Source: Escherichia coli (GTDB lineage: Bacteria > Pseudomonadota > Gammaproteobacteria > Enterobacterales > Enterobacteriaceae). Taken from it: a stretch of DNA of 64,000 nucleotides. The position numbers and the translations under genes are program-made. The notes below the pieces were generated by a model. That model made no database searches and was not told where the DNA came from. It saw nothing but the letters and a program-made list of their open reading frames with translations. How positions within the stretch are numbered: position 1 is the first letter of the stretch; the number at the start of each line of letters is the position of its first letter. Positions 1 to 64,000 of the stretch are shown here, piece after piece. The stretch lies in NCBI RefSeq assembly GCF_050320075.1, contig NZ_CP190018.1. One strand, written 5' to 3'.

Positions 1-251
1 TAGAAGCGGCGCGTGTGCTGGAAAGTCTGCACGGCGCGCTGGCTGCTGATGCCGCGCTGTTAAGCACCGCAGAGCGTCAGGTCATTGACGATGCTGCCGC
101 TCACCTGAGTGAAGTGGCGCAGGGCGATGATGTTGACGCTATCGAACAAGCGATTAAAAACGTAGACAAACAAACCCAGGATTTCGCCGCTCGCCGCATG
201 GACCAGTCGGTTCGTCGTGCGCTGAAAGGCCATTCCGTGGACGAGGTTTAA
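1..251 (+). CDS. hscA: Fe-S cluster chaperone HscA, C-terminal fragment (gene begins upstream of window)
   Basis: Open frame running to TAA at 249-251; sits immediately upstream of fdx and iscX as in the enterobacterial isc operon. Confidence 0.85.
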
Positions 252-252
252 T

Positions 253-588
253 ATGCCAAAGATTGTTATTTTGCCTCATCAGGATCTCTGCCCTGATGGC
301 GCTGTTCTGGAAGCGAATAGTGGTGAAACCATTCTCGACGTTGCGCTGCGTAACGGTATCGAGATTGAACACGCCTGTGAAAAATCCTGTGCTTGCACCA
401 CCTGCCACTGCATCGTTCGCGAAGGTTTTGACTCGCTGCCGGAAAGCTCAGAGCAGGAAGACGACATGCTGGACAAAGCCTGGGGACTGGAGCCGGAAAG
501 CCGTTTAAGCTGCCAGGCGCGCGTTACCGACGAAGATTTAGTGGTCGAAATCCCGCGTTACACTATCAACCATGCGCGTGAGCATTAA
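253..588 (+). CDS. fdx: [2Fe-2S] ferredoxin
   Basis: 111-aa ORF with cysteine cluster [12 protein letters not shown] typical of isc-operon ferredoxin; conserved position between hscA and iscX. Confidence 0.95.
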
Positions 589-599
589 CAGAGGTTAGT

Positions 600-800
600 A
601 TGGGACTTAAGTGGACCGATAGCCGCGAAATTGGCGAAGCACTGTACGATGCGTATCCCGATCTTGATCCGAAAACGGTTCGATTCACCGATATGCATCA
701 GTGGATTTGCGATCTGGAAGATTTCGACGACGACCCGCAGGCATCCAACGAGAAAATCCTCGAAGCGATTTTGTTAGTCTGGCTGGACGAAGCCGAATAA
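600..800 (+). CDS. iscX: Fe-S assembly protein IscX
   Basis: 66-aa acidic ORF directly after fdx, matching IscX/YfhJ size and synteny. Confidence 0.9.
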
Positions 801-1044
801 TTTCCGCGTCATGCTTCACGCCGCAGATGCGTTGGCTGCGCTCGTTCACCCCAGTCACATAGTTATCTATGCTCCTGGGGCTTCACTCACTTGCCGCGTG
901 ATTCGGCCTTTTGGCCTCACCCCTTTGGGGCCAGCGCAAGCGCTGTTCAAAACGCAATGCGTTTTGTCCTGCAACGCGAATCATTTAGCGGAAAAATCCT
1001 GGGGCTGCCAACTGGCGGCCCTTTTACAAAGAAGGATAACTAAA

Positions 1045-2328
1045 ATGACAGAAGCGATGAAGATTACCCTCTCTACCCAACCTGCCGACGCGCGCTGGGG
1101 AGAAAAAGCGACTTACAGCATTAATAATGATGGCATTACCCTGCATTTGAACGGGGCAGACGATCTGGGGCTGATCCAGCGTGCGGCGCGCAAGATTGAC
1201 GGTCTGGGCATCAAGCATGTTCAGTTAAGCGGTGAAGACTGGGATGCGGATCGCTGCTGGGCATTCTGGCAAGGTTACAAAGCCCCGAAAGGCACACGTA
1301 AAGTGGAGTGGCCGGATCTGGACGATGCCCAACGGCAGGAACTGGATAACCGCCTGATGATCATCGACTGGGTGCGTGACACCATCAACGCACCGGCGGA
1401 AGAACTGGGGCCATCGCAACTGGCACAGCGTGCTGTTGATCTGATCAGCAATGTCGCGGGCGATCGTGTGACTTACCGGATCACCAAAGGCGAAGATCTG
1501 CGTGATCAAGGTTATATGGGGCTGCACACGGTCGGACGCGGTTCAGAACGTTCTCCGGTATTGCTGGCGCTGGATTACAACCCGACTGGCGATAAAGAAG
1601 CGCCAGTGTACGCGTGCCTGGTTGGTAAAGGCATCACCTTTGATTCCGGCGGCTACAGTATCAAACAGACCGCATTTATGGACTCGATGAAGTCGGACAT
1701 GGGCGGCGCGGCAACGGTTACCGGGGCGCTGGCGTTTGCCATTACGCGCGGACTGAACAAGCGCGTGAAGCTGTTCCTCTGCTGTGCGGATAACCTGATC
1801 AGCGGCAACGCGTTCAAACTGGGCGATATTATTACCTATCGCAACGGTAAAAAAGTTGAAGTGATGAACACTGATGCGGAAGGGCGTCTGGTGCTGGCCG
1901 ATGGCCTGATTGATGCCAGTGCGCAGAAACCGGAACTGATCATTGATGCGGCGACCCTCACCGGGGCGGCGAAAACTGCGCTGGGTAATGATTATCACGC
2001 GCTGTTCAGTTTTGACGATGCGCTTGCCGGTCGCTTGCTGGCGAGTGCCGCGCAGGAGAATGAACCGTTCTGGCGTCTGCCGCTGGCGGAGTTCCACCGC
2101 AGCCAGCTGCCGTCTAACTTTGCCGAACTGAACAATACCGGAAGCGCGGCGTACCCGGCAGGCGCGAGCACGGCGGCGGGCTTCCTGTCGCACTTTGTTG
2201 AGAACTATCAGCAAGGCTGGCTGCATATCGACTGCTCGGCGACTTACCGTAAAGCGCCGGTTGAACAGTGGTCTGCGGGTGCTACGGGACTTGGTGTGCG
2301 CACGATTGCTAATCTGTTAACGGCGTAA
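1045..2328 (+). CDS. pepB: aminopeptidase B (M17 leucyl aminopeptidase family)
   Basis: ORF 811-2328; start placed at ATG 1045 preceded by AAGGA; M17 motif NTDAEGRL present; 427 aa. Confidence 0.9.
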
Positions 2329-2336
2329 TCGTCTTA

Positions 2337-2420
2337 TTTGGCCTACAAAATTGCGAAAATCCAATAGATTGAGATTCCCTTGTAGGCCTGATAAGCGTAG
2401 CGCATCAGGCACTTGTGCCC
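2337..2420. repeat. REP-like extragenic palindromic element
   Basis: Imperfect palindromes ggcctacaa...cttgtaggcc and gcctgataagcgtagcgcatcaggc in the pepB-sseB gap, typical of enterobacterial REP units. Confidence 0.5.
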
Positions 2421-2446
2421 CGAACGTTGAATGAATTGTGGTTCTT

Positions 2447-3223
2447 ATGTCCGAAACAAAAAACGAACTTGAAGATCTGCTGGAAAAAGCAGCAACCGAA
2501 CCGGCGCACCGCCCGGCCTTTTTCCGTACTCTACTGGAATCCACCGTCTGGGTGCCGGGTACGGCGGCGCAGGGCGAGGCTGTGGTTGAAGATAGCGCGC
2601 TTGATTTACAGCACTGGGAAAAAGAAGACGGCACCAGCGTCATTCCTTTTTTTACCTCGTTAGAAGCACTTCAACAGGCGGTTGAAGACGAACAGGCATT
2701 TGTCGTAATGCCCGTTCGCACATTGTTTGAGATGACCCTTGGCGAAACGCTCTTCCTTAATGCCAAACTGCCAACCGGTAAAGAATTTATGCCGCGTGAA
2801 ATCAGTTTGTTGATTGGTGAAGAAGGAAATCCGCTGAGCAGCCAGGAAGTACTGGAGGGCGGTGAATCGCTGATATTATCGGAAGTCGCAGAGCCGCCAG
2901 CACAAATGATTGATTCACTCACCACCTTATTTAAAACTATTAAGCCGGTGAAGCGTGCTTTTATTTGTTCAATTAAAGAGAACGAAGAGGCACAGCCTAA
3001 TTTACTTATTGGCATTGAAGCCGATGGTGATATCGAAGAAATTATTCAGGCGGCGGGAAGTGTAGCGACCGATACATTACCTGGCGATGAACCCATCGAT
3101 ATTTGTCAGGTGAAAAAAGGGGAAAAAGGAATTAGCCACTTTATTACCGAACATATTGTGCCATTCTATGAACGTCGCTGGGGTGGTTTTTTGCGTGACT
3201 TTAAACAGAACCGGATAATCTAA
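2447..3223 (+). CDS. sseB: SseB protein (enhances serine sensitivity)
   Basis: ORF 2438-3223; ATG at 2447 gives 258 aa beginning MSETKNELEDLLEKAA; synteny next to pepB and sseA. Confidence 0.85.
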   Translation: MSETKNELEDLLEKAATEPAHRPAFFRTLLESTVWVPGTAAQGEAVVEDSALDLQHWEKEDGTSVIPFFTSLEALQQAVEDEQAFVVMPVRTLFEMTLGETLFLNAKLPTGKEFMPREISLLIGEEGNPLSSQEVLEGGESLILSEVAEPPAQMIDSLTTLFKTIKPVKRAFICSIKENEEAQPNLLIGIEADGDIEEIIQAAGSVATDTLPGDEPIDICQVKKGEKGISHFITEHIVPFYERRWGGFLRDFKQNRII

Positions 3224-3299
3224 AATATGCCGCCCTAAAGGGCGGCATTCGGGCTTACTTGCTGCTCTGAAGGTTGTTAACCACCAGTAAATTGTTGCC

Positions 3300-3660
3300 G
3301 GAGAGACTCCGGTTATTATTTACCTCGGTTAACAGCGCACCAGAAACAATAAGTACGATACAAAAGCACCGTATCTTCATTGTGCGGTCCATGCGAAGAC
3401 CGCATCACGACAGCACCACTGGCGATATTGCCGCGATAGCAAGCACTGTGGGGTGTCTGCATTTACGGTCATGGAACATCCTTTCCTAAAGCCAGCGCCC
3501 GTTTGCGAGACGGCGAAAAGGGCCGTCACGAATAATACTCTCATGTTTGAATAATTACTCTGTTTATTATCTTGACATAGCCAGGCATAAAAGAGAGTAT
3601 TTCAACACTGTGGGGTGCCTGCGTTGCTCCAGCAACACAAGTCAACCAGCTGGAAAGGCC
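3300..3660. ncRNA. candidate small RNA locus in the sseB-sseA intergenic region (ryfA-like position); strand and ends uncertain
   Basis: 500-bp non-coding gap with a TTGACA box near 3572, an internal 18-bp repeat (about 3445 and 3606) and a flanking bidirectional terminator; ryfA is recalled to lie between sseA and sseB in K-12. Confidence 0.3.
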
Positions 3661-3667
3661 GCGAACC

Positions 3668-3708
3668 AGACCAGCAATAAAAAACCGCCAAATTCGGCGG
3701 TTTTTTAT
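3668..3708. terminator. bidirectional intrinsic terminator downstream of sseA
   Basis: Hairpin aaccgccaaattcggcggtt flanked by an A-run on one side and a T-run on the other. Confidence 0.6.
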
Positions 3709-3722
3709 TGCCTGTAAAAAGC

Positions 3723-4568
3723 TTATTTCAATGGCTCAACCGGTAAATCTGCCCGTGCGCCCCATTCACTCCATGCGCCGTCGTACAGTTTCACGTTTGG
3801 CACATCCAGCGTCGCGAGTGCCAACAAAACCACGGCTGCCGTTACACCAGAACCGCAACTGACGATAATAGGTTTGTCATAACTTACGCCGCGACCAAAA
3901 AATATCGCATCCAGTTCATCGGTCGTTTTTAGTTCGCCTTCACGTACCAGTTCTGTCCACGGAACGTTAAACGCGCCGGGAATATGTCCGCGACGTAAAC
4001 CTGGGCGAGGTTCATCAACTTCTGCGTTAAAACGTGCAGCCGGGCGGGCATCAATAATTTGCGCCGTATTTTCATGGCTTGCCAATAACACATCGGTGAC
4101 TTTCACCACGGCTTCAGGATTAAACGTGGCGTTAAACTCTCCTTCCGGCAGCTCTACTGCACCTTCTTCTAACAGCAGATCATCGCGCTGCCAGCCTGCA
4201 AGTCCACCCCCCAGAATCGACACTTTCTCTACACCAAAGGTGCGCAGCATCCACCATGCTCGTGGGGCTGAGAAAAGATTACCTTCGTCATAGACAATCA
4301 GGTGCTTATCCTGGTTAACGCCTAACTCACGCATCGCCACGGCGAACGTTTCCGGGCGCGGCAGCATGTGCGGAAGCGGGGAAGTGTGATCAGAAAGCGC
4401 TTCGATATCAAAAAACACTGCGCCGGGAATATGTCCATTCAGATACTCCTGAGCAACGTTACGATCTTCCTGTCCAGGCGACGCCATGCGGGCATCGATA
4501 ATCTGAATTTCCGGGTCATCAATATGTTCGGCGAGCCAGTCGGCTCCTACAAACCATGTCGTGGACAT
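3723..4568 (-). CDS. sseA: 3-mercaptopyruvate sulfurtransferase (rhodanese family)
   Basis: ORF 3723-4727 on minus strand; start placed at the ATG giving MSTTWFVGADW (281 aa); tandem rhodanese domains with active-site CGSGVTA. Confidence 0.9.
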   Translation of the reverse strand: MSTTWFVGADWLAEHIDDPEIQIIDARMASPGQEDRNVAQEYLNGHIPGAVFFDIEALSDHTSPLPHMLPRPETFAVAMRELGVNQDKHLIVYDEGNLFSAPRAWWMLRTFGVEKVSILGGGLAGWQRDDLLLEEGAVELPEGEFNATFNPEAVVKVTDVLLASHENTAQIIDARPAARFNAEVDEPRPGLRRGHIPGAFNVPWTELVREGELKTTDELDAIFFGRGVSYDKPIIVSCGSGVTAAVVLLALATLDVPNVKLYDGAWSEWGARADLPVEPLK

Positions 4569-4774
4569 AGGCATCTCCATTTTTGCCGGGGTTAGGCTAA
4601 ATTGTCGGATGTTTAGTGAAATGCAACAAGCAAAAGAGGCTGATTTGGCTGTCTGAGCCACAATTCTCACTAAAATTCGGATTGTATGGGCGTGATACTG
4701 AATTACATAACGTAAATTCTCACGCATAATAATTATTCGACGTTGCTAACGGGCCATTGTGGCAGGGATGAAAA

Positions 4775-7700
4775 ATGAAAAAGTTACGCGTAGCCGCCTG
4801 CATGCTAATGCTGGCGCTGGCAGGGTGCGACAACAACGATAACGCGCCAACAGCGGTGAAAAAAGATGCGCCTTCTGAAGTTACTAAAGCGGCCTCTTCA
4901 GAAAACGTGAGTTCAGCAAAACTTTCCGCGCCGGAGCGACAAAAACTGGCCCAACAGAGTGCCGGTAAGGCGCTGACATTGCTGGATCTCTCTGAAGTTC
5001 AACTTGATGGCGCAGCCACGCTGGTGCTGACGTTCTCCATTCCTCTCGACCCGGATCAGGATTTCTCACGCGTTATCCATGTCGTCGATAAGAAAAGCGG
5101 CAAAGTGGATGGTGCCTGGGAGCTGTCAGATAATCTTAAAGAGTTGCGTTTACGCCACCTCGAACCGAAACGTGATTTGATCGTCACTATTGGCAAGGAG
5201 GTCAAAGCACTCAACAACGCAACCTTCAGTAAAGATTACGAAAAAACTATAACTACCCGCGATATCCAACCCAGCGTCGGTTTTGCCAGCCGTGGTTCGT
5301 TGTTACCTGGTAAAGTTATTGAAGGGCTGCCGGTAATGGCGCTCAACGTTAACAATGTTGATGTTAACTTCTTCCGTGTGAAGCCCGAATCTCTGCCTGC
5401 ATTCATTAGCCAATGGGAATACCGCAATTCGCTGGCGAACTGGCAGTCTGAAAAACTGCTGCAGATGGCGGATCTGGTTTATACCGGACGGTTTGATCTC
5501 AATCCTGCGCGTAACACCCGTGAAAAATTATTGCTGCCGCTGGGTGATATCAAACCGCTTCAGCAGGCAGGCGTGTATCTGGCTGTGATGAATCAGGCTG
5601 GACGTTACGATTACAGTAATCCCGCGACGCTGTTTACGTTAAGTGATATCGGCGTTTCAGCTCACCGTTATCACAATCGTCTGGATATCTTTACCCAAAG
5701 TCTGGAAAACGGCGCGGCCCAGCAAGGAATACAAGTCTCTTTATTAAATGAGAAAGGGCAGACTCTGACTCAGGCAACCAGTGATGCTCAGGGGCATGTG
5801 CAGCTGGAAAATGATAAAAACGCGGCATTACTGCTGGCGCGTAAAGACGGTCAGACAACGCTACTCGATTTAAAACTTCCGGCGCTGGACTTAGCAGAAT
5901 TTAACATTGCTGGCGCGCCAGGCTATAGCAAACAGTTTTTCATGTTTGGCCCGCGCGATCTTTATCGCCCTGGTGAAACAGTCATCCTCAATGGTTTATT
6001 GCGTGATGCAGATGGAAAAGCATTGCCCGATCAACCCATCAAGTTAGACGTGATTAAACCCGACGGGCAGGTACTCAGGAGCGTCGTTAGTCAGCCGGAG
6101 AATGGCCTCTACCACTTTACCTGGCCACTCGATAGCAATGCGGCAACCGGTATGTGGCATATTCGCGCTAACACGGGCGATAACCAGTACCGGATGTGGG
6201 ATTTCCACGTCGAAGATTTTATGCCAGAGCGCATGGCGCTGAATCTGACTGGTGAGAAAACCCCGCTAACGCCGAAAGATGAAGTGAGATTTTCCGTGGT
6301 GGGGTACTACCTGTATGGTGCGCCTGCTAATGGTAATACTTTGCAAGGGCAACTTTTCCTGCGCCCACTGCGTGAAGCTGTGTCAGCCTTACCTGGTTTC
6401 GAATTCGGCGATATAGCTGCCGAAAATCTTTCCCGCACGCTGGATGAAGTTCAGTTGACGCTGGATGATAAAGGGCGTGGCGAAGTTTCTACAGAAAGCC
6501 AGTGGAAGGAAACGCATTCCCCATTACAGGTTATTTTCCAGGGTAGTTTGTTGGAATCGGGCGGTCGCCCGGTGACGCGCCGCGCTGAGCAGGCTATCTG
6601 GCCTGCCGATGCATTGCCGGGGATCCGTCCGCAGTTCGCCTCGAAATCGGTTTACGATTATCGCACTGACAGCACGGTGAAACAGCCCATTGTTGATGAA
6701 GGCAGTAACGCCGCTTTTGACATCGTTTATAGCGATGCGCAAGGCGTGAAAAAAGCCGTGTCGGGCTTGCAGGTGCGCCTGATTCGCGAACGCCGCGATT
6801 ACTACTGGAACTGGTCAGAAGATGAAGGCTGGCAATCACAGTTTGATCAAAAAGATCTGATTGAAAATGAACAAACTCTGGATCTGAAAGCGGACGAAAC
6901 CGGCAAGGTCAGTTTCCCGGTAGAGTGGGGCGCTTATCGTCTGGAAGTCAAAGCGCCGAATGAAGCGGTCAGTAGTGTGCGTTTCTGGGCTGGCTATAGC
7001 TGGCAGGACAACAGCGACGGGAGCGGCGCAGTGCGTCCGGACCGTGTCACGCTGAAACTGGATAAAGCCAGTTATCGCCCTGGCGACACCATTAAGTTGC
7101 ATATCGCCGCGCCAACGGCGGGTAAAGGTTATGCGATGGTCGAGTCCAGTGAAGGGCCGCTGTGGTGGCAAGAGATTGATGTTCCGGCTCAAGGGCTGGA
7201 TCTGACGATTCCGGTCGATAAAACCTGGAATCGTCATGATCTGTATTTAAGTACGCTGGTGGTACGTCCTGGCGATAAATCTCGCTCTGCGACGCCAAAA
7301 CGCGCAGTTGGGGTGTTGCATCTGCCGCTTGGCGATGAAAACCGTCGTCTCGATCTGGCGCTGGAAACCCCCACCAAAATGCGCCCCAATCAGCCATTAA
7401 CCGTGAAAATTAAAGCCAGCAATAAAAATGGTGAGATGCCAAAACAGGTGAATGTGCTGGTGTCTGCCGTTGATAGCGGTGTGCTGAATATTACTGATTA
7501 CGTTACCCCCGATCCGTGGCAGGCGTTCTTTGGTCAGAAACGCTATGGTGCAGACATTTACGATATTTACGGTCAGGTCATTGAAGGTCAGGGGCGTCTG
7601 GCAGCTCTGCGTTTTGGTGGCGATGGTGATGAGCTGAAACGTGGTGGTAAACCGCCGGTCAATCACGTCAATATTGTCGCGCAGCAGGCGCTGCCGGTAA

Positions 7701-9736
7701 CGCTCAACGAACAGGGCGAAGGCTCGGTTACACTGCCGATTGGCGATTTTAACGGTGAACTACGCGTCATGGCGCAAGCCTGGACGGCAGATGACTTCGG
7801 TAGCAACGAAAGCAAAGTGATAGTTGCCGCACCGGTGATTGCTGAACTGAACATGCCGCGCTTTATGGCGAGTGGCGATACCTCGCGTCTGACGCTGGAT
7901 ATCACTAATCTTACCGATAAACCGCAAAAACTGAACGTTGCCCTGACCGCCAGTGGTTTGCTTGAACTGGTCAGCGTTTCACCCGCAGCCGTTGAATTAG
8001 CGCCAGGTGTGCGTACTACGCTGTTTATCCCGGTGCGAGCATTGCCGGGTTATGGCGATGGAGAAATTCAGGCCACCATTAGCGGGTTAGCGTTACCGGG
8101 TGAAACCGTTGCCGATCAGCATAAGCAGTGGAAAATCGGCGTCCGTCCGGCGTTCCCGGCACAAACGGTTAATTACGGTACGGCGTTGCAGCCTGGTGAG
8201 ACATGGGCGATTCCGGCGGATGGATTGCAAAACTTCTCGCCTGTTACACTGGAAGGGCAATTGTTGTTGAGCGGCAAACCACCGCTGAACATCGCACGTT
8301 ATATCAAAGAGTTAAAAGCGTATCCGTACGGCTGTCTTGAGCAAACCGCCAGCGGCTTGTTCCCGTCACTTTATACCAACGCAGCCCAACTGCAGGCGTT
8401 GGGCATCAAAGGCGACAGTGATGAGAAACGCCGTGCATCGGTCGATATCGGCGTTTCCCGTTTGCTGCAAATGCAACGTGATAACGGCGGCTTTGCGCTG
8501 TGGGATAAAAACGGTGACGAAGAGTACTGGCTGACGGCTTACGTGATGGATTTCCTGGTCCGCGCAGGTGAGCAGGGGTACAGCGTGCCGACAGACGTCA
8601 TTAACCGGGGAAATGAGCGTCTGCTGCGCTATTTACAAGATCCGGGCATGATGTCGATCCCGTACGCGGATAATCTCAAAGCCAGTAAATTCGCCGTACA
8701 GTCTTACGCTGCGCTGGTGCTGGCCCGTCAGCAAAAAGCACCACTGGGTGCGCTGCGTGAAATCTGGGAGCATCGTGCAGATGCCGCTTCTGGTTTACCG
8801 CTGCTGCAACTTGGCGTTGCGCTGAAAACCATGGGTGATGCGACGCGTGGTGAAGAAGCAATTGCGTTGGCGCTGAAAACGCCGCGTAATAGTGATGAGC
8901 GGATATGGCTGGGTGATTACGGTAGTCCACTGCGCGACAACGCGTTGATGCTCTCCTTGCTGGAAGAAAATAAACTGCTACCCGATGAGCAGAACACTTT
9001 GCTGAACACGCTTTCGCAGCAGGCATTTGGTGAACGCTGGCTATCGACCCAGGAAAGTAACGCGTTGTTCCTGGCTGCCCGTACAATTCAGGATTTACCG
9101 GGTAAATGGCAGGCGCAAACCTCTTTCTCAGCTGAGCCGCTGACAGGCGAGAAAACGCTAAACAGCAATCTGAATAGCGATCAACTTGCCACCTTGCAGG
9201 TGACCAACAGTGGCGATCAGCCGTTATGGCTGCGTGTGGATGCCAGCGGTTATCCGCAATCCGCACCTTTACCGGCGAACAATGTGCTGCAAATCGAGCG
9301 TCATATTCTTGGTACTGATGGTCAGAGTAAATCGCTGGACTCGTTACGTAGCGGCGATCTGGTGCTGGTCTGGTTGCAGGTAAAAGCCAGTAACAGCGTG
9401 CCGGATGCGTTAGTCGTGGATCTGCTGCCTGCGGGTCTGGAACTGGAAAACCAGAATCTGGCGAACGGTAGCGCCAGCCTGGAGCAAAGTGGTGGCGAAG
9501 TGCAGAACTTACTGAACCAGATGCAGCAGGCGAGCATTAAGCACATTGAGTTCCGTGATGATCGCTTTGTGGCGGCGGTTGCCGTTGATGAATACCAACC
9601 GGTAACGCTGGTGTATCTGGCGCGGGCGGTGACGCCGGGAACGTATCAGGTACCGCAACCGATGGTGGAATCAATGTATGTTCCCCAATGGCGGGCGACT
9701 GGCGCGGCTGAAGATCTGCTGATTGTCAGACCGTAA
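4775..9736 (+). CDS. yfhM: alpha-2-macroglobulin family lipoprotein
   Basis: 1653-aa ORF with lipoprotein signal and lipobox LALAGC; size and position upstream of pbpC as in E. coli. Confidence 0.9.
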   Translation: MKKLRVAACMLMLALAGCDNNDNAPTAVKKDAPSEVTKAASSENVSSAKLSAPERQKLAQQSAGKALTLLDLSEVQLDGAATLVLTFSIPLDPDQDFSRVIHVVDKKSGKVDGAWELSDNLKELRLRHLEPKRDLIVTIGKEVKALNNATFSKDYEKTITTRDIQPSVGFASRGSLLPGKVIEGLPVMALNVNNVDVNFFRVKPESLPAFISQWEYRNSLANWQSEKLLQMADLVYTGRFDLNPARNTREKLLLPLGDIKPLQQAGVYLAVMNQAGRYDYSNPATLFTLSDIGVSAHRYHNRLDIFTQSLENGAAQQGIQVSLLNEKGQTLTQATSDAQGHVQLENDKNAALLLARKDGQTTLLDLKLPALDLAEFNIAGAPGYSKQFFMFGPRDLYRPGETVILNGLLRDADGKALPDQPIKLDVIKPDGQVLRSVVSQPENGLYHFTWPLDSNAATGMWHIRANTGDNQYRMWDFHVEDFMPERMALNLTGEKTPLTPKDEVRFSVVGYYLYGAPANGNTLQGQLFLRPLREAVSALPGFEFGDIAAENLSRTLDEVQLTLDDKGRGEVSTESQWKETHSPLQVIFQGSLLESGGRPVTRRAEQAIWPADALPGIRPQFASKSVYDYRTDSTVKQPIVDEGSNAAFDIVYSDAQGVKKAVSGLQVRLIRERRDYYWNWSEDEGWQSQFDQKDLIENEQTLDLKADETGKVSFPVEWGAYRLEVKAPNEAVSSVRFWAGYSWQDNSDGSGAVRPDRVTLKLDKASYRPGDTIKLHIAAPTAGKGYAMVESSEGPLWWQEIDVPAQGLDLTIPVDKTWNRHDLYLSTLVVRPGDKSRSATPKRAVGVLHLPLGDENRRLDLALETPTKMRPNQPLTVKIKASNKNGEMPKQVNVLVSAVDSGVLNITDYVTPDPWQAFFGQKRYGADIYDIYGQVIEGQGRLAALRFGGDGDELKRGGKPPVNHVNIVAQQALPVTLNEQGEGSVTLPIGDFNGELRVMAQAWTADDFGSNESKVIVAAPVIAELNMPRFMASGDTSRLTLDITNLTDKPQKLNVALTASGLLELVSVSPAAVELAPGVRTTLFIPVRALPGYGDGEIQATISGLALPGETVADQHKQWKIGVRPAFPAQTVNYGTALQPGETWAIPADGLQNFSPVTLEGQLLLSGKPPLNIARYIKELKAYPYGCLEQTASGLFPSLYTNAAQLQALGIKGDSDEKRRASVDIGVSRLLQMQRDNGGFALWDKNGDEEYWLTAYVMDFLVRAGEQGYSVPTDVINRGNERLLRYLQDPGMMSIPYADNLKASKFAVQSYAALVLARQQKAPLGALREIWEHRADAASGLPLLQLGVALKTMGDATRGEEAIALALKTPRNSDERIWLGDYGSPLRDNALMLSLLEENKLLPDEQNTLLNTLSQQAFGERWLSTQESNALFLAARTIQDLPGKWQAQTSFSAEPLTGEKTLNSNLNSDQLATLQVTNSGDQPLWLRVDASGYPQSAPLPANNVLQIERHILGTDGQSKSLDSLRSGDLVLVWLQVKASNSVPDALVVDLLPAGLELENQNLANGSASLEQSGGEVQNLLNQMQQASIKHIEFRDDRFVAAVAVDEYQPVTLVYLARAVTPGTYQVPQPMVESMYVPQWRATGAAEDLLIVRP

Positions 9737-12049
9737 ATGCCTCGCCTGTTAACCAAACGCGGCTGCTGGATAACGCTGGCAGCTGCGCCCTTTCTCCTTT
9801 TTCTTGCAGCGTGGGGAGCAGATAAACTCTGGCCTCTACCGCTGCATGAAGTCAATCCCGCACGAGTGGTTGTGGCGCAGGATGGGACGCCGCTCTGGCG
9901 CTTTGCCGATGCGGAAGGCATCTGGCGTTATCCGGTAACAATCGAAGATGTTTCTCCACGTTACCTTGAAGCGCTGATCAATTATGAAGATCGCTGGTTC
10001 TGGAAGCATCCGGGGGTGAATCCATTCTCGGTGGCGCGCGCAGCATGGCAAGATCTCACTTCGGGACGGGTTATTTCCGGTGGCAGCACGCTCACTATGC
10101 AGGTTGCTCGTCTGCTTGATCCTCACCCCAAAACATTTGGCGGCAAAATTCGCCAGCTCTGGCGCGCGTTGCAACTGGAGTGGCATCTGTCTAAGCGTGA
10201 AATTCTGACCTTGTATCTTAACCGTGCCCCGTTTGGCGGTACGTTGCAGGGGATCGGTGCGGCAAGTTGGGCTTATCTCGGAAAATCGCCTACGAATTTA
10301 AGCTATTCCGAGGCGGCAATGCTGGCGGTTTTGCCGCAAGCTCCCAGCCGTCTTCGCCCGGATCGCTGGCCGGAACGTGCCGAAGCCGCGCGTAATAAAG
10401 TGCTCGAACGGATGGCTGCGCAAGGTGTGTGGTCCCGTGAGCAGGTAAAAGAATCAAGGGAAGAACCCATCTGGCTGGCACCCCGACAAATGCCGCAACT
10501 GGCACCGCTGTTTTCGCGCATGATGCTCGGTAAAAGCAAAAGCGACAAAATCGTTACTACGCTGGATGCCGGTCTTCAACGACGTCTGGAAGAACTGGCG
10601 CAAAACTGGAAAGGACGATTACCACCGCGCAGCTCACTGGCGATGATCGTGGTTGATCATACCGATATGCGTGTTCGCGGCTGGGTGGGTTCTGTTGATC
10701 TCAACGATGATTCACGCTTTGGTCATGTTGATATGGTCAATGCGATCCGATCGCCAGGATCGGTGCTCAAACCGTTTGTTTATGGTCTGGCGCTGGATGA
10801 AGGCTTGATCCACCCGGCATCACTGCTGCAAGACGTTCCCCGGCGCACCGGTGATTATCGACCAGGTAACTTTGATAGCGGTTTTCATGGCCCGATCAGC
10901 ATGAGCGAGGCGCTGGTGCGCTCGCTGAATTTACCTGCTGTGCAGGTGCTGGAAGCCTATGGACCGAAACGGTTTGCGGCAAAATTACGCAATGTTGGAT
11001 TGCCGTTGTATCTGCCCAACGGCGCTGCGCCGAATCTTTCGCTCATTCTCGGCGGCGCTGGTGCAAAACTGGAAGATATGGCGGCAGCGTATACCGCGTT
11101 TGCTCGCCACGGCAAGGCAGGTAAATTGCGCTTACAGCCTGACGATCCGCTGCTTGAACGGCCTTTAATGTCGTCGGGGGCTGCGTGGATCATTCGCCGG
11201 ATTATGGCTGATGAAGCGCAACCCTTGCCGGATGGTGCCTTGCCGCGCGTCGCCCCACTGGCATGGAAAACGGGCACCAGCTATGGCTATCGTGATGCCT
11301 GGGCGATTGGGGTTAACGCTCGCTATGTCATTGGGATCTGGACTGGCAGACCGGACGGCACGCCCGTTGTTGGTCAGTTTGGCTTTGCCAGCGCCGTACC
11401 ATTGTTGAATCAGGTTAATAATATCTTACTGTCGCGCAGTGCGAATCTGCCGGAAGACCCACGTCCTGACTCTGTAAGTCGTGGCGTTATCTGCTGGCCG
11501 GGCGGACAGTCTTTGCCGGAAGGTGACGGTAACTGCCGCCGCCGCCTGGCAACCTGGCTGCTGGACGGGAGTCAGCCACCAACTCTATTACTGCCGGAGC
11601 AGGAAGGCATTAATGGCATTCGTTTCCCCATCTGGCTGGATGAAAACGGCAAACGTGTTGCCGCTGATTGCCCTCAGGCGCGACAAGAAATGATAAATGT
11701 CTGGCCGCTACCGCTGGAACCCTGGTTGCCCGCATCAGAACGCCGCGCTGTGCGCTTACCACCGGCCTCGACAATTTGCCCGCCATACGGTCACGATGCA
11801 CAACTCCCACTGCAGCTGACAGGTGTTCGCGATGGCGCGATTATTAAACGTTTACCGGGCGCAGCGGAAGCGACTTTGCCGTTGCAATCAAGTGGAGGGG
11901 CAGGTGAACGCTGGTGGTTTCTGAATGGCGAACCGTTAACTGAACGCGGGCGCAACGTGACCCTGCATTTGATGGATAAGGGCGATTATCAATTGCTGGT
12001 GATGGATGAGGTGGGGCAAATCGCGACAGTGAAATTTGTCATGCAATAG
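9737..12049 (+). CDS. pbpC: penicillin-binding protein 1C (peptidoglycan glycosyltransferase)
   Basis: 770-aa ORF; start overlaps yfhM stop (TAAATG); glycosyltransferase-51 and transpeptidase-like regions (SxxK present). Confidence 0.9.
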   Translation: MPRLLTKRGCWITLAAAPFLLFLAAWGADKLWPLPLHEVNPARVVVAQDGTPLWRFADAEGIWRYPVTIEDVSPRYLEALINYEDRWFWKHPGVNPFSVARAAWQDLTSGRVISGGSTLTMQVARLLDPHPKTFGGKIRQLWRALQLEWHLSKREILTLYLNRAPFGGTLQGIGAASWAYLGKSPTNLSYSEAAMLAVLPQAPSRLRPDRWPERAEAARNKVLERMAAQGVWSREQVKESREEPIWLAPRQMPQLAPLFSRMMLGKSKSDKIVTTLDAGLQRRLEELAQNWKGRLPPRSSLAMIVVDHTDMRVRGWVGSVDLNDDSRFGHVDMVNAIRSPGSVLKPFVYGLALDEGLIHPASLLQDVPRRTGDYRPGNFDSGFHGPISMSEALVRSLNLPAVQVLEAYGPKRFAAKLRNVGLPLYLPNGAAPNLSLILGGAGAKLEDMAAAYTAFARHGKAGKLRLQPDDPLLERPLMSSGAAWIIRRIMADEAQPLPDGALPRVAPLAWKTGTSYGYRDAWAIGVNARYVIGIWTGRPDGTPVVGQFGFASAVPLLNQVNNILLSRSANLPEDPRPDSVSRGVICWPGGQSLPEGDGNCRRRLATWLLDGSQPPTLLLPEQEGINGIRFPIWLDENGKRVAADCPQARQEMINVWPLPLEPWLPASERRAVRLPPASTICPPYGHDAQLPLQLTGVRDGAIIKRLPGAAEATLPLQSSGGAGERWWFLNGEPLTERGRNVTLHLMDKGDYQLLVMDEVGQIATVKFVMQ

Positions 12050-12197
12050 TCTGTTTTGTCCCTGATTGTTGCTTAAACTAGGTTTATTTTAAAAAAATGT
12101 TACCTTCATCAATAGTCAACGGCCCTGTTGCTCATTATAATCCGCGCCATCTCGTACGCTGGTACAGACAACAACAGAACAATTTACAGAGGTAAAA

Positions 12198-12629
12198 ATG
12201 GCTATTGAACGTACTTTTTCCATCATCAAACCGAACGCGGTAGCAAAAAACGTCATAGGTAATATCTTTGCGCGCTTTGAAGCTGCAGGGTTCAAAATTG
12301 TCGGCACCAAAATGCTGCACCTGACCGTTGAACAGGCTCGTGGCTTTTATGCTGAACACGATGGAAAACCGTTCTTTGATGGTCTGGTTGAATTCATGAC
12401 CTCTGGCCCGATCGTGGTTTCCGTGCTGGAGGGTGAAAACGCCGTTCAGCGTCACCGCGATCTGCTGGGCGCGACCAATCCGGCAAACGCACTGGCCGGT
12501 ACTCTGCGTGCTGATTACGCTGACAGCCTGACCGAAAATGGTACCCACGGTTCTGATTCCGTCGAATCTGCCGCTCGCGAAATCGCTTATTTCTTCGGCG
12601 AAGGCGAAGTGTGCCCGCGCACCCGTTAA
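12198..12629 (+). CDS. ndk: nucleoside diphosphate kinase
   Basis: 143-aa [18 protein letters not shown]... with the active-site NGTHGSDS motif. Confidence 0.95.
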
Positions 12630-12778
12630 TAATTTCGTAAATGCCGCGTGCAAACGTGGCATCCGTGCGCCAGAATTTGTACAATGCAGCGCCCCCGGAC
12701 GAGCAGCCGCTCACCGGGGCGTTTCTTTTTTCAACCCTCCAGGGGCCATAACGTGTAATAACGAGGCCGGAATAGCAT

Positions 12779-13933
12779 ATGTCTGAACAATTAGTCACAC
12801 CTGAAAACGTCACCACGAAAGATGGAAAAATCAACCTGCTGGATCTCAACCGTCAGCAGATGCGGGAGTTTTTTAAAGATTTAGGTGAAAAACCCTTCCG
12901 CGCCGATCAGGTGATGAAGTGGATGTATCACTATTGCTGCGACAACTTTGATGAGATGACCGACATCAACAAAGTGTTGCGCGGCAAACTGAAAGAGGTG
13001 GCGGAGATCCGCGCACCGGAAGTGGTTGAAGAACAGCGTTCATCTGACGGCACCATTAAATGGGCAATTGCCGTTGGCGATCAGCGCGTCGAAACGGTGT
13101 ATATCCCGGAAGACGACCGTGCCACGCTCTGCGTCTCTTCGCAGGTGGGGTGTGCGCTGGAGTGTAAATTCTGTTCCACCGCCCAGCAGGGCTTTAACCG
13201 CAACCTGCGGGTATCGGAAATTATCGGCCAGGTGTGGCGTGCAGCGAAAATCGTCGGCGCAGCAAAAGTCACCGGTCAGCGTCCAATCACTAACGTAGTG
13301 ATGATGGGCATGGGCGAGCCGCTGCTCAACCTGAACAATGTCGTTCCGGCGATGGAAATCATGCTTGATGATTTCGGTTTTGGCCTGTCTAAACGTCGCG
13401 TGACGCTTTCCACTTCCGGTGTAGTTCCGGCGCTGGATAAACTGGGCGATATGATCGACGTTGCACTGGCAATTTCCCTGCACGCGCCGAACGACGAAAT
13501 TCGTGACGAAATTGTGCCGATCAACAAAAAGTACAATATCGAAACGTTCCTTGCTGCGGTACGCCGTTATCTGGAGAAATCCAACGCCAATCAGGGCCGA
13601 GTCACTATTGAATACGTGATGCTTGACCACGTTAACGACGGCACTGAACACGCGCACCAACTGGCGGAGCTACTGAAAGATACGCCGTGTAAGATCAACC
13701 TGATCCCGTGGAACCCGTTCCCTGGCGCGCCGTATGGACGCAGTTCGAACAGCCGTATCGACCGTTTCTCAAAAGTGCTGATGAGCTACGGTTTCACCAC
13801 TATTGTGCGTAAAACTCGTGGTGATGATATCGATGCTGCCTGTGGTCAGTTGGCGGGCGATGTTATCGACCGTACGAAACGTACCCTGCGTAAACGGATG
13901 CAGGGTGAAGCCATCGATATTAAAGCGGTCTGA
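12779..13933 (+). CDS. rlmN: dual-specificity rRNA/tRNA adenine C2 methyltransferase (radical SAM)
   Basis: 384-aa ORF with radical-SAM cysteine motif [10 protein letters not shown]. Confidence 0.95.
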
Positions 13934-13937
13934 TAGC

Positions 13938-13978
13938 CATTACGCCACGGTTACTTTATGTACCGTGGCGTAATCTTT
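13938..13978 (+). terminator. intrinsic terminator after rlmN
   Basis: Hairpin attacgccacggt...accgtggcgtaat followed by a T-rich tract. Confidence 0.5.
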
Positions 13979-14217
13979 TATGAATGAAGTATTAAGTTGC
14001 AATTGTCTGGTCAATATTAACGGTGCGTTTTTGCTGACTTTAAGGCAGTATGTAACGATGCAACAGTAAGTTAGCCTTAGTGAATGTGGGCTTTGTCACG
14101 AGCACACAGACGGTCTTATACTGTATGATAACGGTTAACTTAACGGATGTTTCGCGGTGTGGGTGAGCATGATGGTTCACCGGCATCTCAATTCTCATTT
14201 AAACGTACCTGCAGCGA

Positions 14218-15231
14218 ATGAATACTGAAGCCACGCACGACCAAAATGAAGCACTTACTACCGGCGCTCGCCTGCGTAATGCTCGCGAACAACTAGGACT
14301 TAGTCAGCAGGCCGTTGCCGAGCGACTTTGCCTGAAGGTTTCCACGGTACGCGACATTGAAGAAGATAAGGCACCCGCCGATCTTGCTTCAACATTCCTG
14401 CGCGGATATATCCGCTCTTATGCGCGTCTGGTACATATTCCAGAAGAAGAACTGCTGCCAGGGCTGGAAAAGCAGGCTCCACTTCGGGCTGCAAAAGTTG
14501 CGCCGATGCAGAGTTTTTCCCTCGGTAAACGCCGCAAAAAACGCGACGGCTGGCTGATGACCTTCACCTGGCTGGTGTTGTTTGTGGTTATCGGCCTGAG
14601 CGGTGCCTGGTGGTGGCAAGACCACAAAGCTCAGCAGGAAGAGATCACCACTATGGCCGATCAATCTTCGGCGGAATTGAGCAGTAATAGCGAGCAGGGG
14701 CAGAGTGTTCCGTTAAATACGTCGACAACTACAGACCCGGCTACAACGTCCACGCCGCCAGCGTCTGTGGATACTACCGCAACCAACACGCAAACACCTG
14801 CCGTAACTGCGCCAGCACCAGCTGTTGATCCGCAACAGAATGCGGTTGTTTCGCCTTCGCAGGCAAATGTTGATACCGCCGCGACCCCGGCACCAACGGC
14901 AACAACAACGCCAGATGGTGCTGCGCCGTTGCCAACCGATCAGGCTGGCGTGACCACGCCGGCGGCTGATCCGAATGCGCTGGTGATGAACTTTACTGCC
15001 GATTGCTGGCTGGAGGTCACTGATGCTACCGGTAAAAAACTGTTTAGCGGGATGCAGCGTAAAGACGGTAATTTGAATTTAACCGGCCAGGCACCGTATA
15101 AACTGAAAATTGGTGCGCCAGCCGCAGTACAGATCCAGTATCAAGGGAAACCTGTCGATCTGAGTCGTTTTATCAGAACTAACCAGGTTGCGCGTCTGAC
15201 CCTCAATGCCGAACAATCACCGGCGCAGTAA
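14218..15231 (+). CDS. rodZ: cytoskeleton protein RodZ
   Basis: 337-aa ORF with N-terminal HTH, one transmembrane segment and a Pro/Thr/Ala-rich periplasmic linker. Confidence 0.9.
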
Positions 15232-15257
15232 CAGACGGGTAACGCGGGAGATTTTTC

Positions 15258-16376
15258 ATGCATAACCAGGCTCCAATTCAACGTAGAAAATCAACACGTA
15301 TTTACGTTGGGAATGTGCCGATTGGCGATGGTGCTCCCATCGCCGTACAGTCCATGACCAATACGCGTACGACAGACGTCGAAGCAACGGTCAATCAAAT
15401 CAAGGCGTTGGAACGTGTTGGCGCTGATATCGTCCGTGTCTCAGTACCGACGATGGACGCGGCAGAAGCGTTCAAACTCATCAAACAGCAGGTTAACGTG
15501 CCGCTGGTGGCTGACATCCACTTCGACTATCGCATTGCGCTGAAAGTAGCGGAATACGGCGTCGATTGTCTGCGTATTAACCCTGGCAATATCGGTAATG
15601 AAGAGCGTATTCGCATGGTGGTTGACTGTGCGCGCGATAAAAACATTCCGATCCGTATTGGCGTTAACGCCGGATCGCTGGAAAAAGATCTGCAAGAAAA
15701 GTATGGCGAACCGACGCCGCAGGCGTTGCTGGAATCCGCCATGCGTCATGTTGATCATCTCGATCGCTTGAACTTCGAACAGTTCAAAGTCAGCGTGAAA
15801 GCGTCAGACGTCTTCCTCGCTGTTGAGTCTTATCGTTTGCTGGCAAAACAGATCGATCAGCCGCTGCATCTGGGGATCACCGAAGCGGGTGGTGCGCGCA
15901 GCGGGGCGGTTAAATCCGCCATTGGTTTAGGTCTGCTGCTGTCTGAAGGCATTGGCGACACGCTGCGCGTATCGCTGGCGGCCGATCCGGTTGAAGAGAT
16001 CAAAGTCGGTTTCGATATTTTGAAATCGCTGCGTATCCGTTCGCGCGGGATCAACTTCATCGCCTGTCCAACCTGTTCGCGTCAGGAGTTTGATGTTATC
16101 GGTACGGTTAACGCGCTGGAGCAACGCCTGGAAGATATCATCACTCCGATGGACGTTTCGATTATCGGCTGTGTGGTGAATGGCCCAGGTGAGGCGCTGG
16201 TTTCTACACTCGGCGTCACCGGCGGTAACAAGAAAAGCGGCCTCTATGAAGATGGCGTGCGCAAAGACCGTCTGGACAACAACGATATGATCGACCAGCT
16301 GGAAGCGCGCATTCGTGCGAAAGCCAGTCAGCTGGACGAAGCGCGTCGAATTGACGTTCAGCAGGTTGAAAAATAA
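15258..16376 (+). CDS. ispG: 4-hydroxy-3-methylbut-2-enyl diphosphate synthase
   Basis: 372-aa [26 protein letters not shown]...; C-terminal Fe-S cysteines CPTCSR. Confidence 0.95.
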
Positions 16377-16486
16377 TAACGTGATGGGAAGCGCCTCGCT
16401 TCCCGTGTATGATTGAACCCGCATGGCTCCCGAAACATTGAGGGAAGCGTTGAGGGTTCATTTTTATATTCAGAAAGAGAATAAAC

Positions 16487-17761
16487 GTGGCAAAAAACAT
16501 TCAAGCCATTCGCGGCATGAACGATTACCTGCCTGGCGAAACGGCCATCTGGCAGCGCATTGAAGGCACACTGAAAAACGTGCTCGGCAGCTACGGTTAC
16601 AGTGAAATCCGCTTGCCGATTGTAGAGCAGACCCCGCTATTCAAACGTGCGATTGGTGAAGTCACCGACGTGGTTGAAAAAGAGATGTACACCTTTGAGG
16701 ATCGCAATGGCGACAGCCTGACTCTGCGCCCTGAAGGGACGGCGGGCTGTGTACGCGCCGGCATCGAGCATGGTCTTCTGTACAATCAGGAACAGCGTCT
16801 GTGGTATATCGGGCCGATGTTCCGTCACGAGCGTCCGCAGAAAGGGCGTTATCGTCAGTTCCATCAGTTGGGCTGCGAAGTTTTCGGTCTGCAAGGTCCG
16901 GATATCGACGCTGAACTGATTATGCTCACTGCCCGCTGGTGGCGCGCGCTGGGTATTTCCGAGCACGTAACACTTGAGCTGAACTCTATCGGTTCGCTGG
17001 AAGCTCGTGCAAATTACCGCGATGCGCTGGTGGCATTCCTTGAGCAGCATAAAGAAAAGCTGGACGAAGACTGCAAACGCCGCATGTACACTAACCCGCT
17101 GCGCGTGCTGGATTCAAAAAATCCGGAAGTGCAGGCGCTTCTCAACGACGCTCCGGCATTAGGCGATTATCTGGACGAGGAATCTCGTGAGCATTTTGCC
17201 GGTCTGTGCAAACTGCTTGAGAGCGCGGGGATCGCTTACACCGTCAACCAGCGTCTGGTGCGTGGCCTGGATTACTATAACTGTACCGTTTTCGAGTGGG
17301 TGACTAACAGCCTCGGTTCCCAGGGCACCGTGTGTGCAGGCGGTCGTTATGACGGTCTGGTGGAACAACTGGGTGGTCGTGCTACACCGGCTGTCGGTTT
17401 TGCGATGGGCCTCGAACGTCTTGTATTGTTAGTTCAGGCCGTTAATCCGGAATTTAAGGCCGATCCTGTTGTCGATATATACCTGGTGGCTTCAGGTGCT
17501 GATACACAATCTGCGGCTATGGCATTAGCAGAGCGTCTGCGTGATGAATTACCGGGCGTGAAATTGATGACCAACCACGGCGGCGGCAACTTTAAGAAAC
17601 AGTTTGCCCGTGCTGATAAATGGGGTGCCCGCGTTGCTGTGGTGCTGGGTGAGTCTGAAGTGGCTAACGGCACAGCAGTAGTGAAGGATTTGCGCTCTGG
17701 TGAGCAAACGGCAGTTGCGCAGGATAGCGTAGCCGCGCATTTGCGCACGTTACTGGGTTAA
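16487..17761 (+). CDS. hisS: histidine--tRNA ligase
   Basis: 424-aa ORF starting at GTG ([16 protein letters not shown]); class II aaRS motifs. Confidence 0.95.
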
Positions 17762-17778
17762 GGAAGGAGAAGGACAGC

Positions 17779-18399
17779 GTGGAAATTTACGAGAACGAAA
17801 ACGACCAGGTAGAAGCGGTTAAACGCTTTTTTGCTGAAAATGGCAAAGCACTGGCTGTTGGGGTGATTTTGGGCGTTGGCGCACTAATTGGCTGGCGCTA
17901 CTGGAACAGCCATCAGGTTGATTCTGCACGCTCCGCTTCTCTTGCCTATCAAAATGCGGTTACCGCAGTGAGCGAAGGCAAACCGGATAGCATTCCGGCG
18001 GCGGAAAAATTTGCTGCTGAAAATAAAAATACTTATGGTGCGCTGGCTTCTTTGGAACTTGCGCAGCAATTTGTTGACAAAAATGAACTAGAGAAAGCTG
18101 CCGCCCAGTTACAACAGGGGCTGGCAGACACGAGCGATGAAAATCTCAAAGCCGTGATAAATCTGCGTCTTGCTCGCGTTCAGGTTCAGCTCAAGCAGGC
18201 TGATGCCGCGCTGAAAACCCTTGATACCATCAAAGGTGAAGGGTGGGCTGCCATTGTTGCCGACCTGCGTGGTGAAGCATTGCTGAGCAAAGGTGATAAG
18301 CAAGGTGCGCGTAGTGCATGGGAAGCAGGCGTGAAAAGCGATGTTACCCCGGCACTGAGCGAAATGATGCAGATGAAAATTAATAATTTGTCCATCTGA
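17779..18399 (+). CDS. yfgM: ancillary SecYEG translocon subunit YfgM
   Basis: 206-aa ORF with one N-terminal transmembrane helix, located between hisS and bamB. Confidence 0.85.
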   Translation: MEIYENENDQVEAVKRFFAENGKALAVGVILGVGALIGWRYWNSHQVDSARSASLAYQNAVTAVSEGKPDSIPAAEKFAAENKNTYGALASLELAQQFVDKNELEKAAAQLQQGLADTSDENLKAVINLRLARVQVQLKQADAALKTLDTIKGEGWAAIVADLRGEALLSKGDKQGARSAWEAGVKSDVTPALSEMMQMKINNLSI

Positions 18400-18409
18400 G
18401 AGGGACCCG

Positions 18410-19588
18410 ATGCAATTGCGTAAATTACTGCTGCCAGGACTGCTTTCCGTTACCCTTTTAAGCGGCTGTTCGCTGTTTAACAGCGAAGAAGATGTGGTAA
18501 AGATGTCCCCATTGCCGACCGTTGAAAACCAGTTTACGCCGACCACGGCGTGGAGCACTTCCGTTGGTAGCGGCATTGGCAACTTCTATTCCAATCTTCA
18601 TCCGGCACTGGCGGACAACGTTGTCTATGCAGCGGACCGCGCTGGTTTAGTAAAAGCGCTGAATGCGGATGATGGCAAAGAAATCTGGTCTGTCAGCCTG
18701 GCCGAGAAAGATGGCTGGTTCTCTAAAGAGCCTGCATTACTTTCTGGCGGTGTGACCGTGTCTGGTGGGCATGTCTACATTGGCAGCGAAAAGGCGCAGG
18801 TTTACGCGCTGAATACCAGCGATGGTACTGTGGCATGGCAAACTAAAGTCGCGGGTGAAGCACTTTCGCGTCCGGTGGTCAGCGACGGTCTGGTGTTAAT
18901 CCACACCAGTAACGGTCAGTTACAAGCGCTGAACGAAGCTGACGGCGCTGTCAAATGGACAGTTAACCTCGATATGCCTTCGCTCTCTTTGCGTGGCGAG
19001 TCTGCGCCGGCAACGGCTTTTGGTGCGGCCGTCGTGGGTGGCGATAATGGTCGCGTCAGCGCAGTGCTGATGGAACAGGGCCAGATGATTTGGCAGCAGC
19101 GTATTTCCCAGGCGACCGGTTCTACCGAAATTGACCGTCTGAGCGATGTTGACACGACTCCCGTCGTTGTTAACGGCGTTGTTTTCGCGCTGGCCTATAA
19201 TGGTAACCTGACGGCGCTTGATCTGCGCAGTGGTCAGATTATGTGGAAACGCGAACTGGGTTCGGTGAATGATTTCATCGTCGACGGCAATCGCATCTAT
19301 CTGGTCGATCAAAATGACCGGGTGATGGCGTTGACCATTGATGGCGGCGTTACGCTGTGGACACAAAGCGATCTGTTGCATCGCCTGCTGACTTCTCCGG
19401 TGCTGTATAATGGCAACCTGGTGGTAGGTGACAGCGAAGGTTATCTGCACTGGATTAACGTCGAAGATGGTCGTTTCGTTGCCCAGCAAAAAGTTGATAG
19501 TTCCGGTTTCCAGACTGAACCGGTTGCCGCTGATGGCAAACTGCTGATCCAGGCAAAAGACGGAACCGTGTACTCTATTACACGTTAA
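18410..19588 (+). CDS. bamB: outer membrane protein assembly factor BamB
   Basis: 392-aa ORF with lipoprotein signal LLSGCSLF and beta-propeller repeats. Confidence 0.9.
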   Translation: MQLRKLLLPGLLSVTLLSGCSLFNSEEDVVKMSPLPTVENQFTPTTAWSTSVGSGIGNFYSNLHPALADNVVYAADRAGLVKALNADDGKEIWSVSLAEKDGWFSKEPALLSGGVTVSGGHVYIGSEKAQVYALNTSDGTVAWQTKVAGEALSRPVVSDGLVLIHTSNGQLQALNEADGAVKWTVNLDMPSLSLRGESAPATAFGAAVVGGDNGRVSAVLMEQGQMIWQQRISQATGSTEIDRLSDVDTTPVVVNGVVFALAYNGNLTALDLRSGQIMWKRELGSVNDFIVDGNRIYLVDQNDRVMALTIDGGVTLWTQSDLLHRLLTSPVLYNGNLVVGDSEGYLHWINVEDGRFVAQQKVDSSGFQTEPVAADGKLLIQAKDGTVYSITR

Positions 19589-19609
19589 TCGTCTCTGTCG
19601 TTCACTTTG

Positions 19610-19650
19610 AAAACGGCTCCTGGACAGGGGCCGTTTTCCTGTTTTTAACA
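19610..19650 (+). terminator. intrinsic terminator after bamB
   Basis: Hairpin aaaacggctcc...ggggccgtttt followed by a T-run. Confidence 0.5.
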
Positions 19651-19705
19651 ACGACACGAATATAGCGTGCGTTGTCTGATGATTTATAAAAATGAGGCTT
19701 TAAAC

Positions 19706-21178
19706 ATGGTACCTGTGGTCGCGCTTGTCGGGCGCCCTAACGTAGGAAAATCCACGTTATTTAACCGTCTAACTCGCACCCGAGATGCGCTGGTTGCGGA
19801 TTTCCCGGGTCTGACTCGTGACCGTAAGTACGGTCGTGCAGAAATTGAAGGCCGCGAGTTTATTTGTATTGATACTGGTGGGATTGATGGCACCGAAGAC
19901 GGTGTAGAGACACGTATGGCGGAACAGTCGCTGCTGGCGATTGAAGAAGCGGACGTCGTACTGTTTATGGTGGATGCGCGCGCGGGCCTGATGCCGGCGG
20001 ATGAAGCGATTGCCAAACATCTGCGCTCCCGTGAAAAACCGACCTTCCTGGTGGCAAACAAAACTGACGGTCTGGATCCCGATCAGGCGGTGGTTGATTT
20101 CTACTCGCTTGGTTTAGGGGAAATCTACCCGATCGCCGCGTCTCACGGTCGTGGCGTATTAAGTCTGCTGGAGCACGTGCTGCTGCCGTGGATGGAAGAT
20201 CTCGCACCGCAAGAAGAAGTCGACGAAGACGCCGAATACTGGGCGCAATTTGAAGCGGAAGAGAACGGCGAAGAAGAAGAGGAAGACGACTTCGACCCGC
20301 AAAGTCTGCCGATCAAACTGGCGATTGTGGGTCGTCCGAACGTAGGTAAGTCTACACTCACTAACCGTATTCTTGGTGAAGAGCGCGTTGTTGTTTATGA
20401 TATGCCTGGTACGACGCGTGACAGTATCTACATTCCAATGGAACGCGATGGACGTGAGTATGTGCTCATTGACACCGCTGGCGTACGTAAACGCGGCAAA
20501 ATCACCGATGCTGTAGAGAAATTCTCGGTAATCAAAACGTTGCAGGCCATTGAAGATGCCAACGTGGTGATGTTAGTGATTGATGCGCGCGAAGGTATTT
20601 CCGATCAGGATCTCTCCCTGCTGGGCTTTATTCTCAATAGTGGGCGCTCACTTGTCATTGTGGTGAATAAGTGGGATGGCCTGAGCCAGGAAGTGAAAGA
20701 GCAGGTGAAAGAAACGCTGGACTTCCGTCTGGGCTTTATCGATTTTGCTCGTGTGCATTTTATCTCAGCCTTGCACGGCAGTGGTGTTGGTAATCTGTTT
20801 GAATCAGTACGTGAAGCGTATGACAGCTCCACCCGTCGTGTGGGGACCTCTATGCTGACGCGCATCATGACGATGGCTGTTGAAGATCACCAACCGCCGT
20901 TGGTACGCGGTCGTCGTGTGAAGCTGAAATATGCCCACGCCGGTGGTTATAACCCGCCGATTGTGGTGATTCACGGTAATCAGGTGAAAGACCTGCCTGA
21001 TTCCTACAAGCGTTACTTGATGAACTACTTCCGCAAATCGCTGGACGTAATGGGATCGCCGATTCGTATTCAGTTCAAAGAAGGGGAAAACCCGTATGCG
21101 AACAAGCGTAACACCCTGACGCCAACCCAGATGCGTAAACGTAAGCGTCTGATGAAGCACATCAAGAAAAATAAATAA
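19706..21178 (+). CDS. der: ribosome-associated GTPase Der (EngA), tandem GTPase domains
   Basis: ORF 19667-21178; start placed at ATG 19706 ([17 protein letters not shown]); two G-domains each with GRPNVGKS P-loop. Confidence 0.9.
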
Positions 21179-21247
21179 TTATCCGTAAGTATTTTATCTG
21201 CCATTCCCTCTATGAATGTAGAGGGAATGGCTACCGGAGAAATTCAT

Positions 21248-22860
<1,613 letters not shown>

Positions 22861-22991
22861 TTATTCAGTCGATAGTAACCCGCCCTCCGGGGATAGCAAG
22901 CATTTTTTGCAAAAAGGGGTAGATGCAATCGGTTACGCTCTGTATAATGCCGCGGCAATATTTATTAACCACTCTGGTCGAGATATTGCCC

Positions 22992-24458
22992 ATGCTACGT
23001 ATCGCTAAAGAAGCTCTGACGTTTGACGACGTTCTCCTCGTTCCTGCTCATTCTACCGTTCTGCCGAATACTGCTGACCTCAGCACCCAGCTGACGAAAA
23101 CTATTCGTCTGAATATCCCTATGCTTTCCGCAGCAATGGATACCGTAACGGAAGCGCGCCTGGCTATTGCTCTGGCTCAGGAAGGCGGTATCGGCTTTAT
23201 CCACAAAAACATGTCCATTGAACGCCAGGCAGAAGAAGTTCGCCGTGTGAAAAAACACGAATCTGGCGTGGTAACTGATCCGCAGACCGTGCTGCCGACA
23301 ACCACCCTGCGTGAAGTGAAAGAACTGACCGAGCGTAACGGCTTTGCGGGCTACCCGGTGGTTACCGAAGAAAACGAACTGGTCGGCATCATCACCGGTC
23401 GTGACGTGCGTTTTGTGACCGATCTGAATCAACCGGTTAGCGTTTACATGACGCCGAAAGAGCGTCTGGTAACCGTGCGTGAAGGCGAAGCCCGTGAAGT
23501 GGTGCTGGCAAAAATGCACGAAAAACGCGTTGAAAAGGCGCTGGTGGTTGATGACGAATTCCACCTGATCGGCATGATCACCGTGAAAGACTTCCAGAAA
23601 GCGGAACGTAAACCGAACGCCTGTAAAGACGAGCAAGGCCGTCTGCGTGTTGGTGCAGCGGTTGGCGCGGGTGCGGGTAACGAAGAGCGTGTTGACGCGC
23701 TGGTTGCCGCAGGCGTTGACGTTCTGCTGATCGACTCCTCTCACGGTCACTCAGAAGGCGTTCTGCAACGTATCCGTGAAACCCGTGCTAAATATCCTGA
23801 TCTGCAAATCATCGGCGGCAACGTGGCAACAGCTGCAGGTGCACGCGCTCTGGCAGAAGCTGGTTGCAGCGCGGTTAAAGTCGGTATCGGCCCAGGCTCT
23901 ATCTGTACGACTCGTATCGTGACTGGCGTCGGTGTTCCACAGATCACCGCCGTTGCTGATGCAGTAGAAGCCCTGGAAGGCACCGGTATTCCGGTTATCG
24001 CTGACGGCGGTATCCGTTTCTCAGGCGATATCGCCAAAGCTATCGCCGCTGGCGCAAGCGCGGTAATGGTGGGTTCCATGCTGGCGGGTACTGAAGAATC
24101 TCCGGGTGAAATCGAACTCTACCAGGGCCGTTCTTACAAATCTTACCGTGGGATGGGTTCCCTGGGCGCGATGTCCAAAGGTTCTTCTGACCGTTACTTC
24201 CAGAGCGACAACGCTGCCGACAAACTGGTGCCGGAAGGTATCGAAGGTCGCGTAGCCTATAAAGGTCGCCTGAAAGAGATCATTCACCAGCAGATGGGCG
24301 GCCTGCGCTCCTGTATGGGGCTGACCGGCTGTGGTACTATCGACGAACTGCGTACTAAAGCGGAGTTTGTACGTATCAGCGGTGCGGGCATTCAGGAAAG
24401 CCACGTTCACGACGTGACCATTACTAAAGAGTCCCCGAACTACCGTCTGGGCTCCTGA
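22992..24458 (+). CDS. guaB: IMP dehydrogenase
   Basis: ORF 22923-24458; start placed at ATG 22992 ([21 protein letters not shown]); CBS pair and catalytic loop [11 protein letters not shown]. Confidence 0.95.
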
Positions 24459-24526
24459 TTCTCTTCGCCCGACTTCATGTCGGGCGATTTATATTATCTG
24501 TTTCACTTGCCTCGGAATAAGCGTCA

Positions 24527-26104
24527 ATGACGGAAAACATTCATAAGCATCGCATCCTCATTCTGGACTTCGGTTCTCAGTATACTCAACTGGTTGCGCG
24601 CCGCGTGCGTGAGCTGGGCGTTTACTGCGAACTGTGGGCGTGGGATGTGACAGAAGCACAAATTCGTGACTTCAATCCAAGCGGCATTATTCTTTCCGGC
24701 GGCCCGGAAAGCACCACCGAAGAAAACAGCCCGCGTGCGCCGCAGTATGTCTTTGAAGCAGGCGTACCGGTATTCGGCGTTTGCTATGGCATGCAGACCA
24801 TGGCAATGCAGTTGGGCGGTCACGTTGAAGCCTCTAACGAACGTGAATTTGGCTACGCGCAGGTTGAAGTCGTAAACGACAGCGCACTGGTTCGCGGTAT
24901 TGAAGATGCTCTGACCGCAGACGGTAAACCTCTGCTCGATGTCTGGATGAGCCACGGCGATAAAGTTACCGCTATCCCGTCCGACTTCGTCACCGTAGCC
25001 AGCACCGAAAGCTGCCCGTTTGCCATTATGGCTAACGAAGAAAAACGCTTCTATGGCGTACAGTTCCACCCGGAAGTGACTCACACCCGCCAGGGTATGC
25101 GCATGCTGGAGCGTTTTGTGCGTGATATCTGCCAGTGTGAAGCCCTGTGGACGCCAGCGAAAATTATCGACGATGCTGTAACTCGCATCCGCGAGCAGGT
25201 AGGCGACGATAAAGTCATCCTCGGCCTCTCTGGTGGTGTGGATTCCTCCGTAACCGCAATGCTGCTGCACCGCGCTATCGGTAAAAACCTGACTTGCGTA
25301 TTCGTCGACAACGGCCTGCTGCGTCTCAACGAAGCAGAGCAGGTTCTGGATATGTTTGGCGATCACTTTGGTCTCAATATTGTTCACGTTCCGGCAGAAG
25401 ATCGCTTCCTGTCAGCGCTGGCTGGCGAAAACGATCCGGAAGCAAAACGTAAAATCATCGGGCGCGTTTTCGTTGAAGTATTCGATGAAGAAGCGCTGAA
25501 ACTGGAAGACGTGAAGTGGCTGGCGCAGGGTACTATCTACCCTGACGTTATCGAATCTGCGGCGTCTGCAACCGGTAAAGCACACGTCATCAAATCTCAC
25601 CACAACGTGGGCGGCCTGCCGAAAGAGATGAAGATGGGCCTGGTTGAACCGCTGAAAGAGCTGTTCAAAGACGAAGTGCGTAAGATTGGTCTGGAGCTGG
25701 GCCTGCCGTACGACATGCTGTACCGTCACCCGTTCCCGGGACCAGGCCTTGGCGTTCGTGTTCTGGGTGAAGTGAAGAAAGAGTATTGTGACCTGCTGCG
25801 CCGTGCTGACGCCATCTTCATTGAAGAACTGCGTAAAGCGGACCTGTACGACAAAGTCAGCCAGGCATTCACCGTCTTCCTGCCGGTACGTTCCGTTGGC
25901 GTAATGGGCGATGGTCGTAAGTATGACTGGGTTGTTTCTCTGCGTGCTGTCGAAACCATCGACTTTATGACCGCACACTGGGCGCATCTGCCGTACGATT
26001 TCCTCGGTCGCGTTTCCAACCGCATTATCAATGAAGTGAACGGTATTTCCCGCGTGGTGTATGACATCAGCGGCAAGCCACCAGCTACCATTGAGTGGGA
26101 ATGA
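24527..26104 (+). CDS. guaA: GMP synthase (glutamine-hydrolysing)
   Basis: 525-aa ORF with GATase catalytic cysteine (GVCYGMQ) and ATP-PPase motif SGGVDSS; C-terminus ...PATIEWE intact. Confidence 0.95.
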
Positions 26105-26149
26105 TTAACAGCTAACTCATAGCAAATCATTCCTATTCAGATGCCAACT

Positions 26150-26183
26150 CAACCCTCTGTTTTTGCAGAGGGTTTTTGTTTTT
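26150..26183 (+). terminator. intrinsic terminator after guaA
   Basis: Hairpin aaccctctgtttttgcagagggtt followed by tttgttttt. Confidence 0.7.
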
Positions 26184-26296
26184 ATGTATTCATTTCTATT
26201 CACTCTACACCATATTTTTCGGCGGTACAGGTGACGGTATTACCTTAAAGGTATACTCTCATACCGTCATGAAAATGGTTTCTATACGGGTGAATT

Positions 26297-27547
26297 GTGC
26301 TTACCGATACAAAATTAAAAAACCTCAAGCCGCAGGACAAACTGTACAAGGTCTCCGATCGTGACGGGCTGTATGTAGCTGTGCTTACGTCAGGCACGGT
26401 CTCATTTCGTTATGACTACCGTATCAACGGTCGCCGCGAAACACTGGTAATCGGGCAGTATGGGCGTGACGGTATCAGCCTGGCAGAAGCGCGGGAAGAA
26501 CTGATTGCTGCAAAGAAGCTGCTTAAAGCAGGCCAGTCACCGGCTGCGGCTAAACGTGACGGTATCAAAAAGATTCGTGGTGCCGAAACGTTTGCGGTAC
26601 ATACCGACAGTTATATGAAACACGTCATCCTGGCTGAAAGTACCCGCGCAATGAAGCAGGCAGTGATCGACCGTGACATACTTCCGGTTCTTGGCAACAA
26701 AATGATGGCTGAAATTACCACATCGATGGTTCGTGATTTGTGTGACCGGATTGTCGAACGCGGTGGCCGGGCAACAGCAGTGCAGGCCAGGGAGATCATC
26801 AGCAGCGTATACCATCACGCCAATGACCGTGGTCATGGTTTGTTTAATCCTGCGGCTGACATTAAGCCTTCGTCTATCGCCATATTTAAACCACGAGAGC
26901 GAACACTGACACCAGAAGAAATTGGCCTGTTCTTCCGCACGTTGGATGCCATTGGTGCTATGGGCACTATGAAAATGGCTTTAAAACTGGTGCTTATCAC
27001 TATGGTTCGTAAGGGCGAATTCACCAATGCAACGTGGGATGAAATAGATTTTAAAAAATGGACATGGACAATTCCTTCAGACCGCATGAAGGGAAGCCGG
27101 GCGCATGTTATTTACCTGCCTAAACAGGCTCAGGATATATTGGTCGGGTTGCAGATGTGCGCTGGTGGAAGTGAATATCTGGTTCCTGGTCGTTACAATT
27201 TCCGGAAGCCATTATCTAATGCCGCGCTGAACTCTCTGATCGACAGAACGGTGAAAATAATAAATGAAGATGGTGAGCATATTCAGGATTTCACCGTACA
27301 CGATATGCGCCGTACAGCCAGTACGTTGTTGCATGAGGCTGGTTATCCTTCAGACTGGATTGAAAAGGCTCTGGCACATGAGCAGAAAGGTGTGCGCGCC
27401 GTATATAACAAAGCGGAATACGCCAGACAGCGCGCCTACATGTTGCAGCAGTGGGCCGATATGATAGATTCCTGGATTAACGGGGAGCATACGGATCTGA
27501 TTCCGTTCTCCCCGTCGAAGTTTGAGAAGTGGATGGCGAGGGAATAA
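26297..27547 (+). CDS. int: tyrosine integrase (P4-type, arm-binding N-terminal domain)
   Basis: 416-aa ORF; N-terminus TDTKLKNLKPQDKLYKVSDRDGLYVAV; catalytic HxxR (HDMRRT) and C-terminal Tyr region; lies at the prophage-host junction. Confidence 0.9.
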   Translation: MLTDTKLKNLKPQDKLYKVSDRDGLYVAVLTSGTVSFRYDYRINGRRETLVIGQYGRDGISLAEAREELIAAKKLLKAGQSPAAAKRDGIKKIRGAETFAVHTDSYMKHVILAESTRAMKQAVIDRDILPVLGNKMMAEITTSMVRDLCDRIVERGGRATAVQAREIISSVYHHANDRGHGLFNPAADIKPSSIAIFKPRERTLTPEEIGLFFRTLDAIGAMGTMKMALKLVLITMVRKGEFTNATWDEIDFKKWTWTIPSDRMKGSRAHVIYLPKQAQDILVGLQMCAGGSEYLVPGRYNFRKPLSNAALNSLIDRTVKIINEDGEHIQDFTVHDMRRTASTLLHEAGYPSDWIEKALAHEQKGVRAVYNKAEYARQRAYMLQQWADMIDSWINGEHTDLIPFSPSKFEKWMARE

Positions 27548-27550
27548 CGT

Positions 27551-27745
27551 TTAATTATTCTGCTGATTTTCTTCCATCTCGGCTTCTGCTGCCAGTGATT
27601 CAATTTTATCTGTGAATATTGCTGACAGTGTTGCAAATTCAGCATCAGTGACAGCGGGAATTGGAACAAACCTGATCCCGCTGTGTGCAAGCATGTTTGC
27701 AGTTTCAAGGCATTTCCTTAAATCTGCTGGTGATGCCCTGTTCAT
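27551..27745 (-). CDS. hypothetical small phage protein (64 aa)
   Basis: ATG overlaps the stop of the upstream methyltransferase gene (ATGA), consistent with translational coupling. Confidence 0.45.
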   Translation of the reverse strand: MNRASPADLRKCLETANMLAHSGIRFVPIPAVTDAEFATLSAIFTDKIESLAAEAEMEENQQNN

Positions 27746-28404
27746 GCTGCACGCTCCCGCCCCTGGTTGTCTGTTGGTGACAGCGGAGCATTGCTGAATG
27801 CATTTGTTAATCTGGCAATATCCAACGCGTATCCAGGGTGTAGTTGCACTGCCGGGTCTTCGCACTGATTACCCCAAACATCGAAACCATGAGACGACTG
27901 GCGGGCGAACAGTTCAATGCGAGAAACATCGCCTAACAATTGCACAAGTTTTTCACGAACGATATCTGGTTTTCTTGAATGCTCAAGCCGCGGTGCGGTA
28001 AATGACTGAACGATCCCTGCATTAATGCGCGTAGGTAGTTTTCCCTTTACTGCAAACAGGCAATCTTCACTATTGGCGCGAGTCATGTGACCCATACCCA
28101 TAACCAGTTTATCTGGTTGTCGACTACCACATTTTATCCACGTGAATCCCTTCATGGTCATCAGACGGAATCCCCAGGCCTCAACAACTTTTAGTGCTTC
28201 GAGTGGTTGTGTTGGCACCCACCACATGGCCAACAGACAGTTTTCATCGGCCAAATCCCACACAGGAAGGCGGCAGATATCCAGCACACTCATAACCGGA
28301 TATTTAAAACCGGCACCGCGATTACCATCTGCGGCTTTGTCCCGGTATACCCAGGGTGGATCTGCATAGATTAGTGTGTATTTCTTAGTCATAAACCACC
28401 CCAC
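27742..28404 (-). CDS. MT-A70-like DNA N6-adenine methyltransferase
   Basis: Protein begins ...MTKKYTLIYADPPWVY; DPPW is the catalytic motif of MT-A70/N6-adenine methyltransferases; start may be the second Met (28392). Confidence 0.8.
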   Translation of the reverse strand: MGWFMTKKYTLIYADPPWVYRDKAADGNRGAGFKYPVMSVLDICRLPVWDLADENCLLAMWWVPTQPLEALKVVEAWGFRLMTMKGFTWIKCGSRQPDKLVMGMGHMTRANSEDCLFAVKGKLPTRINAGIVQSFTAPRLEHSRKPDIVREKLVQLLGDVSRIELFARQSSHGFDVWGNQCEDPAVQLHPGYALDIARLTNAFSNAPLSPTDNQGRERAA

Positions 28405-28684
28405 AACATCCTATGCCGCTATAGTCGCCACGGCGAAGGCCGTTACCTTTTGTGATACATTGGTCCCTGCGAACCGCGATCCTTGCACGCTCAACATCAC
28501 CAGAAGCAACATCCATACACTGAAGCCAAAGGTGAGCGGCAATGCGGAACTGCCCTTTTTTCTCTCTTTCAATCGCGCGTTTTTCGATCTCTATCGCCGC
28601 AGGAGTAACGGCGACAATCTTTGACGGACTGCGCATTGAAACCTTGTTCATGTGATATTTTTCAAGTCGGCTTAACTTTCTCAC
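28385..28684 (-). CDS. hypothetical small protein, possibly a small regulator; start uncertain
   Basis: Minus-strand ORF in the early leftward operon, ending just inside the methyltransferase start. Confidence 0.4.
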   Translation of the reverse strand: MRKLSRLEKYHMNKVSMRSPSKIVAVTPAAIEIEKRAIEREKKGQFRIAAHLWLQCMDVASGDVERARIAVRRDQCITKGNGLRRGDYSGIGCCGVVYD

Positions 28685-28793
28685 TTAATCCAACCCTCTC
28701 TGAAAATTAATGCCAGCAGATAAAGCCATGCTGAAACAGAGGCCAGGAATAAGTACCATCCTGACCATTTGCTCCAGTGCCTTAGCAGCACAC

Positions 28794-29042
28794 TCATGCC
28801 GCGTTGCTCACGGGACGATATACACGTTGCTGAACAGGAGGTTTTTTACCCTGGAACTCTGCCGGGCTTGCTGCCTGACGTTCATCAAGCCAACGCTCAA
28901 CTTCATCACGGTTCCATGCGCAGCGTTTATCGGTGATATACCAGCGTTTAGGAAATTCCCCTGCGCGCTCCATACGGTCGATAGTGCTCCATGACAGTGG
29001 AACCACCGCCAGGAGTTCCTTCTTACCTAATGCACCTTTCAT
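28794..29042 (-). CDS. AlpA-like HTH regulator / excisionase family protein
   Basis: 82-aa protein with the pattern ELLAVVPLSWSTIDRMERAGEFPKRWYI...WNRDEVERWL typical of the AlpA prophage regulator fold. Confidence 0.6.
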   Translation of the reverse strand: MKGALGKKELLAVVPLSWSTIDRMERAGEFPKRWYITDKRCAWNRDEVERWLDERQAASPAEFQGKKPPVQQRVYRPVSNAA

Positions 29043-29091
29043 AAATACCTCTCTTGGTTGCAGTGCGGCGCGCGTGGCGCCGCGGTGGTGG

Positions 29092-30033
29092 TTACATAGA
29101 TGTTTCGTTTAATTCTTCCCGACGAACGCTGTAAACGTCGGTGGCTTTTGCCAGCAGTTCGTCATCATCTGAAAGTTTTTGTGCAATGTATTTGTAAGCC
29201 TTATCCAGTTCGGAGACAGTGCTGTAATTCATCGCTGCGCTGGTAAAGGCCATCAGCATTTCTTCTGGATCACGGCTGTCCGATTTACGCGTTTGCTCAT
29301 CAGGCTTTTTCGCTGGTTTAGCGTTGATCAGACTGTTCATTCCCGCAGCAGTGGTCGTTTGCGGAGTAATGTCTCGCTCAACGCGCGGTGCCGTTTCCTG
29401 TAATTCGTCTGGGGTGTAGACGCCCATGATTACGTCAGGACAGTGCAGGCGAGACCAGCGTTTTGTCGCAAGGTATGCGAGTTGTTGTTTCGGATCACTG
29501 GCCCAAAGTGTGGAGTTTCTTACCTGTGCTTGAGACAGCATTAACTCAAGCACTCGAGGTTGATCCTCGCCCTTCATGGTTGCCCATACGCGAACACCGC
29601 AGCCTTCTTCGTCTTTTAGAGTCCAGCCTGGTGCGATATATGGATTGCCGTTTTTGGATGTTTTCTCAACAAACTTACCGATCACGCGTTCCCACGGCCC
29701 GAACCACTCGTAGTTGATGCGATCTTTTGTTGGCGACATCGTTGAGATAACTGCGTTTACTAATTGGGCTTCATAACCTAGCGTGCCGTTCACAACATGG
29801 GTTTTCTGAGCCACGGCAAACGGGTTCATTCCCCACTGCGCAGCCTGCATTGCCACGGCCATGCAATCAGCTGGTTTCCCGGCGAGGTGCGCCGGTACCG
29901 TTACGCGGCTTTGCGCCATTACCTCGGCGAATTTCATCAGTTGGTTCAAGCCGTCTGGGCTGAAAATAGTTGCAGCAGTTCCAGCGATTGCTGTGTCTAC
30001 TGGTGCGTTGATGTTTGCGATGTCGTTGCTCAT
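29092..30033 (-). CDS. RecT-family single-strand annealing recombinase
   Basis: ORF 29092-30060; start placed at the Met directly following the stop of the upstream exonuclease gene; RecT-like sequence (...GTLGYEAQLVNAVISTMSP...). Confidence 0.75.
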   Translation of the reverse strand: MSNDIANINAPVDTAIAGTAATIFSPDGLNQLMKFAEVMAQSRVTVPAHLAGKPADCMAVAMQAAQWGMNPFAVAQKTHVVNGTLGYEAQLVNAVISTMSPTKDRINYEWFGPWERVIGKFVEKTSKNGNPYIAPGWTLKDEEGCGVRVWATMKGEDQPRVLELMLSQAQVRNSTLWASDPKQQLAYLATKRWSRLHCPDVIMGVYTPDELQETAPRVERDITPQTTTAAGMNSLINAKPAKKPDEQTRKSDSRDPEEMLMAFTSAAMNYSTVSELDKAYKYIAQKLSDDDELLAKATDVYSVRREELNETSM

Positions 30034-30851
30034 ATGTACATATCCTGTTTGCGTGCCCACTCAGGGCGTTTAATGATTTCCACACCGCCCCATTCATCAT
30101 TGATGCGGCATTCGTGATAGGTATTCAGATCCCGGCGGAACAGAGCGTGCCCGGCATCGACATCCTGCGCATCCAGCTCGAACACGCGTACCGGATACCG
30201 ACCACAATCAATGCTTTCGCTCACGGCAAGAAAGAAAAAACCATGCGGCTGACCAGTAACCCTCATTGCGCCTTCGCGGTACATTGCGTCCTGCACGTGG
30301 TAGCGGAATTCCTCGATGTGGCGTGCAAAACGGTCCATATCTGCAACCTTTTTCACGTCGACGATCACGTTGTGCTCGTTCAGCCATTTGTCTGGACGAA
30401 TTCGGCACAACTCCCCCGTCTCTTCATCGTTCCAGTACATTGATGCTTCGCAGTAACCAGGTGCTTCCAGCATCCAGCGTGCCGCCGGGTGAGCCATTGC
30501 GCTATCACGCATCAGCTCCAGTTTCCGCCACTGCTCGGCATCAAGTACCGTAATCCCCATATCCGCCACATCACGAAGAAATTCCTCTTCGTCAGCTTTA
30601 CCTTGTTTCGTCCGACGATCGAATTTCGGTGAAACAATGAAGCGTTTGTCGAACTCTCCAGGCTCCAGAAGCAGACAGTGCAATGCGGTTCCCATATCCA
30701 GTGCAGACTTTTTCTCTTCGTCTTCTGGTGCTGCCTGAACCCATTTAAGAAGCGCCGGATTCTTGGCAACCATGTCCAGTTGCGACTTACTCACGCCGTC
30801 ACCGGCGTGGTAGTCTTCGTTGCTGATGTCGAAATAAATTCCCGGTTTCAT
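30030..30851 (-). CDS. PD-(D/E)XK exonuclease (RecE/YqaJ-like recombination exonuclease)
   Basis: 273-aa protein MKPGIYFDISNEDYHAGDGVSKSQLD...; pairs with the downstream RecT as a RecET-like module. Confidence 0.7.
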   Translation of the reverse strand: MKPGIYFDISNEDYHAGDGVSKSQLDMVAKNPALLKWVQAAPEDEEKKSALDMGTALHCLLLEPGEFDKRFIVSPKFDRRTKQGKADEEEFLRDVADMGITVLDAEQWRKLELMRDSAMAHPAARWMLEAPGYCEASMYWNDEETGELCRIRPDKWLNEHNVIVDVKKVADMDRFARHIEEFRYHVQDAMYREGAMRVTGQPHGFFFLAVSESIDCGRYPVRVFELDAQDVDAGHALFRRDLNTYHECRINDEWGGVEIIKRPEWARKQDMYI

Positions 30852-31147
30852 GCCGCGTCCCTCTGTCCATCAAGCTGATCCGCCAGATCCCAGCGGGCGA
30901 TAATTGCCATTGCCTCTCGCCGATAGGCATCCATCAGTTCTTCGAACTCAGGGCTGTCTTTAGCAGCCTCCAGTACTTCCTGGCGAACGCCTTTAACTGT
31001 TACAACGTCGAAAGTTGATGCCAGTTGATGAAGCCGGATACTCTCAATCAGTTCAACTTGTCGGTCATATAGCTGTTCTGACAGACGGTAGTCCTTGTCG
31101 AATGCCAGCATGATTTTTTGAAGATTTTTCTGCTGATTAACGTTCAT
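30848..31147 (-). CDS. hypothetical phage early protein
   Basis: ORF 30848-31162; the ATG at 31147 sits 2 nt after the stop of the upstream small ORF. Confidence 0.45.
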   Translation of the reverse strand: MNVNQQKNLQKIMLAFDKDYRLSEQLYDRQVELIESIRLHQLASTFDVVTVKGVRQEVLEAAKDSPEFEELMDAYRREAMAIIARWDLADQLDGQRDAA

Positions 31148-31149
31148 TA

Positions 31150-31302
31150 TCAGCCCTCCCATATCTCGTTATCGTTGGCCACATCGCGAGCTTCTTTGCT
31201 GACGAAAGCCCACTTAATGCCTTCCTGTAAGGTGCGGAACTTCCAGCTCATGAATCCGCATGCAGTAACGCAGTACCAACCGTTGATGATTTTCCACTGC
31301 AT
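31150..31302 (-). CDS. small Cys/Trp-rich ORF (50 aa), first gene of the leftward early operon
   Basis: Manually translated: MQWKIINGWYCVTACGFMSWKFRTLQEGIKWAFVSKEARDVANDNEIWEG; GAGG ribosome-binding site upstream; below the ORF-track length cutoff. Confidence 0.35.
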   Translation of the reverse strand: MQWKIINGWYCVTACGFMSWKFRTLQEGIKWAFVSKEARDVANDNEIWEG

Positions 31303-31409
31303 AACTTGTTACCTCGGTCTGTTACCGTTGAGGTAATAATTATGCGTATATGGTTTGATGTCAATAGATATGAGTTAAAAAAATTACCCGTTAGGTAATC
31401 GAATAGGCA

Positions 31410-31435
31410 ATAAAAAAGCCGCCATAAGGCGGCTT
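31410..31435 (-). terminator. intrinsic terminator after the repressor gene
   Basis: Hairpin gccgccataaggcggc followed on the minus strand by a U-run. Confidence 0.6.
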
Positions 31436-31455
31436 ACTTACTGAAAAATATGGTT

Positions 31456-32040
31456 TTATTGTTTGTTTTTTTCGTTCTGGTTGATGACAAATTCAATGTA
31501 ACTTTCGATCTTTGCTTTCTCGGTTTCGGGTAACAATGCGTAGCGCGAGCGATCATAGTTGATGGTCGCAGGGTCGTGCGGGTGAATCAGTAATTCATAG
31601 CCGTGACGCCCGAATGCGGATGCAACATTCTCCAGGGTGGAAATGGAAACGCTGACCTCATTGTTTAACAGGCGGCTGATTGTCACCTGGGCTACGCCGG
31701 ATGCGCGGTGAAGTTTTCCCTGTGTTGAAAGGTCGCGGCTTTCGCTCATCCAGCGTTCCAGGTTGTGAGCCGCCAGCTGGCCAATGTCGCTTGGGCCGAC
31801 AGGCTGAAAACCTTCCTGAGAAAGCGAGCGATCGATATCAAGCCAGTTACGGGGTTTATTGGCGGCAGCTTCAATTTTTCGCGCAACCTGATCGCCGATA
31901 ACCTTCTTACCAAGAGCCCAGCGGTTTACCAGATTTGCCTGAGTTCCAAGTTTTTCAGCCATCCGCGTCTGAACACCATTGAATTCACGGTCGATCAAGT
32001 CGTTGAGATTTTGCCTGCGGACGTCCTGGATACTTTTCAT
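31456..32040 (-). CDS. prophage repressor candidate (CI-like), tandem HTH domains, no recognisable S24 peptidase domain
   Basis: 194-aa protein; HTH-like segments QTRMAEKLGTQANLVNRWALGKK and LHRASGVAQVTISRLLNNEVSVSISTLENVASAFG; divergent from a Cro-like gene across an operator-rich gap. Confidence 0.65.
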   Translation of the reverse strand: MKSIQDVRRQNLNDLIDREFNGVQTRMAEKLGTQANLVNRWALGKKVIGDQVARKIEAAANKPRNWLDIDRSLSQEGFQPVGPSDIGQLAAHNLERWMSESRDLSTQGKLHRASGVAQVTISRLLNNEVSVSISTLENVASAFGRHGYELLIHPHDPATINYDRSRYALLPETEKAKIESYIEFVINQNEKNKQ

Positions 32041-32194
32041 TTTCTGGAAAATCGCCTCATATATGAATCAGTAGATGATTCAATTTAAAGCAATATTACC
32101 CAACAGGTAAATGCACCTCATGGGTAACTATCCTTGATTTTTGTTACCTTATGGGTGAATATTTATTATCTGAAATAAATATCAGGCAATAGCT
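32041..32194. promoter_or_regulatory. divergent repressor/cro control region with three palindromic operator-like sites
   Basis: TTACC-caaca-GGTAA (32096-32110), gCACC-tcatg-GGTAA (32113-32127), TTACC-ttatg-GGTGA (32144-32158) between the divergent genes. Confidence 0.55.
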
Positions 32195-32425
32195 ATGAGC
32201 GATAACGGACATTTCGATTTCAAAAAGCACTGGCTTGCACTTACTCCGGATGAGCGTGAAGCCTTCGCACAGGAAGCCGGAACGACGAGTCACTATATCC
32301 AGACTCACTTAACAGGTAAGCGCAAAATGCCAGGTAAAGTATTGATGAATGGGCTTTTTAAAGCCTGTAAAACAAGACAATGGCTGCGCTCAAAAGCAGA
32401 ACTGGCATACTTCTTCTACTCATGA
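32195..32425 (+). CDS. Cro/CII-like small HTH regulator
   Basis: 76-aa ORF directly across the operator region from the repressor; HTH-like segment AQEAGTTSHYIQTHLTGKRK. Confidence 0.5.
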   Translation: MSDNGHFDFKKHWLALTPDEREAFAQEAGTTSHYIQTHLTGKRKMPGKVLMNGLFKACKTRQWLRSKAELAYFFYS

Positions 32426-32575
32426 TATCCAGCTACAACCCTCTGTAGACCGCCACCCGGCGGTCTTTTCATATCTATTCGTACCTCAAAGGTAATAAAA
32501 AACCAAATATGGTTGATATTTTTTTTGTGTCAGCACAAAATGACCGTAATCCCAATACTAATAACAGGGCTTACC

Positions 32576-32776
32576 ATGGAAATCATTACACGTATTGATG
32601 CCGCAAAGCGCGGACTTAAACGCTACTACACCGGAAAAACATGTAAGCACGGACATGACAGTGAACGCTGGGTTTACAACGGACACTGTGTTGAGTGCAC
32701 CATGGAATCAAACCGTCGTATCAGGGCAGAGATTAAGCAGATCATGATTAATTCCTCCCCACAACATTCAAGCTGA
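32576..32776 (+). CDS. hypothetical zinc-ribbon protein
   Basis: ORF 32513-32776 starts with a TTG; ATG 32576 gives MEIITRIDAAKRG... with a CKHGH...CVEC metal-binding pattern. Confidence 0.4.
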   Translation: MEIITRIDAAKRGLKRYYTGKTCKHGHDSERWVYNGHCVECTMESNRRIRAEIKQIMINSSPQHSS

Positions 32777-32791
32777 TAGCGGAGATTAATC

Positions 32792-33607
32792 ATGAGCAGA
32801 CATGCAACAGATTGGGCCTGGGAGACAGATCCAGGTAGCTCATCATTAAAGCTCATACTGCTCTCGATGGCTGACAGAGCCGATGAATATAACCTCTGCT
32901 ACCCCAGCATAGAACGCCTCGTTAAAGACACTTGCCTGAATAAAAAAACCGTGCAGGCCGGGCTTATATCGCTCATGAAAATGGGGCTTATTTCAGATAC
33001 CGGAGAGAGAAAGGGAGCGACAAAAAGAGTGCGGGTTTTCTCTCTTAATATAACCAAAAACGGGAACATTAAAGGCAACCGGGAAGGGGGTAATGAACCC
33101 GAAATCGGTAATGTTACCGAAAACGGGAATATACCCAAAAACGGGATGTTGAATGATCCCAAAAACGGGATGTTGAATGATCCCAAAAACGGGATCCAGA
33201 ACCAGTCATATAACCAGTCATTTAACCAAGAGAGGGAGAGCAGGACAAAAAGCGGGGATTCTGTGCCTCATGACCCCGGAGCAAACAACGCCGTGATGAA
33301 TAACTTTGTTCCTCCTGGTGGGCCAGGGCAATTAGGCAAATTTGTCATGCATGAACAATGGCAGCCATCAGATGACTTTCTTCGGAAAAGCTCATTGCAG
33401 GGGATCTACCTGGACAGTCTGCCAACGGCACAGGAACTTGCAGAGTTCAGAATTTACTGGATGGCTGAGGGTAAGGCATACCATCAGGCACAGTGGGAGC
33501 AGAAGCTGGCAAGGCGGCTGCAGATTAGCAGACAGAAGCAATCAACATTACCTGATAACAACGTTCCGCACTGGAACAGCCCTGAAGCATGGGAGGATTT
33601 CTTGTGA
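32792..33607 (+). CDS. replication initiator, lambda O-like (N-terminal winged-HTH, iteron-encoded linker, DnaT-like C-terminal region)
   Basis: 271-aa ORF; tandem DNA repeats inside the gene encode a low-complexity linker (PKNGMLNDPKNGMLNDPKNG), as in lambda O; followed by a P-like gene. Confidence 0.65.
   Translation: MSRHATDWAWETDPGSSSLKLILLSMADRADEYNLCYPSIERLVKDTCLNKKTVQAGLISLMKMGLISDTGERKGATKRVRVFSLNITKNGNIKGNREGGNEPEIGNVTENGNIPKNGMLNDPKNGMLNDPKNGIQNQSYNQSFNQERESRTKSGDSVPHDPGANNAVMNNFVPPGGPGQLGKFVMHEQWQPSDDFLRKSSLQGIYLDSLPTAQELAEFRIYWMAEGKAYHQAQWEQKLARRLQISRQKQSTLPDNNVPHWNSPEAWEDFL
33054..33225. repeat. iteron cluster (candidate replication origin) inside the O-like gene
   Basis: Five copies of CC(A/G)AAAACGGGA (about 33054, 33117, 33134, 33158, 33182), the last three as exact 24-bp tandem units, followed by a doubled aaccagtcat. 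Confidence 0.6.
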
Positions 33608-34389
33608 ACAACGTTTTTACCGCGATACAAAACCGTGACGGAGAAGCCCTTTCTCGCATGTCAGGTTATGAGCATCAGTACGTCAACAATGACAATGTGG
33701 TGAACATGTCAGCAGAGAGGCTTGTTGATGCCCTTTTTAAACAGCTGAAACAACTGTTTCCGGCGGCAGTGGTAACCAACCTGAAGACGCCAGAGCAGGA
33801 AGTTGCTGCAAAACAGCAGTGGATTGCTGCGTTTGCCGAAGGGGGGATCCGAACCCGTGAACAGGTTTCTGCTGGTATGCGCCACGCCCGCGCCAGTGAA
33901 TCTCCGTTCTGGCCGTCTCCAGGGCAATTTATCAAGTGGTGCAAAGACAGCAAGATGGTTCTTGGCGTCACCATTGACGATGTGATGGCGGAGTTTCACC
34001 GGTACAGCAAGGAAAAAAGTTTATATCCTGGTGGTCCCGAAAGATTCCCGTGGCGACATCCGGTTATGTACTGGGTCGTATGTGATACCCGCCGTGCAAT
34101 GTATCAGCGCCAGCTTAGCGAGATTGAGGTTGAGAAACACGCACGCAGGCTGCTCGATGATTGGGCGAAAAAGGTGGCTTCCGGACAGCAGATACCCGAT
34201 CCGGTGATCAGCATACAGGCAAAGCCAGAGCCCATGAGTACGCCTCCGGACACAGGGAGAGACGTTTACCATCCACCAGGGCGAAGTTTCGGGTGCATGC
34301 CTAACGCCGCCACCCTTGGGGGAATAACACCGGCGCAGTGGCTGATGGAGGAATACAGGCGGGGAAAGGCGGCAGGATTTATCAAGTAA
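33604..34389 (+). CDS. replication protein P-like (helicase loader)
   Basis: ORF 33589-34389; strong similarity by eye to lambda P (QVSAGMRHARASESPFWPSPGQFIKWC versus lambda QVNAGMRVARRQNRPFLPSPGQFVAWC); GTG 33604 with GGGAGG SD overlaps the O-like stop. Confidence 0.8.
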   Translation: MNNVFTAIQNRDGEALSRMSGYEHQYVNNDNVVNMSAERLVDALFKQLKQLFPAAVVTNLKTPEQEVAAKQQWIAAFAEGGIRTREQVSAGMRHARASESPFWPSPGQFIKWCKDSKMVLGVTIDDVMAEFHRYSKEKSLYPGGPERFPWRHPVMYWVVCDTRRAMYQRQLSEIEVEKHARRLLDDWAKKVASGQQIPDPVISIQAKPEPMSTPPDTGRDVYHPPGRSFGCMPNAATLGGITPAQWLMEEYRRGKAAGFIK

Positions 34390-34506
34390 TACCAGCGCGA
34401 TAGCGCATTTTTTTACGTCTATATGATTACCTGGAAGGTAATAAAATGTTCTAATCTCTATTGATTTCATGTCTTATGTGGTTTTTAATTACCTAAGGGG
34501 TAAATC

Positions 34507-34854
34507 ATGAGAAAACAGATACAGGCTCTTGGTCGACTCAAAACAGGCCAGATGAACAAAACAGAATCTGCGTATTGCCAGCACCTTGAGCTGCGTAAAC
34601 GTGCAGGGGAAATCGCCTGGTATCGATTCGAGGGTATCAAGCTGCGGTTAGCTAATAACACGTTCTATACGCCCGATTTCGCTGTGATGCTCGCCACCGG
34701 CGAGATGGAGCTGCACGAAGTGAAAGGGGGATTCTGGACCGATGACGCCAGAGTGAAAACCAAAGTCGCCGCAGATCAGTATCCGTTCCGAATCATCGGG
34801 GTAACGGTTAAACCAAAGAAAGCAGGTGGTGGCTGGAACATCGAAGAGTTCTGA
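34507..34854 (+). CDS. hypothetical phage protein (DUF1064-like)
   Basis: 115-aa ORF in the post-replication accessory region; family assignment from memory. Confidence 0.45.
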   Translation: MRKQIQALGRLKTGQMNKTESAYCQHLELRKRAGEIAWYRFEGIKLRLANNTFYTPDFAVMLATGEMELHEVKGGFWTDDARVKTKVAADQYPFRIIGVTVKPKKAGGGWNIEEF

Positions 34855-34915
34855 ATCGACGATCTATTTAGTTATCAATGTAATCAATAAGTTATGTGGA
34901 TAAGCGAGGGTAAAG

Positions 34916-35482
34916 ATGGAAAGTAATATCAAAGGGTTAGTTGCCGCCGGGCATGAGATGGCTTCGGAACTGAAAGCAGAATGTGGTGCCGTTGATATGC
35001 GCAGTGTGGCAAAGCTGATCAGCGATTTGGCAACGCAACTGGAAGTGCAACTGGTGCGTGCTAATGCGCTGGCGGCGGAGAGTGCGGCAATGCATGAAAC
35101 TATTGAAGCCGTTCGGAGTGTTGCGGATAACTCCAGTGGAATTGCCGGATGGCATTTGAATGGCGATATCGCTACATGGGAAGAGATTCTTCCTGAAATT
35201 AACGATATCGAAACTCCAGCCACCGATGCTTTCCTGGCTGAAATTCGTGCGGAAGCACGCAACGAGGGGATTAACTATACCGCCAGCCGTCTTGCTGCTG
35301 CGTTCAATCACGGATTTATCAATAAATCTTTGCGTGAAGTTTTCGACGTTACACGCATGATTTTGTCAGCGAAAGAAGAGTTGGCTAATGAACCGCATCC
35401 GATTGATGGCCTGTCCGGTGAATATGCGGAGAAATCCCTTGAAGAATGGGCGGAACAGATTCGCAAAGGAGGCAAGCAGTGA
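34916..35482 (+). CDS. hypothetical phage protein
   Basis: 188-aa acidic ORF with good coding continuity in the accessory region. Confidence 0.45.
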   Translation: MESNIKGLVAAGHEMASELKAECGAVDMRSVAKLISDLATQLEVQLVRANALAAESAAMHETIEAVRSVADNSSGIAGWHLNGDIATWEEILPEINDIETPATDAFLAEIRAEARNEGINYTASRLAAAFNHGFINKSLREVFDVTRMILSAKEELANEPHPIDGLSGEYAEKSLEEWAEQIRKGGKQ

Positions 35483-35778
35483 GTGTATATCTTATTGATA
35501 AACGTCGACGTGGGCAACAAATACCACCTGTAGGAATTCCGAATCACACATGGTTTTGCGTACTTGATATCGATGGTATGGATGCGTTGGTTGACACTCG
35601 TCATTACTGCGATACCGCAACAGCTACTCCGGCGAAAGCAAAGAAAATGGCTGCTCTGATAGAAAACTGGACTCCACCTGATGGTTGGTGCAATGGGAAT
35701 GATCGAGATTGGCATGAAAAAATGAAGGGCTATATCTGCGATTTCTTACGTAAATGCAACGGATTCAGGGTGATGTGA
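35479..35778 (+). CDS. hypothetical phage protein; start uncertain
   Basis: ORF 35446-35778; GTG at 35479 overlaps the upstream stop. Confidence 0.35.
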   Translation: MSVYLIDKRRRGQQIPPVGIPNHTWFCVLDIDGMDALVDTRHYCDTATATPAKAKKMAALIENWTPPDGWCNGNDRDWHEKMKGYICDFLRKCNGFRVM

Positions 35779-35779
35779 C

Positions 35780-36337
35780 ATGAACAAGATTGACTATCAG
35801 GCACTGCGTGAGGCGGCAGAGAAGGCAACGTGGGGAGACTGGGACTCATATAAACCACACCGTGGCGCACGTGGTTATGAGGTCCGACTAAGTAGTCAGG
35901 CCATTGCGCAACACGTTCTGAAAAACAACGCTGAATTTATTGCTGCCTTTAATCCAAAGATTGCTTTGGCACTACTGGATGAACGGGAAAGGAACCAGCA
36001 ATACATCAAATCCCGCGACCAGGAGAACGAGGATATTGCACTAACGGTAGGGAAGTTGCGCGTTGAGCTGGAAGCAGCAAAATCAAAACTCAACGAGCAG
36101 CGTGAGTATTACGAAGGTGTTATCTCTGATGGGAGTAAGCGCATAGCAGAGTTAGAAAGTGGTTCTCAGGCACAAAAGTTAGTTGAAGCAATCATTGTTG
36201 CGATAGAAAACGAACAGGAACGTCTTTTTGATGAAGATTACCTAATGGATTCGAAAGAATGCATTGACGTAATTCGTGAAGAAGTAAAGCGATGGGATGA
36301 TTCCCGCGCCGCTGGCATTGGCATCAAAGGAGAGTGA
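35780..36337 (+). CDS. hypothetical phage protein (Ea22-like)
   Basis: 185-aa ORF beginning MNKIDYQALREAAEKATWGDW with a coiled-coil-like middle. Confidence 0.45.
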   Translation: MNKIDYQALREAAEKATWGDWDSYKPHRGARGYEVRLSSQAIAQHVLKNNAEFIAAFNPKIALALLDERERNQQYIKSRDQENEDIALTVGKLRVELEAAKSKLNEQREYYEGVISDGSKRIAELESGSQAQKLVEAIIVAIENEQERLFDEDYLMDSKECIDVIREEVKRWDDSRAAGIGIKGE

Positions 36338-36602
36338 TATGGCAACTTTGACAAAAAAAGAACAAGCATGGTTGAGCGAATTACAGGACGTTCTTGATCG
36401 CTGCCCATCACCGAAAAAAATTGGTTTTTACACCATTGGCGATAAAAGCATTTACCTGTATGACCTGCGCCGCATGGATGAAATCATGGAGGCTCTTGAT
36501 AATCGTTCGTCAATGGATTGGTGTGTTGCTGTTCATGATATGAATGCCGGATTTGATGAAAAGATTTTATTCCCCTCATCAGTTGAAAGTACAGCAGGAT
36601 AA
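36337..36602 (+). CDS. hypothetical phage protein
   Basis: ORF 36297-36602; ATG 36337 (MATLTKKEQAWL...) overlaps the upstream stop. Confidence 0.4.
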
Positions 36603-36612
36603 GGACTAACAC

Positions 36613-37542
36613 ATGACCACTATTACCAAAGAGCGACTGCTGACAATCAGGCAGTGGCGCGAAACATACGGACCTGGTAGCAACGTTGTACTGCCAGCAG
36701 AAGAAGCGGAAGAACTGGCACGAATTGCTCTGGCATCGCTGGAGCAGAATGTACTATCGGGCAACTCTCCGCTTATTCCTGGTGAAGTGTTGTCCGCAAT
36801 CCGGGAGGTTGCCAGGATTCGTGCCGATTTCGATGATTTTGACGGTGACAGGCGAGGTATCGGTGATTGTCTGGATGAGGCCGAGCAAGAGCTTATCGTT
36901 ACCATTAACAAATATGCCAGTCAGTTGGCAGCAGAACCGATAGCGACTAATGACGTTCGAGAGCAGCAGACAGCCGTTCCGCCAGTTCCGGAAATACAGG
37001 ATGATGTCGCGCAAGCAATTGAAAATCTCAAGCAGAAGTTAGTGGAATGCAATCGCTATAACTACTGCGCAGATGCAGTTAAAGGCGTAGAGGATGCCTG
37101 CCATGCTGCCATGCTTCATAGTGCCGAACCTGCAAGTAATCATGAAGAGTTGCCGCTTGATTATCTCCAAGGTCAAAAAGATGGTCTTGAATGGGCTGCG
37201 CAGCTTGCAGAAGCAAATCACCCACAAACTGGCGACTGGCTTTACGATGACCCGCTGGAGGTGGCTAAAGCTATCAGAAAAGGTCCTGACATGCCCGAAT
37301 TCGATGGACCAACTCCGGCAACTCCGGATGGTTGGATAAGCTGTAGTGAGCGAATGCCGAACGATAAACAGTATGTTTGGTGTTGGGGTAAGTCTTACGG
37401 CTGGACTGAGTGCGATACCTTCGAAGGGTATTACGATTGGTCGAGAAACAAATGGTGGGCAGTTACTGACGATGGGGAAGAACCGGCATCGAAAGTAACC
37501 CACTGGATGCCGCTACCAGAACCGCCGCAGGAGGTGAAGTGA
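36613..37542 (+). CDS. hypothetical phage protein with DUF551-like C-terminus
   Basis: 309-aa ORF; C-terminal WISCSERMPNDKQYVWCW...VTHWMPLPEPP resembles the phage DUF551 domain. Confidence 0.5.
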   Translation: MTTITKERLLTIRQWRETYGPGSNVVLPAEEAEELARIALASLEQNVLSGNSPLIPGEVLSAIREVARIRADFDDFDGDRRGIGDCLDEAEQELIVTINKYASQLAAEPIATNDVREQQTAVPPVPEIQDDVAQAIENLKQKLVECNRYNYCADAVKGVEDACHAAMLHSAEPASNHEELPLDYLQGQKDGLEWAAQLAEANHPQTGDWLYDDPLEVAKAIRKGPDMPEFDGPTPATPDGWISCSERMPNDKQYVWCWGKSYGWTECDTFEGYYDWSRNKWWAVTDDGEEPASKVTHWMPLPEPPQEVK

Positions 37543-37647
37543 TGAACAAGTGCAACGCTCTGCTTTATGCCATGGTGATTGGTTTCGGCCTGGTTGCTGG
37601 TATCCGGGTTTATATTACCTGGGAGTCATTAATCAATCTGGCGTGGA

Positions 37648-37995
37648 GTGCGATTCGTGGCTAAATCCCCCGCAGAACGCAAAGCCGCGCAGCGCGCTCG
37701 GCAGTCCGCCGCCGGTGAGCGCAAAATTGAACTGGTGCTGGATAAGCAGGAGCAGGAAATGCTGGAGCGTAACTGTGCCACGCGTCGCCCCGGGCGTGCG
37801 CCTTACGAATTTGGGGAGTATATAGCGTTACTGATCCGCCAGGATGATGCACGCGTGCGCGGGCGTATAAAATCGATTAGCAGAAAACGTTGCGGTAAGT
37901 GCGGCGAGAAAGTTCCCGTTAATTCATGCCCGTGTAATGGTGACTCGCAATGCTGGGTGACTAAAGGCTGGCATGAAACGAAATTAATAGTGTGA
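37648..37995 (+). CDS. zinc-finger protein immediately upstream of the terminase genes (candidate late regulator)
   Basis: 115-aa basic protein with cysteine cluster CGKCGEKVPVNSCPCNGDSQC; stop codon lies inside a GTGACATGTCAC palindrome. Confidence 0.45.
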   Translation: MRFVAKSPAERKAAQRARQSAAGERKIELVLDKQEQEMLERNCATRRPGRAPYEFGEYIALLIRQDDARVRGRIKSISRKRCGKCGEKVPVNSCPCNGDSQCWVTKGWHETKLIV

Positions 37996-38044
37996 CATGT
38001 CACGAGTAGATTATGCATGATGAATTTGATGGGTTTTGAATACT

Positions 38045-38070
38045 GCCGCCAACTATGGCGGCTTTATTTT
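38045..38070 (+). terminator. intrinsic terminator between the early region and the terminase genes
   Basis: Hairpin gccgccaactatggcggc followed by tttatttt. Confidence 0.55.
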
Positions 38071-38113
38071 GCATGGTACTATTACCACAACGGTAACAAT
38101 TACCATGGTGGTT

Positions 38114-38710
38114 ATGATGCCTGCTGAACCTAAAACCTATAAACGCAAATCAACGCAATTTAAGCCACTAACCGCAATGCAGGAGGCTTATTGCCAGTCA
38201 TACATCAAAACGCCTGAAAACCAGACTCAGGCAGCGATTAACGCAGGATTCTCCCCAAATACAGCGGCAGTTAAAGCCAGTGTCATGATGCGCGATGAAC
38301 GCATTCAAAAACGGATTGCCGAGTTGATGGAGGAGCGCAACAAACGAATGCGCGTCAGTGCCGATTACGTTCTCATGCGCCTGGTGGAGATCGACCAGAT
38401 GGACGTGATTGATATCCTCAATGACGATGGGAGCCTTAAGCCAATCCGCGAGTGGCCGAAAATCTGGCGCACTACGCTTAGTGGCTTTGATCTGTCATCG
38501 ACCATCATGAACATGAACGAGGATTCGATAGAGACAATTCTCAAAAAAATTAAATGGCCTGACAAGGTGAAGAACCTCGAACTGATTGGTAAGCACGTCG
38601 ACGTCAATGCATTCAAAGAACGCCTGGATGTTAATGTGAATGTGACAATTGCTGATCGCATAGCGGCAGCCAGGAAGCGACTCAAAGAACGTCAGGATGG
38701 TAATCAGTGA
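38114..38710 (+). CDS. terminase small subunit
   Basis: ORF 38036-38710; start placed at ATG 38114/38117 (MPAEPKTYKRKS...); directly upstream of, and overlapping, the large terminase gene (GTGA). Confidence 0.6.
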   Translation: MMPAEPKTYKRKSTQFKPLTAMQEAYCQSYIKTPENQTQAAINAGFSPNTAAVKASVMMRDERIQKRIAELMEERNKRMRVSADYVLMRLVEIDQMDVIDILNDDGSLKPIREWPKIWRTTLSGFDLSSTIMNMNEDSIETILKKIKWPDKVKNLELIGKHVDVNAFKERLDVNVNVTIADRIAAARKRLKERQDGNQ

Positions 38711-40182
38711 CAGATACAGCGTTATCTCCTGAAGAGCAGTTGATCGAGGATATTGCAGGGTTCACTCACGATCCGCTTGGCTATGCCCTCTATGCGTTCC
38801 CGTGGGGGGAAGAGGGGACTGAACTGGCACATGCTACCGGCCCACGTCAGTGGCAGGCTGATGCGTTCCGAGAGATACGTGATCACCTGCAGAATCCAGA
38901 GACGCGCTATCAGCCGCTTATGCTGGCACGCGCTTCTGGTCACGGTATTGGTAAATCCGCATTCATCTCAATGCTGATCAACTGGGGCATGTCCACTTGC
39001 GAGGATTGTAAGGTCGTGGTGACCGCCAACACCGACAACCAGCTACGAACGAAGACCTGGCCGGAAATTATCAAGTGGTCGAACCTTGCTATCACGAAAG
39101 ACTGGTTTACCTGTACCGCTACTGCGATGTACAGCAATGATCCTGGGCACGACAAGCGGTGGCGAGCTGACGCAATCCCCTGGTCTGAGCACAACACTGA
39201 GGCATTCGCCGGACTACACAACGAGCGCAAACGCATCATCGTGGTATTCGATGAAGCGTCGAACATTGCGGATCTGGTGTGGGAAGTTGCTGAGGGTGCG
39301 CTTACGGACGAAGACACTGAGATTATCTGGGTGGCGTTCGGAAACCCTACACGTAATACCGGGCGTTTTCGCGAATGTTTCCGCAAATACAAACACCGCT
39401 GGAAAACTGCGCAGATTGACAGCCGGACGGTGGAAGGTACTAACAAACAGCAGTTGCAGAAATGGGTTGATGACTACGGGGAAGACAGCGACTTCGTTAA
39501 AATCCGTGTGCGCGGCATATTCCCTGATGCATCTGAATTGCAGTTTATCCCTACCGGTCTTACTGATGAGGCAATGAAACGGGTGGTAACCGCTGCGCAG
39601 GTTGCACATGCTCCGGTGATAATCGGCGTTGACCCGGCATACTCCGGAGTTGATGACGCTGTGATATACCTGCGGCAGGGGCTGCACAGTAAGGTGCTGT
39701 GGACTGGCAACAAGACCACTGACGATCTGATAATGGCGAAGCGTATCGCTGACTTTGAAGACCAGTACCAGGCTGACGCAGTGTTCATCGACTTCGGTTA
39801 CGGAACTGGTCTGAAGTCAATCGGTGACGGCTGGGGTCGTACATGGCAACTTGTTCCGTTCGGTGGCGCGTCTACTGACCCGCAGATGCTCAACAAGCGT
39901 GGGGAGATGTTCAACTCATGCAAGACATGGCTGAGGCTGGGCGGGATGCTGGATGACCAGGAAACAGCAGACGACCTGTCGACGGCAGAGTACAAAGTTC
40001 GCGTGGACGGTAAAATCGTTATCGAACCGAAGGAAGATATCAAGGAGCGGCTTGGGCGTTCGCCGGGTAAAGGCGATGCGCTACTGCTGACGTTTGCGTT
40101 CCCTGTGTCTAAGCGTCTGCGAATTCCCGGGCAGCAGAACCAGCAAGGCAAGGCCATTACAGATTACGATCCCTATGCTTAA
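38707..40182 (+). CDS. terminase large subunit
   Basis: 491-aa ORF with a Walker A-like ATPase region and C-terminal nuclease-like region. Confidence 0.85.
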   Translation: MTDTALSPEEQLIEDIAGFTHDPLGYALYAFPWGEEGTELAHATGPRQWQADAFREIRDHLQNPETRYQPLMLARASGHGIGKSAFISMLINWGMSTCEDCKVVVTANTDNQLRTKTWPEIIKWSNLAITKDWFTCTATAMYSNDPGHDKRWRADAIPWSEHNTEAFAGLHNERKRIIVVFDEASNIADLVWEVAEGALTDEDTEIIWVAFGNPTRNTGRFRECFRKYKHRWKTAQIDSRTVEGTNKQQLQKWVDDYGEDSDFVKIRVRGIFPDASELQFIPTGLTDEAMKRVVTAAQVAHAPVIIGVDPAYSGVDDAVIYLRQGLHSKVLWTGNKTTDDLIMAKRIADFEDQYQADAVFIDFGYGTGLKSIGDGWGRTWQLVPFGGASTDPQMLNKRGEMFNSCKTWLRLGGMLDDQETADDLSTAEYKVRVDGKIVIEPKEDIKERLGRSPGKGDALLLTFAFPVSKRLRIPGQQNQQGKAITDYDPYA

Positions 40183-40272
40183 TCCGTTAGCGGGGATAAT
40201 GACGGAGATATCCTCTGGTGAGGATAAAACAAAGCCAGCTCATCGGCTGGCTGTTTGTGACATGTCACGGTG

Positions 40273-40644
40273 TTATTGCTCGCTTAACTTCTGCTTCAGC
40301 AAGTAACCTTCAAGCATCCAGATTTTGTTTACAGCATTCTGCCGGGCAATCTTCCGACCAATTTCCGCATCAAAGTTTTCCGGGCTTGCACAGGCGCTCT
40401 CTCCGGTGACGGTGAAGCCGTTGCGCAGCACCAGAACGCAGAACGTCAGCAGAGAAAGTGATTCGTGCGGCTGGTAGTTTACCTCTCCGCCAGTATGTTT
40501 CGCTTTTATGGCTACGCCAAAGACACCATCTTCTGCTGTGAAATATGCCTCCTGAGCAATAATGCTCTCGATATGGTCTGGCGTAACGCGCGGCGCGGCT
40601 AAACCTTTAGCCTGAATTTCAGATTCAATGTCTTTGTCACTCAT
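40273..40644 (-). CDS. hypothetical phage protein
   Basis: 123-aa minus-strand ORF inserted between terminase and portal genes; AAGGTGA SD upstream. Confidence 0.45.
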   Translation of the reverse strand: MSDKDIESEIQAKGLAAPRVTPDHIESIIAQEAYFTAEDGVFGVAIKAKHTGGEVNYQPHESLSLLTFCVLVLRNGFTVTGESACASPENFDAEIGRKIARQNAVNKIWMLEGYLLKQKLSEQ

Positions 40645-40847
40645 AGTCTAATCTCACCTTAAAAAAATGCCCGGCGAACCGGGCGAACTGGAAGCAATGA
40701 GTTATGCCTTCCGTGGCTGTACTGGTTTACAGCATGAAGTCATCGCAATGGCGTCCTGCTGTAAAAAGGGCGGTGATAGTCCTTCAAGGGAAACCATCAC
40801 CGCCAAGCACCTGGAACTTCTGGCATCACGGTCCTTAGGCGTGATTC

Positions 40848-40924
40848 TGGCGTGGCATGCAGGATTCGAACCTGCGACCAACCGCTTAGAAGGCGGTTGC
40901 TCTGTCCAACTGAGCTAATGCCAC
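40848..40924 (-). tRNA. tRNA-Arg (anticodon UCU), phage-encoded
   Basis: Manual cloverleaf: acceptor GTGGCAT/ATGCCAC, D-arm GCTC/GAGC, anticodon stem ACCGC/GCGGT, loop CTTCTAA (UCU), T-arm GCAGG-TTCGAAT-CCTGC, discriminator G, CCA encoded; closely resembles host argU. Confidence 0.85.
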
Positions 40925-41352
40925 AACGCTGAGAGCACTTAGCCTGTTAAGTGCGCCACACTTTGTCGCAGCTCCATAAATGCTCTCATCGTTGTACCCT
41001 CGTCTCTTCCGAGGCGTCACACCGAATCGCCGGGATGGTGAATCCCCGTGCGCGGAATAAAACCGCTCGACTTGCACATTCCGGCTACCTGGTTCGTTTG
41101 CCCGAGCAAGGGAGGGTGCCCCTTAAACGTATCCAGACCGCTATCGGCGCATGTGCCATACGCCGTACTGCTCAAAATAAAAGCTCACTCCACCTGTTCA
41201 ATTTAACGACAAGCCAGTCAGGTTAATAACCGGAATGAACCATTTACTTACCTGAAAGGTAATAATTCGTGCGTTAAATGTCAACTACCTACGATAAATA
41301 AATCATATGTGGTTAAATTGGTAATAATTTAATTGCGTACGGAGTCATTGAT

Positions 41353-41559
41353 ATGTGCATGGGTAGCTCACCATCAGTGCCTGCAACACCAGAAGTTCAG
41401 GCAGCACCACAGGAGCAGGATGCCGCCGTTGTTGATGCCCGCGACGAAGAAACACGTCGCCGTCGCGCTGCTGCTGGTCGTAGTTCTACGCTGCTTACCG
41501 GTTCTCAGGGCGACACATCAACTGCTAATACCAGCGGTAAAACGCTGCTTGGTCAGTAA
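41353..41559 (+). CDS. hypothetical small protein
   Basis: 68-aa ORF just upstream of the portal gene with the same SD context (ggagtcattga-ATG) as the portal gene. Confidence 0.4.
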   Translation: MCMGSSPSVPATPEVQAAPQEQDAAVVDARDEETRRRRAAAGRSSTLLTGSQGDTSTANTSGKTLLGQ

Positions 41560-41573
41560 CCGGAGTCATTGAA

Positions 41574-43253
41574 ATGGCGGAAACAACTAAAGAGCGATTG
41601 AGCAAACAGTTCGCACAACTTGAAAGCGAGCGTCAGTCGTTCGAGCCGCACTGGCGCGAGTTGAGTGATTACATCAACCCGCGTGGTTCCCGCTTTCTGA
41701 CTTCTGAGGCCAACCGTAACGATCGGCGCAATACACACATTATTGATTCGACCGGGACTATGGCGGCGCGCACTCTCGCCAGCGGCATGATGTCAGGCAT
41801 CACAAGCCCCGCGCGTCCGTGGTTTCGCCTGGCTACGCCAGATCCTGAAATGATGGATTATGGCCCTGTTAAGTTGTGGCTTGAGGCGGTGCAGAACCGC
41901 ATGAACGATATGTTCAATAAGTCGAATCTCTATCAGTCGCTGCCGCAGTTATACGGAAGCCTCGGCACATACAGCACCGGTGCAATGGCGGTACTGGAGG
42001 ATGATGAGGACATCATTCGCACAATGCCATTCCCGATAGGCAGTTACTACCTGGCTAACTCACCTCGTGGCAGTGTTGACACCTGTTTTCGCAAGTTCTC
42101 TATGACTGTTCGTCAGCTTGTTCAGGAGTTCGGGCTAAATAACGTCAGCGAATCCGTAAAAAGCATGTGGGAAAGCGGCATCTACGAGAAGTGGATTGAC
42201 GTGATGCATTCGGTTTACCCGAACATTGACCGCGATACATCGAAGCTGGATAGCAAGAACAAGCCATTCAAATCGGTTTATTACGAGGTTGGTGGCGATA
42301 ACGACAAGTTGTTGCGTGAGTCCGGATTCGATGAGTTTCCAATTATGGCTCCGCGCTGGGAAGTTAACGGTGAAGATGTTTATGGATCATCATGCCCGGG
42401 CATGCTGGCGCTTGGACCTGTTAAGGCATTGCAGCTTCTCCAGAAGCGCAAGTCGCAGTTGATTGATAAAGCCACCAATCCGCCGATGGTTGCTCCGACT
42501 TCCCTCAAGAATCAGCGCGCCTCCCTTCTTCCTGGCGACATCACGTATATCGATCAGATTACTGGTCAGGATGGCTTCAGGCCTGCTTATCTGGTTAACC
42601 CCAGTACAGCAGATTTGGTGGCAGACATTCAGGACACTCGTCAAATCATTAACAGCGCCTACTTTGTCGATCTGTTCATGATGTTGCAGAACATCAATAC
42701 CCGCTCGATGCCTGTTGAAGCGGTGATCGAAATGAAAGAAGAAAAACTTCTGATGTTGGGGCCGGTTCTGGAGCGTCTGAACGACGAATGTCTTAATCCT
42801 CTCATTGACCGCGCTTTCTCGATGATGGTGCGTAAAAACATGCTGCCGCCACCGCCTGACGCGATGGAAGGCATGCCCCTGAAGGTCGAATACATTTCCG
42901 TCATGGCTCAGGCGCAGAAGTCTATCGGCCTGTCCAGTCTGGCGTCCACGGTTAACTTCATTGGTCAACTTGCGCAAGCGAAACCAGAAGCTCTCGACAA
43001 ACTCAACGTTGATCAGGCGATCGATGCATTCGCTGATATGTCCGGAGTGTCTCCAACCGTCATTGTTCCGCAGGAACAGGTTGAGCAGGCTCGCCAGCAA
43101 CGGGCACAGCAGCAACAGCAGCAACAAATGATGGCGATGGGGATGGCGGCGGCACAGGGGGCCAAGACGCTAAGCGAAGCTAAAACTTCGGATCCGAGTG
43201 TTTTGTCAGCTATGGCGAATGCAGTTAGTGGTCAGGGTGGGCAATCACAATGA
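41574..43253 (+). CDS. portal protein
   Basis: 559-aa ORF downstream of the large terminase and upstream of scaffold and capsid; size and Q-rich C-terminal tail typical of podovirus portals. Confidence 0.7.
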   Translation: MAETTKERLSKQFAQLESERQSFEPHWRELSDYINPRGSRFLTSEANRNDRRNTHIIDSTGTMAARTLASGMMSGITSPARPWFRLATPDPEMMDYGPVKLWLEAVQNRMNDMFNKSNLYQSLPQLYGSLGTYSTGAMAVLEDDEDIIRTMPFPIGSYYLANSPRGSVDTCFRKFSMTVRQLVQEFGLNNVSESVKSMWESGIYEKWIDVMHSVYPNIDRDTSKLDSKNKPFKSVYYEVGGDNDKLLRESGFDEFPIMAPRWEVNGEDVYGSSCPGMLALGPVKALQLLQKRKSQLIDKATNPPMVAPTSLKNQRASLLPGDITYIDQITGQDGFRPAYLVNPSTADLVADIQDTRQIINSAYFVDLFMMLQNINTRSMPVEAVIEMKEEKLLMLGPVLERLNDECLNPLIDRAFSMMVRKNMLPPPPDAMEGMPLKVEYISVMAQAQKSIGLSSLASTVNFIGQLAQAKPEALDKLNVDQAIDAFADMSGVSPTVIVPQEQVEQARQQRAQQQQQQQMMAMGMAAAQGAKTLSEAKTSDPSVLSAMANAVSGQGGQSQ

Positions 43254-43546
43254 CAGATTACGAAGACGATCAACTGAAAGAAGAAAACGCCCGTAAGCAA
43301 CGTGACATGGCACAGCGTGAAATTGATGACATTCGCTTTGTCATGAGCTGTGAACAGGGGCGTCGGGTTGTCTGGTCGGTACTGGAGAAAGGCCGTGTGT
43401 TTTCCGCTATCTCGCCGATGGACGCTATGGCAATGGCATTTAATGAGGGGCAACGCAATCTGGCGCTGGAACTGTTTCAGCGCGTTATGGCGCATTGCCC
43501 TGAACAGTATTTGAAGATGGCCAAAGAGGCCAGTGAACAGGAGTGA
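43250..43546 (+). CDS. hypothetical head-assembly protein
   Basis: 98-aa ORF coupled between portal and scaffold genes. Confidence 0.45.
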   Translation: MTDYEDDQLKEENARKQRDMAQREIDDIRFVMSCEQGRRVVWSVLEKGRVFSAISPMDAMAMAFNEGQRNLALELFQRVMAHCPEQYLKMAKEASEQE

Positions 43547-43549
43547 TCA

Positions 43550-44244
43550 TGAATTTATTTGAGCGTTTGCTGTATAGCCGTCTTTGCAATGAGCAACCAG
43601 TCGATGGTGGAGCAGCTCCGGCTGCGTCAGAACCGTCAGCGCCTGCAGGTGATAACCCTGCTCCAGTTGGTGATCCATCACAACAGGAAGGTGATAAGCC
43701 ACAACCTGTTGCTGATGGCGATAAACCTGCTGATGACAAAAAGCCTGAAAACGATAAGCAGGATGAAAAAAAGGACGGCGATAAACCAGAGGGTGCGCCT
43801 GAGAAGTACGAGTTTCAGGCTGCCGAAGGCGTAGAGCTGGATACAGAAGCGTTGAAGGAGTTCGAGCCGGTGGCGCGAGAACTTAACCTGACCAACGAGC
43901 AAGCGCAAAAGCTGGTTGATGCTTATCCGAAAATTCTGGCAGGTGTTCAGCAGCGCCAGGCAGAAGCCTGGCAGAAAACAACCGAGCAGTGGGCTGCGGA
44001 TGTAAAAGCTGACAAAGAAATCGGTGGCGACAAGTTGATTTCTAACCTTAGCGCCGCACAGCGTGCGCTTGACCAGTTCGGGACACCTGAACTCAAAGAA
44101 TATCTGAACACCACCGGGCTGGGTAATCACCCTGATCTGGTCAAAACGTTCGTGAAAATCGGAAAGGCTATGTCTGAAGATGGCATGGTCACCGGTGGTA
44201 ATGAAGGCCAGCGTAGTGCGGCCGAAGTGCTCTATGGCAAATAA
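43550..44244 (+). CDS. scaffolding protein
   Basis: Acidic, helical, low-complexity protein immediately upstream of the major capsid gene; ATG 43550 with AGGAG SD. Confidence 0.6.
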
Positions 44245-44258
44245 GAGAGGAGATAACA

Positions 44259-45245
44259 ATGTCTGTTAAAGGCTTAACTGCGCTAACGCTGGCTGACTGG
44301 GGTAAGCGCGTCGATCCAAATGGGAAAGTCGATAAGATTATCGAGCTTCTCAATCAAACTAACCCAATTCTTCAGGATATGCCTTTTGTTGAAGGAAACC
44401 TTCCTACCGGACACCGAACCACCATTCGTTCTGGTTTACCTTCTGCTACCTGGCGTTTGCTGAACTATGGCGTACAGCCAAGCAAATCAACCACAGTGCA
44501 GGTCACCGATTCCATTGGCATGCTGGAAACCTATGCTGAAGTCGATAAGTCTCTGGCTGATCTGAACGGTAATACTGCCGAATTCCGTCTGTCTGAAGAC
44601 CGAGCATTTATTGAAGCGATGAATCAGGCGATGGCGCAGACACTGTTTTACGGTGATTCCAGCGTTAACCCTCAGCAGTTTATGGGACTGTCCTCCCGCT
44701 ATTCCAGCCTGTCTGCGGGTAATGCTCAGAACATCATTGATGCTGGTGGCACGGGTACAGATAACACTTCAATCTGGTTAGTGGTGTGGGGCGAAAACAC
44801 CGTGCATGGCATCTTCCCGAAAGGACAGAAGGCTGGCATTCAGATGGAAGATAAAGGCCAGGTGACACTGGAAGATGCTAAAGGCGGCAAGTACGAAGGT
44901 TATCGTACCCATTATAAGTGGGACAACGGGCTGACATTACGTGACTGGCGCTATGTAGTTCGTATCGCAAACATTGATGTCAGTAATCTTGACGCTCCTT
45001 CTACTGCCGCGAATATCGCAAAACTGATGATTCGTGCCCTTCATCGAATCCCAAATCGTGGGATGGGACGTCCTGTTTTCTACATGAACAGAACCATTAA
45101 CGAAGTGCTTGACCTGCAATCTCTGGAGAAGAGTTCTCTGGCGATCAGCGTGAAAGAGACAGAAGGCGAATGGTGGACAGCACTTCGTGGTGTGCCGATT
45201 CGTGAAACTGACGCACTTCTGGAAACAGAAGCCCGCGTGGTGTAA
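44259..45245 (+). CDS. major capsid protein
   Basis: 328-aa ORF following the scaffold gene with a strong SD (GAGAGGAG); size and position typical of an HK97-fold capsid protein. Confidence 0.7.
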   Translation: MSVKGLTALTLADWGKRVDPNGKVDKIIELLNQTNPILQDMPFVEGNLPTGHRTTIRSGLPSATWRLLNYGVQPSKSTTVQVTDSIGMLETYAEVDKSLADLNGNTAEFRLSEDRAFIEAMNQAMAQTLFYGDSSVNPQQFMGLSSRYSSLSAGNAQNIIDAGGTGTDNTSIWLVVWGENTVHGIFPKGQKAGIQMEDKGQVTLEDAKGGKYEGYRTHYKWDNGLTLRDWRYVVRIANIDVSNLDAPSTAANIAKLMIRALHRIPNRGMGRPVFYMNRTINEVLDLQSLEKSSLAISVKETEGEWWTALRGVPIRETDALLETEARVV

Positions 45246-45296
45246 CGCCTGTTATTAACCTGTGGGCCGCAACAGGCCCACTAATGGAGAAAGAAG

Positions 45297-45734
45297 ATGA
45301 TCACCGACAAACTGTTGATGTTCTCCGAAGCACAGGCGGTAACTGATACCGCGGCTTCTACTGACGTAATCGATCTCGGTCCAATTGACGGAAACCGTCG
45401 CGATATCGGTGTGGGTTACCCGCTTGAGTTTTGGGTGCTGGTTAACGAAGCCGCCACGGCAAGTGGTGAGGCAACTGTAAACATCCAGTTGCAGACGAGT
45501 GAGAATAACAGCTCATGGTCCACTATTTATGATAGTGGCGCACTGGCAAAGGCCACCCTGACAGCAGGTAAGCGAGTTGTTTCTGCAAAGGTGCCTGCCG
45601 GTGTTCAGCGATATCTGCGTGTTAACTACTCCGTCGCAACTGGCCCACTAACGGCTGGCAAATTCACTGCGGGTATCAATCTTGATGTTGATGCCAATAC
45701 GCCGTATCCGATCCGCTCAAAAGTAACTGGTTAA
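45297..45734 (+). CDS. hypothetical head protein (possible decoration protein)
   Basis: 145-aa ORF immediately after the capsid gene. Confidence 0.45.
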   Translation: MITDKLLMFSEAQAVTDTAASTDVIDLGPIDGNRRDIGVGYPLEFWVLVNEAATASGEATVNIQLQTSENNSSWSTIYDSGALAKATLTAGKRVVSAKVPAGVQRYLRVNYSVATGPLTAGKFTAGINLDVDANTPYPIRSKVTG

Positions 45735-45744
45735 GGTGATATTG

Positions 45745-46080
45745 ATGTCAGGTGAGAAACCAAGATACCGCGTTCTGCGCCTCTCTCATATCCATAACAC
45801 TCTGTGGCCGGAGGGGGCAGAAATCGAATACGAAGGTGAGCCTGGTAGCGCACTGGAACCTGTTAACGATGCAGCCAGACAGGCAAAAGCAAAAGTTGCA
45901 GGAAAGGTGTCAATGGCAGCAACCAGCACCAAAATCATCAACGATGTGTCAGATGATGGTGAACTGGATAAGCTCCGTGAAGAGTACGAATTGCTCTTTA
46001 ACGAGAAGCCACACCATAACGCCAAAGCCGAAACGCTCCGCGAGAAGATCGCAGATAAGCGTAAAGAACTGGGCGTGTAA
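45745..46080 (+). CDS. hypothetical virion-associated protein
   Basis: ORF 45736-46080; ATG 45745 with AAGGTGA SD; followed by a terminator. Confidence 0.45.
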   Translation: MSGEKPRYRVLRLSHIHNTLWPEGAEIEYEGEPGSALEPVNDAARQAKAKVAGKVSMAATSTKIINDVSDDGELDKLREEYELLFNEKPHHNAKAETLREKIADKRKELGV

Positions 46081-46096
46081 GCCTCGCGAATCAGAC

Positions 46097-46118
46097 AAGG
46101 GGCTTCGGCCCCTTTATT
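46097..46118 (+). terminator. intrinsic terminator between head and tail modules
   Basis: Hairpin ggggcttcggcccc followed by tttatt. Confidence 0.55.
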
Positions 46119-46136
46119 GCAGGAGTATAGAAACTT

Positions 46137-46742
46137 ATGGCCTCTGTAGTAGAGATCTGCAATCGTGCGCTGTCCAATATTGGCAACAGCCGCAGTATTA
46201 ACAGCCTGACGGAAGCCAGCAAGGAAGCGGGGGAATGTTCGCTGCACTTTGAGGCCTGCCGTGATGCTGTGCTTTCTGATTTTGACTGGAACTTTGCTAC
46301 CAAACGCGTGGCGCTTGCAGATACGAGCAATCCACCGCCTGACTGGGAATATGCGTACCAGTACCCGTCCGATTGTCTGCGCATTACTGAAATTATGCTT
46401 CCTGGTGTACGCAATCCAACAGCAGCAATGCGCGTTCAGTACGAAGTTGGTGCAGACACCAACGGAACAGGAAAGTTGATCTACACAGACCAGCCGCAGG
46501 CATGGCTCAAGTATGTATCTCGCGTTTCAGATGTGAACATGTTTGATGCCATTTTTATGGAGGCGTTGGCCTGGCGTCTTGCGGCAGCCATTAACATGGC
46601 GCTGACTGGGAATGCAGACCTCGGTACGTTTGCCCTCAATATGTACAATCGCGTGATTCTTAGTGCTGGCTCGCATAGCCAGAATGAATCACAGGAACCA
46701 CAGCCACCGGTTGACGAGTTTACCATTGCGAGGTTGTCCTGA
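46137..46742 (+). CDS. tail tubular protein A-like (T7 gp11-like adaptor)
   Basis: 201-aa protein of gp11-like size with a similar N-terminal pattern, directly upstream of a roughly 820-aa gp12-like protein. Confidence 0.5.
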   Translation: MASVVEICNRALSNIGNSRSINSLTEASKEAGECSLHFEACRDAVLSDFDWNFATKRVALADTSNPPPDWEYAYQYPSDCLRITEIMLPGVRNPTAAMRVQYEVGADTNGTGKLIYTDQPQAWLKYVSRVSDVNMFDAIFMEALAWRLAAAINMALTGNADLGTFALNMYNRVILSAGSHSQNESQEPQPPVDEFTIARLS

Positions 46743-49213
46743 TGGCTATCAGTTGGATCCAGCCCAGCTTTGCCGGTGGTGAGATTGGACCGTCGTTGTA
46801 CGGACGTATCGACATGGCGAAGTACCAGGTGGCATTGCGCAAGTGCGATAACTTTATCGTGCGGCAGTATGGCGGCGTTGAGAATCGACCAGGTACGCGT
46901 TTTGTCGGTGCCGCAAAATACCCAAATCGGAAATGCCGCCTGATCCCGTTCCAGTTCTCGACGGTTCAGACCTATGCTCTGGAGTTCGGACACCAGTACA
47001 TGCGCGTTATCAAAGATGGTGCGTTGGTGCTGAACAGCAGCAATGTTATTTATGAAATTGCCACGCCATATACTGAAGCCGATCTGTTCCGAATTAAATT
47101 CACGCAAAGCGCCGACGTGCTTACGCTGGTTCACCCGGCATACCCGCCGAAAGAGTTGCGCCGCTACGCGCATGACAACTGGCAACTGGTTGATGTGGTA
47201 ACGAAGAACGGGCCATTTGAAGATATCAATATTGACGAGTCAGTGACGGTTTATGCCAGCGCCAGCACCGGGACAATTACGTTAACGGCAAGCGCCTCTA
47301 TTTTTGGCGCGGAGCAGGTAGGCAAATTGTTCTATCTGGAACAGCCTGCAGTGGATTCAGTGCCGGTATGGGAAACCAGTAAGAGTACGTCGATTGGCGA
47401 TATTCGCCGTGCAGACAGTAATTACTATCGCGCCGTTACAGCAGGCAAAACAGGCACTTTGCGCCCTTCGCATACAGAAGGCACATCATGGGATGGCTGG
47501 GGCGGCTCCGGTGATGATGATACTGGCATTGAGTGGGAGTATCTGCACAGTGGTTTTGGCATTGCCCGTATCACTGCTGTAAACGGCACTACTGCAACTG
47601 CCGAGGTGATTTCCTATATCCCTTCGCAGGTCGTTGGCGAGGATAATGCCAGCTATAAATGGGCTAAATATGCCTGGAACAGTGTTAATGGTTATCCTGG
47701 CACTGTTGTTTATTATCAACAACGTCTTTACTTCGCCGCATCGACTGCGTTCCCTCAGACTATCTGGGCCAGCCGTACCGGGGATTATAAGGATTTTGGC
47801 AAAAGCAATCCTACGCAGGATGACGACAGAATTATCTACACCTATGCCGGGCGTCAGGTTAATGAGATCCGCCACCTGATTGATGTTGGTTCGCTGGTGG
47901 CGCTGACTTCCGGAGGTGAGTACGTCATCACCGGCGACCAGAACAAAGTGTTAACCCCATCATCATTTGCATTCAGCTCTCAGGGATCAAATGGCTCAAG
48001 CAACGTCCCACCAATTGCTGTGGCGAATATTGCTCTGTTCGTCCAGGAGAAAGGCAGTGTTGTCCGTGATCTGGCCTACTCATTCGATGTTGACGGCTAT
48101 CAGGGGAACGACCTTACTATCCTTGCCAATCATCTTTTTCAGAAGCACAGCATTGTTGACTGGTGCTTCTCTATTGTCCCTTACTCCAGCGCCTTCTGCA
48201 TTCGTGATGACGGTAAATTACTGGTGATGACCTATTTGCGTGATCAACAGGTTTTTGCATGGGCACCACAGTCCAGTACCGGAAAATATGAAAGCACATG
48301 CAGTATCAGCGAAGGCAATGAAGATGCGGTGTATTTCGTCGTTAACCGAACCGTTAACGGGCAAACAGTGAGATACATCGAGCGGCTGTCCAGCCGTTTA
48401 TTTACCAGCGATGAAGATGCTTTCTTTGTTGATTCTGGCCTTAGCTATGATGGAAGAAATACGTCTGACAGAACGATGACCATCACTGGTGGTTCTGGCG
48501 AATGGGATTATCGCGCGGAATATACAATCAGTGTTTCTGGTGGTGCGTACTTCACCAGTAGTGATGTCGGCGCGCAACTACAGTTCCCTTATGCCGGAAC
48601 TGATCCTGATACTGGCGATGAAGTGTCAAAGGAATTACGTTGCGACATTATTTCTGTAACCAGCAATACCGCTGTAGTGGTTCGTGCCAACAGGAACGTC
48701 CCGCCATCCCTCAGGAATACGGCCACCACGAACTGGCAGATGGCGCGCCGGACATTTGGAGGCCTGTCTCATCTTGAAGGACAGACCGTAAACATTCTTT
48801 CTGATGCGAATGTTGAGCCACAGAAAGTTGTTTCCGGAGGTGCCGTCACACTGGAATCTCCGGGGGCTGTAGTGCACATCGGCCTGCCAATAACTGCTGA
48901 ATTCGAAACACTGGATATCAACATTAACGGACAGGAAACGCTGCTGGACAAAAAACAGGTGATCCCCTCCGTTACTCTGGTTGTGAATGCCAGTCGCGGC
49001 ATCTGGGCGACTACGCCCGGCGGTAAATGGTACGAATATCCACAGCGTGAATTCGAGTTCTACGATGATCCTGTTGATGATGCTACCGGAAAAGTAGAAG
49101 TGAAACTGGACAGTAACTGGGGCAAAAACGGACGTGTAAAAATCCGTCAGCTTGACCCGTTGCCGCTGTCTGTTCTTGCCGTTATTCCTCGCCTTACTGT
49201 TGGGGGATTCTGA
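46742..49213 (+). CDS. tail tubular protein B-like (T7 gp12-like nozzle)
   Basis: 823-aa ORF overlapping the gp11-like stop (TGATG); size and order match podovirus tail tube B. Confidence 0.55.
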   Translation: MAISWIQPSFAGGEIGPSLYGRIDMAKYQVALRKCDNFIVRQYGGVENRPGTRFVGAAKYPNRKCRLIPFQFSTVQTYALEFGHQYMRVIKDGALVLNSSNVIYEIATPYTEADLFRIKFTQSADVLTLVHPAYPPKELRRYAHDNWQLVDVVTKNGPFEDINIDESVTVYASASTGTITLTASASIFGAEQVGKLFYLEQPAVDSVPVWETSKSTSIGDIRRADSNYYRAVTAGKTGTLRPSHTEGTSWDGWGGSGDDDTGIEWEYLHSGFGIARITAVNGTTATAEVISYIPSQVVGEDNASYKWAKYAWNSVNGYPGTVVYYQQRLYFAASTAFPQTIWASRTGDYKDFGKSNPTQDDDRIIYTYAGRQVNEIRHLIDVGSLVALTSGGEYVITGDQNKVLTPSSFAFSSQGSNGSSNVPPIAVANIALFVQEKGSVVRDLAYSFDVDGYQGNDLTILANHLFQKHSIVDWCFSIVPYSSAFCIRDDGKLLVMTYLRDQQVFAWAPQSSTGKYESTCSISEGNEDAVYFVVNRTVNGQTVRYIERLSSRLFTSDEDAFFVDSGLSYDGRNTSDRTMTITGGSGEWDYRAEYTISVSGGAYFTSSDVGAQLQFPYAGTDPDTGDEVSKELRCDIISVTSNTAVVVRANRNVPPSLRNTATTNWQMARRTFGGLSHLEGQTVNILSDANVEPQKVVSGGAVTLESPGAVVHIGLPITAEFETLDININGQETLLDKKQVIPSVTLVVNASRGIWATTPGGKWYEYPQREFEFYDDPVDDATGKVEVKLDSNWGKNGRVKIRQLDPLPLSVLAVIPRLTVGGF

Positions 49214-49677
49214 TGATCGATGTTCAAATTATTCCCGCTACCGAAGAGCATCTTCAGATGATTTTGCCGGATGTTCGTCAGGCTGATATTGACGAACTGT
49301 ATGCGGTATCACTGATGACTACCGAAGATGCGCTGCGTGTTGGTCTGCGTACTGCGACTATGGCCTGGTCAGGATTTGCGAACGGAGAACTGGTAACCAT
49401 GTTTGGTGTATCTCCGGCGTCAATGATCGGTGGCAATGGTACGCCCTGGCTGGTCGGAACCAGCCGTATTGAAAAATATCAGAAGACATTTCTTCGCCAC
49501 TGCCGCCCTGTATTGCAGCAGATGCTGGCAGTTTATCCGCGCCTGGAAAACTACGTCGACGAGCGAAACCATGTTGCCAAAGCATGGCTGCACTGGCTTG
49601 GATTCAGGCTTGAAGAAGCCGCGCCTTATGGTGCTCTTGGTCTTAATTTCCACAGATTTCACATGGAGAGAAAATAA
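49213..49677 (+). CDS. hypothetical internal virion protein
   Basis: 154-aa ORF coupled to neighbours in the tail/ejection module. Confidence 0.4.
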   Translation: MIDVQIIPATEEHLQMILPDVRQADIDELYAVSLMTTEDALRVGLRTATMAWSGFANGELVTMFGVSPASMIGGNGTPWLVGTSRIEKYQKTFLRHCRPVLQQMLAVYPRLENYVDERNHVAKAWLHWLGFRLEEAAPYGALGLNFHRFHMERK

Positions 49678-50222
49678 TGTGCGATCCGGTTATTGCTGGT
49701 GGCGCAATGCTCGCCATGAGTGGCATTCAGGCATACACCCAGTACCAACAGGGAAAGTATGCCTCGAAGGTTGCAGAAGCGAACGCAGATATAGCCACAG
49801 CTCAGGCAAATGATGCAATAAACAGAGGTAACGCTGAAGCTGAGCAACGGCGCAGAGAGACCCGACAGCGGCTTGGTACACAGGCGGCGACAATGGGGGC
49901 TACCGGCGCTGATTTATCTACAGGTAACGCGCTGGATATATTTGGTGACACTGCTCAGTTTGGCGCTCTTGATTCGCTAACGACGGTGAATAACGCGCAA
50001 CGCGAGGCTTACGGTTATCAGGTTCAGGCTGCCAACTATAAAGCAGAAGCCAGATCAGCCCGTAAACAGGGGAATGTGGGAGCAGCAACAACATTGCTCA
50101 CTGCGCCTCTGAAGGCATACGGTGCGTACCAGATGTTTGGTGGGACGTGGAGTCCGTTTACTCAAAGCACTCCTGCGCCAATCGGGGCAGCAGCAGGAAC
50201 CAGATTACCCGGAGGATTATAA
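49677..50222 (+). CDS. hypothetical internal virion protein
   Basis: 181-aa Ala/Gln-rich ORF coupled to neighbours. Confidence 0.4.
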   Translation: MCDPVIAGGAMLAMSGIQAYTQYQQGKYASKVAEANADIATAQANDAINRGNAEAEQRRRETRQRLGTQAATMGATGADLSTGNALDIFGDTAQFGALDSLTTVNNAQREAYGYQVQAANYKAEARSARKQGNVGAATTLLTAPLKAYGAYQMFGGTWSPFTQSTPAPIGAAAGTRLPGGL

Positions 50223-52843
50223 TGCCAGTCGTACCAACAGTATCCGGACGTCAGGTTGAGAGCCGTGGAGTTCAGTCAGCAGGCTTGCAGATGTTTTCTC
50301 AGCCAGGTATTGGTGATGCTTTTGTTCTGGCAGGGGCAGAGGCTATTGATGTTCTGGGTCAGGCAAAACAGCGTGCCAATATTGCCTTGGTTCAGGAGGC
50401 ATCCCTTAAACTCAGTCAGACAGGCAGCGATCTGCTGAATAACCCTGAAACAGGTTTGCTTAACCTGAAAGGGAAAAATGCTATTGGAAAAGGTCAGGAG
50501 TATACGCAGCAGTTTGATGCTCAGGTCGAACAACTGGCTATGTCGCTGCCGGATGAACAGGCTCGTAATGCTTTCATGCAGCAGGCGCAGCAGCAGCGCA
50601 TTCAGTTCACTACGCAGGCCGGGAGGTACGAAATAGGACAGGTTCGCCAGTATGAGGCGGATATGCAGGATGCGACACTAAAAAACCTATCGATGCAGTT
50701 CCGTAACCCGACAATGGCAAACCAGGCAGGATTGAAGGCATATCATAGCATCATCGCTTACGGAGAAGCCCACGGCCAGAGTCAGGAAGAGATCGAACAG
50801 AACTGGGTTTCGTGGCGCGAGAATGCCGCGAACGGTGCGGCGGAGGCGTGGTATGTGCCGATGTATCAACAGATGATGGGTCCGAACGGCAAGATTGAGG
50901 TAACCGATACACCGAGTGAGGCGCAGTTATTCTCTGCAATAATCTGGCAGGAGAGTGGCGGAAATCAGTACGGAAAGGACGGAACACCTCTGGTGTCGCC
51001 AAAAGGCGCTGTTGGCGTAGCGCAGGTGACGGAAGATACTGGCCCCGAAGCTGCCCGCCTTGCTGGCGTGCCGTGGGACCGCGATAAATGGTTGAATGAC
51101 CCGCGCTATAATGCCCGCTTGGGGCAAGCTTATTTCGGCGCGCAGATGAAGAAATACGACAATAACCCGGTTCTGGCAGTAGCTGCCTATAACGCTGGCC
51201 CAGGAAAGGTTGACGGCTGGATTAAACAGATTGGCGATCCGCGCACAGGCGAAGTCAGTAACGCCCAGTTTGCCGCAGCTATCCCATACGACGAGACGCG
51301 CAATTATGTGGCAAAAGTAACTGGCAGTGCTGGAGCTATTCCTGGATCTGCGACGATGGAAAACCTCATCGCACAGCCATTCTGGAACGCCATGAGTCCG
51401 GACAAAAAGTCGCAGATGATGAGCAAGGTTGCTGGCATGTACGACATGCAGGCTTCAGCCGGTCGCGTTGCGCTACAGAGTCGAATGCAGGACGACCTAT
51501 CCAAAATTGAGGCCGGTAAGCAGGTGACGCCTATTTCAGCGCACGAATGGGCCGCCGTTATGCCGCTTCAGGCAGCGCCTGCCGAGCGCCTGCAGATGGA
51601 AAAAACCTTCCAGCAATACCAGCAGGCAATGACGCTACAACCTGTTTATCAGACCATTATGCAGGGCAACGTCCAGCAGGGTACCGCCGCCGTGCAGGCA
51701 ATGGCACCGCAGGAAAACGACCCTGACTTTAAATACAAAGCAGAGCTTTATGCATCGGCAAAGGTCAAGCTTGGGCAGGTACTGAAGGCGCGGGAAGCGG
51801 ATCCGGGGGCATGGCTGCAACAAAACTCTCCGGTTGTGCAGGCTGCATTCCAGCAGTACCTGAATGACCCTTCATCTGGTGAATACCTAGTTTCCCGCAT
51901 ACAGTCTGAAAAAGACCGCCTGGGGATAATGAGCAAAAAAGTTTTACCGGAGTCCATGGTCAACGACGTACTGCAGCGTATTGACAACACGCAGGAATCT
52001 AGCGTAAAGGCCATTCAGTCGGTGGCGCAGTCGTTCGGCAAATACTCGGATCAGGTGATGCGGCAGGTGCAAAATAAAGCATTCCCAGCTTTAAAGGTTG
52101 TAATGTCTACAGAAAACCAACGGGCAGCAGATGCGTTGTGGCAAATACGGAATGTACCTACTTCTGATTTGAGATCTGGTTTGGATAAAAACCAGGCAGA
52201 CAGTGCAGACTCATCGTGGACAGATCAATTTAAAGATTTTTCTTCAACTCTTATTCCTCAGAGAAATGGTGCTGAAAACTGGACTATTTATAACGAGCAG
52301 GGAAAACGCTTGACCTACAACTACATGCAGCGCGGAATGTCGGCGTCTGATGCAGCAAAACAGGCGTATCAGGACCTTCTCGGCGAGCAGTACCAGACCA
52401 ATGGCACTTGGCGGCTACCTAATCGTGCAGGGGTAGATATTCGTGACGTTAACGATGGTGCCAATGCGTATCTGAAAAACCTGTCAGCAGATCAGATTAT
52501 GCCGCTTATTGGTGACCCAAGGCTACCTGATGAGGTCAACCGTGAGCAGAGTATCTCCCGCATTCGTGATAATGCGCAGTGGGTTACCAACAGCGACGAA
52601 ACAGGACTTACCCTGATGCTCAACGGGCTGATCGTCAACGGTGCCGACGGCAACTCGATTACGGTGACGTTCAACGATCTGGCGAAACTGGGAACAACCA
52701 ACCGATCAGTATGGAACCGCATTACCAAGTTCATTGATACTCCGGTGAAATATACTCCCGGACAGTCTAAGGAATACAGCGCAGAAAGTCAGCGCGACAA
52801 CCTGATTAACATTTTCCAGAACGGCCAGCAATCAGGACGATAA
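50222..52843 (+). CDS. internal virion/ejection protein with lytic transglycosylase (SLT) domain
   Basis: ORF 50147-52843; start placed at ATG 50222; SLT motifs ...WQESGGNQ...GAVGVAQVT...AYNAGPGKV. Confidence 0.75.
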   Translation: MPVVPTVSGRQVESRGVQSAGLQMFSQPGIGDAFVLAGAEAIDVLGQAKQRANIALVQEASLKLSQTGSDLLNNPETGLLNLKGKNAIGKGQEYTQQFDAQVEQLAMSLPDEQARNAFMQQAQQQRIQFTTQAGRYEIGQVRQYEADMQDATLKNLSMQFRNPTMANQAGLKAYHSIIAYGEAHGQSQEEIEQNWVSWRENAANGAAEAWYVPMYQQMMGPNGKIEVTDTPSEAQLFSAIIWQESGGNQYGKDGTPLVSPKGAVGVAQVTEDTGPEAARLAGVPWDRDKWLNDPRYNARLGQAYFGAQMKKYDNNPVLAVAAYNAGPGKVDGWIKQIGDPRTGEVSNAQFAAAIPYDETRNYVAKVTGSAGAIPGSATMENLIAQPFWNAMSPDKKSQMMSKVAGMYDMQASAGRVALQSRMQDDLSKIEAGKQVTPISAHEWAAVMPLQAAPAERLQMEKTFQQYQQAMTLQPVYQTIMQGNVQQGTAAVQAMAPQENDPDFKYKAELYASAKVKLGQVLKAREADPGAWLQQNSPVVQAAFQQYLNDPSSGEYLVSRIQSEKDRLGIMSKKVLPESMVNDVLQRIDNTQESSVKAIQSVAQSFGKYSDQVMRQVQNKAFPALKVVMSTENQRAADALWQIRNVPTSDLRSGLDKNQADSADSSWTDQFKDFSSTLIPQRNGAENWTIYNEQGKRLTYNYMQRGMSASDAAKQAYQDLLGEQYQTNGTWRLPNRAGVDIRDVNDGANAYLKNLSADQIMPLIGDPRLPDEVNREQSISRIRDNAQWVTNSDETGLTLMLNGLIVNGADGNSITVTFNDLAKLGTTNRSVWNRITKFIDTPVKYTPGQSKEYSAESQRDNLINIFQNGQQSGR

Positions 52844-52844
52844 C

Positions 52845-54542
52845 ATGCCAATTTACACAGATGATCCGGGACAGGGCATTAACCAGCCAATTGGCAACGC
52901 GCCAGCAGGGCTTGGCGAATCGCTGCTTTCTTCCCTTAAGCAGGGATTTGAAGAGGGGCCGGTCATGTCCGGCTACCGCTTTGCGCAGGTCGACTCGCTG
53001 GCGAATGACCCAAACTCTACAGTTATCAGTAAGCAGGACGCAGATGAGCTCCTGAAGCAGTACGGCGTAAAGAGCATAAACGTGCCAGATTCTGGCGTTA
53101 CGCAGGCTTTTCTCGATCATGTTATTGCCGAACGCAAAGATTCTCTGGCACGCCAGCAGATTGCGATGTCGGCACCGAGCGGGTGGGTAGCCACGCCGCT
53201 TAATTTCGCAGCCAGCCTAGCTGGTTCAATGGCAGATCCTGGTAACGTGGCGCTGGCGCTGGTTCCGTTCGCTGGAGAAGCAAAGGCAGCTTCTGTGCTT
53301 GGCCGATTTGGCGAGCGATTTGTTGCGGGTGCACGCATGGGGGCAGCGCAGGCGGTGGTGACCGTGCCGTTTACCGGGCTGGCAGCGGCGGCGGAAGGTG
53401 ACGACTTCACCTATAGCAACGCGTTGGAAAGTACTTTCTTTAACACGATGGCTGGCGGTCTAATGCATGCCGGCGGCGGCCTTATCGCCGATATCGTGCG
53501 ACCGCGTCGCGTTCCCGATGCTGCAACGGGAGAGTCCCCGGCGTTTTCTGGCGATGCGCAGCCAACCCCGGTGATAACGCCTGACAACATTCCGGCGGGC
53601 GTGAATATCCCTGAGGTTGGCGCTAACGCAGATCTGGCGGCGGCCATTTCCAGTGAAGCGGAGAGCTACGCATACAGCCGGGCTTATGACGACGTGGTTC
53701 CTGACTATATGGCGCGCCAGCAGGAGTTACAGAGCGGACAGATCGGTAACGTTGCCGACCTGCGTGCCGAGCTTGCGGCTAATCAACGTCATGCTGACTC
53801 GCTTGATGCGACTCTGCAGCAGCGCACCAAAAAGTATCAGGGGCAGCGGATGAAGTTTAAGGATGCGCGCTCTAGGGCACTGAAAGAGATTCAGGCCGAG
53901 AAAGACGCCATCGCTGCACGCAATCAGGAGATCAACACATCGCTGGAGCAGAACGCGACAGCAGAGCAGGCGCGCTGGCACCAGTCTCAGATTTCCCGCG
54001 GCGAGATCCCCGACGACCTGAAAGTCACCATTTCCGAGCGTGCGCAGCAGATCCTGGACGGCATGCAGATGTCGCCGATCGCTGGCGCAGTTCGCACTGC
54101 CGCAAGCGCCATCAGGGATGCTGACTGGAGCGTGAACCAGCAGGCGTATCGCGCTGCGCTGGCACACATGATGGAAGGACGTAGCCCAGATGTTGAGCCC
54201 TTCTATGAACTGCACAAATCGGCACTGCGTGAACGCGCCATCCATCGCATACAGAACCCGGCACGGCAGGTTGATGAAACGGCTCGCCCAGTAAGCGAAA
54301 CAGCCGATCGGGTTTATCAAGAAACGCAAAAGGCAGATCATGAAATTACCGCTGCCGCTGCAGACCTTGATAACGAGCTCAACCTGAGTAACGCCCTGCT
54401 TGACGATATCGCTGTCGATAACCCTGATCTTGCGACCACGTTGCGCCAGAAACTCAATGATATTCGTGCCGACGCCAGCGACAATAGCATGAGCAACGCT
54501 TTCCGGGCATTTGCCGCCTGTATGATTAACCGGGGGATGTGA
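52845..54542 (+). CDS. internal virion/ejection protein
   Basis: 565-aa ORF in the ejection-protein block. Confidence 0.45.
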   Translation: MPIYTDDPGQGINQPIGNAPAGLGESLLSSLKQGFEEGPVMSGYRFAQVDSLANDPNSTVISKQDADELLKQYGVKSINVPDSGVTQAFLDHVIAERKDSLARQQIAMSAPSGWVATPLNFAASLAGSMADPGNVALALVPFAGEAKAASVLGRFGERFVAGARMGAAQAVVTVPFTGLAAAAEGDDFTYSNALESTFFNTMAGGLMHAGGGLIADIVRPRRVPDAATGESPAFSGDAQPTPVITPDNIPAGVNIPEVGANADLAAAISSEAESYAYSRAYDDVVPDYMARQQELQSGQIGNVADLRAELAANQRHADSLDATLQQRTKKYQGQRMKFKDARSRALKEIQAEKDAIAARNQEINTSLEQNATAEQARWHQSQISRGEIPDDLKVTISERAQQILDGMQMSPIAGAVRTAASAIRDADWSVNQQAYRAALAHMMEGRSPDVEPFYELHKSALRERAIHRIQNPARQVDETARPVSETADRVYQETQKADHEITAAAADLDNELNLSNALLDDIAVDNPDLATTLRQKLNDIRADASDNSMSNAFRAFAACMINRGM

Positions 54543-57091
54543 TGGCAGCAAACGAATTTTTGACGCAGTGCGAGCGCAGTGTAAATGCTGCCGCTGGTCG
54601 CGAGCTTTCTTCCGATGAGATGGAGTCGCTGGTGCGTGACATGAACGACACCACTAGGCGAATTCTGGCGACCAATGAGGCGCTGTCTCTGGAAGAGGCC
54701 GCGATGCGCGCAGCGGAAGAACTGAGCAATGCCGATATGCTGGCAAAACAGATTGAGTCCCGCAATAAGGCAATCAACACCCGTATTGCCGCACAACGAC
54801 TTAGAGAGCTTCGTACTATCTGGAAAGACCGCCCGGATATCGGGCTTGAAGCAATGCTGGTTGGCCGCAACGATGCGCGTACCGGCGCCCGCCGGTCGGT
54901 ATCTTCGGAGGTGGCGCAACTGCGCGGCAAGTATCATTCCGGTATCAACTACGATTTTGACCGTGCCGGGCTGGTGCAATTCATCGCCAGCGGCAGCAAT
55001 GACAGGGAAATTGCCGATGCAATGTGGCGCATAGGGCGCGGGCAGTCAACTGACGGTATGACAAGGCAATCCGTAAGCGCTGCACAAATCATCATGAAAT
55101 GGCAGGAAACTGCGCACATTGATGAGAACCGCGCCGGGGCATGGATACGCAAAGAGCCGGGCTATATAGTGCGCCAGTCACACGACATCATGAAGATCCG
55201 CGCCGCAGGTTATGAAGCATGGCGAAATGCTATTCTCCCGCGCCTTGATGAGCGCACTTTTGACGGCGTGGCTGACCGCGAGCAGTTCATGCGTAACATT
55301 TATAACGGGCTGGCTTCCGGCGTGCATCTTACATCTGAAAAGCCCGATTGGATGAATGGCTTTAAGGGATCGGCGAACGCAGCTAAACGCGCCAGCCAAG
55401 AGCGAATTTTGCACTTCAAAGATGGTATCTCGTGGCACGAGTACAACCAGCAATTCGGCACCGGCAGCCTGCGAGAGGCGCTGTTTGGTGGCTTAAACAG
55501 CGCTGCCCGCACAACGGGCATGATGCGCGTACTGGGCACTAACCCACAGAACATGTTTAAGTACCTGACGGACACCATTGCTGAAGATATCAGCAAATCC
55601 GGAAGACCGGCAGCGTTGGCTGACTACATGACGAAGGTGCGTCGCATTAACCGTACCGTAATGCCGCAGGTTGACGGCTCGCTAAATATTCCTGGCAGCG
55701 TAGGCTGGGCCAATGCGTCGGCGGCTGTACGCGGCTGGTTGCGTATGAGCCAGCTTGGTGGCGCGGTAATCTCATCGTTTAACGACGTGCCTATCGCCGC
55801 TACCGAGATGCGCTACCAAGGGCAGAATTTTATGCAGGCGTTGCTTGGTGCTATGAGAGGCCGCTTCACGCGTTACAACAGCGCGGAGCAGAAAGAGATC
55901 CTTTCCTCTATCGGAGTTTATTCCGACTCCATGACGCAGGAAATCATCCGGCGTATATCTGGTGATGACACGCTGAATGGAAAACTTGGTCGCGCGCAGC
56001 AGCTTTTCTTTAAGTACAACCTCATGAACTTCTGGACCGAGAGCGGTCGCAACAGCAACGCCATGATGATAACCAACTGGCTTGCAAAGAATGCTGACCA
56101 GCCTCATGCGCGGCTACCGGAAGACCTGCGACGCGTGCTGGATCTGCACGGTATTGGCGAACGTGAGTGGGAAATTTTTCGCAACATGGACATGGCCGAT
56201 AGCGAAGGTCGTAAGTTCATGACGACCAGCGGCATCCGCGGCGTGCCTGACGAAGTGATTGCCGGTTATGTAGAGAGTAAGGGGATCAAGCCAACGCAGC
56301 GCGCTATCGCTGACGCACGCGATCAATTGGAAGGGCAGTTGCGCGGCTACATCCTTGACCGCCTGAATATCGCCATGTCAGAGCCTGGCGATCGCACGCA
56401 GGCGTTTATGAAGATGGGCACGGTGCCAGGAACGGTGGCTGGGGAAGCAATACGATTCGCTGGTCAGTACAAATCGTTCACTGCAAGCTTCATGCAGAAC
56501 GTACTAGGACGCGAAGTATTCGGGCGTGGTTATATTCCTGCTGGGCTTGGTGAGTCGAAAACCGGATCGCTGACGAATGCTCTGCTGCGTAACGGGAAGG
56601 GGGCTTTCCTTGGTGCTGCAAACCTCTTTGTCTGGGCGACTATGTTTGGTTATATCTCCATGCAGTCAAAACTCATGCTGAAAGGGCAAACACCACGCCC
56701 GGCAGATGCCAAGACGTTTCTCGCAGCCGCATCTCAGGGGGGCGGTCTTGGCATCTTGGGTGACTTCATGTTTGGCGAGGTCAACCGCATGGGGGCCGGG
56801 CCGGTTACGTCGCTAATGGGACCGGCAGCATCGAACGCTGACAGCATTATCACGCTGCTCCAGCAGACCACGAGAGGGGATGCAGATTTGGGTGACTGGT
56901 ATCGCACGGCACTTGACAATACGCCATTCCTCAACGTGTTCTGGCTTCGTACGGCGATGAATGGTTTAATATTGAACCGGATACAAGATGCCCTTGACCC
57001 AGGCTCTCTTGAGCGTTATCAGCGCCGTGTTGAGCGTGAGCAGGGTAACGAATTTCTGATCCCACCATCGCAGTTCATGCTAGGGAAGTAA
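54542..57091 (+). CDS. internal virion/ejection protein (large)
   Basis: ORF 54539-57091; ATG 54542 overlaps the upstream stop. Confidence 0.45.
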   Translation: MAANEFLTQCERSVNAAAGRELSSDEMESLVRDMNDTTRRILATNEALSLEEAAMRAAEELSNADMLAKQIESRNKAINTRIAAQRLRELRTIWKDRPDIGLEAMLVGRNDARTGARRSVSSEVAQLRGKYHSGINYDFDRAGLVQFIASGSNDREIADAMWRIGRGQSTDGMTRQSVSAAQIIMKWQETAHIDENRAGAWIRKEPGYIVRQSHDIMKIRAAGYEAWRNAILPRLDERTFDGVADREQFMRNIYNGLASGVHLTSEKPDWMNGFKGSANAAKRASQERILHFKDGISWHEYNQQFGTGSLREALFGGLNSAARTTGMMRVLGTNPQNMFKYLTDTIAEDISKSGRPAALADYMTKVRRINRTVMPQVDGSLNIPGSVGWANASAAVRGWLRMSQLGGAVISSFNDVPIAATEMRYQGQNFMQALLGAMRGRFTRYNSAEQKEILSSIGVYSDSMTQEIIRRISGDDTLNGKLGRAQQLFFKYNLMNFWTESGRNSNAMMITNWLAKNADQPHARLPEDLRRVLDLHGIGEREWEIFRNMDMADSEGRKFMTTSGIRGVPDEVIAGYVESKGIKPTQRAIADARDQLEGQLRGYILDRLNIAMSEPGDRTQAFMKMGTVPGTVAGEAIRFAGQYKSFTASFMQNVLGREVFGRGYIPAGLGESKTGSLTNALLRNGKGAFLGAANLFVWATMFGYISMQSKLMLKGQTPRPADAKTFLAAASQGGGLGILGDFMFGEVNRMGAGPVTSLMGPAASNADSIITLLQQTTRGDADLGDWYRTALDNTPFLNVFWLRTAMNGLILNRIQDALDPGSLERYQRRVEREQGNEFLIPPSQFMLGK

Positions 57092-57092
57092 T

Positions 57093-57464
57093 ATGAACAG
57101 AATTATATTAATGATTATTCTTATGCTTTTAGCTGTAAAATCTTTTGCAGATACTACCTCACCGTTAATGATTCAGCCTAAAAATGGGGAAACACTGGAG
57201 GACTCTAAAAAGCATACAATGGAATATTTTGGATGTATAAAAGGGCAGGCCGTAAAATACGCTAAGACAGGAGAAAGTGTTGATTCTATATCCAAAGCTT
57301 CGGTTGTGTCATGCGAGTCGTACATACAAAAGATTGCTGAATCAAATATATACTATTTAAATTCCTCTCAAGACGGTAAGCGGAAATTTATTGGAAGGCT
57401 TAAATCAGATGGTGAAAATTTAGCAACGAAATTTGCTATGGATGAAAAGCTAAAAAATAAATAG
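57093..57464 (+). CDS. secreted protein of unknown function (moron)
   Basis: 123-aa ORF with N-terminal signal peptide MNRIILMIILMLLAVKSFA; conspicuously AT-rich coding sequence. Confidence 0.5.
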   Translation: MNRIILMIILMLLAVKSFADTTSPLMIQPKNGETLEDSKKHTMEYFGCIKGQAVKYAKTGESVDSISKASVVSCESYIQKIAESNIYYLNSSQDGKRKFIGRLKSDGENLATKFAMDEKLKNK

Positions 57465-57471
57465 GTGACAC

Positions 57472-57768
57472 ATGCAAGCGATAGGATTCATTGTTTATAT
57501 CGTCGTTGGTCTTTTTCAGTTGGCAGCAATTATGGCTGGGCTTGAATCATGGTGGGGATTGCACTGGATAATTGCAGCCCCCATTGCTTTCATCGTGAGC
57601 TATATTCCATTTGTTGGAGCGATTGTTGGTATGGTTGGTGCTGTGGATGTATGGCGGTGGGAGTGGTGGCAGGCTGGCCTTCTCTTCTTTGGTGGGATCA
57701 TCTTTGCTATTGTCTGCGGTGGAATGTCATCATTTTTCGAACGGCTATCATTCAGAAAAGGAACGTGA
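57472..57768 (+). CDS. small inner-membrane protein (moron)
   Basis: 98-aa ORF with three hydrophobic helices; AGGTGA SD; stop codon inside a GTGACATGTCAC palindrome. Confidence 0.5.
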   Translation: MQAIGFIVYIVVGLFQLAAIMAGLESWWGLHWIIAAPIAFIVSYIPFVGAIVGMVGAVDVWRWEWWQAGLLFFGGIIFAIVCGGMSSFFERLSFRKGT

Positions 57769-57800
57769 CATGTCACAGGCCGCTTTCGCGGCCTTGTTTT

Positions 57801-57959
57801 TAACGAATGCCACCGCCACCCGGGCGGGAATCCGCAGAACGCCCACCGCAGCGGGAGCCGTCAGCGGCAGTATCGCTGTCGTGCTGACAACGACCGGCAA
57901 AGGCCTGAGTTGAAGCTACCAGAGACAACAAAACGAACAGTGCAGCAAATGCTTTTTTC
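57801..57959 (-). CDS. small secreted Cys-containing peptide (about 52 aa)
   Basis: Manual translation MKKAFAALFVLLSLVASTQAFAGRCQHDSDTAADGSRCGG...; signal peptide; terminator hairpin ggccgcgaaagcggcc right after the stop. Confidence 0.35.
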
Positions 57960-58030
57960 ATTGTGAAATTTCCATCTATAAGCCACCTCAATGTGGCGTC
58001 AATGAGTGTAGCACTGACTTTTGTTTCGTC

Positions 58031-58054
58031 CACAAAAAAGCCCGCAGCGCGGGC
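58031..58054 (-). terminator. intrinsic terminator after the DUF2335-like gene
   Basis: Hairpin gcccgcagcgcgggc followed on the minus strand by a U-run. Confidence 0.55.
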
Positions 58055-58603
58055 TTACTTTTCTTCAGGTTTGTTGTCTTCAGATTTCTTCTTGATGCTT
58101 GGTTTTTGTCTAAGAACGAAAATACCAGCCACTGCAACAACTGTACCGATCACTGTGCCAGCTAGAACTTCATGACCTGTTAAACCTAATAATGTTGCAC
58201 AAGCTACTGTAAAAATAGTTGCACTCAGGCCAAACCACTGCCCACGTTTATCTCTATTAATAGCCCCGTCAAGTGCCTTTTCCTCCATTTTCTGGCGGTG
58301 AGCAAACTCCTTCTCCGTCAGCTGGAAGATGCGTTCGGGGGCATCAGGTAAAATATCCTGATACCCGCGAAGCAGATAGGGGGGAGGAAGCGGACCCTGA
58401 AACGCATGGTGAGCGACAACTATCTCCTGAATTTCAGGGCGATCAAGAACTCTTGTGAAGGCATCTGGGTGTTGAATGATCTCGTTACTTAGCCCTTCCT
58501 CAACTTCCTCGAACTCAGTTTCTTCGTTATCACTTGGTTGCCCAATAGATTTTTGCATATTTGTCGAAGGACATTCCTTTAGCTTCTGGTTTTCCTCTTG
58601 CAT
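58055..58603 (-). CDS. membrane protein, DUF2335-like
   Basis: 182-aa protein: acidic N-terminus, PLPPPYLLRGY...ERIFQLTEKEFAHRQKMEEKALD...RGQWFG motif, two C-terminal transmembrane helices. Confidence 0.5.
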   Translation of the reverse strand: MQEENQKLKECPSTNMQKSIGQPSDNEETEFEEVEEGLSNEIIQHPDAFTRVLDRPEIQEIVVAHHAFQGPLPPPYLLRGYQDILPDAPERIFQLTEKEFAHRQKMEEKALDGAINRDKRGQWFGLSATIFTVACATLLGLTGHEVLAGTVIGTVVAVAGIFVLRQKPSIKKKSEDNKPEEK

Positions 58604-58871
58604 TTGAGTTTTTCCCTGTCACTATTGCCCATTTTCCGCCAGCAGGCGCTGCAATTTTTTTTCCGTTCTTTACTATATATTCAGCATAAACACGATTTTC
58701 TGACCGTCTGAGATCGTCTCCGACCATATTCATGTCTCTTGATATAACTTTGACGACAGAGTCTCGGTTTAAAGCCTTGGCATAGTTGGAGCCAGGAACG
58801 ATACCCAAAGGGGTGCCAGACTCTATAGCCAGCTCCTTGACATATCTTCTGCTCATATGAACCTCAACCAA
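58530..58871 (-). CDS. hypothetical protein; overlaps the start of the downstream DUF2335-like gene in another frame
   Basis: 113-aa ORF; real extent uncertain because of the 74-nt out-of-frame overlap. Confidence 0.35.
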   Translation of the reverse strand: MVEVHMSRRYVKELAIESGTPLGIVPGSNYAKALNRDSVVKVISRDMNMVGDDLRRSENRVYAEYIVKNGKKIAAPAGGKWAIVTGKNSNARGKPEAKGMSFDKYAKIYWATK

Positions 58872-58977
58872 TCGACTTTACCAATCGGGTAATTTTAAAC
58901 ATGAGTATAATGCTTTTAACTGCAACGAGTGTAAACAATTATTGATAATTGTAGGCACATCCCTGTGCCGCCGCCCG

Positions 58978-59664
58978 TCAGAAGAACCCTGCTTTGTCGT
59001 TGATGTACTCCGCGTGCGTCTGGATATCACGCAGGCATTTACTCACACCGACGATGTAGCAGAACATGGTGGTCAACTCCGCCGCCGCGCCCGATACGTC
59101 GTGCCCGTCGTCCTGTAACTGGTTCAGCAAATTCATCAGCAGTGAGTTCTCCGTCAGGCCGAGAACACCAGACGGCGAATGAATCAGGCTACGGTAGCCG
59201 GGCTTCAGTGGGGCGCTGTAGGTTTTGTTCTCTATCTTCATTGCCTGCATCACTGCTGATGCTGTGGCGTTGGCTACCTGGTCGGCAACCATCTTTATGC
59301 GTTCTTCCTGCGGGAGCGAGTTTTTAATGTAACTTCCGGTGCGGCGGATCTGAGGAAGAACCTCACCTGTAACCCATTTGCGAAAGCGGTAGGGGATAGT
59401 GCCTGGTGTTACTGCATCGCGGCAGCGGAGGATCAGTGTGTAGAGGCCTGACTCGTTGATAATATTGGTTTCGCCTTGACGGCCTAAGTTAAATTTAGCC
59501 CTTTCATCATCATCAAGAGATTTTATTGACATAGTGGGGTTTGTCAGTTGAAGAGCTTTAATAACGTCTTTGGCAACAAACCAAGGATTTCCATCAATAA
59601 CAATGGCTCGAATGGTTGCTTCTGATTCAAAATGAAAAACAGATGGGGTTACGTTAGCAGTCAT
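58978..59664 (-). CDS. antirepressor (Bro-N domain protein)
   Basis: ORF 58978-59817; start placed at the ATG giving MTANVTPSVFHFESEATIRAIVIDGNPWFVAKDVIKALQL... (Bro-N signature); AAGGTGA SD. Confidence 0.7.
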   Translation of the reverse strand: MTANVTPSVFHFESEATIRAIVIDGNPWFVAKDVIKALQLTNPTMSIKSLDDDERAKFNLGRQGETNIINESGLYTLILRCRDAVTPGTIPYRFRKWVTGEVLPQIRRTGSYIKNSLPQEERIKMVADQVANATASAVMQAMKIENKTYSAPLKPGYRSLIHSPSGVLGLTENSLLMNLLNQLQDDGHDVSGAAAELTTMFCYIVGVSKCLRDIQTHAEYINDKAGFF

Positions 59665-59817
59665 AGTGATCACCTTTGTAGTTAGGTTAATCACCACTAC
59701 CGACGCCAATCGGTTGGTGGTGAACTGTGCAGGGTTGGCGTAACCGGCTACAAAGGACCCGGCGCACCTTTCGGTGCCCCCACACAGCCCACCATAGAAT
59801 AGGTGCGCTTTACACAT

Positions 59818-59838
59818 AAAAAAAACCGCTTATGCGGC
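59818..59838 (-). terminator. intrinsic terminator after the 90-aa gene
   Basis: Hairpin ccgcataagcgg followed on the minus strand by eight U. Confidence 0.5.
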
Positions 59839-59977
59839 ATATGTGCCTCTGTAGTAACTCGGGACGCCAATCCCGGCACTGGATTTTGCCAGTGCCCGAT
59901 TACTATGGCACAAGAGGAGTGCGTTGTAAATTTACCGCAAAGGTAAATATAAGCACTCCACTTGGCAATTGCAAACC

Positions 59978-60250
59978 TTATCTGGTTTGTTTTCGTAATT
60001 GTTCGGCACAATAGTCGAGATGTGTTTGCAGATCCCGCATAGACATCTGTGAGCTGGTGACGTAGTTAATCAGTGCAGTCAGTTCGGCAAGTGGGCCATC
60101 GACATTAAATCCATCCTTATCGAGATCCCGGAGTAATTTCATCAAGTGCGATCCCTCCACCAGTGACCTGACGCCTCCCGGCGTGTGAATCCTTTCGGTA
60201 AATCCGTCTTCCAGTGGATAGTGATACTGCTGCATCTTAATCTTCTCCAT
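59978..60250 (-). CDS. small protein similar to the C-terminal region of the adjacent antirepressor
   Basis: 90-aa ORF; LMKLLRDLDKDGFNVDGPLAELTALINYV...RDLQTHLDY parallels LMNLLNQLQDDGHDVSGAAAELTTMFCYI...RDIQTHAEY in the Bro protein. Confidence 0.45.
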   Translation of the reverse strand: MEKIKMQQYHYPLEDGFTERIHTPGGVRSLVEGSHLMKLLRDLDKDGFNVDGPLAELTALINYVTSSQMSMRDLQTHLDYCAEQLRKQTR

Positions 60251-60431
60251 GCAATAACTGTATATTTATACAGTATCAAATAATTTGTTTGCTATCCAGC
60301 ACGTTTTGCAAATTACCTGAAAGGTAATATCTATTCATATTCACAGTCTTTCTATCCATATATGGTTTTTTGGGTAATAGAATAACCAGATATGCGGCGC
60401 AACGGGTGCTGCGACTATCTGGAGATTTAAC

Positions 60432-63275
60432 ATGACGGTCTCAACCGAAGTTGACCACAACGAATACACAGGTAACGGCGTTACGACATCGTTTCCGTAT
60501 ACTTTTCGAATTTTCAGAAAATCAGACCTGGTTGTTCAGGTGTCTGACCTGAACGGGAACGTAACAGAATTGGTTCTGGATACCGGTTATACGGTAACTG
60601 GGGCGGGCACTTATAGTGGCGGTTCAGTGGTTCTGCCGTCTCCGCTTGCTGCTGGCTGGCGAATTACGATAGATCGTGTGCTTGATGTAGTGCAGGAGAC
60701 AGACCTCCGCAATCAGGGAAAGTTTTTCCCCGAAGTGCATGAAGATGCCTTTGACTACCTGACGATGCTGATCCAGCAATGTTTTGGGTGGTTCAGACGT
60801 GCATTGATGAAGCCCTCTCTGCTTGCAAAATATTACGATGCAAAGCAAAACAGAATTTCTAACCTTGCAGATCCATCACTTGAGCAGGACGCTGTAAATA
60901 ATCGCTCAATGCGTAATTATGTCGATGCTGCAATCGCCGGAGTTGTTGGTGGTTTTGGTTGGTTTATTCAGTATGGTTCTGGGGCAGTATATCGCACCTT
61001 CCAGGACAAGATGCGAGATGAAATAAATGTTCATGATTATGGTGCTATAGGTGATGGAAATTATCACCCGCTTTCTGAACGTTATTCATCGTTGGCTGCT
61101 GCGCAGCAACAATATCCATTTGCTACTTCCCTTGGTCAGTCTATTGACTGGGCTGCAATACAGGCAGCGATCAATGCCTCACAAGGCAGAAAGGTAAAAT
61201 TATTAGCAAAAACATACATTTCTACTGATGGATTCACTGGCGTTGATGGTCTTTGTTTAATTGGTGAAGGTGCTACCCCTTTTTACCTTAACTTTCAGGA
61301 CATTCCATACACCAACAATGGTGGTACTGACATTCTTTTCTATGGTACAGGCCAAAAGAACAGAAGCATTTATGGTATTTCGGATATGCAGCCATCCGGT
61401 GGTGTGAGGACAGATCCTGATTTAGGCGTGACTCATGCATTAACCAATATGACGAATGGAGACGCCAGCACTTCGGCGGCTGCAACCCCTCGAGCAGTAA
61501 GCGCTGGCTTATACCTTGAGCATTGCAAAGGCTGGCAAATTGAGGGAATCCGATTTGCTCCATATTTTAACGGGGTCGAATCATATACAGACCAGACTAA
61601 CTTAGGGCTGGCTGATGAATGGGATATCGGAATTCTCATCAATAGTTCTTATGATGGTGTAATGCGCGATGTTCGCGCGGTTGGGCACTGGCGAGTTGCT
61701 GGCCTGGCTGTGTTTGCAGGCGAAAATCCTTTCAACACAGGCGCGTCATCTTCATGTGAACGAAACAGATTTTTTTCCTGTCAGTTTAATGGAAAGTCTG
61801 GCGTTCTTATTCGCGGCGGGGATGCCTACCGGTGTACAGCAGTAACAGCTGACACTGTCGAAATTCCATGGCACGATTCAAACCCGTTCCGGCATACCGG
61901 TGGGGTATTTCTTGGGGCCTTTGGTGGCGCAACCTCTGCAAGCTATACCTATACCAGCGCAACGGTTACCGGTGATAAGCTGACGCTCCACGGAGTAAGC
62001 CCTAACCCTTTATCGAATGGTATGACAACATCTTCAGGGGTGTATACCGGTAGAAGTTATGGGTTCCAGGGTACGCAATTCTTTGGTTGTTACTTTGGCG
62101 GCCTTGAGCATCAGACTAACCGAGTGGCTACAGACCCGGCGCTTACCTCACCATTCCCTACGTCGTCAAAACCTGTCGAAATTTCAGGTGTTCCGGCAGG
62201 AAATATCAGGTTCTATGGTTGTACGCACATGACCCGGGAAGACTGTGTGTGGATGATCCATAACGCCTCAAATATCTACGACTTCGGAGGCTATTTTGAG
62301 GCCAAGCGAGCGATCACTGCTACTGGCGGCGGCTCGCGCATGGTAGCCATCGGTAATTGGCCTGATTACACCCCGACTGCAGAATCACCATATCCGTTTG
62401 GTACGGTCAGTAACATAAATATGTTCGGTTCGCAGGCTCTTAATTTCGTTGATATGTACCCTGTAGTTGCCCGTTCTACAGGTGTAACGCGCTTTACCTC
62501 CGGGATGTGGGATTGTAAGACCCTCTATAGCTCCGAGGCATTTCAGGATCTTGCTGACACCAACAACTATGTAATAAAGGGTTTACGAAACGAAAGCATA
62601 AGGTTCGAGGACGGAGCCGGCGGCCATCTTATGACCATGCAGAATATTGGCAATCTCCTGCTTGGTAAGCGCGCCAGATTTAACACCTCAACAGAGGATC
62701 GTTATCAGTTCTATCGACTCGATGGAACAACCATTTTCTTATCCCTCGATGGCACGATGTCCACGCCAGTAATGACTCTGGATGGAAACTTTGTCCCTGC
62801 AGTTGCCAATACAAGGTTGGTCGGAACTGCGGCCAAGCCCTTCTCGGGAGGTAATACCCAGACAGCTTATAACATCACTTCTGACCGGAACTACAAAACT
62901 GACTTTGGTGAAATTCCTGACGCCGTTCTGGATGCATGGGAATTGGTGCAGTATTCACAATATAAACTCAGGGATGCAGTTGCGTTGAAGGGGGAAGGCG
63001 CCAGATTACATGTCGGTGTTGTTGCACAGCAGGTGAAAGAGGCATTTGAATCAGTAGGGGTCGATCCTTTTGCATATGGCGTACTGTGCTACGACGAATG
63101 GTCTGGTCAGGAAGAAGTTATTGAGGACGGTGTCATTACGCAGCAAAAAGTGGAAGCAGGGAAGCGTTACAGTGTGCGCTACGAAGAGGCATATGCAATA
63201 GAGTCCGCCTTGCTTCGGAGAACTCATACCAGATTGGAGCAGCGCTTATCTTCTCTTGAAGAAAAATCAAAATAG
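60432..63275 (+). CDS. tailspike/tail fibre protein with C-terminal S74 intramolecular chaperone domain
   Basis: 947-aa ORF; conserved podovirus N-terminal region; C-terminal ...NITSDRNYKTDF... autoproteolysis motif (Ser/Lys dyad) typical of Peptidase_S74 chaperone domains. Confidence 0.8.
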   Translation: MTVSTEVDHNEYTGNGVTTSFPYTFRIFRKSDLVVQVSDLNGNVTELVLDTGYTVTGAGTYSGGSVVLPSPLAAGWRITIDRVLDVVQETDLRNQGKFFPEVHEDAFDYLTMLIQQCFGWFRRALMKPSLLAKYYDAKQNRISNLADPSLEQDAVNNRSMRNYVDAAIAGVVGGFGWFIQYGSGAVYRTFQDKMRDEINVHDYGAIGDGNYHPLSERYSSLAAAQQQYPFATSLGQSIDWAAIQAAINASQGRKVKLLAKTYISTDGFTGVDGLCLIGEGATPFYLNFQDIPYTNNGGTDILFYGTGQKNRSIYGISDMQPSGGVRTDPDLGVTHALTNMTNGDASTSAAATPRAVSAGLYLEHCKGWQIEGIRFAPYFNGVESYTDQTNLGLADEWDIGILINSSYDGVMRDVRAVGHWRVAGLAVFAGENPFNTGASSSCERNRFFSCQFNGKSGVLIRGGDAYRCTAVTADTVEIPWHDSNPFRHTGGVFLGAFGGATSASYTYTSATVTGDKLTLHGVSPNPLSNGMTTSSGVYTGRSYGFQGTQFFGCYFGGLEHQTNRVATDPALTSPFPTSSKPVEISGVPAGNIRFYGCTHMTREDCVWMIHNASNIYDFGGYFEAKRAITATGGGSRMVAIGNWPDYTPTAESPYPFGTVSNINMFGSQALNFVDMYPVVARSTGVTRFTSGMWDCKTLYSSEAFQDLADTNNYVIKGLRNESIRFEDGAGGHLMTMQNIGNLLLGKRARFNTSTEDRYQFYRLDGTTIFLSLDGTMSTPVMTLDGNFVPAVANTRLVGTAAKPFSGGNTQTAYNITSDRNYKTDFGEIPDAVLDAWELVQYSQYKLRDAVALKGEGARLHVGVVAQQVKEAFESVGVDPFAYGVLCYDEWSGQEEVIEDGVITQQKVEAGKRYSVRYEEAYAIESALLRRTHTRLEQRLSSLEEKSK

Positions 63276-63366
63276 GGGATGGTAATAATTATCCGTATAT
63301 GGTTTATTGTGTATGATGAACTCACCAACTAAGGGGGTTCTTTATGCACAATAAACGGTGGTCATC

Positions 63367-63771
63367 ATGTCGCACTCGTTAACTACGGAGTCGCTAAATC
63401 AGGGGCTTAGCCTGAGCGCGCTGGTTTCCGTATTGGCAGGTGTGCCGCCAGAAGTGGCTTTAGGGGCGCTGGCCGGTGCGGTAATTTTTGTTACCTCTGC
63501 GGTCGAGTACCCCATAAAGCGGCGTTTACTTCTGGCGTTCCTCAGCTTCTTCTGCGGCCTTCTTTTTTATAAACCAGCAGCATCAATTCTTATCGGCATC
63601 GCCAGCCTGATCCCTACTATCACGCAGGACTCTTTTGAAAAAGGGATTGTTTTCTCTGCTGGCGCATTCGTGTCAGCAATTGTTGCTGTGCGTATTGGTA
63701 TATGGCTCTACCACCGTTCCGATAATCCACGCGAGTTAATTCCGGGGAGAAAAGACGATGGTAACGCATGA
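63367..63771 (+). CDS. small membrane protein (possible holin or other moron)
   Basis: ORF 63358-63771; ATG 63367; three or four hydrophobic helices and a charged C-terminus. Confidence 0.45.
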   Translation: MSHSLTTESLNQGLSLSALVSVLAGVPPEVALGALAGAVIFVTSAVEYPIKRRLLLAFLSFFCGLLFYKPAASILIGIASLIPTITQDSFEKGIVFSAGAFVSAIVAVRIGIWLYHRSDNPRELIPGRKDDGNA

Positions 63772-64000
63772 GTTTTTTTTGCTTATCACCAATGCAGTTA
63801 TTTGTACTGGCATAGCAATTCGCGTTGTCACATTCCGGCGTAACGGATCTCAATATCGAAGATTGGGGGGATGGCTTGCTTATTTCCTGATTGTCGCTGC
63901 GGCAAGTATTCCTGTTCGTGTCGTCTATGCAATCTGGTTACGCACGCCAATGGCTGTGGATTTATCCGAGGTCATTATCAATGCTGTCATGCTTGCTGCG
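63768..64000 (+). CDS. membrane protein, N-terminal fragment (continues beyond window)
   Basis: Manual translation MSFFLLITNAVICTGIAIRVVTFRRNGSQYRRLGGWLAYFLIVAA...; ATG overlaps the upstream stop. Confidence 0.35.

Follow-up and report, generated by a model that had tools for sequence, protein, structure and literature searches.

How does a prophage leave lysogeny if its repressor carries no recognisable autocleavage domain? This question is raised by a 194-aa protein, here called Rep, encoded in the 64,000 nucleotide window of Escherichia coli DNA analysed here (contig NZ_CP190018.1), where E. coli chromosomal DNA gives way, at the 3' end of guaA, to an integrated phiV10/epsilon15-like (Uetakevirus) prophage (Table 1). 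An earlier note on this DNA had paired the protein with a distant Bro-N antirepressor, and had proposed induction by antirepression rather than by RecA-dependent autocleavage.

Table 1. Features of the prophage immunity region and of the distant antirepressor cassette, with positions in the window.
Feature	Position	Strand	Basis or remark
attL core ATTGAGTGGGAATGATT, left prophage boundary at guaA 3' end	26090-26106	+	exact match to ZX5 att core (PMC9782041)
Integrase gene	26297-27547		ORF list; adjoins left prophage boundary
OL-like region, two perfect TTACC-N5-GGTAA palindromes (31322-31336, 31384-31398)	31322-31398		sequence scan
Rho-independent terminator after rep, AAGCCGCC-TTAT-GGCGGCTT then T run	31411-31436	-	read from sequence
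rep, 194-aa prophage repressor	31456-32040	-	ORF, Pfam, PDB match
OR-like region between rep and cro-like gene	32096-32158		palindromes, sequence scan
cro-like small regulator, 76 aa, divergent from rep	32195-32425	+	phrog_35 'transcriptional repressor', E=5.6e-13
Bro-N::Ant-like fusion protein, 228 aa	58978-59664	-	Pfam Bro-N, E=1.3e-19
Bro-N gene leader with two predicted C4 targets	59673-59709	-	complementarity, covariation
C4-type antisense RNA (P1 c4 / P4 CI class)	59713-59799	-	Rfam RF01695, 79.5 bits (gathering score 45)
isrK-type RNA (P4 seqA-like)	59819-59895	-	Rfam RF01394, 74.2 bits (gathering score 50)
Predicted σ70 promoter of isrK-C4-broN::ant transcript, TTTACA-17-CATAGT with TG	59902-59930	-	scan
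Perfect TTACC-N5-GGTAA palindrome abutting -35 of isrK promoter	59932-59946		sequence scan
ant, 85-aa small antirepressor, SPC32H Ant orthologue	59978-60235	-	PDB match, alignments
Predicted LexA (SOS) box TACTGTATAAATATACAGTT (ant strand)	60256-60275		18/20 to consensus
Perfect TTACC-N5-GGTAA palindrome, gap between ant promoter and tailspike gene	60313-60327		sequence scan
Tailspike gene	60432-63275		ant lies antisense just upstream

The rep interval coincides exactly with an open reading frame of 194 aa that starts with ATG. In a Pfam scan of its product, HTH_3 was matched at residues 106–147 (E=4.9e-5), where matches to LacI and HTH_26 overlap, a weaker YdaS/HTH_3 match covered residues 21–67, and neither Peptidase_S24 nor any other C-terminal family was found. 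An S24 match was likewise absent in PHROGs, whose matches to Rep are families of transcriptional regulators and repressors (phrog_8, E=4.5e-27), and in NCBIfam, where no model scored above cut-off. The earlier statement that no autocleavage domain is recognisable therefore holds, as only HTH families are matched in Pfam. Rep is 100% identical to the repressors gp40 of phage phiV10 and ORF21 of phage vB_EcoP_ZX5 (ZX5), and a phmmer search of the PDB aligned its residues 1–190 with residues 2–197 of the crystallised Rep protein of Salmonella phage SPC32H (5D50_A/5D4Z 'Repressor', E=4e-42). Identity with SPC32H Rep is about 42% overall, being 52% in the DNA-binding, 33% in the middle and 43% in the C-terminal domain, with the domain names (DNA-binding, middle dimerisation, C-terminal tetramerisation/Ant-binding) taken from PMC9986798. 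Both proteins share the recognition helix NLVNRW, and the aromatic residues F187 and F190, located in the C-terminal helix at the tetramer interface of SPC32H Rep (PMC9986798), align with Y181 and F184 of Rep.

From this alignment, Rep is predicted to consist of an N-terminal HTH domain (residues ~1–75), a middle HTH-like dimerisation domain (~91–150) and a C-terminal tetramerisation/Ant-binding domain (~151–194). With regard to the two HTH-like segments pointed out earlier, both are matched by Pfam, but the second of them is the counterpart of the middle, dimerising domain of SPC32H Rep (PMC9986798), and is thus probably not a second DNA-reading head. Judged by its sequence, Rep would be the non-cleavable maintenance repressor of this phiV10/epsilon15-like E. 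coli prophage, for which cleavage is not expected, and overexpression of the identical ZX5 protein abolished free phage (PMC9782041). The surroundings of the gene have counterparts in related phages: an equivalent of the terminator after rep is annotated in phiV10, the divergent cro-like gene is the equivalent of PhiV10p41, and synteny with both SPC32H and phiV10 is kept throughout.

The antirepressor cassette is encoded in antisense orientation, flanked by the tail genes on one side and by the tailspike gene on the other, so that its description as a late-region moron block is fair. Its small ORF, given in the earlier note as a paralogue of the Bro-N protein at 59978–60250, is indeed a true paralogue of the C-terminal part of that protein (41–44% identity, tblastn E=6e-14), and phrog_450 is matched by both. 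It also matches PDB entry 5D50_E ('Anti-repressor protein') with 87% identity (E=1.6e-46) and the SPC32H ant locus with 86.7% identity in tblastn, and is 98.8% identical to its phiV10 and ZX5 relatives; no Pfam or NCBIfam model was found for it. The start of ant is most likely ATG 60235, giving 85 aa, rather than ATG 60250, because it agrees with phiV10 gp24 and SPC32H Ant and has a GGAG (60245–60248) 9 nt upstream, and because the upstream ATG abuts the predicted LexA box. Homologues of Rep and Ant co-occur in the same ~35 phage records. As a separate observation, TL-2011b and HEMP4 have a third Ant-like place.

The predicted LexA box lies directly upstream of ant with both its CTGT and ACAG cores perfect, and is the sole match in the 64 kb at three or fewer mismatches, with none found in 100 shuffles. 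It is conserved in the same alignment columns in SPC32H, phiV10, TL-2011b and Tyrion, and has one core mismatch in a Klebsiella phage. A scan for CTGT-N8-ACAG with one mismatch allowed gave a chance-level count (20 found, 21 expected), and only the site at 60258–60273 combines an AT-rich spacer with AT-rich flanks; two other sites with perfect cores, at 40717 and 45260, are not taken to be LexA boxes, since their spacers are GC-rich or non-consensus. A σ70 consensus scan around the box found no clear promoter, and the ant promoter hexamers were not confidently located. The earlier note proposed a search for a LexA box upstream of the antirepressor gene; such a box precedes the small ant gene, but not the Bro-N gene. 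LexA would be expected to bind here and to control ant.

We consider it highly probable that Rep is not cleaved, but is inactivated by the small antirepressor Ant, which is predicted to be under LexA/SOS control and is encoded far from the immunity region. By homology with SPC32H, Rep would be a tetramer, with the N-terminal HTH recognising palindromic operators, the second HTH-like domain serving for dimerisation, and the short C-terminal domain both for tetramerisation and for binding the antirepressor. In a lysogen, host LexA would sit on the near-consensus SOS box of the ant promoter, ~28 kb from rep and beside the tailspike gene; DNA damage would remove LexA and allow Ant to be made, which would bind the C-terminal domains of Rep, pull it off the DNA and so start the lytic programme. 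In the SPC32N variant, a mutation in the box reportedly leads to constitutive induction. Secondary sources describe SPC32H Ant as being under LexA control and as a tetramer which binds to dimers of Rep and breaks up its tetramer (PMC7380047, PMC9638917, bioRxiv 10.1101/2025.11.27.690993). Binding between Rep and Ant of the present phage is extrapolated from that system, and since its Rep and SPC32H Rep share only ~42% identity, the Ant-Rep contacts are assumed. The proposal of antirepressor-mediated induction is hence supported by the Rep/Ant homology and the LexA box, but its choice of antirepressor has to be changed: the first partner of the repressor would be the small 85–90-aa protein and not the Bro-N protein, as the LexA box adjoins the small ORF, which is the orthologue of a proven antirepressor.

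The Bro-N gene was correctly placed at 58978–59664 on the minus strand. Its product carries a Bro-N domain (PF02498) at residues 18–104 and an Ant paralogue domain at residues ~147–223, the latter matching 5D50_E with E=1.9e-13, and from residue ~72 to 228 it is almost identical to ZX5 ORF4. The Rfam isrK match starts 7 nt after the end of the -10 box in the promoter predicted for the Bro-N transcript. The isrK RNA has its own terminator (59825–59838 plus a T run) and contains UACAGAGG and UUGGCGU, each complementary to C4, which pairs through its loop CCUUUGUAG and through the single-stranded ACGCCAA. The two C4 targets in the Bro-N gene leader are UUGGCGU (59703–59709) and CUACAAAGG (59673–59681), the latter overlapping the Shine-Dalgarno sequence of ATG 59664, where the loop CCUUUGUA(G) is complementary to (C)UACAAAGG. 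The isrK and C4 pair is also present in phiV10, ZX5, TL-2011b and Tyrion: in phiV10, ZX5 and TL-2011b one base is deleted jointly in the C4 loop, the isrK copy and the leader, and in Tyrion ACGCCAA/UUGGCGU is changed to AGACCAA/UUGGUCU in all three places. This three-way covariation, which is based on five sequences and about three independent events, argues that C4 pairs with the ribosome-binding site of the Bro-N gene. With regard to translational coupling, no clear orf45/icd-type ORF was found upstream of the Bro-N gene; ATG 59817 opens a 279-aa ORF which runs through C4 in frame with the Bro-N ATG, and in ZX5 a 38-aa 'ash family' ORF is annotated, in a different frame. The fusion is probably a second, RNA-gated antirepressor.

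A shared palindrome connects these loci, as OL, OR and both antirepressor promoters are all marked by TTACC-N5-GGTAA. The two OL-like copies are 62 bp apart and lie ahead of the early-left operon, and the OR-like region has a perfect copy (32096–32110), one with a single mismatch (32144–32158) and an imperfect copy at ~32113–32127. In the cassette, the palindrome at the isrK promoter has its centre at about -44 relative to the 5' end of isrK, with half-sites invariant and spacer variable in five phages, and the same pattern was seen for the copy between ant and the tailspike gene in 6/6 aligned phages. SPC32H has syntenic OL sites, three such sites at the OR position and also one in its ant/tailspike intergenic region. 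Further sites of this type are at 34427, 34489, 38082, 41248 and 58878. We take the palindromes to be putative Rep operators, and the copy close to the ant promoter hints at an influence of Rep itself on the transcription of ant or of the tailspike gene.

A rival reading makes the Bro-N protein the main induction trigger and the small protein a minor paralogue of it. The C-terminal domain of the fusion is an Ant paralogue, overexpression of the near-identical ZX5 ORF4 lowered lysogeny, with a fall in prophage titre from 1e9 to 1e6 and a 75% reduction in rep transcription (PMC9782041), and since no terminator was predicted between ant and isrK, SOS-driven read-through could feed the Bro-N cassette. 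We nevertheless consider this reading unlikely, as no LexA box precedes the Bro-N gene itself, which sits behind the isrK terminator and would have its Shine-Dalgarno sequence masked by C4. It is also missing from SPC32H, epsilon15 and one Klebsiella relative and frameshifted within the Ant-like domain in phiV10 (gp23), and hence cannot be what this phage family depends on for induction; in SPC32H, the reported inducer is the small Ant.

With small Ant as the SOS trigger, the Bro-N::Ant gene would be transcribed from its own promoter together with the isrK/C4 pair, with C4 masking its ribosome-binding site, and its product would most likely be an accessory antirepressor, reinforcing or anti-immunity in role. 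An extension of this, which we put forward tentatively and regard as somewhat doubtful, is a two-tier antirepression in which small Ant fires first and Bro-N::Ant reinforces or broadens its action on the same C-terminal target of Rep, its promoter carrying a probable Rep operator and its translation being gated by the isrK/C4 pair.

Two further readings were rejected. Self-cleavage of Rep, stimulated by RecA and acting through a divergent peptidase domain, has the general lambda paradigm in its favour and the ~45 C-terminal residues that match no Pfam family, but is extremely improbable, as the whole of Rep including its C-terminus aligns with SPC32H Rep, whose C-terminal domain is a small beta-alpha tetramerisation module and no peptidase (PMC9986798), and as two HTH domains in 194 aa leave no room for an S24 fold. 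Equally hard to credit is an antitoxin or another HTH regulator in place of an immunity repressor: a weak sub-threshold HigA match (18.7 bits, cut-off 47.7) and the name 'plasmid maintenance system antidote protein VapI' in the GenBank record of BP9 are outweighed by the location of the gene, which takes the place of cI opposite a divergent cro-like gene and has putative palindromic operators on either side, by orthology with SPC32H Rep, by the block of lytic growth by the identical ZX5 protein and by the absence of an adjacent toxin gene.

The nearest known system is that of SPC32H, reportedly described genetically by Kim and Ryu in 2013 (J Virol 87:11775) and structurally by Kim et al. in 2016 (PNAS 113:E2480). 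Both phages have an orthologous three-domain repressor next to a cro-like gene and an orthologous 85–86-aa antirepressor encoded antisense just upstream of the tailspike gene, although the host here is E. coli, the repressors have diverged, and SPC32H does not have the isrK-C4-Bro-N::Ant cassette which here follows ant. The switch is consequently of an already known type and offers no new repressor biology, which makes the original observation correct but ordinary. Within E. coli phages, ZX5 also has the same guaA attachment core, and its ORF21 and ORF4 were tested through overexpression (PMC9782041). The phiV10 annotation names gp40 a 'putative transcriptional repressor, two helix-turn-helix motifs' and gp23 a 'putative anti-immunity protein', and small Ant is labelled only 'hypothetical protein' in the records examined, e.g. 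those of phiV10 and ZX5. Differences from phiV10 and ZX5 concern the fusion and its RNA gate: residues 1–70 of the window Bro-N protein represent another mosaic allele, the C4 loop and its targets are of the CCUUUGUAG type shared with Tyrion, one base longer than the phiV10/ZX5 type, and the fusion is not truncated as gp23 is.

The earlier analogy with Gifsy-type systems is apt, as Gifsy-1/Gifsy-3 (GfoR-GfoA, GfhR-GfhA) and coliphage 186 (Tum) likewise combine an uncleaved repressor with a LexA-controlled small antirepressor encoded outside the immunity region (PMC3121763); the likeness established is one of logic, and the Gifsy proteins reportedly interact as dimers, in contrast to the tetramers of SPC32H Rep and Ant. 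Fels-1 FsoA, an antirepressor which is controlled by the phage repressor and not by LexA, resembles the palindrome-flanked Bro-N cassette. The analogy with P22 Ant (immI; Mnt, Arc, sar RNA) does not extend beyond an antirepressor which is encoded far from immC and able to override repression: no common domain was found in Pfam, where Bro-N is the only match of the 228-aa protein and the 85-aa protein has none, and regulation is by Mnt, Arc and sar in P22 compared with predicted LexA and isrK/C4 control here. In P22, ant is outside LexA control, and SOS induction can do without it because the C2 repressor is RecA-cleavable (PMC7380047). The RNA gate has its own parallels in Gifsy-1 isrK-orf45-anrP, P1/P7 immI (c4-icd-ant) and P4 seqA-CI-seqC, where isrK/C4 elements also lie directly upstream of a Bro-N antirepressor-like gene and C4 has complements on both sides, upstream in an isrK copy and downstream in an RBS copy; here, however, the effector domain is a paralogue of SPC32H-type Ant, and the cassette immediately follows an ant gene with predicted LexA control. 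The C4 specificity types of P1 and P7 differ by compensated changes, as do the two types seen here.

What is modestly new is therefore a side observation, the isrK/C4-gated Bro-N::Ant fusion and the phage-wide TTACC-N5-GGTAA putative operators, which if confirmed would make the SPC32H model more precise for the branch comprising E. coli and Enterobacter. The two-tier circuit may not have been described as such before in this E. coli lineage, and if it exists, an isrK/C4 pair with at least two specificity types would provide a P1/P7-like second immunity layer over Rep immunity. As E. coli Rep is identical to an already annotated and overexpressed repressor, the value here lies in annotation: the immunity region is found at ≥95% identity in 540 of the 5,426 complete E. 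coli genomes, where Rep carries just the label 'helix-turn-helix domain-containing protein' and Ant that of 'hypothetical protein', and Ant has no model in Pfam or NCBIfam. Predictions of prophage induction based on S24 would therefore misjudge ~10% of E. coli genomes.

The 194-aa protein that the earlier note had put forward as the prophage repressor (Rep) aligned over residues 1-190 with PDB 5D50 chain A and 5D4Z, 'Repressor' (E=4e-42), in a solved-structure search. The structures are of the Rep/Ant pair from SPC32H, an epsilon15-like Salmonella phage whose GenBank record has genes named rep and ant at positions syntenic to those in the window. Rep falls in repressor and regulator families in PHROGs, with no NCBIfam model over cut-off, and in the Pfam scan residues 106-147 matched HTH_3/HTH_26/LacI-type helix-turn-helix families (E about 5e-5) and residues 21-67 gave a weaker YdaS/HTH_3 match, which bears out the two HTH-like segments noted earlier; the reading frame was likewise confirmed. 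The same scan, which the note had asked for, found neither Peptidase_S24 nor any other non-HTH family in Rep, as predicted. PMC9986798 divides SPC32H Rep into a DNA-binding domain at the N-terminus, a dimerisation domain in the middle and a C-terminal 'CAD' that serves both for tetramerisation, through Phe187 and Phe190, and for Ant binding; papers citing the original SPC32H work further describe SPC32H Rep as working as a tetramer, in which the N-terminal domains on each palindrome belong to different dimers. In a global alignment of the two repressors the DNA-binding domains were 52% identical and shared the putative recognition helix NLVNRW; identity was 33% for the middle domain and 43% for the C-terminal domain, in which Tyr181 and Phe184 of the window protein take the positions of Phe187 and Phe190. 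Since Rep aligns with the SPC32H domains, the second HTH-like segment would be the middle dimerisation domain, and the C-terminus is predicted from the alignment to be a small tetramerisation/Ant-binding module, with which a cryptic peptidase is rejected. Rep has the same sequence (100% identity) as phiV10 gp40, which carries the annotation 'putative transcriptional repressor; two helix-turn-helix motifs; similar to epsilon15p38', and as ORF21 of the related phage ZX5, overexpression of which abolished free phage and lowered transcription of lysis genes by >99.9% (PMC9782041).

The partner of Rep was found in the small ORF at 59978-60250 (-), the product of which matches 5D50 chain E, 'Anti-repressor protein' (E=1.6e-46), and is, as the earlier note had it, paralogous to the Bro-N protein, the similarity covering the last ~80 residues of the latter (41-44% identity, E=6e-14). 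The start of this ant gene is almost certainly ATG 60235, giving an 85-aa product, because phiV10 gp24 and SPC32H ant are annotated with matching starts and GGAG lies 9 nt upstream, while ATG 60250 is disfavoured by the lack of a Shine-Dalgarno sequence and by its place right next to the candidate LexA box. Homologues of Rep were found in the same ~35 phage records (E. coli, Salmonella, Enterobacter and Klebsiella) as those of Ant, and Ant relatives in a large protein collection are confined to the Enterobacteriaceae and mostly named 'hypothetical protein'. The SPC32H orthologues differ in identity (Rep ~42% vs Ant 87%), which points to a conserved surface as the target of Ant, and Ant may act across phages of the SPC32H-type family, as reported for Gifsy antirepressors.

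A loose scan for CTGT-N8-ACAG was uninformative (20 matches vs 21 expected), and the perfect cores at 40717-40732 and 45260-45275 were judged to be chance matches by their non-AT spacers and non-consensus flanks. The full 20-mer LexA consensus had a single match in 64 kb at <=3 mismatches, and none in 100 shuffles; this box is located directly upstream of ant, and not of the Bro-N gene where the earlier note had proposed to look for it. When the ant-tailspike intergenic regions of this prophage and of phiV10, TL-2011b, SPC32H, Tyrion (an Enterobacter phage) and a Klebsiella phage were aligned, the LexA box fell in the same columns in 6/6, the half-sites being invariant save for one base in the Klebsiella phage. 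PMC7380047, citing Kim and Ryu 2013, describes LexA self-cleavage leading to production of the antirepressor, which inhibits the repressor via protein-protein contact. We consider it highly probable from these sequence comparisons that the prophage uses the SPC32H mechanism, in which LexA would repress ant, DNA damage would release Ant, and Ant would disassemble uncleaved Rep; some doubt remains because Rep has diverged far more than Ant. The proposal of antirepressor-mediated induction is thus upheld by the Rep/Ant homology and the LexA box, but had been assigned to the wrong one of the listed genes. The system fits the SPC32H Rep/Ant family in every respect testable from sequence; of the two likenesses proposed earlier, the Gifsy type holds, as the prophage shares its logic with the LexA-antirepressor systems of Gifsy and phage 186 (PMC3121763), whereas it is not a relative of P22 Ant.

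Features of the prophage and its chromosomal flank
Feature	Position	Strand	Remarks
ryfA, sroE	3222-3526, 16376-16467	-, +	host sRNA genes, chromosomal flank
guaA	24527-26104		chromosomal flank
Attachment core ATTGAGTGGGAATGATT	26090-26106		17 bp
Integrase gene	26297-27547		next after attachment core
rep	31456-32040	-	194 aa
Bro-N gene	58978-59664	-	Bro-N domain E=1.3e-19
C4 antisense RNA	59713-59799	-	Rfam, well over gathering threshold
isrK RNA	59819-59895	-	Rfam, well over gathering threshold
ant	59978-60235	-	start refined
Candidate LexA box TACTGTATAAATATACAGTT	60256-60275	ant strand	18/20 consensus positions
Palindrome sites listed	26240, 31322, 31384, 32096, 32144, 32481, 34427, 34489, 38082, 38100, 41248, 58878, 59932, 60313		15 nt each
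Perfect palindromes	31322, 31384		62 bp apart, just beyond rep terminator, OL-like
Perfect palindrome	32096		between rep and cro-like gene; 1-mismatch copy 32144, imperfect copy in between
Perfect palindromes	34427, 34489		62 bp apart, after replication genes
Perfect palindromes	38082, 41248		near terminase and portal gene starts
Perfect palindrome	58878		after Bro-N gene
Perfect palindrome	59932		abuts -35 of isrK promoter; centre near -44
Perfect palindrome	60313		between ant promoter and tailspike gene

At <=1 mismatch the window contains 15 copies of the palindrome TTACC-N5-GGTAA vs 1.0 expected; 0/100 shuffles reached 15, and the ten perfect copies all fall within the prophage. Phage alignments showed invariant half-sites with a variable 5-nt spacer, and the perfect palindromes of SPC32H are all intergenic (10/10, in a genome that is 94% coding), at positions corresponding to those in the window. 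As the palindromes surround rep and the recognition helix is conserved, Rep is the obvious candidate binder and the palindrome is probably its operator, which would make Rep a genome-wide silencer. Rep could either repress from the site at the isrK promoter or activate, as lambda CI does at PRM, since the palindrome is centred near -44. The palindromes are almost exclusively at prophage operon starts, with several pairs spaced exactly 62 bp.

The Bro-N gene, which was as the earlier note described it, encodes a Bro-N::Ant-like fusion, since SPC32H Ant is matched over its whole length by the C-terminal residues 147-223 of the product (E=1.9e-13). Between ant and the Bro-N gene, and on the strand of these genes, lie the isrK and C4 RNAs, with a predicted σ70-like promoter (TTTACA-17-CATAGT, with TG) ending 7 nt before the isrK start. 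The loop of the second C4 hairpin, CCUUUGUAG, is the exact complement of CUACAAAGG (59673-59681), a target overlapping the Shine-Dalgarno sequence in front of the Bro-N ATG, and the single-stranded ACGCCAA of C4 is complementary to UUGGCGU at 59703-59709; isrK also holds copies of both targets. The cassette is also present in phiV10, ZX5, TL-2011b and Tyrion, and comparison of the five revealed three-way compensation between C4, the isrK copy and the Bro-N leader: in phiV10, ZX5 and TL-2011b one base is missing together in all three, while the second pairing element of Tyrion differs by two substitutions that are matched by compensating changes (C4 AGACCAA, UUGGUCU in both targets). There are at least two specificity types of the cassette (window 59673-59895 (-)), with the C4 loop CCUUUGUAG in the window and Tyrion and CCUUUUAG in phiV10, ZX5 and TL-2011b, resembling the immI heteroimmunity of P1/P7. 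The cassette follows the logic of P4 seqA/CI/seqC and P1 c4 and shares its arrangement with the Gifsy-1 isrK-orf45-anrP locus, where IsrK controls translation of a Bro-like antirepressor able to induce Gifsy-1 (PMC4825925).

ORF4 of ZX5 is almost identical to the Bro-N protein from about residue 72 on, and its overexpression lowered the prophage titre from 1e9 to 1e6 and rep transcription by 75% (PMC9782041), and hence the fusion is probably functional where intact. It cannot be the essential inducer of the family, as the cassette is absent from SPC32H, epsilon15 and one Klebsiella relative and the phiV10 gene is frameshifted; we infer that it is an accessory antirepressor, which either reinforces commitment or counters resident immunity on superinfection. 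On the minus strand of the cassette no terminator other than that of isrK is predicted, and with none predicted between ant and isrK, read-through from ant could couple the fusion to SOS. The phiV10 frameshift is inside the Ant-like C-terminal domain of gp23, 'anti-immunity protein' (2658-3242 in the phiV10 record, L002), which has 194 aa vs 228-234 aa in the window, ZX5, TL-2011b and Tyrion, so this reference phage is probably without a working second antirepressor. Residues 1-70 of the Bro-N protein are a mosaic allele unlike ZX5, phiV10 and TL-2011b, the remainder being almost identical to theirs, a pattern that indicates recombination within the gene. A frame from ATG 59817 (window 59664-59817 (-)) runs through the C4 gene and shares the reading frame of the Bro-N start, so that the ORF as a whole has 279 aa; in ZX5 a 38-aa 'ash family protein' is annotated in another frame of this region. 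Both were considered as a coupling ORF of the orf45/icd kind, but no clear orf45 counterpart was found.

The repressor with its two HTH motifs and missing cleavage domain, and likewise the antirepressor mechanism, are already in the literature or GenBank. The second antirepressor is perhaps noteworthy, as no description of an isrK/C4-gated, palindrome-flanked Bro-N::Ant fusion was found in the literature searched. The rep region was found in 540/5,426 complete E. coli genomes, in which Rep and Ant are practically unnamed, a gap in annotation that may likewise deserve mention.

The first ~26 kb of the window are E. coli chromosome, and the attachment core is that given for phage vB_EcoP_ZX5 at the guaA 3' end (PMC9782041). 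From the integrase to the window end the sequence is a phiV10/epsilon15-like podovirus prophage of the genus Uetakevirus, with 98-100% nucleotide identity in the immunity region to phiV10, ZX5, PAS61, O157 typing phages 9 and 10 and others; it continues beyond position 64000, and attR is thus outside the window. The chromosomal flank also has a match to Aggregatibacter sRNA 22, barely over threshold (902-974 (-)). Within the prophage a tRNA gene (40851-40924 (-)) lies between the terminase and portal regions, and the syntenic gene in SPC32H is annotated as tRNA-Arg. At 29092-30851 (-) the RecT-like protein (322 aa) and exonuclease (273 aa) are encoded by separate overlapping ORFs, whereas phiV10 is annotated with one fused 'recET' gene of 1761 bp.

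Follow-up and report, generated by a model that had tools for sequence, protein, structure and literature searches.

Three putative Rep operators between rep and a divergent cro-like gene in a phiV10-like Uetakevirus prophage of Escherichia coli

The immunity locus and its prophage

The window analyzed in this work (the whole 64,000-nt stretch of Escherichia coli contig NZ_CP190018.1) contains two divergently oriented genes, the 194-aa repressor gene rep on the minus strand and a 76-aa cro-like gene on the plus strand, which flank a gap holding three copies of the palindrome TTACC-N5-GGTAA, referred to as O1, O2 and O3 (Table 1). The original prediction of three such palindromes, one perfect and two with one or two mismatches, was borne out by reading the sequence and by pattern searches, and the centers at 32103, 32120 and 32151 reproduce the proposed center-to-center distances of 17 and 31 bp.

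The element that hosts this locus is a phiV10-like Uetakevirus prophage integrated at guaA, which extends from position 26090 to the end of the window. Its gene order, with a leftward recombination operon, rep, the divergent cro-like gene and the replication genes, is the one that marks Uetakevirus, and the attachment core sequence ATTGAGTGGGAATGATT at its left end has been reported for the phages ZX5, phiV10 and epsilon15 (PMC9782041). Over the rep-cro region the sequence matches Escherichia phage EC.W1-9 at 100% and phiV10 at 98% identity, and the identity to EC.W1-9 is at least 99.8% over positions 26090-35251. Blocks of 97-100% identity to EC.W1-9 or phiV10 make up about half of the prophage part, and some of the tail and accessory regions are diverged or replaced. 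Prophages of this type are very common in E. coli, with the immunity region present in 540 of 5,426 complete genomes.

Table 1. Features of the prophage immunity region and other operator-associated loci in the window; mismatches are counted against TTACC-N5-GGTAA, and promoters are predicted
Feature	Position	Strand	Sequence or match	Remarks
Attachment-site core	26090-26106	plus	ATTGAGTGGGAATGATT	3' end of guaA, left prophage end
Proximal operator of leftward early promoter	31322-31336		perfect	abuts -10, covers expected transcription start
Leftward early promoter	31336-31364	minus	TTGACA, 17 nt, AATTAT	10/12 consensus matches
Distal operator of leftward early promoter	31384-31398		perfect	20 bp upstream of -35, 62 bp from proximal operator
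rep	31456-32040	minus		194-aa SPC32H/epsilon15-type repressor
Putative rep promoter	32083-32111	minus	-35 TTTACC (32111-32106), 17-nt spacer, -10 TTAAAT (32088-32083)
O1	32096-32110		TTACCCAACAGGTAA, 0 mismatches	sequence read and pattern search
O2	32113-32127		GCACCTCATGGGTAA, 2 mismatches	degenerate; pattern search and conservation
Putative rightward promoter, -35	32134-32139	plus	TTGATT	-10 at ~32157-32163; would serve cro-like gene
Alternative rightward promoter	32141-32146 (-35), 32164-32169 (-10)	plus	TTGTTA, 17 nt, TATTAT	consensus scan
O3	32144-32158		TTACCTTATGGGTGA, 1 mismatch	pattern search and alignment
cro-like gene	32195-32425	plus		76-aa HTH protein, epsilon15 gp39 homologue
Terminator-like hairpin	32447-32466	plus		directly 3' of cro-like gene; annotated terminator in phiV10
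Operator after cro-gene terminator	32481-32495		GTACCTCAAAGGTAA, 1 mismatch	ahead of next rightward genes
Second 62-bp pair, upstream operator	34427-34441		perfect	ahead of 115-aa gene at 34507
Second 62-bp pair, downstream operator	34489-34503		perfect	covers ribosome-binding site, 3 nt before ATG at 34507
terS operator pair	38082-38114		38082 perfect, 38100 1 mismatch	18 bp apart; immediately upstream of small-terminase gene
Portal-operon operator	41248-41262		perfect	upstream of operon; corresponds to annotated epsilon15 site 2931-2947
Accessory-gene operator	58878-58892		perfect	between two leftward accessory genes; intergenic in EC.W1-9
isrK/C4 operator	59932-59946		perfect	ahead of leftward isrK/C4/large-antirepressor unit
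ant	59978-60250	minus		small antirepressor, 90 aa
LexA box	60258-60273		CTGTATATTTATACAG, near-consensus	8 bp upstream of ant
Tailspike operator	60313-60327		perfect	between ant and tailspike genes; corresponds to annotated epsilon15 site 19895-19911

The Rep repressor and the cro-like protein

The tandem helix-turn-helix (HTH) character proposed for the 194-aa protein is confirmed by two HTH-type Pfam matches; only HTH_3-type matches, in two regions of Rep, are given by Pfam, and no Peptidase_S24 self-cleavage domain is found. Rep aligns over its full length (residues 1-190, E = 4e-42) with the repressor of phage SPC32H in PDB entry 5D50, and its residues 89-190 align with 5D4Z, a 92-198 fragment of the same protein. 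The N-terminal domain and the recognition helix are conserved between the two repressors (the helix NLVNRW is invariant although the overall identity falls to ~43%), and the middle and C-terminal parts are diverged.

Our knowledge of the SPC32H and epsilon15 operators is drawn from GenBank features and from later citing papers. The SPC32H repressor was described as a tetramer on palindromic DNA, with N-terminal domains paired across dimers, that is disabled by the antirepressor Ant (PMC9638917, PMC9986798). This tetramer has two DNA-binding pairs (PMC9638917), and the protein is composed of an N-terminal DNA-binding domain, a middle HTH-like dimerization domain, and a C-terminal domain that is involved in tetramerization and is the target of Ant (PMC9986798). 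A repressor identical to Rep is encoded by phage ZX5, where its overexpression abolished free phage and cut the mRNA of holin and endolysin by more than 99.9% (PMC9782041); operator binding by this repressor was only speculated on by the authors of that 2022 study (PMC9782041).

The Cro/CII-like assignment of the 76-aa protein is supported by a match to the phage 'transcriptional repressor' family phrog_35 (E = 5.6e-13), though Pfam gives no match. Its HTH segment AGTTSHYIQxHLT is invariant in five phages, and the protein as a whole is more conserved than Rep.

Distribution of the operator motif in the prophage

Perfect copies of TTACC-N5-GGTAA occur 10 times in the window versus 0.03 expected, and none of 100 shuffled sequences reached this number, on which basis chance matches were rejected as the source of the palindromes; with at most one mismatch allowed, 15 copies are found versus 1.0 expected. 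As had been proposed, the same palindrome recurs throughout the prophage, with all 10 perfect copies located in the prophage part (from 26090) and the 26 kb of host DNA free of them. These copies all fall into the ~9% of prophage DNA that is non-coding, for which the chance is ~4e-11, a figure that is partly circular because the non-coding set came from hand-curated genes. In the depositors' annotation of EC.W1-9 all 11 perfect sites are intergenic. The start of the small-terminase gene annotated in phiV10 would put one operator in coding DNA, and we treated this start as too early because four other records begin the gene downstream of the site. Combined into a matrix, 49 perfect sites from five genomes give the consensus A-TTACC-WWWWW-GGTAA-T.

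Operators are found at ~10 further non-coding positions outside the central cluster, several of them just upstream of late genes. The pair of perfect copies originally noticed at the start of the leftward early operon (31322 and 31384) is present a short distance upstream of the first leftward gene (31150-31302, minus strand), and the block GTCAATAG at the predicted leftward early promoter is invariant in six genomes. The same geometry is observed for the second 62-bp pair, where a putative TTGATT-17 nt-TTTAAT promoter lies between the operators at 34427 and 34489. The operator at 32481 is found at the equivalent place in phiV10 and Tyrion, and the counterpart of the terS operator is annotated as 'repressor' in epsilon15 at positions 12-27. 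Since at least eight non-coding regions besides the central one have an operator, single or in a fixed pair, next to a predicted promoter or a gene start, this distribution suggests that one repressor silences most of the prophage transcription units.

Comparative conservation and the identity of the DNA-binding protein

The perfect motif occurs 8-11 times in each of the phages phiV10, EC.W1-9, epsilon15, SPC32H, Tyrion (Enterobacter) and BUCT711 (Klebsiella). Positions and spacings are kept in phiV10, Tyrion, epsilon15, SPC32H and BUCT711, including the central triple with 17 and 30/31 bp, the leftward pair with 62-63 bp (in six genomes), the post-replication pair with 62 bp, and the terS pair with 18 bp. 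The alignments have invariant half-sites, with a variable N5 spacer and mostly variable surrounding DNA. The GenBank record of epsilon15 contains seven 'protein_bind, repressor, lysogeny' features, all of them ATTACC-N5-GGTAAT; the three sequences that lie between rep and gp39 are also present but carry no such feature. No operator annotation was found in the phiV10-type and E. coli records inspected, and a full-text literature search returned nothing further on the motif or on the SPC32H operator.

More distant Rep homologues were collected in an exhaustive representative search, and four of their genomic contexts were inspected. Two prophages with Rep homologues of 42-50% identity have the same 17-bp pair with a divergent 75-aa gene adjoining it, and ATTACC-N4-GGTAAT sites closely precede the cI gene of a Pseudomonas phage, whose product is related to Rep in the N-terminal domain only; thus the motif travels with the Rep-type DNA-binding domain. 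Near the homologues P0023 and P0026 (33-38% identity), one of which is outside a phage context, no TTACC palindromes were found. A word-indexed protein search with the N-terminal domain of Rep returned close fragments only.

The three palindromes are almost certainly the Rep-binding sites of a phiV10/epsilon15-type immunity switch. The palindromes could instead serve mostly a different regulator of the phage, such as the 76-aa cro-like protein, with Rep acting elsewhere or sharing some of the sites, and the invariance of the cro-like HTH across the genus, together with the stronger conservation of that protein compared to Rep, would fit such an assignment. However, the depositors of the epsilon15 record took the motif to be repressor-binding, the association of the motif with the Rep DNA-binding domain reaches as far as the Pseudomonas phage cI, and both the recognition helix of Rep and the half-sites are invariant, so that we consider another main regulator improbable. 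Sharing of sites by Rep and the cro-like protein would be normal for a switch of this kind.

Being short palindromes, the repeats might also represent RNA hairpins, restriction-modification targets or recombination sites and not protein operators; the phage encodes DNA methylases, and for some of these gaps the epsilon15 record also lists RNase III sites. A terminator would, however, need more than a 5-bp stem with a 5-nt loop, and real terminators are found separately nearby. Across the 49 sites of five genomes the half-sites are invariant, the loop is variable, and no compensating stem substitutions are observed; these properties argue for sequence-specific recognition, and the reading as RNA hairpins or terminators was rejected on this basis. 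The absence of the sites from coding DNA makes them unlikely methylation targets, and in the regions aligned across six genomes they hold fixed positions relative to the -35 and -10 boxes. We give almost no credence to a function other than that of protein operators.

The preferred explanation, which we hold with considerable confidence, is that the three sites form the central operator cluster in the immunity switch of this guaA-integrated, phiV10-like Uetakevirus prophage, and that this cluster is bound by the 194-aa Rep protein.

Operators and promoters of the central cluster

Around O1, ATATTACC-N5-GGTAAA is invariant in the six genomes aligned. Sites with two mismatches arise at a background rate of ~0.6 per kb, and O2 is without significance by itself; it was accepted as real because of its conservation across genomes and not on its own match score. 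The O2 columns ACC...GGTAA are invariant in six genomes, the site is a perfect copy in epsilon15, SPC32H and BUCT711, and in all six genomes compared it is located 17 bp from O1 and 30-31 bp from O3.

The promoters assigned to this gap are putative and correspond to consensus matches backed by conservation. The most likely rep promoter is TTTACC-17 nt-TTAAAT, from which transcription would start near 32076. On the minus strand a T always precedes the rep-proximal operator, which yields TTTACC as the probable -35 box. The pattern TTTACC-17 nt-T(T/C)(T/A)AAT is found in all eight sequences compared, including the prophages with Rep of 42-50% identity, with TTAAAT, TTTAAT or TCTAAT as variants of the -10 box. 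O1 overlaps the -35 box and the spacer of this predicted promoter, and O2 is centered near -44. A rep promoter near 32044-32067, leaderless or very close to the gene, was rejected, as its predicted transcription start lies inside the gene.

On the side of the cro-like gene, six genomes share the unchanged block TTGATTTTT between O2 and O3. TTGATT is a good candidate for the -35 box, with which the rightward promoter would have O3 across its spacer and -10 region; the alternative TTGTTA-17 nt-TATTAT promoter likewise overlaps O3. By comparative footprinting, O2 sits between the two predicted -35 boxes. These comparative data uphold the original view of the gap as a repressor/cro intergenic control region of a prophage, with the operators located on and between two predicted back-to-back promoters.

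In the proposed mechanism, Rep bound at O1 would limit its own synthesis, because this operator covers the -35 box and the spacer of the predicted rep promoter, and Rep bound at O3 would exclude RNA polymerase and shut off rightward lytic transcription, because O3 lies inside the core of the predicted rightward promoter. O2 probably stabilizes Rep binding, given the report of two DNA-binding pairs in the Rep tetramer. The location of the best-consensus site on the presumed promoter of the repressor itself would imply a tight negative autoregulation. In the study of phage ZX5, overexpression of an antirepressor lowered rep mRNA by 75% (PMC9782041), which runs counter to simple negative autoregulation, as the latter predicts a rise. 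A possible explanation of this drop is a shut-off by a lytic function.

Antirepressor and the expected induction route

The small antirepressor Ant is 87% identical to Ant of SPC32H and also matches phrog_450. By analogy with SPC32H, induction is expected to proceed through a LexA-controlled antirepressor and not through self-cleavage of the repressor: DNA damage would remove LexA from the ant promoter, and Ant would then bind the C-terminal part of Rep, freeing Rep from DNA. An extra large antirepressor is encoded in the prophage behind the isrK and C4 RNA genes.

These features bear on a strict lambda-type CI/Cro switch, in which the lytic operators are occupied first, the middle site mediates activation, the repressor undergoes RecA-stimulated self-cleavage, and the operators are confined. 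Such a switch shares with the locus the three operators between divergent repressor-like and cro-like genes and the operator pair at the leftward early promoter, and the position of O2 near -44 of the putative rep promoter is close to that of lambda OR2. On the other hand, Rep lacks an S24 peptidase domain and is homologous over its whole length to SPC32H Rep, which is not cleaved; the prophage has an ant gene preceded by a LexA box; the best-consensus site lies on the predicted promoter of the repressor itself; and the ~10 further non-coding operator positions include several upstream of late genes. We therefore regard the strict lambda-type switch as very unlikely and favor the Rep/Ant system of the SPC32H and epsilon15 type.

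Fixed spacing of the operators

The 62-bp distance corresponds to about six helical turns and the 31-bp distance between O2 and O3 to about three, and the distances O1-O2 (17 bp) and O1-O3 (48 bp) are non-integral in helical turns. It is plausible that a Rep tetramer with two DNA-binding pairs contacts both sites of a 62- or 31-bp pair, and the fixed operator geometry in the six phage genomes, and partly in the two distant prophages, may reflect an obligatory binding of the tetramer to two sites. If this is the case, promoters would be held in DNA loops of very small size, and direct control of almost all transcription units, including the late operons, would fall to one repressor.

Another motif that is both conserved and oriented is TATRTGGTT. 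A joint reading, in which obligatory two-site binding of the Rep tetramer is combined with near-genome-wide gating and with TATRTGGTT promoters that need another phage regulator, is offered here as a tentative one that we hold to be rather doubtful.

Implications and comparison with known systems

With the site map, targets for reporter, footprint and ChIP work are at hand. The map can help to predict cross-immunity between phages of the epsilon15, SPC32H and phiV10 types, which have common half-sites and a common recognition helix, and to interpret prophage induction in pathogenic strains such as O157. It also supplies the sequence context for the SPC32H structural model with two DNA-binding pairs.

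The C1/immI (c4-ant) system of phage P1 is similar to the one described here in having one repressor with many dispersed operators, an antirepression-based induction, and an operator that precedes a unit of C4 antisense RNA and antirepressor. In P1, however, the operators are asymmetric 17-bp sites, and C1 is not known to belong to the XRE-type HTH proteins, whereas the sites of the present prophage are palindromic and Rep has HTH_3-type matches only. Many sites spread over the genome are also characteristic of the 'stoperator'-type regulons of P1 C1 and mycobacteriophages; those sites are asymmetric, oriented with transcription, and in many cases located in transcribed or coding regions, in contrast to the palindromic sites described here, with 10 of 10 perfect copies in non-coding DNA.

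The lambda OR/OL-like layout put forward in the original prediction holds for the arrangement of the sites, with three operators between divergent repressor and cro-type genes that overlap two putative back-to-back promoters, one operator on each promoter core and one between them, and a separate leftward promoter with its own operators. The analogy is only partly right because Rep would be a non-cleaved, antirepressor-controlled repressor, the operators are dispersed, and the apparent order of affinity, as judged by consensus match, is reversed. In lambda the repressor is self-cleaving, and here the S24 domain is absent and induction by an antirepressor is expected; the lambda operators are confined to the right and left regions, and those found here are dispersed over the whole genome; and the best-consensus site lies here on the predicted repressor promoter and not on the lytic promoter. 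The lambda operators are spaced by 23-24 bp versus 17 and 31 bp in this cluster, and the Rep-type repressor reportedly forms a tetramer that has two DNA-binding pairs.

The closest counterparts are the Salmonella phages SPC32H and epsilon15. The SPC32H Rep/Ant system (5D50, 5D4Z) has in common with the prophage a repressor homologous over its full length and without S24, the Ant protein, the LexA box ahead of ant, the same motif at the same genome positions, the triple with 17 and 30 bp, and the 62-bp pairs. The differences are a perfect O2 and an O2-O3 distance of 30 bp in SPC32H versus a degenerate O2 and 31 bp here, the extra large antirepressor behind isrK/C4 in the present prophage, and the host, which is Salmonella for SPC32H and E. 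coli in this case. With epsilon15 (AY150271.2) the prophage shares the identical consensus ATTACC-N5-GGTAAT and equivalent sites at terS, the portal operon, the tailspike gene and the leftward promoter, and after the replication genes. The switch described here is thus correctly recognized but ordinary: it is not a new kind of system but an unannotated orthologue of the one described in epsilon15 and SPC32H, with a motif that is already annotated as repressor-binding in epsilon15.

A second conserved motif beside the operators

Beside the predicted operators of Rep, the prophage repressor (TTACC-N5-GGTAA palindromes), the window carries a second conserved motif, TAT(A/G)TGGTT, in seven copies, every one on the plus strand. 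Six of these have a Rep operator or half-site 18-51 bp to their left, the remaining copy (31447) is located just beyond the rep terminator, and none occurs in the 26 kb of host DNA in the window. The motif is often included in an imperfect palindrome, A(A/T)CCATATATGGTT. Related phages keep it ahead of their genes for portal, tailspike and lysis, and its ATATGTGGTTAAATTGGTAATAATTTAA block is invariant in six genomes. The copies are associated with -10-like hexamers 16 nt past the motif start and with poor -35 boxes. TAT(A/G)TGGTT may be a signature of promoters dependent on an activator from the phage or on a second regulator; a possible activator is the PerC-like 99-aa protein encoded at 28385-28684. 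The motif carries no annotation in the epsilon15 record.

Coordinates of features in the window and in epsilon15
Feature	Position	Strand	Remark
Operator-like site TTACCTTAAAGGTAT	26240-26254		One mismatch; between attachment-site core and integrase start
TAT(A/G)TGGTT copies	31347, 31447, 32506, 34475, 41306, 60359, 63296	plus	
tRNA-Arg (anticodon TCT)	40848-40924	minus	Between terminase and portal genes
Ant-type antirepressor, 279 aa	58978-59817	minus	Comes after C4/isrK RNAs
C4 antisense RNA	59713-59799	minus	Rfam
isrK RNA	59819-59895	minus	Rfam
Operators of the epsilon15 rep-gp39 gap	33341, 33358, 33388		epsilon15 coordinates; missing from its record

Additional candidate targets of Rep

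The operator-like site TTACCTTAAAGGTAT could be a Rep operator of the integrase promoter. Its mismatch is identical in phiV10, EC.W1-9, epsilon15, SPC32H and Tyrion; in the epsilon15 record, an integrase arm site rather than an operator is marked as overlapping the equivalent site. At the operator at 41248, an abutting leftward promoter module (TTGACA..AATTAT) could drive tRNA-Arg together with a 123-aa gene (40273-40644), and the plus-strand ORFs 40667-40918 and 40951-41226 are probably non-genes. SPC32H has a tRNA-Arg in the same position.

Annotation of related phages

The small-terminase gene of phiV10 is annotated at 41-715, with a start upstream of both operators of this region (compared with 38036/38117 in the window). 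This start is probably too early, since the records of epsilon15, SPC32H, Tyrion and EC.W1-9 place it just past the two operators. The epsilon15 record omits the three operators in its rep-gp39 gap, between rep and the cro-like gene, likely because each lacks one flanking base of a stricter 17-bp pattern; two of the three are perfect TTACC-N5-GGTAA palindromes.

Possible cross-immunity and a second antirepressor unit

The half-sites are identical and the recognition helix of Rep is invariant among the window prophage, phiV10, epsilon15, SPC32H, Tyrion and BUCT711, whereas the rest of Rep diverges, down to 43% identity. Judging from these sequences, the six may therefore be cross-immune at the level of DNA binding, with specificity residing instead in the interaction of Rep with the antirepressor Ant. 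Yet the Ant proteins of the window and SPC32H share 87% identity.

Rfam matches to C4 antisense and isrK RNAs lie immediately downstream of the operator at 59932. As these precede an Ant-type antirepressor whose final ~85 residues match phrog_450, also the family of the small LexA-controlled Ant, the prophage has a second antirepressor unit. This unit is like P1 immI and bears a domain like that of SPC32H Ant.

Follow-up and report, generated by a model that had tools for sequence, protein, structure and literature searches.

A dyad-symmetric iteron array within the initiator gene of a phiV10-like prophage as a candidate lambda/phi80-type replication origin

Genes and repeats at the locus

The window, by which we mean the whole 64-kb stretch of DNA that was analysed, carries a prophage segment that is 98–99.8% identical to phiV10 and other epsilon15-like podoviruses (Uetakevirus). 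The segment shares the layout of these phages, in which a divergent repressor, a cro-like gene and a small ORF precede the initiator, the P gene and a DUF1064 gene. Whole phiV10-like genomes contain no replication module other than the initiator/P pair, and this is also true of 41-kb circular records without a plasmid rep gene. The repeats described here lie within the initiator gene, and the features of the locus are as follows:

32141–32169 (+): rightward sigma-70-like promoter match (9/12 to the consensus), of a kind found at chance frequency here
32792–33607 (+): replication initiator gene, 271 aa (ORF list, Pfam, PHROGs, AlphaFold2)
32792–33049 (+): region coding for the N-terminal winged-helix domain, the presumed iteron reader (AlphaFold2, Foldseek, hhalign)
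33054–33065 (+): iteron 1, CCAAAAACGGGA (sequence reading and pattern search)
33099–33110 (+): iteron 2, degenerate in the window (CCGAAATCGGTA; CCGAAAACGGTA in relatives)
33117–33128 (+): iteron 3, CCGAAAACGGGA, with a core identical to the phi80 gp15 sites
33135–33194 (+): iterons 4–6, CCAAAAACGGGA at 33135, 33159 and 33183, with 24-bp spacing
33197–33227 (+): post-iteron element, CAGAACC and then (G/T)AACC at 12-nt spacing, a candidate unwinding element or second binding site
33228–33258 (+): purine-rich tract AAGAGAGGGAGAGCAGGACAAAAAGCGGGGA to the right of the repeats, with 40-nt windows of 70–78% purine
33341–33547 (+): region coding for the DnaT-type C-terminal domain, with an ssDNA-binding fold (Pfam, PDB sequence search, Foldseek)
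33589–34389 (+): lambda-P-type helicase loader gene, the start of which overlaps the end of the initiator gene

The initiator is predicted to consist of two folded domains joined by a long disordered linker. Pfam places HTH_36 at aa 18–67 (E = 4e-10) and DnaT at aa 184–252 (E = 2e-15), and the protein as a whole matches phrog_1032, 'replication initiation protein', in PHROGs (E = 2e-107). An AlphaFold2 model built from a 31-sequence alignment has pLDDT values of 80–95 for aa 1–88, below 50 (about 30) for aa 89–178, and 79–89 for aa 179–254. The modelled N-domain comprises four helices and a beta-hairpin wing (H3–11, H17–28, H40–47, H51–63, E67–74, E80–85), and its Foldseek matches are generic winged-helix DNA binders, MarR-type proteins and the N-domains of plasmid Rep proteins. 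The C-domain matches the DnaT C-domain in PDB sequence searches (E about 1e-20), and Foldseek aligns it with the DnaT ssDNA-binding domain (4ou6) at a target-normalised TM-score of 0.90. The N-domain ends at about aa 86–88, the first iteron begins at codon 88, and the repeats encode aa 88–145 of the Asn/Gly/Pro/Lys-rich, predicted disordered segment between the two domains. This agrees with the original prediction, made from the DNA sequence, that the repeats lie inside the initiator ORF and encode its flexible linker. The lambda P homologue that it placed next to the initiator is also clear, with the ORF at 33589–34389 matching Pfam Phage_lambda_P (E = 2e-56) and phrog_109, 'P-like helicase loader' (E = 5e-92). 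A P-type helicase loader therefore lies immediately 3' of the initiator, as in origins of the lambda/phi80 type.

Reading of the sequence combined with a pattern search locates five exact copies of CCRAAAACGGGA on the plus strand, at 33054–33065, 33117–33128, 33135–33146, 33159–33170 and 33183–33194, so the five predicted copies of CC(A/G)AAAACGGGA are all present and exact. The only match elsewhere in the 64-kb window, at 29646 on the minus strand, contains one mismatch and is unrelated. With at most one mismatch allowed, there are 6 matches in the window against 0.81 ± 0.91 in shuffled sequences, and 0 of 100 shuffles reach 6; the repeat count is far above chance. A sixth copy at 33099–33110 had been overlooked in the earlier count; it is altered by a point mutation to CCGAAATCGGTA. 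This site reads CCGAAAACGGTA in 74 of 75 distinct related sequences, and the T at 33105 is private to the window. Iteron 1 varies among relatives, with C33061 replaced by A in 8 of the 75. Because iteron 2 is privately mutated and iteron 1 is variable, the iteron copies need not all function.

Tandem Repeats Finder, one of the checks proposed with the original prediction, reports two tandem repeats in this region. The first has a period of 24 bp, 2.6 copies and 100% matches (33134–33195, unit CCCAAAAACGGGATGTTGAATGAT), and the second has a period of 12 bp and 2.4 copies (33200–33228, unit AACCAGTCATAT). The predicted 24-bp period is thus exact, but it extends over 2.6 copies rather than three complete units: the unit given earlier, gatcccaaaaacgggatgttgaat, is complete only once, since the first unit begins with ATA instead of GAT and the third ends with CCAGAAC. 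The 12-bp period corresponds to the doubled AACCAGTCAT that had been noticed after the iterons. Each of iterons 4–6 has a dyad, either ATCCC/GGGAT or ACCC/GGGAT. Origins of the lambda/phi80 type have at least four direct repeats with internal dyad symmetry within the initiator ORF, and the array likewise places its six copies (33054–33194) where the coding region for the DNA-binding domain gives way to that for the C-domain. Among 80 closely related IMG/VR loci, the 24-bp unit occurs in 2–6 copies and an 18-bp unit in 1–4 copies.

Other candidate elements were sought around the array. Three GATC sites fall in a 39-bp stretch of it, and similar clusters occur elsewhere in the phage genome. There are no DnaA boxes near the array, and their total in the window is at chance level. 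An Rfam scan of 31000–36000 at E ≤ 1 returned nothing relevant, promoter and terminator matches in the region occur at chance frequency only, and two 'terminators' called on the minus strand within the array arise merely from the iteron dyad together with a T-run. The promoter match at 32141–32169 sits between the repressor gene and the cro-like gene, as in the divergent repressor/cro region of phiV10, and is a possible source of transcription through the candidate origin.

Conservation of the repeats as DNA and inheritance with the N-domain

The iterons are translated into the linker, since the sites must stay in frame with the coding sequence. The repeats could in principle be a low-complexity repeat at the protein level (xKNGx), expanded by replication slippage and devoid of function as DNA. 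Such an explanation would suit a region that encodes a disordered linker, in which copy number varies by whole units among close relatives and all six iterons of the window are in one reading phase. However, codon usage argues against it. Where the same amino acid is encoded, codons are identical at 26 of 29 positions (90%) in the 24-bp unit, compared across the window, GF-2, Her and AB1, but at only 214 of 588 (36%) in the neighbouring N-domain, for which six lineages were pooled (Fisher p = 9e-9, with pairs that are not independent). Within the repeat unit, Pro is always CCC, Leu is always TTG, and Gly is GGG or GGT. The CCC...GGG arms of the dyad persist while the encoded peptides vary (PKNG, PKIG, PKFG, PNIG, PIYG, PENG), and across GF-2, Bcep176 and EBPR1 the DNA core is read in all three phases, giving the unrelated peptides TKNG, SQKRD and PKTE; the argument from frame independence rests on these relatives. 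A purely peptide-level repeat would also have to account for a core identical to the phi80 gp15 sites and for the loss of the array whenever the N-domain is replaced (see below), and we consider it highly improbable. As far as conservation can tell, the synonymous codons, the dyad kept despite peptide change, the reading in three frames, the association with one N-domain whatever the C-domain, and the identity with the phi80 sites show that the repeats are DNA elements and not merely a peptide repeat.

The distribution of the array follows that of the N-domain. A tblastn search with the N-domain against 50,697 phage records yielded 124 records, from which we compared representatives with 42–58% identity: Edwardsiella GF-2, Vibrio Her, Acinetobacter AB1 and AP22, E. 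coli PPompW, Burkholderia Bcep176 and EBPR podovirus 1. All of them have 3–8 copies of a like site directly after the N-domain, built on a common plan of CCC or CCG, an A/T-rich centre, and GGG or CGG; examples are GATCCCAAAATTGGGATTTTGAAT (three copies in GF-2), CCCGAAAACGGTACTTTGAATAGG (five copies in Her) and GTCCCAAAAACGGGAC (EBPR1). The 10-mer core is confined to gene positions 240–480, where 6/6, 6/6, 5/5, 4/4, 3/3, 6/6, 6/6 and 8/9 of the matches fall in the respective lineages. The original prediction had named the absence or degeneration of the repeats in phages with the same initiator as evidence against an origin; the opposite was found, with the array present in all the relatives compared, down to 42% identity.

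The C-domains fused to this N-domain are of at least four different kinds: DnaT-type in the window and PPompW, lambda-O type in GF-2 (PHROG 391, a family that the C-terminal half of lambda O also matches), and others in Her, AB1 and Bcep176. Conversely, Enterobacter phage Tyrion and a Klebsiella phage retain the DnaT-type C-domain and P, at about 80% DNA identity, but carry an unrelated N-domain, and their genes have none of the repeats. Because the array is present across different C-domains and absent where the N-domain has been replaced, sequence comparison indicates that it is inherited with the N-domain and not with the C-domain or the loader. In lambdoid phages, such joint inheritance of binding sites with the domain that reads them is classical.

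These chimeric initiators raise the question of whether the array might serve chiefly as a hotspot of recombination, or as a module junction, at which initiator domains are shuffled. The N-domain has been joined to at least four C-domains at junctions just after the array, and assemblies and ORF calls often break within it. Shuffling at a domain boundary, however, is expected of any two-domain protein, and recombination leaves unexplained both the frame-independent conservation of the dyad and the identity with known binding sites. We regard this as an extremely improbable account of the array, and a recombination hotspot would be a consequence rather than its function.

The candidate origin and its right flank

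We propose, with a probability of roughly 0.8, that the prophage has a lambda/phi80-type replication origin embedded in the gene of its own initiator, and that the array is the initiator-binding half of this origin. Initiator binding, unwinding and origin firing at the array are inferred by analogy with characterised phage origins. In this model, the winged-helix N-domain would bind the five to six dyad iterons, (A/T)CC(C)-RAAAAC-GGGA(T), spaced 18–24 bp, probably as dimers, and the bound initiator would build an O-some-like nucleoprotein complex. The complex would then stress and open the adjacent segment of CAGAACC and 12-nt-phased (G/T)AACC at 33197–33227. The DnaT-type C-domain, together with the C-terminal tail, would recruit the P-like loader carrying host DnaB, and the same domain may also hold the opened single strand. 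Since the C-domain is not of the lambda-O type, the coupling to P is putative.

The segment predicted to open differs from its counterpart in lambda. A search beside the last iteron for a strongly AT-rich tract of the lambda kind revealed at most a weak one: the sequence that follows contains 57–60% A+T and includes a 30-mer (z = 1.44) than which only one other in the gene is less stable, whereas lambda has a strongly AT-rich tract to the right of iteron 4, the least stable 30-mer in 2.4 kb (z = 3.3 (3.32)). The post-iteron element at 33197–33227 comprises the doubled AACCAGTCAT plus a third AACC. In 9 of 11 lineages the last iteron is immediately succeeded by the motif C[AG]GAAC, and these include Stx phage 24B and Pseudomonas phi2, which have iterons of quite another kind (GGGCAGGAGCTGCCC; CCCCGCAG-N-TGCACC). 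The motif is found alongside a variety of C-domains and in two reading frames (QN.. or ..RT..), and three or four NAAC(C/A) motifs come after it at intervals of 9–13 nt; in Vibrio phage Her, a distance of 13 bp puts the two AACCAGTCAT copies in different frames. The post-iteron element may be an unwinding element or a second recognition site. We offer only as a tentative suggestion, and a somewhat doubtful one, that CAGAACC and the (G/T)AAC(C/A) motifs form a distinct conserved origin component in place of the AT-rich tract of lambda. If so, the GAACC element could be a site for sequence-specific single-strand binding or for a host factor, functionally like the 13-mers of oriC and plasmid origins, and it would be used by a large superfamily of winged-helix phage initiators.

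The modest instability of this flank also bears on whether the sites, though truly bound by the initiator, might serve autoregulation, copy control or handcuffing instead, with the DNA opening elsewhere, for instance in the AT-rich intergenic segments at 32059–32185 or 32493–32522. Control roles of iterons are established in plasmids. The array has no strong AT-rich tract beside it and the least stable DNA in its vicinity is intergenic, which slightly favours a control function. The intergenic AT-rich segments, however, coincide with the promoter-operator region of repressor and cro. The segment after the iterons, in turn, is conserved as DNA between lineages, and in the window, GF-2, Her and Bcep176 at most one other 30-mer of the gene is less stable. 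Moreover, in chimeras such as GF-2 the N-domain, the iterons and the GAACC repeats are transferred together as a unit, and the homologous array is the origin in lambda and phi80 (PMC7466680). We therefore judge a role in control alone to be unlikely, and prefer to see the array as part of the replication origin.

Prophages carrying this locus are common. A stretch of 401 bp is 100% identical to the chromosome of E. coli strain YZLc1-3, and the array region is present in 421 of 5426 complete E. coli genomes (about 8%), where the gene bears no annotation beyond 'DnaT-like ssDNA-binding domain-containing protein'. No origin or repeat is annotated at the array in any record examined, and in the literature searched we found neither the iteron sequence nor any discussion of an origin for phiV10 or epsilon15. 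In the plasmid collection, the two full-length matches are 41-kb circles that represent whole phage genomes and not mini-replicons, while 11 other matches cover only the C-domain/P part; these matches lend weak support to autonomous replication. The array accounts for the frequent breaks of assemblies and gene calls in the initiator gene, and a search of the protein database with the 96-aa N-domain returned almost only fragments.

Variation among the related loci extends to the junction with the loader gene. In 11 of 80 related loci the initiator ends in another C-tail (...LDWHNTDWIDEVWDEINSRTS), which recalls the ...LDLTNTDWIYGVDL of lambda O, and the first ~90 residues of P differ as well. 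The pairing fits a contact between the initiator tail and P, and a single recombination block across the gene junction explains it equally well.

The locus offers a concrete candidate origin for phiV10/epsilon15-like (Uetakevirus) prophages. PhiV10 is used as a reporter and engineering phage, and the array would be a sequence that engineering must not recode freely. More broadly, the comparisons show that the lambda rule by which the DNA-binding domain and its iterons form one travelling module extends to a wide superfamily of HTH_36-type initiators in phages of Gamma- and Betaproteobacteria.

Comparison with known origins and initiators

The closest likeness in sequence is to phi80. Its record (NC_021190) annotates four gp15 binding sites in gene 15, TTCCCGAAAACGGGAA, TTCCCGAAATCAGGAA, TTCCCGAAAACGGTAG and ACCGGAAACGGGAA, and the window core CCGAAAACGGGAA is identical to the core of these sites (TTCCCGAAAACGGGAA). 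The window copy ACCGAAAACGGGAA has 13 consecutive bases in common with the phi80 site, and TCCCAAAAACGGGAT differs in one core base. The iterons are thus related in sequence to experimentally defined O/gp15 sites. The two loci also agree in arrangement, with four to six iterons inside the initiator gene just after the DNA-binding domain, followed by a P-type loader gene (gene 14 in phi80). They differ in iteron spacing (20–21 bp in phi80, 18–24 bp in the window), in the right flank, and in the initiator itself: gp15 is a full lambda-O homologue (39% identity, Pfam Phage_rep_O type), whereas the window protein has an N-domain without BLAST similarity to O and a DnaT-type C-domain.

In lambda, the iterons (ATCCCTCAAAACGAGGGA and variants) are spaced 20, 24 and 23 bp and begin at codon 117 of O, again after the DNA-binding domain. 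The lambda origin and the window array have in common dyad iterons with an A-tract centre, placed in the linker-coding middle of the initiator gene with P downstream, and their sites follow the same CCC-AAAAC-GGG plan, although the arms of the lambda iterons are 2 bp longer. The expectation that the arrangement would be that of ori-lambda inside gene O is therefore upheld, the array being collinear in position with both ori-lambda and ori-phi80. Lambda O, however, combines a Phage_rep_O N-domain with a C-domain of its own, unlike the window initiator.

The description of the initiator as 'O-like' probably holds for one part of the protein only, the N-terminal DNA-binding domain. BLASTP detects no similarity between the initiator and lambda O, and Pfam PF04492 (Phage_rep_O) has no match in it. 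Nevertheless, hhalign of 13 window-family N-domains against a 12-sequence alignment of lambda-O N-domains gives a probability of 84% (E = 7e-6), compared with 19% when an alignment of only two sequences is used. The aligned parts, aa 35–83 in the window and aa 67–115 in lambda O, comprise the helix-turn-helix and wing that directly precede the iterons in both genes. Both proteins also match the N-terminal parts of phrog_678 and phrog_345, and Brezellec et al. 2017 (PMC5509034) report an HHpred match of lambda O to HTH_36. The N-domain is thus probably a distant homologue of the DNA-binding domain of lambda O, with a recognition sequence that appears to have been essentially kept. The C-domain, by contrast, is DnaT-type in place of the P-interacting C-terminal domain of the lambda-O type, and this part of the 'O-like' description does not stand.

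Variation in copy number has a parallel in the Stx-phage origins. Iteron number differs between related phages, with four in lambda and six in the Stx phages 933W and P27 (PMC7466680), much as the 24-bp unit of the window varies between 2 and 6 copies. The Stx-phage origins are close relatives of lambda O and its origin, whereas the window locus is only a remote one.

At the protein level, the initiator falls into the HTH_36 + DnaT_C class (PHROG 1032, DopC-like), with an HTH_36 N-domain, a DnaT C-domain and an adjacent P homologue. The same architecture is known from DopC/DopE of Cellvibrionales and Oceanospirillales, where a lambda-P homologue comes after the protein with an HTH_36 N-domain and a DnaT C-domain; the authors found no iterons in DopC, a chromosomal gene that has been domesticated (PMC5509034). 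Unlike DopC, the phage gene keeps a full iteron array, and its sequence suggests the state of the DopC/DopE pair before domestication, with the iterons still in place.

The arrangement also recalls the iteron plasmids. In RK2 oriV, for example, a winged-helix Rep binds the iterons, and the unwinding element contains repeated 13-mers. The window likewise combines iterons and a winged-helix initiator with adjoining short direct repeats phased at roughly one helical turn. In plasmids, however, the unwinding element is an AT-rich intergenic sequence, while the repeats of the window contain about 60% A+T and are translated, and this likeness comes with no evidence of homology.

The kind of element described here is textbook, and the association of HTH_36 + DnaT_C with P has been reported for DopC/DopE (PMC5509034). 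Against this background, the sequence comparisons make a well-supported case for the locus as an unannotated addition to the lambda/phi80 class of origins, distinguished by a swapped C-domain and an unusual right flank.

Repeat arrays in other initiator lineages

The initiator of Enterobacter phage Tyrion has a different N-domain from that of the window, joined to the same DnaT-type C-domain and followed by the same P-like loader, and its linker contains a perfect GGATCAG tandem repeat of 3.4 copies with three GATC sites (1160-1183 of the Tyrion locus, L008), which may be this lineage's own cis element. Where the N-domain is more distantly related (about 30% identity), the arrays at the equivalent place consist of repeats quite unlike those of the window, and in 24B and phi2 a CAGAACC with phased GAACC motifs still comes after the array.

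Arrays of distant N-domain relatives (coordinates of each locus)
L202, 1590-1660: Stx phage 24B, gene O; GGTGGGGCAGGAGCTGCCC, three copies
L204, 1520-1650: Pseudomonas phage phi2; CCCCGCAG-N-TGCACC, seven copies
L203, 1565-1650: Aeromonas phage 51; 39-bp unit, two copies

A private iteron variant and the neighbouring DNA

The second iteron of the window carries an A-to-T change at 33105 that converts Asn to Ile (ENGN to EIGN) and is absent from all 74 other distinct related sequences; E. coli strain YZLc1-3 has this sequence in identical form. Two further sequence features were noted nearby.

32742-32752 and 32785-32795: perfect 11-nt inverted repeat, TCATGATTAAT / ATTAATCATGA
34895-34903 (- strand): perfect DnaA box, TTATCCACA

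The inverted repeat brackets the end of a small upstream ORF together with the initiator start codon, and might affect translation initiation or coupling. The DnaA box is 1.7 kb to the right of the array, in the short intergenic region, rich in A+T, that follows the DUF1064 gene. Across the window as a whole, matches to the DnaA box are about as numerous as expected by chance.

The module in other records

The array repeats seem to act as break points of assemblies and gene calls: the record of O157 typing phage 10 (KP869108.1) is linear and has both its ends inside the initiator gene, beside the array, and two protein clusters, P0001 (97 aa, 62 member sequences) and P0002 (119 aa, 48 member sequences), are truncated close to it. 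Phage BP9 (PP488543.1, 138 kb), classed as a large lytic Vequintavirus, has a phiV10-type initiator/P module at the end of its record (134.3-137 kb, L002) with 98% identity to the window and one fewer 24-bp unit; its presence there looks more like a chimeric assembly or a contaminant than a biological feature. Among E. coli from ducks, two circular 'plasmids' of 41,027 bp (NZ_CP079771.1 and NZ_CP079768.1; L201) each contain an entire phiV10-like phage genome that includes an integrase and lacks a plasmid replication gene. They represent either episomal phage DNA or DNA of an induced phage that the assembly rendered as a plasmid.

An alternative initiator tail and loader N-terminus

In 11 of the 80 phiV10-like IMG/VR loci the initiator ends in an alternative C-terminal tail, and the P-like loader likewise differs over its first ~90 residues, the remainder of P being unchanged.

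L029 (IMG/VR relative), 1501-3091: example of the alternative tail and P, corresponding to window 33500-33860

Either the initiator tail and the P N-terminus co-vary through interaction, or a single recombination block spans the gene junction. The alternative tail (...RRIQFCRQKSGEVRKSLDWHNTDWIDEVWDEINSRTS) resembles the C-terminus of lambda O, LDLTNTDWIYGVDL.

Follow-up and report, generated by a model that had tools for sequence, protein, structure and literature searches.

Phages of the epsilon15/phiV10 type (Uetakevirus) have a known gene layout, already annotated in epsilon15 and phiV10, in which a Q gene is missing and the lysis cassette follows the tailspike gene. Sites for the phage repressor are also part of the epsilon15 record, where a 'protein_bind repressor' feature at 12-27 corresponds to the first of the two palindromes in front of the terminase small subunit gene (terS) described below. 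The ZX5 paper gives over-expression data for the repressor and antirepressor, without an operator map. Other described systems that resemble parts of the present locus are the late regulators Ogr, Delta and Q, the TraR/DksA proteins, and the MatP/matS system of the host chromosome.

The DNA analysed here (the window, 64,000 nucleotides) is E. coli chromosome with a Uetakevirus prophage at guaA. E. coli YZLc1-3 is 100% identical to the window, whereas the identity of phage EC.W1-9 to the early/late junction and of phiV10 to the terS-terL part is 98% in both cases. A first-pass annotation had described positions 37542-38116 as a non-canonical late-region entry, but on sequence comparison this interval corresponds to the usual transition from early to late genes in prophages of the epsilon15/phiV10 type rather than in a deviant lambdoid one, and its layout is unsurprising because it is the standard annotated layout of Uetakevirus.

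Organization of the early/late junction

The ORF, palindrome, terminator and operator-like palindromes listed in the first-pass annotation are all present there or close by, with motif counts beyond those expected by chance. Its statement that neither a Q-like gene nor a lysis cassette precedes the terminase genes was also borne out. When 25 ORFs of the prophage were compared with PHROGs, none gave a Q-like or antiterminator match, the Pfam scan, which covered the 112-aa Cys-rich protein only, revealed no Q family, and an Rfam search of the prophage returned no put- or nut-type antitermination RNA. The lysis cassette lies 3' of the tailspike gene, as had been suggested, with a part of it past the window end. 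The late units are set apart by reverse-oriented genes and a tRNA.

Table 1. Features of the early/late junction and related elements of the prophage (window coordinates).
Feature	Position	Strand	Remarks
40-aa single-pass hydrophobic ORF	37542..37664	+	accessory; ORF list, PGAP WP_024946518, phrog_5525 (E 3e-29)
112-aa gene, predicted RHH + C-terminal Cys4 knuckle	37657..37995	+	last gene of early-right operon
Palindrome S1 GTGACATGTCAC	37992..38003	.	contains TGA stop of the RHH-Zn gene; putative site of RHH-Zn protein
Moron remnant (last ~20 nt of ~70-aa ORF)	38017..38039	+	
Intrinsic terminator T1	38045..38070	+	predicted end of early-right unit; stem 38045-38062 + T-run, -16.2 kcal/mol
Rep operator O1 ATTACCACAACGGTAAC	38081..38097	.	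motif match; predicted site
Rep operator O2 ATTACCATGGTGGTTAT	38099..38115	.	motif match; predicted site; overlaps terS Shine-Dalgarno, abuts start codon
Terminase small subunit gene terS	38117..38710	+	phrog_51
Intrinsic terminator T2	40233..40256	+	after terL; -15.0 kcal/mol, T-run
Palindrome S2 GTGACATGTCAC	40257..40268	.	convergent junction, terL / minus-strand Gp49-family gene
Palindrome S3 GTGACATGTCAC	57765..57776	.	contains TGA stop of last rightward structural-unit ORF (57472-57768)
Intrinsic terminator T3	57778..57801	+	begins 1 nt past S3; -14.3 kcal/mol, T-run
Rep operator before gp3/portal late unit	41247..41263	.	motif match; predicted site
Rep operator before tailspike/lysis unit	60312..60328	.	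perfect motif match; predicted site
Prophage repressor gene (SPC32H Rep homolog)	31456..32040	-	5d50_A, E 1.9e-41

The interval begins with the short hydrophobic ORF, whose start overlaps the upstream stop codon. At its other end, its stop and the GTG start of the Cys-rich gene overlap as well, and this second overlap agrees with the first-pass annotation. Of 84 related loci, no more than 11 have the ORF in intact form, indicating that it is a variable accessory gene outside the conserved junction. The Cys-rich gene is followed by the palindrome S1 and by the remnant of a moron, as accessory genes interposed between the conserved genes of a phage are called; about 24 related contigs have the corresponding ORF of about 70 aa intact at this place, with the palindrome on one side and the terminator on the other. 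The terminator T1 is conserved in epsilon15 and 66FD and is marked as a terminator in the epsilon15 and phiV10 annotations. Like T2 and T3, it consists of a GC-rich hairpin followed by a T-run.

The terS start codon (ATG 38117) is the start of the epsilon15 CDS, and 3' of it the substitutions relative to 66FD and epsilon15 are mostly synonymous. The TTG start at 38036 assigned by PGAP is probably wrong and would cross the terminator and both operators. Neither a scan nor inspection by eye revealed a convincing sigma-70-like promoter between the terminator and terS, so that the late unit may either have a Rep-controlled promoter of its own or depend on read-through. A 'TATGGTT' motif that recurs downstream of the operators was considered as a -10 element and rejected for its inconsistent spacing. 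A weak promoter-like match (GTGACA-18-CATGAT) begins at 37992, and it lacks conservation in those relatives that have retained the extra ORF.

A family of predicted ribbon-helix-helix proteins with a zinc knuckle

The Cys-rich basic protein reported by the first-pass annotation is present in front of terS, but it is shorter than the 115 aa given there. That length corresponds to the ORF as listed, from GTG 37648, whereas the family alignment and PGAP both place the start at GTG 37657, giving a protein of 112 aa with a pI of 9.7 and six Cys residues. By sequence, it belongs to the family of epsilon15 gp49, phiV10 gp55 and N15 gp46 (phrog_536, 'transcriptional regulator'). It is 81-91% identical to the epsilon15 and phiV10 proteins and about 37% identical to N15 gp46. 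In Uetakevirus, the epsilon15 and phiV10 genes occupy the same slot as the last early-right gene before terS, with no difference in kind. The family comprises 148 clusters at 50% identity, and its AFDB50 matches are all named 'uncharacterized' or 'phage protein'.

The protein is predicted to consist of a ribbon-helix-helix (RHH) DNA-binding domain followed by a C-terminal Cys4 zinc knuckle, and is referred to below as the RHH-Zn protein. Its AF2 model has a pLDDT of 90, structure comparison revealed a beta-alpha-alpha fold like that of solved RHH proteins, and the best structural match was MatP. Searches of Pfam, NCBIfam and PDB sequences with the single protein returned nothing, and the RHH Pfam families RHH_5, RHH_1 and RepB-RCR_reg each matched only one of the 52 family members (E 0.03-0.07). 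The Cys residues of the window protein are spaced C-x2-C-x8-C-x-C-x5-C, and across the family the consensus CxxC...C...C takes up no more than about 21 residues.

A matS-like palindrome linked to the gene

The prophage contains exactly three copies of the palindrome GTGACATGTCAC, all of them located at operon ends, compared to about 0.04 expected matches to GTGAC-N2-GTCAC. Epsilon15 has three exact palindromes in the same places as the window (S2 at 2142, S3 at 19517), and the S2 counterpart of phiV10 is at 2262. Three sites are also found in N15, three in ZF40 and two in AH07, again against about 0.04 expected per genome, and further sites are present in phiKO2, Yersinia YenM_31.17, Vibrio K303 and the metagenomic lineages L219-L227. 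In every lineage inspected, GTGAC-N2-GTCAC or a one-mismatch variant of it adjoins a gene of the gp49/gp46 family; the distant lineages L225 and L228 have one-mismatch variants only. In epsilon15-like phages, N15, phiKO2, AH07, YenM_31.17 and L219, the TGA stop codon of the gene lies inside the palindrome. In Vibrio K303 and L226/L227, a site is located about 30 nt upstream of terS. The collection scan for the site used a perfect 14-mer as query, and the family gene was found in 21 of the 80 IMG/VR chunks picked solely for TGTGACATGTCACA. The spacer is 2 nt in all of the more than 20 sites seen and never 3 nt.

This linkage strongly suggests that the GTGAC-N2-GTCAC palindrome is the target of the RHH-Zn protein. 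The site sequence was not found in the literature searched. Several other identities were rejected for the palindrome. A CRP site does not fit, because the arms are 4 nt apart and not 6; as an RNA hairpin the palindrome is too weak (-2.9 kcal/mol); and a role as a pac site, proposed from the palindromes flanking terS-terL, is at odds with the sites of N15, ZF40 and AH07, which are far from the terminase genes.

Repressor operators and gating of the late units

The 17-bp palindrome ATTACC-N5-GGTAAT has 18 matches in the window against 1.5 expected, a number reached by none of 100 shuffles. Copies lie ahead of terS, the portal unit, the tailspike gene, PL, PR and the replication units, and predicted Rep sites beyond those of Table 1 are located at 31321/31383, 32095 and 34426/34488. 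The tandem copies ATTACCACAACGGTAAC and ATTACCATGGTGGTTAT at the terS start, which the first-pass annotation had called operator-like, each differ from this motif by one mismatch and match the Rep operator as annotated in epsilon15. A weaker copy of O2 is present in epsilon15 and 66FD, and the operators of the portal and tailspike units have epsilon15 counterparts at 2931-2947 (annotated as a repressor site) and 19895-19911, respectively. We infer that the palindromes adjacent to terS are operators of the prophage repressor Rep, which would bind here, and not of the Zn-finger protein. The Rep tetramer reportedly engages two palindromes at once.

Taken together, we consider it slightly better than even that the locus is a Uetakevirus junction gated by Rep and terminators without Q, with the RHH-Zn protein acting at the boundary palindromes. 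In this model, the early-right unit would stop at T1, and the terS-terL late unit would be gated by the two tandem Rep operators overlapping the terS ribosome-binding site, while the portal unit and the tailspike/lysis unit would each stand behind the same operator. With operators before each late unit and terminators between them, each unit would be repressed directly by Rep and insulated, with no need for a Q-type step. The most likely action of an RHH-Zn dimer at the operon-boundary palindromes would be to affect transcription crossing them, by forming a roadblock or an insulator next to the terminators. Activation of late promoters in the Ogr manner is unlikely. The sequence data show the layout, the motif counts, the homologies and the linkage of gene and site, whereas binding of Rep to these operators and of the RHH-Zn protein to the palindrome is predicted, and the boundary function is the most tentative part of the model. 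The proposed boundary or insulator function is weakened by the extra sites outside Uetakevirus, because these are intragenic (N15 repA, ZF40 cII and the Q-like gene of AH07) and away from terminators.

Alternative explanations

The first-pass annotation had proposed that the Zn-finger protein is an Ogr/Delta-style activator, which would act on a late promoter before terS. The gene is indeed the last early gene directly before the late genes in Uetakevirus, and roughly so in Vibrio K303 and L226/L227; the scanned prophage ORFs gave no other late regulator, the lack of a strong sigma-70 promoter before terS means that an activator could be needed, and the PHROGs label of the family agrees with such a role. 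However, Ogr/Delta zinc fingers have the spacing C-x2-C-x22-C-x4-C, which is not that of the RHH-Zn protein, the predicted fold is ribbon-helix-helix, and PF04606 was matched neither by the protein (E <= 10) nor by any of the 52 family members. The sites are also poorly placed for activation, since about 120 nt separate S1 from the terS start (about 320 nt where relatives have kept the extra ORF), and S2 and S3 mark 3' ends of units, with a distance of 1-2.6 kb to the next late gene. Furthermore, homologs occur in phages with their own Q-like late regulators (N15 gp40, phiKO2 gp38, AH07 gene 52), and the AH07 homolog belongs to a leftward early operon, adjoining xis/int. With this evidence on both sides, we regard the Ogr-type activator as very unlikely. 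All three Uetakevirus palindromes lie no more than about 45 nt from rightward intrinsic terminators, and this proximity to T1-T3 might point to a new DNA-loaded antiterminator, which would modify RNA polymerase at these sites through a TraR-like knuckle, so that early-right transcription would run through into terS and the structural and lysis genes. Consistent with this, the gene and its site precede a terminator in the same way as Q and its binding element, and the C-terminal helix with the knuckle weakly matches TraR/YbiI (E 0.08 against PDB sequences; hhalign probability 49% over 58 columns). The similarity to TraR is nevertheless sub-threshold, and TraR is absent from the top structural matches. 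In addition, S2 is downstream of its terminator, the distance from S1 to T1 is variable (41 or about 240 nt), sites in other lineages are not by terminators, and the reverse genes and tRNA between the late units make a single read-through transcript awkward. Antitermination by this protein appears decidedly unlikely.

Two further readings start from the half-sites rather than from the terminators. The RHH-Zn protein and its approximately three sites might represent a phage system of the MatP/matS kind for organising or marking DNA, with no role in transcription, which would act by bridging of sites or by displacement of MukBEF or other SMC-type complexes. The site equals the E. coli matS consensus GTGACATTGTCAC less one central base, unrelated phages have about three sites per genome, often intragenic, and gene and site are closely joined at the 3' end of the gene, a linkage comparable to that of parB-parS. 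Against this, the MatP domain of Pfam was not matched and the hhalign comparison with MatP was not significant, the four-helix bundle and coiled coil of MatP are lacking, and the spacer is invariably one base shorter than in matS. We consider such a system unlikely. The more specific proposal that the gp49/gp46 protein and its sites form an unrecognised MatP/matS-like module across unrelated Enterobacterales and Vibrio temperate phages, marking DNA against MukBEF or Wadjet-like SMC machinery or bridging sites, seems quite unlikely; if true, phages would possess their own copy of a system that organises chromosomes, with the spacing shifted by one base so as to remain orthogonal to host MatP. 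Given that the half-sites are identical to those of matS, a host factor, such as MatP itself, or another phage regulator could instead bind the palindromes, in which case the gene linkage would be incidental. This we regard as highly improbable. The RHH-Zn gene alone is common to all site-bearing loci, which come from podo-, myo- and siphoviruses of Escherichia, Salmonella, Pectobacterium, Pantoea, Yersinia, Klebsiella and Vibrio. None of the sites has the spacing of matS, all being 12 bp long, and a true 13-bp matS was not found in any site-bearing genome searched.

The junction itself is of little consequence, since the gating of epsilon15-type late units by repressor operators and terminators is already implied by GenBank annotation. 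What is new here is that the gene family always travels with a matS-like palindrome in the lineages inspected. The protein-site pair is the useful part, as it provides a concrete candidate DNA target, one base away from the host matS, for a widespread family annotated as 'hypothetical' or 'transcriptional regulator', and it could reveal either a new way of controlling operon boundaries or a MatP counterpart in phages.

Comparison with known systems

Among the closest described counterparts of the junction is the Uetakevirus repressor system (SPC32H Rep/Ant and the epsilon15 sites), with which it shares a Rep homolog (5d50) and the placement of operators; it differs in having two tandem copies of the operator at terS, each deviating by one mismatch. 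Lambda-type Q resembles the RHH-Zn gene in its location directly before the terminator that precedes the late genes and in having a DNA site adjoining the gene. In contrast to Q, the RHH-Zn protein has no Q-family match, its homologs are found alongside Q in N15, phiKO2 and AH07, and there is no conserved promoter between site and terminator.

P2 Ogr, P4 Delta and 186 B are, like the RHH-Zn protein, small, basic, zinc-binding phage proteins. In a P2-like Yersinia phage, the homolog is found just after gpA, the slot of the B gene in phage 186. However, the RHH-Zn protein differs from all three in Pfam family (PF04606), Cys spacing and fold, and, unlike the Ogr/Delta dyad near -55 of late promoters, its palindromes precede the next late start codons by about 120 nt, about 1.1 kb and about 2.6 kb. 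The C4 proteins TraR and DksA also have a long helix followed by a zinc knuckle (CxxCG..P...), with a weak profile match to the RHH-Zn protein. PF01258 (TraR/DksA) was not matched by the family members in Pfam, the third and fourth Cys residues are placed differently, and in the RHH-Zn model the helix doubles as RHH helix B.

In relation to MatP/matS, no family member matched the Pfam domains PF06303 and PF17414, and hhalign against E. coli MatP gave a probability of 0.3%. The phage site has 12 bp with a 2-nt spacer, in contrast to the 13-bp matS (GTGAC-RNY-GTCAC), and the phage protein carries a Cys4 knuckle in place of the MatP four-helix bundle and coiled coil. The two systems nevertheless have in common an RHH core, identical half-sites (GTGAC/GTCAC) and a few dispersed sites per replicon.

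Gene order of the prophage and the early/late junction

The 2.2 kb around the junction are 100% identical to the E. coli YZLc1-3 chromosome and 98% identical to about 30 further E. coli genomes and phage EC.W1-9, and window position 37996 is the first base of the phiV10 record. The annotated genes run from guaB-guaA through the integrase, a leftward early operon, the repressor and a rightward early operon to terS-terL, the portal and structural genes, and the tailspike, with holin, endolysin and spanin behind it, an order shared with phiV10 and epsilon15 (genus Uetakevirus). Judged by this gene order, the prophage is no lambdoid phage whose late region has diverged, and the lack of Q together with a lysis cassette behind the tailspike is the Uetakevirus norm. 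The first-pass annotation had correctly noted that a Q-like antiterminator was missing from the usual position and suggested that the lysis genes may follow the tailspike; PHROG scans found no antiterminator among 25 prophage ORFs, and Rfam no nut- or put-type RNA in the prophage. Its description of the late-region entry as non-canonical does not hold, since the same layout is standard in the phiV10/epsilon15 genus and such a junction is not new in Uetakevirus. Between terL and the portal unit the prophage carries a tRNA gene (tRNA-Arg per the source record; 40851-40924, minus strand), which adjoins a minus-strand Gp49-family gene.

All junction features listed in the first pass were found (Table). 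The 40-codon hydrophobic ORF is an accessory gene: just 11 of 84 related loci have it, intact in each case. The basic Cys-rich protein encoded before the terminase genes, a predicted ribbon-helix-helix protein with a Cys4 knuckle (RHH-Zn protein), exists as described but has 112 rather than 115 residues: its GTG start overlaps the stop of the 40-codon ORF, and MAKSP or MPKSP is the N-terminus of all homologs. Upstream, an intact 309-aa ORF (36613-37542, plus strand), divided by PGAP into three 'incomplete' pseudogene pieces, is a mosaic by its PHROG matches (N-terminal phrog_3323/660, phrog_14306 and C-terminal DUF551-like pieces).

The PGAP and phiV10 records start terS at TTG 38036, within the terminator, and the epsilon15 record at ATG 38117. 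A coding sequence from the TTG would cross the terminator hairpin and both repressor operators, and comparison with 66FD and epsilon15 revealed largely synonymous changes only 3' of the ATG, which is likely the true start. Some 24 related IMG/VR contigs carry a ~70-aa ORF (MPKIRYDLEDMRD...DEFDGL; e.g. L016 3357-3569) between palindrome and terminator. About 20 nt of its 3' end are left in the window (38017-38039), the scar of a deletion. A weak promoter-like match from the promoter scan, GTGACA-18-CATGAT, probably does not represent a conserved late promoter, as it spans this scar and is missing from relatives that keep the ORF.

Features of the junction, palindromic sites and predicted repressor operators (window coordinates unless a phage is named)
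Feature	Position	Remarks
Hydrophobic 40-codon ORF	37542-37664	called gene; phrog_5525 match
RHH-Zn ORF	GTG start 37657	112 aa, pI 9.7, six Cys
Palindrome S1, GTGACATGTCAC	37992-38003	TGA stop of RHH-Zn gene inside
Terminator T1	38045-38062, then TTTATTTT	folds at -16.2 kcal/mol
Operator palindromes ATTACCACAACGGTAAC and ATTACCATGGTGGTTAT	38081-38115	reach terS ATG 38117
Palindrome S2	40257	4 nt after terL terminator, convergent junction
Palindrome S3	57765	on stop codon of last rightward structural-unit ORF; terminator 1 nt further
Pectobacterium ZF40		three exact GTGACATGTCAC copies, one starting 3 nt after homolog stop
N15, three GTGAC(TG/CA)GTCAC	28550, 33237, 39269	inside repA, downstream of gene 33, on gp46 stop
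Pantoea AH07		two GTGAC-N2-GTCAC sites, one on homolog stop
Repressor gene	31456-32040 (-)	clear SPC32H Rep homolog (5d50, E 2e-41)
Rep operators	31321/31383	leftward early unit
Rep operator	32095	between repressor and cro-like genes
Rep operators	34426/34488	
Rep operators	38081/38099	terS
Rep operator	41247	gp3/portal unit
Rep operator	60312	tailspike and lysis unit

A palindrome linked to the RHH-Zn gene

The window has exactly three copies of the 12-bp palindrome, all inside the prophage, with GTGAC-N2-GTCAC sites expected at ~0.04 per genome. Epsilon15 carries three sites at matching places, though its RHH-Zn protein is only ~80% identical, and the N15 record annotates none of its three sites. 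The TGA stop also falls within the palindrome in phiKO2, YenM_31.17 and the metagenomic lineage L219 (33% identity). In Vibrio K303 and the metagenomic lineages L220, L221/222, L223/224 and L226/227 (31-36% identity), a site or two can be found a few kb away at most, and in L225 and L228 only one-mismatch variants. In the reverse test, 21 of 80 IMG/VR chunks selected solely for TGTGACATGTCACA encoded a family member, and in 13 of these 21 the site touches the stop codon. No gene other than the RHH-Zn gene is common to all site-bearing loci, and from this co-occurrence we strongly infer that the palindrome is the cognate DNA site of the protein. As an RNA element it would be too weak (-2.9 kcal/mol). 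The site sequence was not found in the literature searched. Two distant lineages, Vibrio K303 (8214) and L226 (10095)/L227 (8737), have a GTGACACGTCAC site ~30 nt ahead of the terminase small-subunit gene, and in these the site might be linked to packaging genes.

The RHH-Zn protein family

The protein matches phrog_536 ('transcriptional regulator', E 5e-54) and has no match in Pfam, NCBIfam or PDB sequences; the names that databases give to its family members are all uninformative. With 148 clusters at 50% identity among 1.8 billion proteins, the family is small; it extends beyond Uetakevirus to N15 gp46, phiKO2 gp45, P2-like Yersinia phages, Pectobacterium ZF40, Pantoea AH07, and Vibrio and Aeromonas phages. 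Its alignment has four segments: a basic N-terminal helix, a strand-helix-helix with PY..EY..LIR, a long helix and a C-terminal knuckle (C-x2-C-G-x2-LP...C...GD..CW) whose first two Cys are invariant. The AlphaFold model is confident (pLDDT 90) with MatP as the best structural match; Foldseek agreed (TTHA0139, probability 0.7-0.8), and an AFDB50 search returned solely uncharacterised members of the same family. The helix and knuckle match TraR/YbiI below threshold (E 0.08; hhalign probability 49%). The early regions of the distant members L219, L223 and L225 are rich in anti-defence-type genes (Tad2-like, Acb2/Tad1 hairpin, Sequestin).

Predicted repressor operators

The epsilon15 GenBank record contains seven 'protein_bind: repressor' features, all fitting ATTACC-N5-GGTAAT, one of them (12-27) directly ahead of terS. 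The two palindromes abutting terS in the window, rightly called operator-like in the first pass, are copies of this motif. With up to two mismatches allowed, the whole window holds 18 copies against 1.5 expected (0 of 100 shuffles reached 18), and good copies precede every transcription unit of the prophage. SPC32H Rep is a tetramer and contacts DNA through two pairs of DNA-binding domains. Operator pairs 62 bp apart in two cases (31321-31399, 34426-34504) and 18 bp apart at terS (38081-38115) are consistent with such a tetramer contacting two palindromes. The leftward promoter has a perfect TTGACA on the minus strand between two operators. The 47 bp separating T1 from the terS ATG contain no sigma-70-like site that passed the scan. 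Each late unit would be directly repressed by Rep, with a terminator separating it from its neighbour. Rfam also matched C4 antisense RNA (59713-59799, 79.5 bits) and isrK (59819-59895, 74.2 bits), both on the minus strand. These matches lie at and immediately upstream of the 5' end of the minus-strand BRO-N antirepressor ORF (58978-59817), suggesting that the antirepressor of this Uetakevirus prophage is under P1/P7-style antisense control.

Proposed mechanism and relation to MatP/matS

In the best-supported reading, late-region entry would be set by Rep operators and terminators, and the RHH-Zn protein would bind the three palindromes at operon ends. We favour a role as a symmetric insulator or roadblock next to terminators T1-T3, acting on transcription that crosses operon boundaries, because the Uetakevirus sites are at operon ends and placement at convergent junctions recurs, also in L221. 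Confidence in this boundary function is low, since extra sites in N15, ZF40 and AH07 lie within genes. A DNA-loaded antiterminator is an alternative. The Ogr/Delta-style late activator proposed in the first pass fits the evidence worst: database, profile and structure searches gave no link of the protein to Ogr/Delta or Q, and homologs co-exist with Q-like genes. In N15 and phiKO2 the homolog lies in the accessory early-right region of phages with their own Q-like genes (gp40 and gp38, respectively); in Pantoea AH07 it lies in a leftward operon beside xis/int, with an 'antitermination protein' just ahead of the lysis and terminase genes; and in a P2-like Yersinia phage it follows gpA. What these placements share is a position at or near the end of an early operon, a context that argues against a dedicated late-activator role.

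The remaining alternative is a MatP-like organiser. Sequence comparison of the family with MatP was not significant, and the other domains of MatP are missing from the RHH-Zn protein. The E. coli matS motif, GTGAC[AG]N[TC]GTCAC (consensus GTGACATTGTCAC; PMC3603311; PMC8669397), has arms identical to those of the phage site but a 3-nt spacer, whereas all 20+ phage copies seen have a 2-nt spacer. True matS is reportedly avoided by prophages (PMC3603311). The identical arms, this avoidance and the structural match make a MatP-like reading of the protein-site pair attractive. The gene-site module appears to be undescribed, a predicted ribbon-helix-helix protein with its probable cognate palindrome that resembles MatP/matS.
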